This document shows, in pieces, positions 1 to 31,706 of a DNA stretch of 31,706 nt. The position numbers and the translations under genes were made by a program. Source of the stretch: a virus (Duplodnaviria > Caudoviricetes). Numbering within the stretch: position 1 is the first letter of the stretch; every line of letters begins with the position of its first letter. The stretch covers positions 1 to 31,706 of the IMG/VR virus record IMGVR_UViG_3300048988_000013. One strand, written 5' to 3'. The notes below the pieces were generated by a model. It made no database searches and was not told the origin of the DNA. It saw nothing but the letters and a program-made list of their open reading frames with translations.

Positions 1-48
1 AGCAAATCCGAAATGACGCAATTGATTAAGCGCGGAGCATTCGCCTAA
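1..48 (+). CDS. 3' end of upstream gene, probably tape measure protein (partial)
   Basis: Frame 1 reads SKSEMTQLIKRGAFA* with TAA at 46-48 directly abutting the ATG at 49. Identity is inferred only from position before the distal tail gene. Confidence 0.45.
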   Translation, partial: SKSEMTQLIKRGAFA

Positions 49-1656
49 ATGGACTTCATTCTGCCGCCCGATTTGCGGTTGGCGAAAGCCACGATCTCGC
101 TTGATGCGAATACCGCGCCGTTTTCATCCCCGACGGTGGGGTCGACCCGGACCGCCGAACGCTTGGGCGACCGCTTACGCGTCAATTTTGATTTCACCGC
201 GCATCGGGACGATACGGCCACCGCTCGCCAGCGCGGGCGCATGCAGGCGTTTCTGTCGAAGCTTCGCGGACAGGCCTCGCGGGTGTGGATGTCGCCGCCC
301 GGCGCAAAGCTGCGGGGCTCGTTTCCGACCTCCGAACTCATTGGCAACAATACGTTCGCGGCAGGCACGTCAGGATGGACGAATTTTACCAGCGGCGGCG
401 TCTTGTCCGTTTCCGATCGAACGGGGCGCGTGACCATCGTCGACGCCAATCAGAACTTCATGGGGGTGACGGTCTTCCCGACCAGCGGGCAGTACGCCCC
501 GGTTGTTTGTCGTGCGCTCGCCAACGTTGGGCGCTGCTATACCGGCACACAGGGCATTTTTTTACAGAATCAAGACGCGACGAACGGAAACGCAGCCGCC
601 GTCGCGCCAACGTCTGCCGGTTTGCTCAGCGCCGTGAATGCCGGTTATAGCGCGGCGACGAAATTTATTCTCTATGTCACTGTCCCCGCGGCGGCCAGTT
701 GGATTGCCGGCGACTATTTCGATATTTCCTACACGTCGGCTTCACAGTGCGCGCTGGTTGATAATGCGCAGAATTTGCTACTGAACTCCGATACGCCCGG
801 CACCGGAACGGGCTGGTCGGTCGCAGCGGCCACCGCGGCAAGCAATTCATCGGGCTCCCCGGACAGCACGGTTTCCGCCTACAACCTGTCGGAAACCACG
901 GCGAACACCAATCATTACGTCTTCCAGGCCGCAGCCGTTACGGCGGCTGTGCAGGATTGCAGCTTTTCGGTGTTCCTTGTCGCCATCAATCGCAATTGGG
1001 CATGGATGTACATGCGCGAGGCAAGCGGCAGCACGGATGCCATTGCCTATTTCAACATCAGCACCGGCGCGGTAGGTGTTACGTCGGCCGGCACCAACTG
1101 GACCAACGTCAGGGCGACCATACAGCCCTATGGCAGCAACTGGTATAAGGCCACGATTACGGCACGCAAGACAAATGGCGCCACGTCGATCACGTGTTAC
1201 CTCGGTTCTGCGACCGCCAATGGCACCAATGTGTTTGCGGGCGTCACGACGCCGGTCGCGATGTTGACTTGGCGCGCCGCCTTCGCGGCGGTCAGTTCGC
1301 CATTCCAGGGCGCTAAGACCACATCAGCTGCCGTGGCGCCCGTCGCTCAAACCGGCGCCGGCCTCAACTTACGAGGCCTTCCGGTCAGCACGTCCGGGCT
1401 TCTTCTGCCGGGAGACTGGGTGGAAAGCAACGGGCAACTGAATCAAGTGACCAACTCTCTCGACAGCGATGCGAGCGGCACCGGCTACGTGCAGCTCGCG
1501 CGGCCGTTCCGAAACTCACCGGCCGACGGCGCCGCGTTCATCGTCAACAATCCGCTCGGCAAATTCATGGTGAACGCCAACACGACCGCCTGGAACGAGC
1601 AGCCCGGCGGCCTCTCCGACGCCACCCTCGAATTCGTCGAAGACATCGCGTTCTAG
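49..1656 (+). CDS. Distal tail (Dit)-like protein with large internal beta-rich, carbohydrate-binding-like insertion
   Basis: N-term (FSSPTVGS...AFLSKLRGQ) and C-term (QTGAGLNLRGLP..LLPGDWV..NGQL..V...PFRNSPADGA) resemble proteobacterial siphophage Dit. The middle ~330 aa is Ala/Thr/Ser-rich with NLLLNS and GSNWYK motifs. First gene of the tail-tip module. Confidence 0.7.
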   Translation: MDFILPPDLRLAKATISLDANTAPFSSPTVGSTRTAERLGDRLRVNFDFTAHRDDTATARQRGRMQAFLSKLRGQASRVWMSPPGAKLRGSFPTSELIGNNTFAAGTSGWTNFTSGGVLSVSDRTGRVTIVDANQNFMGVTVFPTSGQYAPVVCRALANVGRCYTGTQGIFLQNQDATNGNAAAVAPTSAGLLSAVNAGYSAATKFILYVTVPAAASWIAGDYFDISYTSASQCALVDNAQNLLLNSDTPGTGTGWSVAAATAASNSSGSPDSTVSAYNLSETTANTNHYVFQAAAVTAAVQDCSFSVFLVAINRNWAWMYMREASGSTDAIAYFNISTGAVGVTSAGTNWTNVRATIQPYGSNWYKATITARKTNGATSITCYLGSATANGTNVFAGVTTPVAMLTWRAAFAAVSSPFQGAKTTSAAVAPVAQTGAGLNLRGLPVSTSGLLLPGDWVESNGQLNQVTNSLDSDASGTGYVQLARPFRNSPADGAAFIVNNPLGKFMVNANTTAWNEQPGGLSDATLEFVEDIAF

Positions 1657-1659
1657 CCC

Positions 1660-2298
1660 ATGAGTCGCTTCGTCAACTCCACCGCGCAGACCGCGGCGGA
1701 TCAGCCCCATGTCCTCTACGCGACCTTGGTGCAATTGGATTTCGCGAGCGCGCCGTTTCGCGTGTTCAACGGCACCGGGACCTTGGTTTTCAATGGCAAC
1801 ACCTATCAAGGCGCCGGCCAGTACGGGTCGATCAACGCGGTAGGTGAGTCGACCGACTTGAAGCCGTCTAATCCCGTGATATTCCAAATTTCCGGATTGC
1901 CCGATGGCGCATCGGCGGCACTCGCGGCGGTCGCGACCAACCGCGCCGACTACTACGGCCGCTCGGCGCGCATCGATATCGTCCTGTTCGATGCCAATCG
2001 AAAGATCCTGACGCCGATCGAGAACTCGGTGTGGGAGGGGCGCATGGACACGATCACGGTCATCCGCTCGACCAACACCATTCAGTTGACCGCCGAGGAT
2101 CGTATGGTGATTTGGGATAAGTCGATCGGGTTTCTGTACTCGACCGAGTGGCAGACGCTCATCTATCCGGGCGATACCTTTTTCGATCAAGTGCCGTTCC
2201 TCGCCAACCGCCAGATCAGTTGGGGTGGGACTAATACGCCAGGCCCCTCGGTGCCGCCCGGAACGCCCGGCGGCGGCAGCCCCATTTACAGACGATGA
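1660..2298 (+). CDS. Minor tail / hub protein (gpL or DUF2163-like)
   Basis: LVQLDF...G.GTL.FNGNTYQGAG.YGSI and WEGRMD...D.FF..V.....I.WG motifs; lies between Dit and the NlpC-like gene. Confidence 0.75.
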   Translation: MSRFVNSTAQTAADQPHVLYATLVQLDFASAPFRVFNGTGTLVFNGNTYQGAGQYGSINAVGESTDLKPSNPVIFQISGLPDGASAALAAVATNRADYYGRSARIDIVLFDANRKILTPIENSVWEGRMDTITVIRSTNTIQLTAEDRMVIWDKSIGFLYSTEWQTLIYPGDTFFDQVPFLANRQISWGGTNTPGPSVPPGTPGGGSPIYRR

Positions 2299-2702
2299 CA
2301 CGCCTCGACGACTGGCAGGACCGCTTCTTCGCCTACCTCGAGGCCACGCGCTTGCTGCCCTTTGCGTGGGGGTCGAAGGATTGCTGCCTATTCGCCGCCG
2401 GTGCGGTCGATGCCATGTGTGGGACCACATTCGTCGCGGAGATCTCGGCCAACTACACCGATGAGGAGTCGGCGTACGCTTATCTCGCGACCTTCGATTC
2501 CTTGGAGGCCGCCGCCACGCAATGGGCGGGCGCGCCATCGCTCGCGCCCAACTTTGCCGGGCCGGGCGATGTGGTGCTGTTGATCGGGGGCAATGGCCCG
2601 ACCATCGGAGTGTGCCTGGGGACTGGTTGTGCAGAGGCGGGGGACTTAAGTGGGTCCCAGTACCAAAGCCGCGATTCGATCCTCTGCTGCTGGAAGATCT
2701 GA
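2295..2702 (+). CDS. Tail-associated NlpC/P60-like protein (DUF6950-like, gpK analogue)
   Basis: RLDDW..RF..YL, PFAWGSKDCCLFAA and GDVVL motifs; ATGA overlap with the upstream gene. Confidence 0.8.
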   Translation: MTRLDDWQDRFFAYLEATRLLPFAWGSKDCCLFAAGAVDAMCGTTFVAEISANYTDEESAYAYLATFDSLEAAATQWAGAPSLAPNFAGPGDVVLLIGGNGPTIGVCLGTGCAEAGDLSGSQYQSRDSILCCWKI

Positions 2703-2703
2703 C

Positions 2704-4842
2704 GTGCCAACGTACATTGCTGCACAGATCATCGCGTACTTCGCGATTACGGCGGCCGTTGCCGTCGTGGCGGTGGAAGTCGTCACCTACCTCGTTTTTG
2801 CCTACGCCCTCAACAAACTCGAAAGCGCGCTGGTCGGACGTCCCTCGCAGAACCAGCAACCGGTGCCGCAGACCTTCATGGCGCGCGGCTCGGTGTACCC
2901 GGGTTCGATCATTTACGGCGGCACGCGCACCTCCGGCGTCGTCGTGTTCGAATGGACATCGGGCACGAGCAACCAATATCTCTGGTATGTGGTTGCCATG
3001 GCAAGGCATCAGCTGAATGCCATGACGGATGTCTATTTCGAAAACGATGTGATCGCGACGGCCAACATCAACGCCGGCACGGGACAAGTCACCGGCGGCA
3101 AGTATGCGAACCGGGCGTACATCTGGCGATATCTCGGAACCGATGCGCAGACGGTCCAGGCCGACCTCGACGCCGCGTTCGTGATATGGGACACCAACCA
3201 CCGCGGGCGCGGTGTCGCCTACCTGGTCTTGCGCCTCGAGCGGGATACCACTGTCTATGCCGCCGGCGGCCCGCAGAACTTCTATGCCATCATCCAAGGG
3301 CGCCGGCTCTACGATCCGCGCTTGGACAGCACCAATGGCGGCTCCGGCTCCCAGCGCTATACGGATGCGACCACCTGGACGTATTCGAGCAACCCCGCAC
3401 TCGCCGCGGCCGACTACATTACCGGCGGATCCTTGGTCTATGACGTCGCGACGCCAGTCACCTACATGGGGATGCGCGAGTCGCCGACCCGGATCGACTG
3501 GGCGCTGGTGTCGAACGCCGCGAACATTTGCGATCAGACGCCCGCCATCCCGGGGTCGACGACCCAGCCACGCTATGTCGTTGCGGGGGTTCTCTCGTGC
3601 AATGACTCGCACGCTACCAACCTAGGAAAAATCACCGCTGCGATGGCCGGCCAGGTCATCTACCGCGGCGGCAAGTATCGGATTTACGCCGGTGCCTATG
3701 ACGCACCGTCGCTCACGTTCACCGACAGCGATCTCGTCGGCAACGGCTACGAGATTTTGAGCCCCGGGCGCGCGAACCTCTATAACGCGGTGTCGCCGAT
3801 CTACGTCGATCCGGTGCGCAATTGGCAGCAAGTGAACTCGGCGATCAATGCGAGCTCCACCTACGCCACGGCCGACACCGAGCAGATCATCAAGTCGATC
3901 GACCTGACCTTGGTCGACGATGAGTACCGCGCGCAGCGCATTGGCGCGCTCATCATGGCGCAGTCCCGCAACCTGCTCGCGGTCACGCTGTACTTAGGGA
4001 TCAACGGCTTCAAGCTCTCCTCCTGGGACACGTTTTATCTCACGCTCATCGAACCGGGATGGGTCAACAAAGTATTCCGCGTGGCGAACTGGCAGTTCAA
4101 CCCGGATCAGCCGGGCGTCATCATCACGGCGCGGGAAGAGGCTTCGGCGGCCTACACCGATCCCATCGCGGCGAGCTATGCCGCGCCCGGTGCCGCCACC
4201 GCCGGCGCCAATACGATCGATACGCCCTCGACCCCGTCGGCACTCACGGCCTCACCGCTTGCCGATGCCGTCAATTTCAGCTGGACGCCGTCAGCCTACT
4301 TTCAGGCGGGAGCGACCTATCAGATCTGGCAATACACCTCCGCCTCGCCGTTCTCATCCGCCACCAAGATCTGGGAGGGCGCGAGCACGCACTACACGCT
4401 CGCGATCACGGCGTCGGCGAACCCGACGCTCTATTACTGGATCGTGGCGGTCTATCGCGGCAATGCATCACCGCCGTCGCCGGCGGCCACCGCGGGGTGC
4501 CCGGCGAAGGCGCTGTCGGTGACCACGGGATTTCGCGCGAGCTGCCCGGCGTCGATGTACAAATATGGCAGCGCGGCGAATCAAACGACAAACCCCGTTA
4601 CGGTCTCGGTGACCGGCGGGACATCACCCTTCACCTATGCCTGGACCTACGCGAGCGGCGATGCGTCGATCACCTGCTCGAGCTCGACCTCGAGCGCGCC
4701 CATCTTCACCAAGACCGGCATGGCGAGCCCGACGTCTGGCTATAACGCGACATGGCAATGCGTCGTGACGGATGCCGCGGCGCTCACCGCAAGCTGCACC
4801 TGCACCGTCGATATTAATCGCGATACCAGCAGCGGCCAATAA
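2704..4842 (+). CDS. Tail tip / host-specificity protein (gpJ-like) with FN3- and Ig-like C-terminal domains
   Basis: IIYGGTR, HRGRGVAY, GRRLYDPR, SSNPAL..ADY motifs. GTG at 2704 follows the upstream TGA. C-terminal VSVTGGTSPFTYAW is Ig-like. Confidence 0.85.
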   Translation: MPTYIAAQIIAYFAITAAVAVVAVEVVTYLVFAYALNKLESALVGRPSQNQQPVPQTFMARGSVYPGSIIYGGTRTSGVVVFEWTSGTSNQYLWYVVAMARHQLNAMTDVYFENDVIATANINAGTGQVTGGKYANRAYIWRYLGTDAQTVQADLDAAFVIWDTNHRGRGVAYLVLRLERDTTVYAAGGPQNFYAIIQGRRLYDPRLDSTNGGSGSQRYTDATTWTYSSNPALAAADYITGGSLVYDVATPVTYMGMRESPTRIDWALVSNAANICDQTPAIPGSTTQPRYVVAGVLSCNDSHATNLGKITAAMAGQVIYRGGKYRIYAGAYDAPSLTFTDSDLVGNGYEILSPGRANLYNAVSPIYVDPVRNWQQVNSAINASSTYATADTEQIIKSIDLTLVDDEYRAQRIGALIMAQSRNLLAVTLYLGINGFKLSSWDTFYLTLIEPGWVNKVFRVANWQFNPDQPGVIITAREEASAAYTDPIAASYAAPGAATAGANTIDTPSTPSALTASPLADAVNFSWTPSAYFQAGATYQIWQYTSASPFSSATKIWEGASTHYTLAITASANPTLYYWIVAVYRGNASPPSPAATAGCPAKALSVTTGFRASCPASMYKYGSAANQTTNPVTVSVTGGTSPFTYAWTYASGDASITCSSSTSSAPIFTKTGMASPTSGYNATWQCVVTDAAALTASCTCTVDINRDTSSGQ

Positions 4843-4853
4843 AGGGGAATTTC

Positions 4854-5006
4854 ATGCATGGCACCTATCTTCACAACGGATTCTTGGTCTTCGCGTTCGT
4901 GTTTTTCCTGTTCGACGGGCTGCGAGTGCAGTCGACCCGGGTCAGTTGGACCCCGTTGGGCTTTGCCTGCGTGGTGGGGGCCTTCGTGTTCCCGTTCTTT
5001 GTCTAG
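4854..5006 (+). CDS. Small two-TM membrane protein (50 aa), holin/antiholin candidate
   Basis: Hand translation MHGTYLHNGFLVFAFVFFLFDGLRVQSTRVSWTPLGFACVVGAFVFPFFV*; RBS AAGGGG; absent from the ORF track. Confidence 0.65.
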   Translation: MHGTYLHNGFLVFAFVFFLFDGLRVQSTRVSWTPLGFACVVGAFVFPFFV

Positions 5007-5015
5007 GAGAACTCT

Positions 5016-5165
5016 ATGAGCATCTGGGCCATTCTGTTGATCCTGCTGATCTTGGGCGCCTTCGGTGGCGGCTTCGGCGGCTACTGGCCGCACACCTACG
5101 GCTTTGGCGGCGGCGGGCTGCTGCTGATCATTCTCATCATCTTGCTGGTCAGCGGGAGACCGTAA
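5016..5165 (+). CDS. Small Gly-rich membrane protein (49 aa), DUF3309-like
   Basis: Hand translation MSIWAILLILLILGAFGGGFGGYWPHTYGFGGGGLLLIILIILLVSGRP*; RBS AGGAG; two hydrophobic helices around a WPH.YG.GG loop. Confidence 0.7.
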   Translation: MSIWAILLILLILGAFGGGFGGYWPHTYGFGGGGLLLIILIILLVSGRP

Positions 5166-5330
5166 ATGGACCTGCCCGAACTGGCAAAAACCGAGCTCGG
5201 CAAACTCAAGGCCGCGGCGGCCAAGGAGAAAGCCTGGTTCGCGACCAACCGCGCGGAGGTCATCGCCATTGTCTGCACCATGCTGGGATTGGGGCTGGTC
5301 GTGGGGTTCCTCGTGGGGCGTTTCTCGTGA
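5166..5330 (+). CDS. Small C-terminally anchored membrane protein (54 aa), holin candidate
   Basis: Hand translation MDLPELAKTELGKLKAAAAKEKAWFATNRAEVIAIVCTMLGLGLVVGFLVGRFS*; abuts the upstream stop and overlaps the endolysin start (GTGA). Confidence 0.7.
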   Translation: MDLPELAKTELGKLKAAAAKEKAWFATNRAEVIAIVCTMLGLGLVVGFLVGRFS

Positions 5331-5734
5331 GCGCGAGCCGAAGCCTGGACGATCTGGATCCGAGGTTTAGGCCCTCCGTGGATGCGTTTGTCAGCGCCTG
5401 CGCGGCACAGCGTCTTGATGTGCTCATCTATTGCACGTACCGAGCGAATGCGGAGCAGGACGTACTCTACGCGCAAGGGCGAACGGCACCGGGGCATATC
5501 GTGACCAACGCTCGTGCTGGGCAAAGCGCCCACAACTACCGTCTCGCCTTCGATGGCTGTCCGGTGCTCCACGGCAAGCCGATGTGGAATGAGCCGCTCA
5601 TCGGTCCGCACTGGGGGCTGTACGGCAAGATCGCGACCGACTGCGGCATGGAATGGGGCGGCGCGTGGCACGGCTTTGTAGAAGGCCCGCACGTGCAAAT
5701 GGCGGGGTGGAAGCAAGTCGCTGGCATCGCATGA
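5327..5734 (+). CDS. Endolysin, peptidase M15 (L-Ala-D-Glu peptidase-like)
   Basis: TYR..EQ..LYAQGRT.PG.IVTNA.AGQSAHNY.LAFD and EWGG.W..F.E.PHVQ motifs. The true start is GTG 5327 inside the longer 4772 ORF. Confidence 0.92.
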   Translation: MSASRSLDDLDPRFRPSVDAFVSACAAQRLDVLIYCTYRANAEQDVLYAQGRTAPGHIVTNARAGQSAHNYRLAFDGCPVLHGKPMWNEPLIGPHWGLYGKIATDCGMEWGGAWHGFVEGPHVQMAGWKQVAGIA

Positions 5735-6009
5735 TGACGCGCGAGGACATCGAGCTCGGCCTCATCCGCGCGCTCTCGGTGGGCGGGCTGGTGCTCTCCG
5801 GCAACCTCTCCGCCGAGGATAAGCGCGAGCGGATTCGCGTCGCGATCTTCCAACACAAACTCAAAGATCAGCCGTTCGATGATTGCTTGACCTACGGCGA
5901 AGCGTTTGGGCAATGCTTTGGGCGCCCGTTCGAGATGGGGCGCATGCATCGCGATGAGACCCCACGCCCAAATTTGGACGAGGCCGATGAGGAGGACGAG
6001 GATTTATGA
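5731..6009 (+). CDS. Hypothetical protein with acidic tail; probable paralogue of 23235-23495
   Basis: ATGA overlap with the endolysin; motif ERIR.AI...TY...F...G.P. Confidence 0.65.
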   Translation: MMTREDIELGLIRALSVGGLVLSGNLSAEDKRERIRVAIFQHKLKDQPFDDCLTYGEAFGQCFGRPFEMGRMHRDETPRPNLDEADEEDEDL

Positions 6010-6054
6010 CGGCGCGCGCAGTGCCCGCAGCGCCCGGCCGCTATAACGTCGGCT

Positions 6055-6276
6055 ATGAACCGCATCAAGCAATGGCTCGCCTGGTTGAACGCCCACAAGA
6101 CCAAATCGTTGGGACTCGCGGCCATCGGCATCGCCTACGTGCAGAACAACCTGGCTCAGGTGGGGCACTTGCTCTCGCCCAAATTGCAGGGTGCCATCCT
6201 CGGCGTGTTTGGCGTAGGCGCTTTCGTTATTGGGCTGGTGAACACGTTCACCCAGCGGGACCCGCCGAGCGCGTAG
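6055..6276 (+). CDS. Holin-like membrane protein (73 aa)
   Basis: Basic amphipathic N-terminus and two hydrophobic segments; lies between endolysin and spanins. Confidence 0.6.
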   Translation: MNRIKQWLAWLNAHKTKSLGLAAIGIAYVQNNLAQVGHLLSPKLQGAILGVFGVGAFVIGLVNTFTQRDPPSA

Positions 6277-6635
6277 TGGATGAGACACCCGACTATGGCT
6301 CAACCACCGCGGTTGTCGCGCGGGTTGTCAGAAAGCACCTCACCCCGGCGACCGTGTGGGGCGCGATCGGCACCCTCACCCTCGCCATCGGGTACGTGCT
6401 CAATGCGCAGCACGACCTCGCGCGCCTGAAGGAGTCGATGGCGGAGTCGAAGCGTACGGTCGCTGACCTGCAGCAGCAGCTTGCCGCTTTGCCCAAAAAC
6501 GACACGCAGATGGCGGTCCTCAGCGGTAAAGTCGACGCCTTCGGTGATGAGGTCGACCGGCTGCGCGAGTGGCGCGATCGCATCGAGGGCATCGCCGAGA
6601 CCCCTCCCCACGCGAGAAGGCGAGCACTTAAATGA
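6276..6635 (+). CDS. Single-TM coiled-coil protein of the lysis cassette
   Basis: GTG at 6276 overlaps the upstream TAG; TM segment VWGAIGTLTLAIGYVL followed by a heptad-rich region. Confidence 0.6.
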   Translation: MDETPDYGSTTAVVARVVRKHLTPATVWGAIGTLTLAIGYVLNAQHDLARLKESMAESKRTVADLQQQLAALPKNDTQMAVLSGKVDAFGDEVDRLREWRDRIEGIAETPPHARRRALK

Positions 6636-6811
6636 CCGACCGCGACATAGCGAAATCGATTGCCAGCCTGGAGACGCGGCTGGAGAAGCTCTTAGAGGGC
6701 TGGCGGCAACAGCAGTCCGCACAGCACGATGAGCAACTCGCGCTCTTGAAGCTGCTCTGCCACGACATGCACGAATTGCAAACCGGCCGCTCGCTGCGGT
6801 CCGTCAAGTGA
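6632..6811 (+). CDS. Hypothetical helical protein (59 aa)
   Basis: Hand translation MTDRDIAKSIASLETRLEKLLEGW...RSVK*; ATGA and GTGA overlaps at both ends. Confidence 0.6.
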   Translation: MTDRDIAKSIASLETRLEKLLEGWRQQQSAQHDEQLALLKLLCHDMHELQTGRSLRSVK

Positions 6812-7254
6812 CGCCGCTGCTCTACCTGAAGTTAGGCGCGATCATCGCGATGGCCGCGGCGCTCCTTGCGACCGGCTACCACATTGGGTCGCTCTCGTCT
6901 AAAACCGCATTAGAGGCCGACCACGCGGCGCAGCTTCAGGCGGTCGTCAACGTCATGGATGAGAACGCGCGCCAGGCTGCCGCTGACCACGCTCACCAGC
7001 AAGGGGTAATTGATGCTTATCACGCGACTCCGATCGATCCTCTTGTCGCTGGTGCTGCTCACCGGGTGTACGTCTATGCCGCCAGCGCCTCAGGTTGTGG
7101 CGTGCCCCAAGCCGGAGCCGTGGCCGGCGGAGCTCAAGCATCCGCCCCGGTCGCCTTCGGCCCTAGCGAAGTTGAACGAGCTCTTGACGACTACATCCAA
7201 GCCTGTTCCGCAGACGCCGCCCAAATGAACCCGATGATCGCTCTCGCGCCGTGA
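6808..7254 (+). CDS. Rz: Inner-membrane spanin (Rz-like)
   Basis: N-terminal TM, Ala-rich helix, two Cys, and a nested lipoprotein gene. Confidence 0.8.
   Translation: MTPLLYLKLGAIIAMAAALLATGYHIGSLSSKTALEADHAAQLQAVVNVMDENARQAAADHAHQQGVIDAYHATPIDPLVAGAAHRVYVYAASASGCGVPQAGAVAGGAQASAPVAFGPSEVERALDDYIQACSADAAQMNPMIALAP
7013..7228 (+). CDS. Rz1: Outer-membrane lipoprotein spanin (Rz1-like), embedded in the +1 frame of Rz
   Basis: Signal peptide with lipobox LLTG-C, Pro-rich mature part, RBS AAGGGG; same nesting as lambda Rz/Rz1. Confidence 0.82.
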   Translation: MLITRLRSILLSLVLLTGCTSMPPAPQVVACPKPEPWPAELKHPPRSPSALAKLNELLTTTSKPVPQTPPK

Positions 7255-7451
7255 CCGACTGGTACAGTTACGTCGCCAAGAAGGTCGCGCCGAAGCCGGC
7301 CTATCAGCGCCCGCCGCCGTCGAAGGTCATTACGCAAGAAAACGCACCGGTGCGTAATGAGCCGGAGGGGCGCGCCGAATCGATGATCGTGGAGGAGGGC
7401 ACGGCGAGTGATTCGATGATCCTGAAAGCGTTCAGGTTTTGGCAGCGGTGA
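7251..7451 (+). CDS. Hypothetical protein
   Basis: GTGA overlap with Rz; last gene before attP. Confidence 0.5.
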   Translation: MTDWYSYVAKKVAPKPAYQRPPPSKVITQENAPVRNEPEGRAESMIVEEGTASDSMILKAFRFWQR

Positions 7452-7454
7452 GGC

Positions 7455-7648
7455 TGTAGTCACTTCTGTAGCACGATAGGTCGATTCAGACGCATTTGAA
7501 TGCCCAAAGAACGACATAGGAATGCGCAAGTTACTGATCTATTTAGGGCCCTAATAGGCCACCCGAATTCGTAATGCGTGGGTCAGGGGTTCGAATCCTC
7601 TTTGCGGCACCAGTACTTACGCGCGTTTCCATCTCCCCCATGTAGTCA
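7455..7648. promoter_or_regulatory. Probable integrase arm-type sites and IHF-like site around the att core
   Basis: TGTAGTCA at 7455 and 7641 and TGTAGCA at 7467 flank the core. The reverse complement GATCAGTAACTTG near 7527-7539 resembles WATCAANNNNTTR. Confidence 0.55.
7567..7612 (+). other. attP common core = 3' half of tRNA-Thr(CGT)
   Basis: ATTCGTAATGCGTGGGTCAGGGGTTCGAATCCTCTTTGCGGCACCA has the anticodon loop with CGT, the T-arm GGTTCGAATCC and CCA. The 5' half is absent, and the core lies 44 bp from the integrase stop. Confidence 0.9.
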
Positions 7649-7656
7649 GTTTTGCA

Positions 7657-8646
7657 TCAGGCCAGTTTCGCCATGGCCGCGTACTGCTTGAGGTGATCGG
7701 GGCTCAAATGGGCATAGCGTTCCACCATCTTTGGGCCCGCCCAGCCTCCCAAAGATTGGATCGCATAGGGCGGAACACCGGCCTGCATCAGCCAGCTCGC
7801 CCATGTGTGTCGCAGGTCATGGAAGCGCAGACCTCCTAGGCCGGCCTTCTTGCATGCCTTCCTCCAGGTCCGCTTGCCGAACGACTGCATCAGCGGTTTG
7901 CCTTCGTACAGAAACACCCGCTCCTGGCCCTCAACCCGGGGAATGGCGCGCAGCACTGCCACCACATCGGGGGACAGCGGGATGCCAATGGCGCGACTGC
8001 CTTTCGCCGATAAGGCCGGGATCCAGAGGTGCGCCCGGTCCAGGTCGACGCGTCCCCACACGAGCTCGCGAATATTGGCGGTGCGCAGTCCGGTGCCGAC
8101 GGCAACCTTGGCGATCGGCTGCATATGCGGCGGGAGGTGCTCGAGCAGGGCGGCGAATTGGGCATGCGTGATGAACCGCGGCTCCGCCTCCTGTAGCGTC
8201 GGGATGACGATCTTGGGCGCGTACTGGATCCAGCCCCAACCCACCGCGGCGCGCAGCACCGTGCGCATGACCGCCATGTATCGGTTGACCGTCGCCGGCG
8301 CCCGCGTCTCGGCAAGCTTCTTGCGGGCCGCCTCGATGACCTCGCGATTGACGGCAGAGAGTGGCAACCGGGCCATGGATTCGCTGAACCAGTCGGTGAT
8401 TTCCTTGTCCCGATGGGTTGTTGAGGCGCGTACCGTGCGATCCCCTTCCCACTTCTTGACCGCCTGGGCCCAGGTGCCGGTCCGCTCGCCTAGTCGAGTT
8501 TCCCGCCAGATACGACGCGAAAGGCGGAGCTCGTACTCTTCCGCTTGCTGCCGGTCGGCGGTTCCTGTCGATTGCTGAATGCGTCGGCGACCGAGCGTGA
8601 ATCGACACCAGTAGTGGTGGGAGCCGCGTCGTTTGTAGAGGGACAT
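7657..8646 (-). CDS. int: Tyrosine integrase
   Basis: Catalytic motifs TGLR, K (SAKG), FHDLRHT, LGGW and RYAHL; N-terminal arm-binding domain; adjacent to attP. Confidence 0.95.
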   Translation of the reverse strand: MSLYKRRGSHHYWCRFTLGRRRIQQSTGTADRQQAEEYELRLSRRIWRETRLGERTGTWAQAVKKWEGDRTVRASTTHRDKEITDWFSESMARLPLSAVNREVIEAARKKLAETRAPATVNRYMAVMRTVLRAAVGWGWIQYAPKIVIPTLQEAEPRFITHAQFAALLEHLPPHMQPIAKVAVGTGLRTANIRELVWGRVDLDRAHLWIPALSAKGSRAIGIPLSPDVVAVLRAIPRVEGQERVFLYEGKPLMQSFGKRTWRKACKKAGLGGLRFHDLRHTWASWLMQAGVPPYAIQSLGGWAGPKMVERYAHLSPDHLKQYAAMAKLA

Positions 8647-8813
8647 GGGTTGCCTGCCTCGATGAATTCGACCAGTTTGCGACGCGAGAAGCGCCAGAGT
8701 TTGCCTATGCGGCGGCCGGGCAGCAATGACCTCGAGGCCATCTGCCGTACCGTCGGGGGAGTAAGGTGAAGCAATTCAGCGGCTTGCTCGACGGTGAGGA
8801 TGTCGTCGCTCAT
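8490..8813 (-). CDS. xis: Excisionase-like winged HTH (HTH_17)
   Basis: ILTVEQAAELLHL...TVR......LPGRRIGKLWRFSR; overlaps the int start. Confidence 0.8.
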   Translation of the reverse strand: MSDDILTVEQAAELLHLTPPTVRQMASRSLLPGRRIGKLWRFSRRKLVEFIEAGNPCPSTNDAAPTTTGVDSRSVADAFSNRQEPPTGSKRKSTSSAFRVVSGGKLD

Positions 8814-9304
8814 GAGCGCCCCTTGATCTGGTTGGCGACCGCCGGAATCACCCGCAAATTAACCCCAATATGCAGCCCGCTGACGTGCTTGCCGTGTAAC
8901 GGATAGATATGGTCGACGTGGAAAGGGATGCCGGTGCAAAGGCTTACCCGGGCCGCAGTCTCATAGATCGTTCGAATGTGCTTGCGATCCGCCCAGGCTG
9001 GGGTGCGACGTTTCTTCGATGCACGATGCCAGGAGAAGTACTCCGCGAGTTTTGGCCGGAGTTCCTCGCGCTTAGCGGCATTCCGAGCGTTGCGCTTGAT
9101 GTTCTCGCGACGGCGGTATTCGGCTCTCCAGAATCCCTCCGGGTCGGCCCACCACAGGTTCAACAGATCAGTGGAGAACACCCAAGCGCGCCCGATCTTG
9201 CAAGCTGGCACGTATCCACGTCGACACCACTCACCCAGCGTATCGAGGTGCACTCCTAAACGCTTCGCCGCCTCATCAAGGCGCATTGTGCCGATTTCGC
9301 TCAC
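8810..9304 (-). CDS. Xis-like HTH fused to an HNH endonuclease domain
   Basis: GTG 9304 (GTGA overlap). N-term LDEAAKRLGVH..TL..W.R.G.VPA.KIGRAWVF; C-term RTPAWAD...HVDHIYPL.G..VSGLH...NL.VIPA..N..K. Confidence 0.8.
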   Translation of the reverse strand: MSEIGTMRLDEAAKRLGVHLDTLGEWCRRGYVPACKIGRAWVFSTDLLNLWWADPEGFWRAEYRRRENIKRNARNAAKREELRPKLAEYFSWHRASKKRRTPAWADRKHIRTIYETAARVSLCTGIPFHVDHIYPLHGKHVSGLHIGVNLRVIPAVANQIKGRS

Positions 9305-9468
9305 CCCGGCTTCCCCACCGGCGCCTGCCGCTTCTCGACCGGCCTCAACACCCCGCCGCACTTGCCGCAGCGCTTGAGCGATGCCTGGACGGCCTGGTAC
9401 TTGTGGCCGCACTCAGGATTGGTGCACTCCAAGAGGACGGTGCTTGGCGAATTATCGGCCATGGTCAT
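9301..9468 (-). CDS. Small zinc-ribbon protein (55 aa)
   Basis: Hand translation with ECTNPECGH...RCGKCGG; stop overlaps the next start. Confidence 0.65.
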   Translation of the reverse strand: MTMADNSPSTVLLECTNPECGHKYQAVQASLKRCGKCGGVLRPVEKRQAPVGKPG

Positions 9469-9476
9469 CGGCGCTT

Positions 9477-9731
9477 TCAAAATGGTAGGTGGTCGAAAGT
9501 GTCATCGTGCCTCCCGAATCGCTTGCCACACTCGCTGCATTTGAACGCCCACCAGAACCCCCACCGATAGCTCTCGCCCCATCGGGTAAGCCGCCAAATC
9601 TTCCCCTCGATTCGCTCCCGCCAGCCATATTCATATCCGTGATGCCCGCACCGCTCGCAGTCGTAAACGCAATAGAACTCGGCGCCCTCCGGGTTGTAGT
9701 GATGGCCCACGATGCGACAGATCAGGTTCAC
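9477..9731 (-). CDS. Cys/His zinc-binding protein (DUF1660-like N-terminus)
   Basis: LICRIVGH, CERCG and CSECG motifs. Confidence 0.65.
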   Translation of the reverse strand: MNLICRIVGHHYNPEGAEFYCVYDCERCGHHGYEYGWRERIEGKIWRLTRWGESYRWGFWWAFKCSECGKRFGRHDDTFDHLPF

Positions 9732-9746
9732 GGCTTTACCACTGGA

Positions 9747-9920
9747 TTAGTAGCGGTAGCGTTCATAGTTATCTTCCCGCGCATCCTCTGCGGCTTGTCG
9801 CTCGCGCTCGCTATCCCGCAATTCGTTTTCGCAGGCTGTCGCGCCGCACGAGAATGGCCGGTATGCCCAGTTCACTTGGGTATGCTCGGCGCCGCAGAAA
9901 TCACACTTGACGGTTTTCAC
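9747..9920 (-). CDS. Small Cys-rich protein (57 aa)
   Basis: Hand translation MKTVKCDFCG...SCGATAC...NYERYRY*; GTGA overlap. Confidence 0.6.
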   Translation of the reverse strand: MKTVKCDFCGAEHTQVNWAYRPFSCGATACENELRDSERERQAAEDAREDNYERYRY

Positions 9921-10147
9921 TTCGGCTCTCCTGGTGTTTCACGCGCGGACCGCAGTTCCCGTTCGAAGGCTTCGCCGGCCTCCAATATCTCGGCCGCCGT
10001 TCGCATGCCGTTGTCGAGCGCGGCCCAGGCCGCCTGCTTGATCTTGTGCCGCGCGAACCGGTATGGATCGGACGTGTCATACGAGCCGCCGAAGTCCTCG
10101 ATCATCACGAGTAATCGAGGCAAGCGTTGCGCGATGCTGTCAGCCAT
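9917..10147 (-). CDS. Hypothetical protein
   Basis: MADSIAQRLP...GEPK*; start overlaps the upstream stop. Confidence 0.55.
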   Translation of the reverse strand: MADSIAQRLPRLLVMIEDFGGSYDTSDPYRFARHKIKQAAWAALDNGMRTAAEILEAGEAFERELRSARETPGEPK

Positions 10148-10361
10148 GCTCTGTTCCTCCATCGGCTTTCGCTTCATCGATCGCTCGATACAGGCGAGGG
10201 ACGATACACAATTCGTCGTGCTGGACGTTCTGCGCATAATGGCAAAACCGGCAGTACTGAATGTGCGGGAAACCGGGCCACTTGCCCGCGCGGTACACGC
10301 CTTCCTTCTCAATCGCGTTGAACACGTCACGAAGCAAATGCAGGGTCTCGGTTGGGCTCAC
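10140..10361 (-). CDS. Hypothetical protein with CxxC...H...C motif
   Basis: YCRFCH...QHDELC; coupled to both neighbours. Confidence 0.55.
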   Translation of the reverse strand: MSPTETLHLLRDVFNAIEKEGVYRAGKWPGFPHIQYCRFCHYAQNVQHDELCIVPRLYRAIDEAKADGGTEHG

Positions 10362-10546
10362 TTCGGCTCCGGTAATGGATTATCAGTGAGCCATTTGAGA
10401 ATCAATAGAAACGTCTTCGCGTCGAGAGCCCGATCGTCTTCAGCCCGCATGAGCGTGGCCGCACCTATGCCGATGTCCTTCGCGAGCATGCGCATGCTAA
10501 TTTCGTGGTGGCAGCGATACCCTCTGATGACCTTGCCTAGCCTCAT
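10358..10546 (-). CDS. XRE-family HTH protein (62 aa)
   Basis: LGKVIRGYR....ISMRMLAKDIGIGAATLMRAE; ATGA overlap. Confidence 0.75.
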   Translation of the reverse strand: MRLGKVIRGYRCHHEISMRMLAKDIGIGAATLMRAEDDRALDAKTFLLILKWLTDNPLPEPK

Positions 10547-10734
10547 TTGACAGCCTCGGATGTAGATTGTTTGTCGTCCTCGACGATCACGAGAGTCCGA
10601 ATGAACGCCATGTACGCGACGCCCTGACCGCTGCGGACGCGCCATAGATTCGGCGCATTGATCGCGCCTTCACCCATCGCAAGGATCGTCTCGGCTTCGG
10701 CGTGTGGAATCGGCACCATTCTCGGCTTACTCAT
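10543..10734 (-). CDS. Hypothetical protein
   Basis: RBS AAGGA upstream and ATGA overlap downstream. Confidence 0.55.
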   Translation of the reverse strand: MSKPRMVPIPHAEAETILAMGEGAINAPNLWRVRSGQGVAYMAFIRTLVIVEDDKQSTSEAVK

Positions 10735-10760
10735 GGCTTAGAATCCTTCACTCTCTGTTG

Positions 10761-10907
10761 TTACCACGTCGATGCCCGGCGCACTTTGACCTTGCCGCAA
10801 ATGGTGCATTGGCAGGTCTGAAGCATGGAGTCTGCGTACACGTTGGACTTGATGGCCTCAGTCCATTTGCTCCAGCTGTGCAAAAGATGGAACGTCAATC
10901 TGTTCAT
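10761..10907 (-). CDS. Small zinc-ribbon protein (48 aa)
   Basis: Hand translation MNRLTFHLLHSWSKW...QTCQCTICGKVKVR..*; ATGA overlap. Confidence 0.6.
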   Translation of the reverse strand: MNRLTFHLLHSWSKWTEAIKSNVYADSMLQTCQCTICGKVKVRRASTW

Positions 10908-11404
10908 GGCTTCGATGCCTGGTCAGCTTGTGATGTGCAGATCAGGCAGGCGGGCATGGACCATTGCTCAAGAGGTGGCAGCGGGACTCCGCACTTCACG
11001 CACTTATCTGTGGCTGGCGTTTCCGCTGCCAACGCATCCCGCGCGATCGTCACCACCTCGGTCGAGTACTTGAATCCGTTGGTCAAAAGCAGCAACGCTT
11101 GTCGCATCGTCGCCGGCTTCATGTCCGATAGCTCGGTGAGGCGCGCTTGGGCTTGGGCGAGATCGGCCAGCAACGTGCGCCGCGTCTTCCAGTGAACCTC
11201 GTCTTGCGCCTCCAATTCGCGGATGCGTCTGTTGGCCGCATCAATCAATGCCTCTCGATTGCTACATCGCATATTCGCGGCAACATGGGCATCCTCTTGT
11301 TCCCTGGCAATCAGCCTGGAGTCGGCAAGATCGGCGGCGAGGGCTTCCGCATGCGCGATTAGCTCGGCACGATTTAACGGCAATGACCACGCGGGCTCAC
11401 TCAT
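10904..11404 (-). CDS. Coiled-coil protein with C-terminal Cys4 zinc finger
   Basis: Start ATG 11404 (ATGA overlap); RIRELEA heptads; CVKC...CLIC. Confidence 0.6.
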   Translation of the reverse strand: MSEPAWSLPLNRAELIAHAEALAADLADSRLIAREQEDAHVAANMRCSNREALIDAANRRIRELEAQDEVHWKTRRTLLADLAQAQARLTELSDMKPATMRQALLLLTNGFKYSTEVVTIARDALAAETPATDKCVKCGVPLPPLEQWSMPACLICTSQADQASKP

Positions 11405-11583
11405 TTCGCCTCTCTTTGCGCAGGTGTCACTTTGTGGAACTTCGCATGGTGGCGTCCCTCGCTGTGCTCGATCTTCTGATTCATCAACGTGCAAATCGCA
11501 TCGGCGACCTTTTGCGGATTGGTCGTGATGCCAGCCTCGCGCAGTGCATGGACTAGTCGGCCGCGAGCTTCCTGATCTCTCAT
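11401..11583 (-). CDS. Hypothetical protein
   Basis: 60 aa with ATGA overlaps on both sides. Confidence 0.55.
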   Translation of the reverse strand: MRDQEARGRLVHALREAGITTNPQKVADAICTLMNQKIEHSEGRHHAKFHKVTPAQREAK

Positions 11584-12182
11584 AGTTCCGCCATCGCATG
11601 TTGTGGGTGTTCGTCCCTAATCTGCGCCAGCACGTCCTCAAGCATGTGGTCGTAGCGGCTGATTCCGCTGCCGTCGATAGAATCCGCGATCCCGACCCAA
11701 TTGCGCACGCGCTTAGCCGTGTTCACGCGGCCGACATGCACCCACTTGCCGAGCATCTTTGCCGTCTTAGCCGCCCGGATGGCGATGGGACATATTTTGA
11801 AGGCATCGGTACCGCCGATAAACACGGCCGCAAGATCATCCCAGGGGATGGTTGCATGCTCGATGCCGTCTTGAAGTACCAGTGCCCGCGGTATGCCATT
11901 GGTGAAAGATTTGAAATAGGTGAACAGTTCAACGGTGCGCTGCGCATCTCCGACGATATCCGGAAGGCAGGCGAACACAGGGGCATCTTCCTCGGCTTGC
12001 TCTAGCAGCCGATTCCATGCCTCGCGTTCAAAGGTCTTGAAGCACCCGTTATCCAGACCGTAAGGAATGCCTGGCGCGCGCGCGTAATTTGTCAGCGGCG
12101 TTCGCAGTTGCCAGAAGTCCTCCCCGTACCGTTCCCGGTACTCGGCGATCTTGGCGGGCGAACAGTCGAGCATGATTTTCAA
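11580..12182 (-). CDS. tRNA-guanine transglycosylase-fold protein (TGT/DpdA-like)
   Basis: LDNGCF, PDIVGD, VLQDG, VFIGG, VHVGRVN and DSIDGSG motifs in TGT-like order. Start is TTG 12182 or ATG 12173. Confidence 0.7.
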   Translation of the reverse strand: MKIMLDCSPAKIAEYRERYGEDFWQLRTPLTNYARAPGIPYGLDNGCFKTFEREAWNRLLEQAEEDAPVFACLPDIVGDAQRTVELFTYFKSFTNGIPRALVLQDGIEHATIPWDDLAAVFIGGTDAFKICPIAIRAAKTAKMLGKWVHVGRVNTAKRVRNWVGIADSIDGSGISRYDHMLEDVLAQIRDEHPQHAMAEL

Positions 12183-12314
12183 GGCTGCGCTCCCTTTGCA
12201 GCGGGAAGCACGGCCCAGTCGGTGCCAACGTACCAATTCATTGGGGCTCTCTTTGCGATGCGGAGCGTGCAGCGGCTTGACACTCGCTTGCAGCATATTT
12301 TTGGCATTCCACGA

Positions 12315-13472
<1,158 letters not shown>

Positions 13473-13504
13473 ATTATTTGCTCCTTGCGATACGTTGATA
13501 TCGA

Positions 13505-13582
13505 TCATTTCTGGCCCGCGCGCCAGATCCAACAGCTTTCCGTCTTTTCGATTCGCGCCGCCAAGTATTCGCTAATCGGCAA
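13505..13582 (-). pseudogene. Probable remnant of an HNH homing endonuclease N-terminus (25 aa)
   Basis: Hand translation (L/M)PISEYLAARIEKTESCWIWRAGQK*. RIEKTESCWIW resembles the KV.K...CW.W.G start of HNH_3-type phage endonucleases. Confidence 0.5.
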
Positions 13583-13898
13583 CACGCACCAATTCCTTCG
13601 GTTGATATTCCATTTGGACCGGGAGTAGATATTTGCCTACCGGGACTGAGATTGCGCTGTGCTCTTCATGAATCAGAGCCGATACCTTGGTGACATGCAC
13701 GTAGCGCGCGCCACCCTCGGCCACGTAGAGCTTGACGTTGTGGCTCGTGTCGAGAAACTCGAAACGGTGGTGATGGCCCGTGGCCTCACCTAAGGCAAGG
13801 ATCACCTTGCGACCCTTCGCGGGATGCTTTTTCGCACCTTCGGGGATCTCATCGACGGCGATCAGACATACATCGCCCTGACGTAGAACATTCTTCAC
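13572..13898 (-). CDS. His-rich RQGDV-motif protein, partner of DUF6745
   Basis: RQGDV, LALGEATGHHH, HEEH, G.Y...Q.EY and C-terminal RVAD. Confidence 0.8.
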   Translation of the reverse strand: MKNVLRQGDVCLIAVDEIPEGAKKHPAKGRKVILALGEATGHHHRFEFLDTSHNVKLYVAEGGARYVHVTKVSALIHEEHSAISVPVGKYLLPVQMEYQPKELVRVAD

Positions 13899-14168
13899 TT
13901 AGCGTTTACTCCTGTGATAATCGGCAAATTCACAACTTGCGAAGTGCGAAGTGTGTTTCTCCAAATCGAGCTCATCGTCTTCTGGCTCTACCGTGTCCGC
14001 ATCGACGGGCATGTTCTTGCCGGCCTCGGTTTTGAACCAAATGATTTTTGCGTGGCAGGTGCGGCAGCGCGTGATGCGCCGCTCGTGCGCCTCCAGGGCT
14101 TCCTCCCAGCCGCAGATAGGACAGTGCCCTTCGGTGACCTCGGCGCGATTGCAGGCGGGGCATCTCAT
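13899..14168 (-). CDS. Zinc-binding protein
   Basis: CPAC, CPIC, CRTC...I.W..T..GK.MPVD...HFASC. Confidence 0.7.
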   Translation of the reverse strand: MRCPACNRAEVTEGHCPICGWEEALEAHERRITRCRTCHAKIIWFKTEAGKNMPVDADTVEPEDDELDLEKHTSHFASCEFADYHRSKR

Positions 14169-14401
14169 GGGTCTAGCGCCTCGCGGATGTCGAGGCAGTC
14201 ACCGCACGGCTCAACGCGATCGCGGCTGATTTCGTTATATTCGTAGCGCACCGTCACGACTCCTGTACCGCCGCACGAGCTGCACTCCTTGGCGAGCTCG
14301 AGCAACTTGTCGCGCAGCTGGCAGTTGACCTCGCGCAGCTGGTTGCGCTCTGACAGCAGGGCGGTCCACTCGTCGGCGTCGATGACGATGCGGGTGCTCA
14401 T
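14165..14401 (-). CDS. Coiled-coil plus CxxCxGxG zinc-finger protein
   Basis: CSSCGGTG...PCGDC; ATGA overlaps. Confidence 0.65.
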   Translation of the reverse strand: MSTRIVIDADEWTALLSERNQLREVNCQLRDKLLELAKECSSCGGTGVVTVRYEYNEISRDRVEPCGDCLDIREALDP

Positions 14402-14607
14402 TCCGCCTTCGCCCGCTCAACCGCCTTGGCAAGTACCAGGCCGATGCGCTCATTGCGGTCGGGCCACTCGAAGGGCGCATCGGGATCTCGCCTTGCCGCC
14501 GTCATCATCAAGTGGAGCGCATCCTGCGTGTCGCGCAGTTCCTCGCGTAGTCGGTCCCGTTCGCGCTGGGCTGACAGCAACTCCGCAATTTGCTGGGCGC
14601 GGGTCAC
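14398..14607 (-). CDS. Hypothetical coiled-coil protein
   Basis: 69 aa, translationally coupled to neighbours. Confidence 0.55.
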   Translation of the reverse strand: MTRAQQIAELLSAQRERDRLREELRDTQDALHLMMTAARRDPDAPFEWPDRNERIGLVLAKAVERAKAE

Positions 14608-14810
14608 AGCGACTCCCTTAAATCACACGCACACCGGTCCCGATAGCAGCCGCAGCCGGGACAGACGGCGAGCGGGTCGACCTTGTTCGCGGCGAGCGCA
14701 GCGGCCACCGCCTCAATCGCCTCAATGTCGCGCGCGGTGATGGTGCCTTGCGCCTGCACTCGAACCGGGCCGTGCTTCGTCATGACGGTGGTGCAGCGGC
14801 GGCGGGTCAC
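14604..14810 (-). CDS. Small Cys-rich protein
   Basis: CPGCGC...CAC; GTGA overlaps. Confidence 0.55.
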   Translation of the reverse strand: MTRRRCTTVMTKHGPVRVQAQGTITARDIEAIEAVAAALAANKVDPLAVCPGCGCYRDRCACDLRESL

Positions 14811-15916
14811 GCCGACTGCTCATCGATCCAGGTCTGTGCCTCCGCGTAGAGCTGAGCCGGCAATTCTTCGATGCGGCCGATCTCGTACTTGGCGAGGAAG
14901 AGCGATGCGTCGATCCCCTCCTCGCTCAACTTGTCGTGAATCACCGTGGCCTGATCCACGCTCACCATGGCTGCGGGCGCGAGCCTAAGCTGCGCGGCTT
15001 CGGATGCTTCTTTAAGGCGCTGCTTATCCGCGCCGGGCAGTTTCTTCCATAGCGCACCGCGCCGGCCCTCGAGCGCGGCAAGCTCACTCGCCACCGCTTT
15101 CGCGTAGTCGGCGATGAGCGCATCCACGTCCGCATTGCCCTTGACGCCACCGGCTGCCCAGCGCGCGAGGTCCTCACCGACTTGCTCCGTGAGCTGCGAG
15201 CTCTCGGGCTTGGCGAACAATTCCCGAAACTGCAGCGGCAGTTTGACCATGGCGCGTTCCGCCGGCATCTCTGGCGTCCAGGTCGGCTTTCCTTCGGACC
15301 CCGGCAGCAACAGCGCCTGCAGCACCATCTCGTACATGAACTCATCGCCGCAGATCGGCTGCCAGCCAAGCTGCTCCGGATCCTTGCCCGGGCGCACCTT
15401 GATCTTCTCCTTGGCGCGATAGGTCATGAGCAGGTTCACATTCAGTTGCAGCATTTCGTTGATGAGCCGGCGCCGCGCCTGCTTGGGCGGATTCCACGCC
15501 GCCATCTGCGCCTTTTCCTTGGACACCTTCCACAATGCCGCTAAGCGCTCGGTCTCTCGCTCGTGCCATTCGAGCACGCCGCCCGGGCCTTCATGCTCAT
15601 GACTCATCGAGTCGATGACGATGGTCTTCGCCCCGCGCCGCGCGCAAAAGCGGATCGCCTCGAGATAATCATCCGGTGAGAACGGCGCGGCGAAGCGCAT
15701 ATGGTTGAACTTGAATTTATCCGCGTAGTAGAGCGCGCGGCCATTCTCGGTATCGATGAAGTCGATATCGCCGCCGACGATGCGCTGGATGCCGGTCGCG
15801 ATGCGCAGAGCGGAGTAAGTCTTGCCGCTCGAGGACGGGCCAACGAGTCCGATCAGTAGGCCGACAGTCTTGCGGACCGCGGGGGCAATTTCGAATTGAC
15901 GGGGTTGTGCGCTCAT
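14807..15916 (-). CDS. AAA_24 / Sak4-like recombination ATPase
   Basis: Walker A GPSSSGKT, IDTE, Walker B IVIDSMSHE; directly downstream of a RecE-like nuclease. Confidence 0.8.
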   Translation of the reverse strand: MSAQPRQFEIAPAVRKTVGLLIGLVGPSSSGKTYSALRIATGIQRIVGGDIDFIDTENGRALYYADKFKFNHMRFAAPFSPDDYLEAIRFCARRGAKTIVIDSMSHEHEGPGGVLEWHERETERLAALWKVSKEKAQMAAWNPPKQARRRLINEMLQLNVNLLMTYRAKEKIKVRPGKDPEQLGWQPICGDEFMYEMVLQALLLPGSEGKPTWTPEMPAERAMVKLPLQFRELFAKPESSQLTEQVGEDLARWAAGGVKGNADVDALIADYAKAVASELAALEGRRGALWKKLPGADKQRLKEASEAAQLRLAPAAMVSVDQATVIHDKLSEEGIDASLFLAKYEIGRIEELPAQLYAEAQTWIDEQSA

Positions 15917-16776
15917 GCGGCTTCATCTCCTAGTTCTTGCGATATGACCCATTGCGGTGGTATTAGCGTGATCGCGCCATCGGCGTAGCCCGGCCACGGA
16001 AAGCTCCCCTCGGTGAGCAACTTGTCCCAGAGCGCGAGCGCGCGATTCCAGCGACGCTGACCTATCTCCACGTGATATCCGTCGAGCCGCGCGGCGACGA
16101 CCTCGTAGGGCGGCTCGATCTCACAGAAGAGGAAAACGAAATCACTGCGGCCTTCGGCTTCCGGGACGAGCTGCTCATAGGCGCGGGTATATGCGACCTT
16201 TTGCATGTCATACCCGTACTCGACGATGCAGCGGGCGATGTCTTTCGGGTTCGCCGAGCGCACCTTCTTGATGTCGTAGATGACATGATCGGCGCGGACC
16301 TGGTCCATGCGGCAGCGACACAGGACCTCCCGGTCACGCTTCCACTGATCGGTGTAGTCGGTGAACTCAATGGCGAGTTCCGAACGGCCGCCGAACGGGA
16401 AGCCCTGGTCGGCGGCGTTTTTGTAGATGCGCTCGGCCGCCTTTTGCAGCTTCTCGAAATTATGCGCGAGGATCGGGATCTTGCCGCCGGCGACGATGAT
16501 CTCCTTCGCTTCCTTCGCCGCCTTCGTTCGCCAGTCATCCGCGATGACCATCTCGAAATCAGCGCCGGCGCCGAGCAGCAACTTATGCAGGATCGCGCCT
16601 TCGTCCATGGCCTTCGTGCTGGTGCGCGCCTGGCCGCCGAGGCGCGGATGTTCGAGCCACGCGTGGCGCGGCGATTGCGTGATCAGCGTATGGGCGATCG
16701 ACTGCGAGAGCGACGGCGAGCCGCACGGATCCGCGTGATAGGCCGCTTCGGAGACGTCCAGGATGCGCGCTGCCAT
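15913..16776 (-). CDS. RecE / exonuclease VIII-like PD-(D/E)XK nuclease (DUF3799-like)
   Basis: YHAD...LSQS, G.ILH..LL, CRCRMD...IYDIKK, YGYDMQ..AY, FVFLF.E.EPPY, WPGY. RBS GAAGGA before ATG 16776. Confidence 0.85.
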   Translation of the reverse strand: MAARILDVSEAAYHADPCGSPSLSQSIAHTLITQSPRHAWLEHPRLGGQARTSTKAMDEGAILHKLLLGAGADFEMVIADDWRTKAAKEAKEIIVAGGKIPILAHNFEKLQKAAERIYKNAADQGFPFGGRSELAIEFTDYTDQWKRDREVLCRCRMDQVRADHVIYDIKKVRSANPKDIARCIVEYGYDMQKVAYTRAYEQLVPEAEGRSDFVFLFCEIEPPYEVVAARLDGYHVEIGQRRWNRALALWDKLLTEGSFPWPGYADGAITLIPPQWVISQELGDEAA

Positions 16777-16799
16777 TGAGATTCCTTCGGTGAATGAAA

Positions 16800-17006
16800 C
16801 TAAATTTGTCGACGAAGCAAGGCTGGCGTGACCTCCGCGTCGTGCTCGAATGCCCGCCACATCGCCATGCGCAAGTCCGCCTGGGCGGCGGCGAACTGAA
16901 CGCTAAGATCGGGCGGCAGGTCGACGCTCGCGAGCACGTGAGCCAAGGCGGCCACGGCGGCGGCGTAGGTGCTGCGGTCGATGCAGAGGACCAACGGCGC
17001 GGTCAC
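16800..17006 (-). CDS. Hypothetical protein
   Basis: GTG 17006 (GTGA overlap), Ala-rich helical sequence. Confidence 0.5.
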   Translation of the reverse strand: MTAPLVLCIDRSTYAAAVAALAHVLASVDLPPDLSVQFAAAQADLRMAMWRAFEHDAEVTPALLRRQI

Positions 17007-17227
17007 AGAGCCGCCTTCGTGAGTGTATTGCGGATCTCGTTCGAGATGACGAGGCACGTGGCGGCCATCATGTCTCGATTGAGCATGGCGTTGGCCGCTT
17101 CCATATCATCGAGACTGAGCGCGGCCTTTTTCAGGCACTCCCTCAAATCGATGTTCTCCATAAGCAACCTGTCGCGCTGATGTCGCATCTTGGAGAGCGC
17201 GGCGGTGACTTGATCTATTTCGCTCAT
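17003..17227 (-). CDS. Hypothetical coiled-coil protein
   Basis: 74 aa, ATGA overlap. Confidence 0.55.
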   Translation of the reverse strand: MSEIDQVTAALSKMRHQRDRLLMENIDLRECLKKAALSLDDMEAANAMLNRDMMAATCLVISNEIRNTLTKAAL

Positions 17228-17499
17228 GACAAAAACCGATCCGTCTTCTTGGTACCCCGGAAGGCCGCCATGTTGAAACGGGCGAGTCGCTTATTGCGGA
17301 TCCGCATATCGCGTTTCTCCCGCCAGGTGAGATATCGGCGACACGCTAAGTCGCCGAGCAGCACCAGCACGGCGAGCACGATGACGCAGCCGAAGGCGAT
17401 GATCGCGATCAGGCCGGTCATGAGGTACGCCATGACGGCGAACACGCCGGCCGCCAGAACGCCGATCGAGATCAGGAGGGGCGTGAGGAGGCGGCTCAT
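17224..17499 (-). CDS. Two-TM membrane protein with basic C-terminus
   Basis: ATG 17499; about 45 consecutive largely hydrophobic residues followed by an Arg/Lys-rich tail. Confidence 0.65.
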   Translation of the reverse strand: MSRLLTPLLISIGVLAAGVFAVMAYLMTGLIAIIAFGCVIVLAVLVLLGDLACRRYLTWREKRDMRIRNKRLARFNMAAFRGTKKTDRFLS

Positions 17500-17665
17500 G
17501 GGGACACCACTTCGGTGACCTTGCGATGAGTCGGCCGCTCTGCGTGCCACTCGCGCGCCCAGGCCAACGCCTCGTCATGCGTGGTGCCCCGCCGTGTTCG
17601 GCCGCCGAACATGGTTCCAAAGCCGTCGTTGATTGTGTCGCGGACGCACCAGCCGTAGATGTTGG
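17496..17665 (-). pseudogene. Orphaned 3' half of the gene interrupted by the element at 17666-18488
   Basis: Reads (T)NIYGWCVRDTINDGFGTMFGG...EALAWAREWHAERP...VVSP*, in frame with the 5' half at 18489-18701; its stop overlaps ATG 17499. Confidence 0.8.
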
Positions 17666-18488
17666 TATGCTTATCCGGTTAGCGCCCACACCTACTAGAT
17701 GTTGGGTGTACATAAAACCCCGCATTCTATATCCGGTTCAGCTTTGTACCGGCCCGCGTTTGGGGGCAATTCATCTAGGAATACTCGCTTGCGCCAGCGC
17801 TTCCCGTTTGTGACGCCTTCCTTTTTACATATGGCTGCATCCAGCGTTCGTTCCATTTTCGCCATGCGGTCAAATACCAAGGGAAAATCTTTGCGAATCT
17901 TATTCCAGTACCCCGACTGGCCTTTAACGCACCCTATGCAATTGTTGTTTTTGTAGCCCAGTTTGTACATTGCAGGTTGTTCAATGCCCGCGTCCTTAAC
18001 TGCTTGATGGCACATGGCTTTTGTTATGCCACGCCTCAATAGGGGAAATTCCGTCTCTAATTCTGGGTTTTCTTCGCGGAACCGACGCACGCGGGAGGCT
18101 TCCTCAGACGTGAAGCCGAACACATGCAAGTCGTCCACTGTTTGGTATGCCTTGCGAACGTTCTTTTTAAGCTCAGTCGTACAGCGAGCACCTTGGATGC
18201 CAATCAGCCAGCGGGTTTTCTCGAACACATCGTAAATGTCTGTGTACTCCGCGGATTTTAAAACTGTAATCGGCTTGCCTATCCAGCGCTCTACGTCCTC
18301 CATGAACCGGCGATTGTCGGGATGTTCATGCGCTAGCGTGTCGCAATAGACGATTTCGCAGCCGTCGCCATATTTATCGACGGTAAGTTTTGCCGCGTAG
18401 GCGCTGGCGGACCCGCACGAGAACCAAGCAAGTACACGATTCATATACACAACCTCTTGTGTTTGTGGGTGTCAAGCGGATAAGCATA
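17666..18488. mobile_element. Non-autonomous TIR element (mobile insertion cassette), IS1595-family-like ends, one passenger gene
   Basis: TIRs TATGCTTATCCGGTTAGCGCCCACA (17666-17690) and rc TATGCTTATCCGCTTGACACCCACA (18464-18488) match at 21/25. GATGTTGG is duplicated at 17658-17665 and 18489-18496. No transposase; visibly AT-richer than its flanks. Confidence 0.88.
17695..18444 (-). CDS. PAPS-reductase-family / adenine nucleotide alpha-hydrolase protein (passenger gene)
   Basis: PP-loop variant WFSCGSAS, EHPDNRRF, CTTELKK, FPL, NNCIGCVKG..GYW and ECGVLC. RBS AGAGG before ATG 18444. Confidence 0.85.
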   Translation of the reverse strand: MNRVLAWFSCGSASAYAAKLTVDKYGDGCEIVYCDTLAHEHPDNRRFMEDVERWIGKPITVLKSAEYTDIYDVFEKTRWLIGIQGARCTTELKKNVRKAYQTVDDLHVFGFTSEEASRVRRFREENPELETEFPLLRRGITKAMCHQAVKDAGIEQPAMYKLGYKNNNCIGCVKGQSGYWNKIRKDFPLVFDRMAKMERTLDAAICKKEGVTNGKRWRKRVFLDELPPNAGRYKAEPDIECGVLCTPNI

Positions 18489-18701
18489 GATGTTGGTATC
18501 GATTACTACGTGGGTGAACCCGGCGCGCTGGTGATCGCGCTGCACGGCGCAAAGCTGACCGTCGCGATCTTGATAGCCGAACCTACTGTTCTCGCGCCAG
18601 TTCTGCTCGCCAATGTCCTTCGCCTGCTGGATCTCAAGCGCCCAGCGCGGATCGGTAGGTTCGCAATGCGTGATTCGCTGAAAGGAAAGGGCGGCGCTCA
18701 T
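18441..18701 (-). pseudogene. 5' half of the interrupted gene (72 native codons plus 14 element-derived codons)
   Basis: MSAALSFQRI...HVVIDTNIY then AYPLDTHKHKRLCI* read from the TIR; stop overlaps the passenger ATG. Confidence 0.75.
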
Positions 18702-18940
18702 GAGTACACCCGACGCTTCGCGCGAATCTTCTTGGCCTTCGGCGCTGGCGCCAGGCCGATCAATACGAACAGGCGATTGGCAGCACGCGCTGCGGCGTCG
18801 AAGTCATCGACGGTCCAGACGCTGCGGCCATGTTTGGCGGCGTGCGCATTGCCCGCATCCCAACCGATCGAGTTGATGACGCGTGCGGCTTGGCTGGCAT
18901 CGAGCGGCATGTTGCCGAGCTTCATGACGACAACACTCAC
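18698..18940 (-). CDS. Hypothetical protein
   Basis: GTG 18940 (GTGA overlap); GWDAGN......GRS.W..DDFDAAA motif. Confidence 0.6.
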   Translation of the reverse strand: MSVVVMKLGNMPLDASQAARVINSIGWDAGNAHAAKHGRSVWTVDDFDAAARAANRLFVLIGLAPAPKAKKIRAKRRVYS

Positions 18941-19050
18941 AGCATCACCCACACAGTGGCGACGAACGCATAGACCGCGACGAGTGCGACCGATGCGAGG
19001 GTGCCCATGTGGAGGGCGAGGTAGTTAGCGGTCGGGAATCGAGAAGTCAT
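18937..19050 (-). CDS. First gene of the leftward early operon, 37-aa membrane peptide
   Basis: Hand translation MTSRFPTANYLALHMGTLASVALVAVYAFVATVWVML*; RBS GGAGG. Confidence 0.6.
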   Translation of the reverse strand: MTSRFPTANYLALHMGTLASVALVAVYAFVATVWVML

Positions 19051-19078
19051 GTCGGTGCCTCCGTGTTCGAAGGAGGTA

Positions 19079-19197
19079 ATGCTACGGGAAGCCGTAACAA
19101 AAAGTCAACGGGATTCCGTAATGCTGTGATGCATACCGCGCAAACGCTCGAATGAACTGCTTTTACATAACTAAATTATGTTGTGACGGGATGCCGT
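19079..19197 (-). promoter_or_regulatory. pL-like promoter with three left operators
   Basis: Minus strand TTGACT (19108-19103)-N18-TAGCAT (19084-19079); ACGG-N4-CCGT at 19084, 19108 and 19186. Confidence 0.75.
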
Positions 19198-19273
19198 AAT
19201 TGACGGGAGAAATGTGCAGCGGAGTAGTCGATTGAGATAGAAGGGGATTGTGTATTGCAAGGAGCTAAATTCA

Positions 19274-19468
19274 ATGGACGAACCACAGCCGAACGAACCA
19301 CAGCCGCGCACGAAGGTGATCATTACCGATTTCGACATGCCGTTTACGTCAGTGATGCTGTTCATGATCAAGATGGCGATCGCCGCGATCCCGGCCGCCT
19401 TCGTGATCGCGTTGATCTACGCGGGCATCATTGGAGTTTTCGCAAGTCTGGGATCGCTGCATCATTGA
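19274..19468 (+). CDS. Small membrane protein (immunity-region accessory gene)
   Basis: RBS AAGGAG; VIITDFDMPF motif followed by a long hydrophobic segment. Confidence 0.75.
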   Translation: MDEPQPNEPQPRTKVIITDFDMPFTSVMLFMIKMAIAAIPAAFVIALIYAGIIGVFASLGSLHH

Positions 19469-19481
19469 AGGAGCTTATGGA

Positions 19482-19862
19482 ATGAGTATTCGAATATTGG
19501 CGGGCGTGTGCTTGGCGGGAATCCTGGCCGGATGCACGTCGAACCTGGCGCTTGAGCGGGCGAGCCCGGAAAAGCTCAAGACCGTCTCGACGCAGAATCT
19601 GTGCGATCTCTACAGCGTATCGAATCAGACGCGGGTGATCGACGAGTTGCGCGGCCGAAAGGAATTTACCGACCAGGACCTCGAGGCGATCGCCGCCCAT
19701 TCGATGCGGGTCGGCATGACCGAGCAGGCCGCGCGTTGCAGCTGGGGGACGCTCTACGTGGTGCACAAGGTCGCCGGCGGCGACGTGGCACGCTGGGGAT
19801 ATTTTCAAACCAGCGGCTACCTATTCGTCGATAATGGCGCGGTGACCAGCTTTCACAACTGA
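19482..19862 (+). CDS. Lipoprotein, BamE/SmpA-like fold candidate
   Basis: Lipobox ILAG-C; RVGMT......SWG, W.Y and YLF.DNG.V motifs. Confidence 0.75.
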   Translation: MSIRILAGVCLAGILAGCTSNLALERASPEKLKTVSTQNLCDLYSVSNQTRVIDELRGRKEFTDQDLEAIAAHSMRVGMTEQAARCSWGTLYVVHKVAGGDVARWGYFQTSGYLFVDNGAVTSFHN

Positions 19863-19905
19863 TGCGCTAACTCATTTATCCCGATAGTCGCTCAGAAAAA
19901 CGACG

Positions 19906-20319
19906 TTATCCGACGCGTCGTCTTTTTGTAGTTCGCTTAGCGCGGGGTACCTCGCAGCGCGAAATGTAGGTACGTACGAGCTCTTCAATTGTTTCTTTAT
20001 CCCGGCTGGATAGACGATCAAAACTGCTGAATGCAATAGTGGTAAATGGCCATGGGTCTTCAGGTGTTTCCTTAATGGGCGCAGAGCCACCCACTTCTTC
20101 TGGTCCTTTCCCAGATTCGAGATACTCGATATTGAGGCCCAGAACTTTCGCGATTCTATTAAGCGCGCTCGATTTTTTCTGATCGCCGATTTCCAGACCA
20201 TAGATGGTGCTCGGCTTAGAACCGACCTTTGCGGCGAGATCGTGCACGGACATTCCTTTCTTTTCCCGCCAATGGCGAACGCGCTCGCCGATTGTTTTTC
20301 CTATGAATTTCTCCTCCAT
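19906..20319 (-). CDS. cI: CI-like repressor (XRE HTH, no S24 peptidase domain)
   Basis: IGERVRHWREKKGMS...LAAKVG....TIYGLE.G....S..L.RIAKVLG; divergent from cro across the operators. Confidence 0.85.
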   Translation of the reverse strand: MEEKFIGKTIGERVRHWREKKGMSVHDLAAKVGSKPSTIYGLEIGDQKKSSALNRIAKVLGLNIEYLESGKGPEEVGGSAPIKETPEDPWPFTTIAFSSFDRLSSRDKETIEELVRTYISRCEVPRAKRTTKRRRVG

Positions 20320-20392
20320 GGACGCATTTAAACGGAAAGCCGTAACGGGATGCCGTTGCTTTTGAATTACGGAATGTCGTAATCTAGCGGGC
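20320..20392. promoter_or_regulatory. pRM/pR-like divergent promoters with three right operators
   Basis: ACGG-N4-CCGT at 20332 and 20345, ACGG-N4-TCGT at 20369; TTGCTT (20356)-N18-TAATCT (20380). Confidence 0.75.
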
Positions 20393-20611
20393 ATGGACAC
20401 ATGGGCATCGCGAATTCGGGACCTGCAATCGGTGGGTAAATTGAAGTTGAGTGATATCGCGGAGAAGATTGGGGTCTCCACCTCCTCGATCGGCGATATA
20501 GCGACTGGCCGAACCAAATCACCACGGGGTGATGCAGCACTCAAGCTATTTGAACTGCACAAGTCATTGGTTCCCGTGCGTTCGAAATCCAAACCCATCG
20601 CCGCTGTCTAG
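20393..20611 (+). CDS. cro: Cro-like HTH regulator
   Basis: LSDIAEKIGVSTSSIGDIATGRTKSPR; divergent from cI. Confidence 0.85.
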   Translation: MDTWASRIRDLQSVGKLKLSDIAEKIGVSTSSIGDIATGRTKSPRGDAALKLFELHKSLVPVRSKSKPIAAV

Positions 20612-20686
20612 CGGAATCCCCGCCACCATGACGCCGGGATGCCTCGCGCTATTTGAGACGACATATTCCCGCCCGTGGTTGACGCA

Positions 20687-20923
20687 ATGAGCCTCGACCG
20701 AATGGACATTCGCGCGAAGCTGGATCCGGAATGGCACGAAGCGCTCGTCCGTATCTGCAAACGCGAGAGCATCGACATCGGTGTTTTTGTTGAGCGCGAG
20801 ATAGAGCGCGTCCTCTCCGAACGTATTCATCAATCGATACTGGATTTCGAAGCGATCGACGGCCTGGGAATAACCGGGAAAATCCGGGATCAACTGGGAA
20901 TCGGCAAAGCGGGGCGCAAGTGA
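20687..20923 (+). CDS. Small regulator at the cII position (ribbon-helix-helix-like)
   Basis: MSLDRMDIRAKLDPEWHEAL..IC..E.IDIG.FVE; directly after cro. Confidence 0.6.
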   Translation: MSLDRMDIRAKLDPEWHEALVRICKRESIDIGVFVEREIERVLSERIHQSILDFEAIDGLGITGKIRDQLGIGKAGRK

Positions 20924-21051
20924 CCGCCGCCACGCCCACCGACCTCGAAGATCACGTCCGCCGCGAAGCGTTGAAGCGCTATCTCGAGGGGGACGAAGAG
21001 CAGTCGCTCGATCTGCTCGCGGTGGCGCGGGCGATGACGGGGGCGGCGTGA
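20920..21051 (+). CDS. Hypothetical peptide (43 aa)
   Basis: Hand translation; GTGA overlaps on both ends. Confidence 0.5.
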   Translation: MTAATPTDLEDHVRREALKRYLEGDEEQSLDLLAVARAMTGAA

Positions 21052-21182
21052 GGGACTGGCAATTGAATGGCAGCGCCCGCATCGATACGCGTTATCCCTG
21101 GTTTATTCGCTCGTTTGCGGATCGGCTGCCCAATTGGCTGCTGAACCTCTATGCGAAGGTTCGTCGGCATGGCTGGTGGTGA
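21048..21182 (+). CDS. Hypothetical Trp-rich peptide (44 aa)
   Basis: Hand translation MRDWQLNG...RHGWW*; fills the gap before the primase. Confidence 0.4.
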   Translation: MRDWQLNGSARIDTRYPWFIRSFADRLPNWLLNLYAKVRRHGWW

Positions 21183-21190
21183 GCTCATCC

Positions 21191-23065
21191 ATGCAGAACG
21201 CAACCTGGTCGGCGGAGCAATGCGCACGGATCCTCGCCAAAGCGAAGCGCTCGCCCACCGGTTGGAAAGCCTGCTGCCCGGCGCACGAGGACAAGGATCC
21301 ATCTCTGTTTCTGGCGGATGGCCAAGAGGGCATTGCACTCGTGTGTTATGCCGGATGCGACTATCGTTCGATTGCCCAGGCGCTCGAATCGAAAGGCGCC
21401 GTGCTCAACGGCTACCGGGGCGGCGGCGACGTTCCCACCGAACATTTCCAACTGGGCGAATATCACGCGCACTGGGATTATCACAGCGCCGCCGGCTCGC
21501 TCATCATGCGGGTGTGCCGCTGGGAACAGCCGGGCGGCAAGAAGGATATCCGCCCGCTCACCAAGACTGCCGATGGCTGGAAGTGGGTGCATCATCCGAA
21601 TCCGCGCCCGCTCTTCCAGCTCGACCGGCTGACCAACGAGCCGGAGGCCGCGGTGATCATGGTCGAGGGCGAGAAGACGGCGGCCGCAGCGCAAAAACTT
21701 TTCCCCGATCATGTCGCGACCACCTGGCCCGGGGGTGCGAGCTCGACCGGTCAGATCGATATGGCGGTGCTCGCGGGGCGCGACGTGATCCTAGTTCCGG
21801 ACTGCGATGCGGCCGGGCGCAAGGCGATGTCGTGGATGCAAACCCATTTGAAGACGGTGGCGCGCAGCGTGCGCGTCGTCGACCCGGCGGCGTTCGTCCC
21901 GAACTTGCCAGAGAAATGGGATTTGGCGGATGCCTTGGCCGAAAAGCGCGATGTCTCCGCGTGGCTTATCCCGGCCGCCGCCCCCGCCCCGACGCGTCAT
22001 CCCATGCGCTGGCGGGACCTGCAGTTGCTCACGCCTCCGGATCGGCCCTGGCAGGTCGCGCATTGGTTGGGAATCGGCACAACGCTCCTGGCCGGCCGCG
22101 GCGGCATTGGCAAGACACTGCTCGCGCAAACGCTCGCGACCGCATTGGCGCTCGGCAGGAATTTCTTGGATGCGATCGAGATACCGAAACGCGTGCTCTT
22201 CTGGGCCTGCGAGGACGATCACGATGAGTTGTGGCGTCGGCAACTCGCGATTTGCCGGTACTTGGGCGCCAACCTCGAGGACCTGGAGGGTAAGCTCGTG
22301 ATCGAGCCGCGCTCAGGCCTCGACAATACCCTCTTCTATGCTGAGTACGGCGCGCCCAAATGGACCGCGCTGCATGCGGAGCTGATTCAGCAAGTCAATG
22401 ATTACCGGTCCGATGTGACCTTCGTCGATAACATCGGTCAGACCTTTGGCGGCAAGGAAAACGATCGCCACCACGTCACCTCGTTCGTCAACGGCATGAC
22501 CGGGTTGGGGCATGGCCGCGCCCATAGCACTGTCATCCTTGCACACCCGGGCAAGCAGGAGGATTCCGAATTCTCGGGCTCCACCGCGTGGGAAAACAGC
22601 GTGCGCATGCGCTGGTATATGGGCAGTAAATTGCCGGATCAGGCCGAAGAGGGCGACGAGGAAGTCGATCCGGATGTGCGCTATATCGCGAAGCGCAAAA
22701 CAAATTACACCATCAAGGATTACCGCAAGCTGATCTATCGGCAGGGCGTTTTTGAGACGCACCTGGAGCCCGGTTCGTTCAGCGAGCGCTACACCTTCGG
22801 ACGGCGCGATGAGGCGGCGGAAGAGGTCGTGCTCAAGGCGATCGACCGATTCGTCGCTGTTTCGGTCAGGACTGTCGATGCGCGCACCTCTCCCGATTAC
22901 CTGCCAAAGAGAATGCGTCAGGACAAACTCGCGCAGGATTTCTCGCCCCGGGAGTTGGCCGAGGCCTTGGGACGGCTGCGCCTCAATGGCCGGGTGACGG
23001 AAGGTCCTGTCGGAAAGTTCGCCAATCGGACCGTCAAATTCGGGCTGGTGAGGGCTCAATTATGA
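21191..23065 (+). CDS. Primase-helicase (Zn-binding + TOPRIM + AAA_25/RepA-like helicase)
   Basis: CCPAHED..PSL; VEGEKTA and PDCD..G (TOPRIM); Walker A GRGGIGKT; FVDN; LAHPGK; FSGSTAW. Confidence 0.9.
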   Translation: MQNATWSAEQCARILAKAKRSPTGWKACCPAHEDKDPSLFLADGQEGIALVCYAGCDYRSIAQALESKGAVLNGYRGGGDVPTEHFQLGEYHAHWDYHSAAGSLIMRVCRWEQPGGKKDIRPLTKTADGWKWVHHPNPRPLFQLDRLTNEPEAAVIMVEGEKTAAAAQKLFPDHVATTWPGGASSTGQIDMAVLAGRDVILVPDCDAAGRKAMSWMQTHLKTVARSVRVVDPAAFVPNLPEKWDLADALAEKRDVSAWLIPAAAPAPTRHPMRWRDLQLLTPPDRPWQVAHWLGIGTTLLAGRGGIGKTLLAQTLATALALGRNFLDAIEIPKRVLFWACEDDHDELWRRQLAICRYLGANLEDLEGKLVIEPRSGLDNTLFYAEYGAPKWTALHAELIQQVNDYRSDVTFVDNIGQTFGGKENDRHHVTSFVNGMTGLGHGRAHSTVILAHPGKQEDSEFSGSTAWENSVRMRWYMGSKLPDQAEEGDEEVDPDVRYIAKRKTNYTIKDYRKLIYRQGVFETHLEPGSFSERYTFGRRDEAAEEVVLKAIDRFVAVSVRTVDARTSPDYLPKRMRQDKLAQDFSPRELAEALGRLRLNGRVTEGPVGKFANRTVKFGLVRAQL

Positions 23066-23235
23066 TGCTCTCGCTACCTGCTCGCACTTCCTTAAAAAGT
23101 GCTCTTACTACCCAAGAAACTGCTCTAGCTACTTGCTCTCGATCCCCTATGGGGGCTTTAGCCCCCAGGGGGAGAGCGAGCAGTAGGCCGAAGCGAGAGC
23201 AAACGAAGCGGAAGCAAGAGCAGGTAGTGAGAGCA
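23066..23235. repeat. Probable replication origin: iteron-like repeats and central hairpin
   Basis: TGCTCTCGCTACCTGCTC (23066), TGCTCTTACTACC (23100), TGCTCTAGCTACTTGCTC (23121), an inverted 17/18 copy at 23218-23235, and hairpin TGGGGGC-TTTA-GCCCCCA at 23150-23167. Confidence 0.65.
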
Positions 23236-23495
23236 TGAGTCAGCTCGGGTTCCAATTGCAGGTCAGGGATTTATCGCCCACCGAGTACTTCGTCAAACGC
23301 TTGACCGAGCACCGCAGAGCGCCAGCCGAGGGCGATGCCTCAACGCTCAAAGAGCGCATCCGCCAAGCGATCCTGACCGGGCTCGACTGCACGATCATCG
23401 GCAAGAACGCGGCGGGGAAGCCGGAGACCTATGCCCAAAGTTTTCAACGGTTCTACGGAGAGCCTCTCGTACCTACAACTCGCAAGGGGAAATAG
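23235..23495 (+). CDS. Hypothetical protein; probable paralogue of 5731-6009
   Basis: KERIRQAI...TYAQSFQRFYGEPL. Confidence 0.65.
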   Translation: MSQLGFQLQVRDLSPTEYFVKRLTEHRRAPAEGDASTLKERIRQAILTGLDCTIIGKNAAGKPETYAQSFQRFYGEPLVPTTRKGK

Positions 23496-23497
23496 CC

Positions 23498-23725
23498 ATG
23501 TCGACCGTCGATTCCACCAGTGACGAGCGAACCGTGAACAACGTCATGCGGCATACCTATCGCGTGCTGTCGGACGCCGAGAAGGCGCAAATGCAGGCGC
23601 TCAAGGACAAGGGCCTCGAACTGCATTCACTGATCGAAAGCATCGGTAAAAGCCGCGAACTATCGCTCGCGCTCACCAAGACCGAGGAAGCGGTCATGTG
23701 GGCCGTCAAACACATCACCAAGTAA
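23498..23725 (+). CDS. Acb2/Tad1-like helical-hairpin anti-defence (nucleotide sponge) candidate
   Basis: YRVLSDAEK..M..LK..G resembles the Acb2 N-terminus; SRELSLALTKTEEAVMWA resembles the Tad1 C-terminal helix. Confidence 0.7.
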   Translation: MSTVDSTSDERTVNNVMRHTYRVLSDAEKAQMQALKDKGLELHSLIESIGKSRELSLALTKTEEAVMWAVKHITK

Positions 23726-23736
23726 GGGGAAATGAC

Positions 23737-24351
23737 ATGCAGAAACTTAGATCCAAGCCCTGTCACATCGCGACGTCGATCAACACCCGCACGCAACGCA
23801 AGGGCGAAGAACGCGAACCCTACATGGACATCGCGCTCACGATTTCGGTCACCGCCAAGGAGGCCTGCGCCATCACCGGCGAGCCGCACACGGCGGATGC
23901 CTGGTTCGAAACGAAGGACGGCAAATTCGACAAGCCGCTGTTCAAGAATCTGGCGCCGTATCGCTTCACATCCAAGTTCGAGAACTCACTCGCGGTCATC
24001 ACCGTCGGTGTGAATCAGCAGAAGATCGACTGCGGCAATTGCACGCTGAACAAGCTCGTGTTCGAGCCGCTGTCCGATGGCCGCACCGCGCTCAAGTTGA
24101 AAATTCAATGCCCGATTACGAGCGAACGCACGCCGCTGTTTCTGTGGCTCGATCACGATGCCGACGTGCAGCTGCAGTTCGGTGAGATGGTGGGCGATGA
24201 CGCGCAGGAGGAGTTGCCGCTCGAGGTCGCGGACGGGGATGACGTCGCGCGGGGCGATGACGACACACCGGAGCAGGCTCGCGCAAAGGCACATGAACGC
24301 GAACGGCGTATCGCGCAGCAGATCCAGGACGATCGCGACCGGCTGAACTGA
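23737..24351 (+). CDS. Hypothetical beta-rich protein with acidic tail
   Basis: RBS AAGGGG; INTRT..KGEE..P..DI.L motif. Confidence 0.7.
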   Translation: MQKLRSKPCHIATSINTRTQRKGEEREPYMDIALTISVTAKEACAITGEPHTADAWFETKDGKFDKPLFKNLAPYRFTSKFENSLAVITVGVNQQKIDCGNCTLNKLVFEPLSDGRTALKLKIQCPITSERTPLFLWLDHDADVQLQFGEMVGDDAQEELPLEVADGDDVARGDDDTPEQARAKAHERERRIAQQIQDDRDRLN

Positions 24352-24355
24352 CGTG

Positions 24356-24730
24356 ATGCCCGCAGCGGAGATGATCGCGCCGGCGAGCGAACCCAAGCGC
24401 AAAAAGGCGAAGGCGAAGAGCCCGACGCAGAGAAGCCTCGAGCACATGCGCAAGCTTGGCTATCCGCTCGCGCAAGTCGTGGAACGCTGGAACATGCACG
24501 CCAAGGTTCGCGTCGACCTCTTCGGCATTATCGATATTGTCGCGATCGACGCGGCAGGCGAGACCTACGGGATTCAAGCGACGAGCGGCGATAACGTCGC
24601 GAGCCGCGTGACCAAGATCGCGGAGTCCGATGCGCTCGCGCCGTGCCTGAAAGCCGGCTGGCGCATCGTCGTCCACGGCTGGCGCAAAAACGCGGCCGGG
24701 CGCTGGACGCTGCGGGAAGTGGAGCTGTGA
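24356..24730 (+). CDS. PD-(D/E)XK nuclease, Holliday-junction-resolvase-like
   Basis: SPTQRSL...GY....VE.W, DLFGIIDIVA, GIQATS and VHGWRK motifs. Confidence 0.7.
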   Translation: MPAAEMIAPASEPKRKKAKAKSPTQRSLEHMRKLGYPLAQVVERWNMHAKVRVDLFGIIDIVAIDAAGETYGIQATSGDNVASRVTKIAESDALAPCLKAGWRIVVHGWRKNAAGRWTLREVEL

Positions 24731-25431
24731 AAGTGGACGATTTTGAATCGCATATACGTCTTCCCAGGCAGCAATTGCCAGCGGCCATCAAAGCCGCGTT
24801 GCCACAGGTTCAGGCGTCCTCAATGCTCGAACGGGCAAAACAAATGCTTATCGAATGCATCACCGTCGACATGGCGCGTGGGATTGCTGATGAGGCCAAG
24901 GCAGTTGCGAGCTACTACGCCGAAAAGAAGGGCGCTGAAGTTCTTCTGCGAATGGCGCGTCAGATCCAAATTCGAGCCTATCGGCGAATCGGACAGCTGC
25001 TGAAAGATCACCGGGATGAGTTTCGCAAAAACTCGATGGAGCATACCGCGATTCGGATTGCCTCCCTAGAGGAGGCGTCATTTGAAGGGGCCTTGGTCAC
25101 CGAAGAGATTTTGACGCCCACCACTTTTGCGCAGAAATACATTCCCCGACCTCCTCCGGCTTTCAAGGAGGAAACCCCGGAGGCAAAAGCGCGGCGATGG
25201 CAGCAGCAGATGGCGCAGGCAGCGGAGGAGGAATACAACTCAATAAACGATGAGATCGTTAGTTTTCACTGCTTCATTAAGGAAACTTTGGCAACATCGG
25301 CCGCCGCCATATTCGAGACTCGCGCCGAGAAGCGCAGGGTGCGCGACCAGATCCGCGAGATCCAGGAGTGGCTTGACGAACTAGATAGGCGCATCAAAGT
25401 ACCTCCGAAATCATACTCAGGGAAATTATAA
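24727..25431 (+). CDS. Helical hypothetical protein
   Basis: GTG 24727 (GTGA overlap); EC.TVD....IAD.A.A...Y and IRA.RRIG.LL motifs. Confidence 0.65.
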   Translation: MKVDDFESHIRLPRQQLPAAIKAALPQVQASSMLERAKQMLIECITVDMARGIADEAKAVASYYAEKKGAEVLLRMARQIQIRAYRRIGQLLKDHRDEFRKNSMEHTAIRIASLEEASFEGALVTEEILTPTTFAQKYIPRPPPAFKEETPEAKARRWQQQMAQAAEEEYNSINDEIVSFHCFIKETLATSAAAIFETRAEKRRVRDQIREIQEWLDELDRRIKVPPKSYSGKL

Positions 25432-25453
25432 TGTGCCCAACCGAGTCGCCACC

Positions 25454-25606
25454 GTGACCAAACCCAGCCGAATCTACGTCGCCGTGCCGGAGCCGCCGCC
25501 GCGGTTGCCGCGCAAGCGCATCGACCTCTCCTGGTTCTGGCCGCTCTTGGGGATTATCGCGATCCCGGCGCTTGTCGGCCTGTCCGCCTACCTTGCTCGG
25601 CGTTGA
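25454..25606 (+). CDS. Small membrane protein (50 aa)
   Basis: Hand translation ...LSWFWPLLGIIAIPALVGLSAYLARR*; TGATG overlap with the Q-like gene. Confidence 0.55.
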   Translation: MTKPSRIYVAVPEPPPRLPRKRIDLSWFWPLLGIIAIPALVGLSAYLARR

Positions 25607-25995
25607 TGGCCACCCAAGACGCCGTTCGCAACCGCGCCCCGACACTCGATGCGGACCTTGAATCCGTCGATAACCTCGCCCAGCGCTGGTCATGCGGTGA
25701 GCGGCCGCCGCACTCGATGCATCCGCTCGAGAGGATTCAACTGCTGCACGATGGCGCGGTGCTGGGTGGTAGTGGGCCCATCCCAACGCCTGATGATTTG
25801 CTGAAATTTGACGCATGCTTCATCCAGAGCTCGATGCGCGATCGGTCCATCATCACGGTTTGGTACACGACGGGCGGCAGCGCCGAGCAGAAAGCCAAGC
25901 GCCTGGGCATCTCGCGGGCCACACTCTACGTTGAGTGGAAGCGCACACTTTCGTATTTTCGCGGCTGGTTACGTGCTCACGGTATTGACATTTAA
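25606..25995 (+). CDS. Late-gene regulator, antiterminator Q-like
   Basis: C-terminal HTH KAKRLGISRATLY; last early gene, followed by a promoter and terminator. Confidence 0.7.
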   Translation: MATQDAVRNRAPTLDADLESVDNLAQRWSCGERPPHSMHPLERIQLLHDGAVLGGSGPIPTPDDLLKFDACFIQSSMRDRSIITVWYTTGGSAEQKAKRLGISRATLYVEWKRTLSYFRGWLRAHGIDI

Positions 25996-26014
25996 GACGT
26001 CTAGACTGTAGAAC
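25985..26014 (+). promoter_or_regulatory. Late promoter (pR'-like)
   Basis: Consensus -35 TTGACA at 25985 overlapping the Q end; weaker -10 candidate TAGAAC at 26009. Confidence 0.5.
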
Positions 26015-26053
26015 ACGCCAAGCTGGCGCATTGTCAGCCGATTCCGACATTAG

Positions 26054-26077
26054 AGCCCACCATCGCGTGGGCTTTTG
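26054..26077 (+). terminator. Intrinsic terminator (tR'-like)
   Basis: AGCCCAC-CATCGC-GTGGGCT hairpin followed by TTT. Confidence 0.7.
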
Positions 26078-26109
26078 CATGTCTAGACCCCCCGGGAAAT
26101 GAACGTGTA

Positions 26110-26853
26110 ATGCCTAATCCGGCCTGGGTCAGCGGTCAATCGATCACGGCGACCGTCGCCACATCGGTCGGTTTCAGCAATGCCTCAAACGCGCTTACGT
26201 CCGGCAATTGCATGGTGCTCGTGGTCGCGAGCTACTGGGATTCGGGCATCCCAGGTCGACCGACCGTCACCGACAACAACGGCCACACGTTCACCTGGGC
26301 GGCGGGCGGTGGGCATGCGTCGCTCGACGGCTGCCGCATCGATATCTTTTTCAGCGCGCCCTTAACGACCGGCTTTTCGAGCAATACCTACACGGCGACC
26401 GCAGTCGCGGCGCAGTCGACCGGCTTCAATGAAATCGGCGGCGTGCTCACCGAATGGTCAGGCTTCGGCGCCTTGGGGCCCGCGGTCGACAGTTCAGGCT
26501 TTGCGCTCACCGCGGCGGCGACCTCGACGGCCTCTGTGACACTCTCGGCGGCCACCTCGCAGCAAGCGGTCGAGGCCGTCATCTGTGCGCTGCACTTCAA
26601 CGACAACACCAACCCGGATGGCATCTCAACTCCGGGTGGATCCGGCACATGGATCTCATCGGGCATCCTGACGAACGCCACGATCTTTCTCGCCGTGGGC
26701 GCGGCCTACCAGGTCACGAGCGCGACCGGCACGGCCTACAACGCCGCCTGGTCGGGCCTCGACACGACGACGAATAACGGTGGCAGCGCGGTCATCGTGG
26801 CGCTATATCCGGCATCGGCAAGCGACACGCTGGCCAGCCAAATTTGCATGTAG
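26110..26853 (+). CDS. Ser/Thr/Ala/Gly-rich beta-sandwich protein, putative virion decoration
   Basis: Composition typical of structural proteins (no Lys); GN.MVLVV, TVTDN.G.T.T and EWSG motifs; first late gene. Confidence 0.6.
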   Translation: MPNPAWVSGQSITATVATSVGFSNASNALTSGNCMVLVVASYWDSGIPGRPTVTDNNGHTFTWAAGGGHASLDGCRIDIFFSAPLTTGFSSNTYTATAVAAQSTGFNEIGGVLTEWSGFGALGPAVDSSGFALTAAATSTASVTLSAATSQQAVEAVICALHFNDNTNPDGISTPGGSGTWISSGILTNATIFLAVGAAYQVTSATGTAYNAAWSGLDTTTNNGGSAVIVALYPASASDTLASQICM

Positions 26854-26863
26854 GGGAAACGCA

Positions 26864-27178
26864 ATGACATCACTGCGCAGTCACGAAGGGTATTTGCTGA
26901 TCGACCATCGAAATTCACCGGGCGTACCGGATGCCATTGTGCAGCCGTTGGGCTTGCCCCTGGGCGCCGGCAGGGGCGTGTTCGAGGCGGCGACCTATAC
27001 CTGCAAGCACTGTCAGCGCATCGTCGTCATGAACCCGGATCGCAAGCGCGAGCGCGCGTACTGCCGAGGCTGCGATCACCTCATCTGCGACCCCTGCGGC
27101 GCGGAGCGGGCTCGCACCCTTCAATGTCGGACGTTTGAGCAGGTCATCGATCAAATCCTCACTTCTTCAGGAGCATAA
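26864..27178 (+). CDS. Zinc-binding protein (three CxxC)
   Basis: EGYLLIDHR.SPG; TCKHC, YCRGC, ICDPC; RBS AGGGG. Confidence 0.7.
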   Translation: MTSLRSHEGYLLIDHRNSPGVPDAIVQPLGLPLGAGRGVFEAATYTCKHCQRIVVMNPDRKRERAYCRGCDHLICDPCGAERARTLQCRTFEQVIDQILTSSGA

Positions 27179-27180
27179 GC

Positions 27181-27687
27181 ATGGGCGCCAGATATTCCCT
27201 TTCCACGACCAGCGTGACGCCGACCGCCACGGCCGATGCGACCAACCTGGCGAATTCGACCTATCTAGGCATCCTGCAAGGCGGCAATGCCACCATGCGT
27301 CTGAATATCGCCGAGGTGTATATGGGCGGCGAAGCGCCCGCCGCTTCATCGCCCTCGATCATGGTGCTCGCGCGTGATTCAACGGTGGGCGCAACCGTCG
27401 TCGCGGGCTCCACGCGCAATGCCTTGCTCGATGGTAGCGGCACCGCACCCGCGACCACGGCCGTCACGGGTAACTCGGCGACCACGCTGCCGCAACGCTC
27501 CGCGACGCTGCATTTGCTGCATCTGTCATTCAACGCCTATGGTGGGATTGTCCGTTGGGTTGCGCGCCCGGGCGAGGAGCCGTCCGTCGTCGGCAACACA
27601 GCTTCCTTGGGTGAGGCGTCACTCTCGGCGTTCACCGGTGGCACGTTGGGTGCGATGAGCTCGCATGTGCTTTACGAGGTAGCCTGA
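27181..27687 (+). CDS. Ala/Thr/Ser-rich putative structural protein
   Basis: RBS AGGAG; FNAYGGIVRWVA.PGEE motif; ends YEVA. Confidence 0.65.
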   Translation: MGARYSLSTTSVTPTATADATNLANSTYLGILQGGNATMRLNIAEVYMGGEAPAASSPSIMVLARDSTVGATVVAGSTRNALLDGSGTAPATTAVTGNSATTLPQRSATLHLLHLSFNAYGGIVRWVARPGEEPSVVGNTASLGEASLSAFTGGTLGAMSSHVLYEVA

Positions 27688-27720
27688 TTCGTTGATTTTG
27701 ATGGGTTGAGGGCATAGCAG

Positions 27721-28788
27721 ATGGCGACCATTTTTCGCGCGCCGCTGCTCTGTGTACAGAACAAGCGGTATATCGCCGCTGCGGACGTTGTTCCCAACCT
27801 GTTGCTGACGACGCTCGCGCTCGTCGCCGCAGCCGCCCCGCCATTTCACCAGACGGACTGGCCGACACCGGTTCGGGCGCGGGCGATTCCGATTGCCGAC
27901 GTTCACCAGAACGTTACGCTGCGGCGGAAGAAACCGCCGAATCGGGTGCTGGATTGGCCGACACCGACGCGAACGCGCCTGCTGGCTCAGGTGGATGGAC
28001 AGCAGAATGTCACGCTGCAACTCGGCCTGCCGCCGCCGCCGCAGATCCCGGCATTCGATTATCCGAACCCCGCATCGCATCCATGGGCGCGGTTTGATGA
28101 TGCGCCGAATCTCCTAACCTCTACGCTGGCGTCGGGCGCGGTCGCCGCGACGCTGCCGCCGGGGCATGCCTGGTTCGAGTTGCCGCCGGCTCGAGCACGT
28201 CAACCACGGGTCGATGATCCGCCGAATGTGGCGCTCAATTCGCCGATCGTAGCGACGCTGCCGTTCTCGCAGGATGATCAGCCATTACCGCCGATGCGTG
28301 CTCGGGCGCCGCCGTATGCCGAGGTCGGACCGAATACGACTGCGGCGGGCATACCGCCGGCGCTGCTGCCCTTCGGCCTGGATGACTGGCCGATCACGGT
28401 TAGGGTACGTTGGACGGTATCTCCGGATCTTGTCGGCGTCACGCTCAGGTTGCCATCGGGCGCCGGCGCACCGTTCAACCAGGACGAGTGGCCAACGCCG
28501 ACGCGCGCGAGGTGGGTAGCGCCCGACGTCACGCCGAATCTGCAGGGCAGCACGCTTCGCGGCATTGCGCTGACTTTGCCCTTTGCACAACGCGATTGGC
28601 CGAACCCGGTCCGTACTCGGCGCGGCGATCAGAACGTCATCGTCTCGAACAGCGCGATCTTCATGCTGCCGCCGGTGCCGCCAACCACGGTCATTGCCCG
28701 AATCATCGTATCGCCCGATGCGGATCGGTCGCTCGAGGCCGATGCAGATCGCCTCGTCATTGTCTATGCAGCCAGGAAATCGCCGTGA
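27721..28788 (+). CDS. Pro-rich repeat protein (about 8 degenerate PF.Q.DWP.P.R.R...D..PN...TL units)
   Basis: Repeats visible in the translation: PFHQTDWPTP, LDWPTP, FDYPNP, PFSQDDQPLP, PFGLDDWP, PFNQDEWPTP, PFAQRDWPNP. Confidence 0.7.
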   Translation: MATIFRAPLLCVQNKRYIAAADVVPNLLLTTLALVAAAAPPFHQTDWPTPVRARAIPIADVHQNVTLRRKKPPNRVLDWPTPTRTRLLAQVDGQQNVTLQLGLPPPPQIPAFDYPNPASHPWARFDDAPNLLTSTLASGAVAATLPPGHAWFELPPARARQPRVDDPPNVALNSPIVATLPFSQDDQPLPPMRARAPPYAEVGPNTTAAGIPPALLPFGLDDWPITVRVRWTVSPDLVGVTLRLPSGAGAPFNQDEWPTPTRARWVAPDVTPNLQGSTLRGIALTLPFAQRDWPNPVRTRRGDQNVIVSNSAIFMLPPVPPTTVIARIIVSPDADRSLEADADRLVIVYAARKSP

Positions 28789-29063
28789 CCAATGTCGTTC
28801 TCATCAATCCGAGCGATCAGTTGGTAATTACGTTCGACTACTCGAATGAGTTGGCATCGGGGATCACGCTGACCTCGGCAACGCATACCGTGCCATCACC
28901 CATGACCAAGGTGAGTGAGTCGTTTGATACGGCCAATGCGCTCTCGCAGGTCAAGGTGAGTGGTGCTGTGCATGGGCAGACGCAGATGATTGGAGGACAG
29001 GCGACACTGAGCAATGGCGAGATCATCAATCGCCAGTTCCCCGTGCGTGGGTGGAACTCATAG
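28785..29063 (+). CDS. Small Ig-like fibre-adaptor-like protein (92 aa)
   Basis: GTGA overlap; NP.D...TFDYS..L..G.TL.S...VSG...G......TLSNG motif. Confidence 0.6.
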   Translation: MTNVVLINPSDQLVITFDYSNELASGITLTSATHTVPSPMTKVSESFDTANALSQVKVSGAVHGQTQMIGGQATLSNGEIINRQFPVRGWNS

Positions 29064-29067
29064 GGCC

Positions 29068-29457
29068 ATGCCCCTCGCCAGCAAGAAGCCATGCCGCTAC
29101 CCGGGCTGTGGTGTTGCGGTCCATCGTGGTGTGCCCTATTGCAAGACGCACACCAAGGCTGTGCGCAAGCAGTCGGATCAACTGCGGGGAACAGCAGCGA
29201 GTCGTGGCTACGATAAAGCATGGCAGCAGTTACGTAAGCTGTATCTCGCAGAACATCCGTTGTGTGAGTGCGATGACTGTCAGGCAGGAACGCTGCTACT
29301 GACGGCAGCGCAAGTGGTCGATCATCGCATCCCGATCAGCGAGCGACCTGACCTGCGACTGTCATGGATGAACCTGCGTGCCATGTCGAAGACTTGCCAT
29401 GATCGACACACGGCGCGAACGCAGGGCTTCGCGCAACAGCAGCAGCGCCAAGGGTGA
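29068..29457 (+). CDS. Terminase-associated HNH endonuclease (HK97 gp74-like)
   Basis: PC..PGC...YC..H, RGYD..W..LR, HPLC..C, VDH.IP, NL......CH; immediately upstream of TerS. Confidence 0.9.
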   Translation: MPLASKKPCRYPGCGVAVHRGVPYCKTHTKAVRKQSDQLRGTAASRGYDKAWQQLRKLYLAEHPLCECDDCQAGTLLLTAAQVVDHRIPISERPDLRLSWMNLRAMSKTCHDRHTARTQGFAQQQQRQG

Positions 29458-29479
29458 TGGCGCACCCCGCGATCCATAC

Positions 29480-29634
29480 AGTTGATTATGTCCCTGCATT
29501 ATGTGAACGGCGATTGCGCCAATGCATTATGTAACCCCGGGGGGTGTCAAAAGCCTACGGATGCCCGCTAATGACCGACGTCTTCACACAACACGCGCAT
29601 CCACAAAACCAAAATAAGGCAACCGGGCCTCTAA
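29480..29634. other. Probable cos/packaging region
   Basis: Non-coding gap between HNH and TerS; ATTATGT x3 (TGCATTATGT at 29495 and 29523); ACCCCGGGGGGT at 29534. Confidence 0.5.
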
Positions 29635-30045
29635 ATGGCAAGACCTCGTAAGCCGACCGCCGAGCTCGAGCTCAATGGTGCGTTCGACAAGAATCCCAAT
29701 CGCCGGCGCAAGGATCCGCAGACGACGGGGCCAGTAGGCGATCCGCCACCGAGCATGGACGTGAAGTATCACGCGACCTGGTACGAGCTCGTCGATCAGG
29801 CGCCCGTCGATGTACTTCGTTCGCGCGACCGAACCGTTCTCGAGATCGCGGTCCGGGTTCTCTATGCCATTCGCCATACCGACAAGGTCGAGGCGGCGCT
29901 GATCAGCCAGCTCAACAAATGTTTGTCATCGATGGGCATGACGCCAAGCGATGCATCGAAGGTCCATGCGCCGCACGAAAAGGAAGAAAACCCGTTCGCG
30001 GAGTTTGCAAGCAAGACGAAGGAAGCTCGCAAGTCAGCTCACTGA
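29635..30045 (+). CDS. terS: Terminase small subunit (P27-like)
   Basis: MARPRKPT...L.G, PP, W, GMTPS..SKV and ENPFAEF motifs. Confidence 0.88.
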   Translation: MARPRKPTAELELNGAFDKNPNRRRKDPQTTGPVGDPPPSMDVKYHATWYELVDQAPVDVLRSRDRTVLEIAVRVLYAIRHTDKVEAALISQLNKCLSSMGMTPSDASKVHAPHEKEENPFAEFASKTKEARKSAH

Positions 30046-31705
30046 TAGCTATGTCGATAAGGCGCGAAAGTACGCCGAGGACGTGCGAGCGAAGCGCATT
30101 CCGGCGTGCAAGTTCGTCCGCCAGGCGTGCACGCGGCAGCTCAAGGATCTCAAGCGCTGGGCAGTGCGCGGCAAGTATCGATTCGATGTCGAGGAGGCGA
30201 ATAGCTGGTGCCGGTTCCTCGAGCAGATGCCGCATATCAAAGGCAAGCTCGCCGGCAAGAACATTCACCTCGAGCCCTGGCAGTGTTTCATCATCACGGC
30301 GGCCTTCGGATGGCTGGTGAGAGCGACGGCTAAGCGCCGATTTCGCCGGGTCTATATCGAAGTCCCGCGAGGCAATGCCAAATCGACGCTGACTTCAGGG
30401 GTCGCGTTGAAGGCGACCTTCGCGGACGGGGAGGGCGGCGCTGAAGGGTACTCGGCCGCGACCTCTCGCGATCAGGCGCGCATCGTGTTCGCGACGGCAC
30501 AGGCCATGGCGAGAAAGCGCCCACAGATGTGCCAGGTACTCGGCATCGAAGTACTGGCGCATACCATCGTGCAGATGGGTACCGCCTCAGTCATGTCGGC
30601 GTTGTCGGCCGACGCGGATACGCTTGACGGTAAAAACGTTCACTTCGGGGCGATCGATGAGCTGCATGCGCATCGCACCCGTGAAGTGTTTGACGTGCTC
30701 GAGACCGGCGCCGGCAAGCGTGAGCAGTCGATGATCTGGGTCATCACGACCGCGGGCTCCGACCGCGCCGGGATCTGCTATGAGCAGCGCACGTACGCCG
30801 TCAAGATCCTGGGCGACGTCGCGGCGGACGATTCGCTGTTCGCCATAATTTATACGATCGACGACGCCGACGACTGGACGGATGAAGCCTCCTGGCGCAA
30901 GGCAAACCCCAACTGGGGCATCTCGGTCGAGCCCGACTACGTGGCGCAGCTCGCGACGAAAGCGATGCAGATGCCCGCGGCGCAGTCGAACTTCAAGACC
31001 AAGCATCTGAATGTCTGGGTCAACGCCGACCAGGCCTGGATGGACATGCGCGCCTGGGATCGCGCCGGCAACCCGGAGCTTAACGAGGCGGACTTCGCGA
31101 AGGATCCGGCGTGGGGCGGGTTGGACTTGGCGAGCAAGACCGACATCGCGGCGCGCGTGATCATCTATGCGCGGGATATCGAGGGCATCCGGCACTACTA
31201 CCTGTTCGGCCGGTATTTCCTCCCCGAACAGGCGGTGACGGACGGCCGCAACAGCCAGTACCGCGGCTGGGAAGCGATGGGGCTCTTGACGGTGACACCG
31301 GGCGATACGCTCGATTTCCAGGTCGTGATCGACGACATCCTGGCCATCTCGAGCCGCGCGCAGCTGAATGACATCGGCTACGACCCATGGCAGGCGACGT
31401 TTCTCGCGCAAAAGCTCACGGACAACGGCGCGACGATGATCGAGTACCGCAACACGGTGGCCAATTTCTCGGCGCCCATGAAGGAATTCGACGCGCTGAT
31501 TCGCCAGGGGCGGCTGCATCACAACGGTGATCCGGTCCTCACCTGGATGGTGTCGAACGTCGTGTGTCACACGGACGCGAAGGAAAATATCTACCCGCGC
31601 AAAGAGCGGCCCGAAAACAAGATCGACGGTGTCGTCGCGGGCATTACCGCGCTCGGTCGTGCGTTGAGTGCGATCCAAAGCGGTGAACCCTTTACGGAGC
31701 TCTGA
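30005..31705 (+). CDS. terL: Terminase large subunit (HK97-like cos type); start codon uncertain
   Basis: LEPWQ, Walker A PRGNAKST, Walker B IDELH, ITTAG, KANPN, GLDLAS and KIDG motifs; stop at 31703-31705. Confidence 0.95.
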   Translation: MQARRRKLASQLTDSYVDKARKYAEDVRAKRIPACKFVRQACTRQLKDLKRWAVRGKYRFDVEEANSWCRFLEQMPHIKGKLAGKNIHLEPWQCFIITAAFGWLVRATAKRRFRRVYIEVPRGNAKSTLTSGVALKATFADGEGGAEGYSAATSRDQARIVFATAQAMARKRPQMCQVLGIEVLAHTIVQMGTASVMSALSADADTLDGKNVHFGAIDELHAHRTREVFDVLETGAGKREQSMIWVITTAGSDRAGICYEQRTYAVKILGDVAADDSLFAIIYTIDDADDWTDEASWRKANPNWGISVEPDYVAQLATKAMQMPAAQSNFKTKHLNVWVNADQAWMDMRAWDRAGNPELNEADFAKDPAWGGLDLASKTDIAARVIIYARDIEGIRHYYLFGRYFLPEQAVTDGRNSQYRGWEAMGLLTVTPGDTLDFQVVIDDILAISSRAQLNDIGYDPWQATFLAQKLTDNGATMIEYRNTVANFSAPMKEFDALIRQGRLHHNGDPVLTWMVSNVVCHTDAKENIYPRKERPENKIDGVVAGITALGRALSAIQSGEPFTEL

Positions 31706-31706
31706 A

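Follow-up and report, generated by a model that had tools for sequence, protein, structure and literature searches.

An 823-bp transposase-less IS1595-type cassette with a PptA-like cargo gene in a split gene of a temperate soil phage

What is the segment that interrupts a small gene of a temperate soil phage, by which means did it arrive, and what would be the use of the enzyme gene that it carries? These questions are raised by a window of 31,706 nucleotides, the whole stretch of DNA that was analysed, which represents an incomplete phage genome that encodes tail, endolysin, integrase, RecE-like, primase-helicase and terminase functions. The original prediction, made from the letters of this DNA, described a transposase-free mobile cassette derived from the IS1595 family, which would have split a phage gene and would deliver a PAPS-reductase-like modification enzyme among phages. 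The follow-up described here covered the insertion itself, the family of elements to which it belongs, and the cargo protein.

The structure that had been described was recovered in full on re-computation. The insertion is an AT-richer segment of 823 bp at 17666-18488, without a transposase gene, whose terminal inverted repeats (TIRs) agree at 21/25 positions, including all 12 outer ones, and at 34/45 when extended. It is flanked by an 8-bp duplication, the core of a 13-bp direct repeat found at 17656-17668 and 18487-18499 with a spacing of 831 (Table 1); the extra 5 bp are explained by target flanks that resemble the ends of the element. The GC content of the element lies at 0.50, below the 0.63 and 0.62 of its flanks, and the GC3 value of the cargo is 0.58, against 0.72-0.84 in nine phage ORFs. 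An 8-bp repeat combined with a 12-bp inner inverted repeat free of mismatches was observed once in the window and in none of the 30 resamples drawn from an order-3 Markov model. A third copy of the 10-mer that contains the duplicated 8-mer lies at 17696 and is, judged by its sequence, part of the subterminal motif of the element and not of the target; on the minus strand, this motif provides the last codons of the cargo and its TAG stop. The insertion is genuine and looks recent.

Table 1. Positions, strands and basis of the features of the interrupted locus in the window
Feature	Position	Strand	Basis
5' part of the split 124-aa phage gene	18497..18701	-	intact relatives; reading frame
Remainder (3') of the interrupted phage gene, with a stop that overlaps the following ATG (17499)	17496..17657	-	reading frame; intact relatives
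Target-site duplication, copy 1, 8 bp	17658..17665	.	single copy in the intact homologue L008
Target-site duplication, copy 2, 8 bp	18489..18496	.	repeat comparison
IRR, terminal inverted repeat downstream of the cargo	17666..17690	+	20-21/25 as in the IRR of autonomous L050 and L019
IRL, terminal inverted repeat upstream of the cargo	18464..18488	-	23-24/25 as in the IRL of L019 and L050
Subterminal palindrome-like motif, position 30 of the end	17695..17704	+	also in L002; partly in ISAcr1
Cargo gene, 249 aa, PptA/SspD-like PP-loop Cys-rich enzyme (phrog_424)	17695..18444	-	PADLOC; PDB 21FY chain C; alignment
Shine-Dalgarno-like GAGG, 8 nt before the cargo ATG	18453..18456	-	sequence
Promoter-like site upstream of the leftward early operon, outside the element	19079..19108	-	1 found, 0.9 expected by chance: weak

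Removal of 831 bp in a script restored a single 124-aa frame running from 18701 to 17496, with a TGA that overlaps the next ATG (17499). A search for the uninterrupted gene then returned five intact relatives that span the junction (L008 and P0121-P0124). L008 encodes an uninterrupted protein of 124 aa with 88% identity to the 5' part and holds one copy of the target, and P0121-P0124, which were all four matches among six candidates, are 56-85% identical to L008. No family was assigned to the product of the split gene in Pfam, PHROGs or PADLOC. In the sequencing runs, one contig of run X1, a possible source sample, covers the filled site, and the empty site that had been anticipated was seen in the same run, where a 399-nt contig from a relative runs through the junction and skips a net 831 bp. 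The circle junction was not present in contigs of six runs, a material in which its absence cannot be established. The exact duplication together with the end gave 0 matches in viral contigs, and the insertion site was not seen elsewhere. The 5' part of the broken gene now reads into the IRL and terminates at a TGA (18443-18441) that overlaps the cargo ATG, and in effect the insertion trades a small phage gene for the enzyme.

The ends of the window element recur at many sites with different flanks and different cargo, as had been foreseen. Patterns built from them matched 77 and 64 viral loci and 35 genome loci, and at least 124 matches were obtained in metagenomes, of an estimated 550 or so; a query with the transposase gave 70 viral loci. 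Among L001-L377 plus the window, 128 elements possess both ends and a matched 8-bp duplication, the feature by which members were chosen and which excludes loci with one end or unmatched flanks such as L139/L144. A full transposase is encoded by 54 of them, which supplies the autonomous partner that had been sought, and a partial one by two; 51 are transposase-less and at least 330 bp long, the window element included, and 21 are shorter than 330 bp, several without an ORF. The set of 126 elements, which is the 128 minus one duplicate and one nested pair, holds 119 distinct duplications, and 122 of the 126 are perfect and four have one mismatch, in members selected on this very feature. The excluded locus L139/L144 (Ga0265318_10000009) spans 3,536 bp; it has both ends between unmatched flanks, and it encodes a transposase and a pptA-like protein of 342 aa.

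All seven transposases tested pass the NF033547 model with 184-189 bits (cut-off 75), and the three tested against Pfam contain PF12760 (Zn-ribbon) and PF12762 (DDE_Tnp_IS1595). The nearest named element is ISAcr1, whose transposase is 68% identical to that of the chromosomal member L212, and the ends of the window element share 44/50 positions with those of the autonomous L050 and L019. The idea of an IS1595-derived passenger cassette is borne out by these ends, which are common to elements with an IS1595 transposase, and the segment is almost certainly a transposase-less IS1595 cassette with ISAcr1-like ends. The window ends also fit nnnGCnTATC, presumably the consensus of the ISSod11 subgroup; ISAcr1 is absent from the subgroup table consulted (PMC8101967, supplement 6). 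A tblastn search of the 31.7-kb window with the family transposase (E<=1) gave no match; the contig is a partial phage genome, and a partner could be encoded elsewhere in that genome. Likely, then, the cassette was moved in trans. A separate viral contig of 117 kb, IMGVR_UViG_3300050119_000104 (L060, L066, L067, L070 and L351), contains several near-identical mini-elements of 235-242 bp with different duplications, plus an autonomous copy; such multi-copy short members beside an autonomous copy (L060, L067, L070, L351) may bear indirectly on mobilisation in trans.

Viral copies are many, and the family is also chromosomal. A phage-only family was ruled out by the 35 genome loci, which include copies beside recN, gatA/B, xerC and ligase genes. 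Four of the seven autonomous genome copies are a plain 1.17-kb IS, and 43 of the 46 autonomous viral copies hold at least 450 bp of extra DNA. In cultured phages no close relative of the transposase was found (3 records, 28-33% identity). A chromosomal cassette between gatA and gatB (L211:4000-4914) has a transposase remnant and a gene for a HAD hydrolase, which indicates that bacterial cargo is carried too.

The architecture of the sister elements suggests how a cassette of this kind could have formed. The majority of autonomous viral copies hold small passengers after the IRL and before the transposase gene, the stop of which falls in or near the IRR; in the autonomous L338 a pptA-like gene lies directly upstream of the transposase, and in the transposase-less L024 the end of the pptA-like cargo consists of the last residues of the transposase. 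Deletion of the transposase may be the simplest route to the cassettes. Among 60 cargo-bearing transposase-less elements, the first start codon falls at +30 to +51 in 48 and the last stop codon within 35 bp of the other end in 44, figures that express a tendency, since starts of this kind were favoured by the ORF picker, which also mis-called two or more elements. In a crude test of orientation relative to the flanking genes, 44 cassettes had the same direction, 31 the opposite one, and 8 were ties.

Genes related to the cargo are carried by several members of the family. L002 contains a cargo 81% identical to that of the window between the same ends and with another duplication. In another soil study (runs X2 and X3, which represent one sample), a contig agrees with 18245-18489 at all but one position and then continues into a different outer flank, and on its inner side it departs from the cargo after about 65 codons; as this sister cargo stops there, cargo can decay quickly. 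The stop is directly followed by a new start codon, possibly a cargo replacement in progress. Three pieces of 148-151 nt from two freshwater runs match the interior of the element exactly, at a depth of 2, a weak signal. The cassette-borne pptA-like genes (window; L002 and L166; L338; L024 and L139; L009; L049) interleave with phage homologues without the ends in a quick tree, in which the gene of the window falls in no starred group, and this branching suggests that the gene body may have been repeatedly captured or swapped. At 80 further viral pptA-like loci the family ends were found in none (0/80), from which it follows that the gene mostly spreads without the element and that the cassette form is rare.

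The cargo ORF starts at the ATG at 18444 and encodes 249 aa. Its only solved relative found by sequence is chain C of PDB entry 21FY, named PptA (E 7e-71), which is identical to QGH73774.1 of the Vibrio phage vB_VhaP_VH-5 and shares 48% identity with the cargo over the full length (249 columns). Both proteins display a PP-loop-like N-terminus, a CxxC motif and C-terminal Cys motifs, and seven of the ten Cys residues of the cargo align with Cys in PptA; unlike the cargo gene, pptA of VH-5 follows the RNA polymerase gene of a T7-like phage, and no mobile element is annotated in the stretch examined. Entry 21FY also contains IscS, with the sequence of entry 1P3W. In PADLOC the cargo matched SspD only (residues 7-200, E 1.9e-13), with no DndC match. 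Eight of its ten Cys residues are invariant in 120/120 homologues, and the structure model (pLDDT 90) adopts a PAPS/APS-reductase-like fold. The earlier description as PAPS-reductase-like holds for the fold and for the PHROG label (phrog_424, 'PAPS reductase'), and is now replaced by a more precise placement: by homology, the cargo is a PptA/SspD-type protein and not CysH. The phage family to which it belongs is very large, with at least 7,809 proteins in one count and about 2,900 viral stretches in another. Two pptA-like proteins, P0096 and P0106, are extended at the N-terminus and reach about 370 aa, and P0110 has a similar N-terminus; the extension of P0096 resembles a nucleoside 2-deoxyribosyltransferase (E 2e-6), a possible clue to chemistry at the level of the base or nucleotide.

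The activity of PptA would have to be read from the contents of 21FY and from homology, and no description of PptA was found in the literature searched, in which subscription journals are thinly represented. On that basis the cargo likely acts in a phosphorothioation-type counter-defence by which the phage would dodge host defences. Its likeliest role would be the modification of phage DNA with sulfur fed by IscS, which has somewhat better than an even chance of being right, and the same weight is given to a role that may lie either in DNA sulfur modification or in action against PT defence. SspD normally acts together with SspA-C, and the solitary state of the cargo counts against a phosphorothioation role: the cassette has a single gene, and no partner from an SspA-C or DndA-E operon was found among the 30 window ORFs scanned (Pfam, PHROGs). 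According to bioRxiv 10.1101/2021.05.05.442762, escape from Dnd is conferred by a two-gene region of a Vibrio phage that includes a PAPS-domain-Dam fusion. In the anti-Dnd protein of Piel et al. the fusion partner is Dam; its kinship with the cargo would be putative, a point that tells against the main explanation.

Taken as a whole, the explanation that appears probable, with considerable room for error, is that of an IS1595 cassette inserted in trans, whose PptA-type cargo would draw sulfur from the host IscS to modify phage DNA against restriction. Autonomous phage members, mostly arranged as IRL, passengers, transposase and IRR, would have lost the transposase and left IRL, cargo and IRR, and in the reduced cassette the stop codon of the cargo would be supplied by the element end. 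The transposase of a co-resident or co-infecting sister would recognise the ends and act in trans, with insertion at loosely palindromic sites of the form RT-n-[8 bp]-n-AY, and the intermediate would probably be a circle with an end-8 bp-end junction. Because the cargo points the same way as the early leftward operon and its translation is coupled to the 5' part of the broken gene, it would be made early in infection, and the enzyme would introduce phosphorothioate-type marks or provide another counter to Dnd/Ssp defence.

A first alternative keeps the element as it is and changes the substrate: the cargo would modify a tRNA, a base, a nucleotide or a cofactor, or would block PT defence by tying up IscS. 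The PP-loop fold is indeed common to TtuA, LarE, GMP synthetase and Cap9 (Z 9-11), some homologues such as P0096 carry the deoxyribosyltransferase-like fusion, and SspB/C or DndD/E partners are missing from the 30 ORFs. Against these points, SspD was the sole PADLOC match, DNA methyltransferases and Mom-like enzymes are over-represented among the cassette cargos, and phage PAPS reductases have been proposed as DndC/SspD-like anti-defence proteins and grouped with DNA-modification genes (PMC13551039). This alternative is considered unlikely, yet it is the best placed of those weighed here.

The company kept by the cargo bears as well on a second alternative, in which the cassette would be a selfish, near-neutral passenger whose ends took up an adjacent early-region gene, with no advantage conferred by the cargo through the element. 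Such a view can draw on the 21 short members, on the small cargos, most of which have no annotation, on the disruption of a conserved gene by the insertion, on the truncated cargo of runs X2 and X3, and on the autonomous elements, in which a recognisable DNA-modification passenger was present in only 5/54 (ORFs scanned). It has to contend with the content of the sister cassettes, in which DNA methyltransferases from several PHROG families occur alongside Mom-like proteins and further pptA-like genes. In viral transposase-less cassettes, with the window excluded, DNA-modification genes made up 12/26 cargo ORFs of 130-360 aa against 3/96 flank ORFs of the same size from 33 loci, a sample that may contain non-genes (Fisher p 2e-7); the cargo count was 8/22 (p 5e-5) when four related methyltransferases were collapsed and L002 was dropped, and among ORFs with a named family the counts were 12/14 in cargo and 3/26 in flanks. 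The cargo frame of the window and its Cys residues are also intact, and a purely selfish passenger is regarded as rather improbable. Among the sister cassettes are ones with Mom-like genes, a methyltransferase with an HNH nuclease, and a DHH phosphoesterase (L251:3013-3480, L043:258-893, L279:896-1948, L275:1119-2051).

Far less credible is a true PAPS reductase (CysH) that would serve as an auxiliary metabolic gene for sulfate assimilation. The PHROG label and the top fold matches, which are PAPS/APS reductases (best Z 12.7, rmsd 3.6, 167 aligned), speak for it, and other prophage genes have been interpreted in metabolic terms in the literature (bioRxiv 10.64898/2026.02.18.706556); but the cargo matched no Pfam model, PAPS_reduct included, and no NCBIfam model, and its identity to these reductases is 11-14%, compared with 48% to PptA, in addition to the SspD match.

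The other option raised at the outset, a lox-like 12-8-12 site at which a tyrosine recombinase such as the phage integrase (7657-8646) would excise the segment and restore the gene, agrees with the geometry of the joined ends but can be set aside as highly improbable, given the 119 different cores among 126 elements with no fixed core, the DDE transposase of the sisters, an empty site without inverted arms, the end-8 bp-end joints expected of IS ends, and the lack of the excised form in four runs. These joints occur between adjacent elements in L225 (L225:4012) and L078, and the targets of the family form a loose palindrome that resembles the element end; together they explain the lox-like look without a recombinase. 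In L078:3000-4034 the same 8-mer is present three times around two cassettes, as if one had inserted exactly beside the other.

Two other ideas on targeting were discarded. An origin of the non-consensus terminal bases in the target, as in a duplication of 9-10 bp, fitted 6/8 ends in a first set and only 6/13 overall (p 0.24). Targeting through homology to the element interior was abandoned as well, because the 10-bp match occurs only in the window among 45 elements and was taken as a coincidence with the subterminal motif. This motif is found at position 30 in 43/256 family ends, against a background of 0.0007 per position, and it resembles what we take to be an NrdR box. The subterminal palindrome may be a second transposase site. 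In its conserved form it sits between -35-like and -10-like boxes.

To return to the IS1595 cassette, passenger-carrying and transposase-less forms of this family are already known, which limits the surprise. ISAcr1, described from Acidiphilium plasmids (WP_007421341.1), has near-identical ends, including the subterminal motif, and the same length of duplication, and like the autonomous family members it has the transposase stop inside the IRR; it is a simple autonomous IS, whereas the window element lacks the transposase and carries a phage gene. The ends of the latter start with T, in place of the C of the family consensus. The label of mobile insertion cassette (MIC) presumably denotes a kindred type. 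The general features of the family have been described (PMC8101967). The 'transporter IS' elements MTnSag1/tISSag10 and tISCpe8 of the IS1595 family hold passengers between 25-bp TIRs with an 8-bp duplication, and a circular intermediate has been reported for MTnSag1 (PMC5704250). These elements are found in Gram-positive bacteria, have resistance genes as passengers and retain their own transposase, whereas the hosts of the present family are mostly uncultured phages and its cargos are phage accessory and DNA-modification genes. Furuta and others described restriction-modification (RM) units of Xanthomonas oryzae and Neisseria with inverted repeats, an 8-bp duplication and no working transposase, and raised action in trans as a possibility (Furuta et al., 2010; PMC2853133). 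Those were one-off cases on bacterial chromosomes with RM cargo; the present family is large, its autonomous partners are identified, and in phages it has a sulfur enzyme as cargo. The cargo differs from SspD and DndC in that the match is distant and that it stands alone, without other Ssp/Dnd modification genes. No account of a phage IS1595 cassette family was found in the searched literature, again one thin in subscription journals.

Recombination is regarded as the main means by which temperate phages shuffle their accessory genes. The family described here would constitute a vehicle, defined and encoded by its ends, for the movement of counter-defence genes from one phage to an unrelated one, and its partner transposases can be named. 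A more far-reaching proposal, put forward tentatively and perhaps doubtful, is that ISAcr1-like ends form a transposase-driven 'armour shuttle' of soil and freshwater phages that makes a one-gene phosphorothioation mobile. If this were true, the ends would frame a reusable expression slot, with a ribosome site and start codon about 33-50 bp inside one end and a stop codon from the other, into which genes of DNA methylation, Mom-type hypermodification and phosphorothioation would be captured, swapped and stacked in tandem; a sulfur-modified backbone could then be gained in a single jump, in an integron-like system run by a DDE transposase. The large phage family of the cargo is routinely labelled as a sulfur-metabolism gene, and a pptA-like gene that shares its vehicle with methyltransferases and Mom-like enzymes offers contextual, homology-independent evidence for DNA protection.

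Regarding expression, the cargo is read in the direction of the leftward early operon, and the IRL contains a -35-like TTGACA at 18475-18470, with no consensus -10 in the window copy. No terminator-like site was found in the cassette, so the downstream genes would still be transcribed. Around the leftward promoter-like site (19079), three 15-bp inverted-repeat-like copies at 19084-19200 have an operator-like arrangement, and a small HTH gene (20393-20611) lies 1.2 kb from them. Elsewhere in the window, an excisionase-like HTH is fused to an endonuclease VII-like domain beside the integrase gene (8810-9412, minus strand), and the early operon encodes a 405-aa DUF6745 protein (12315-13532, minus strand).
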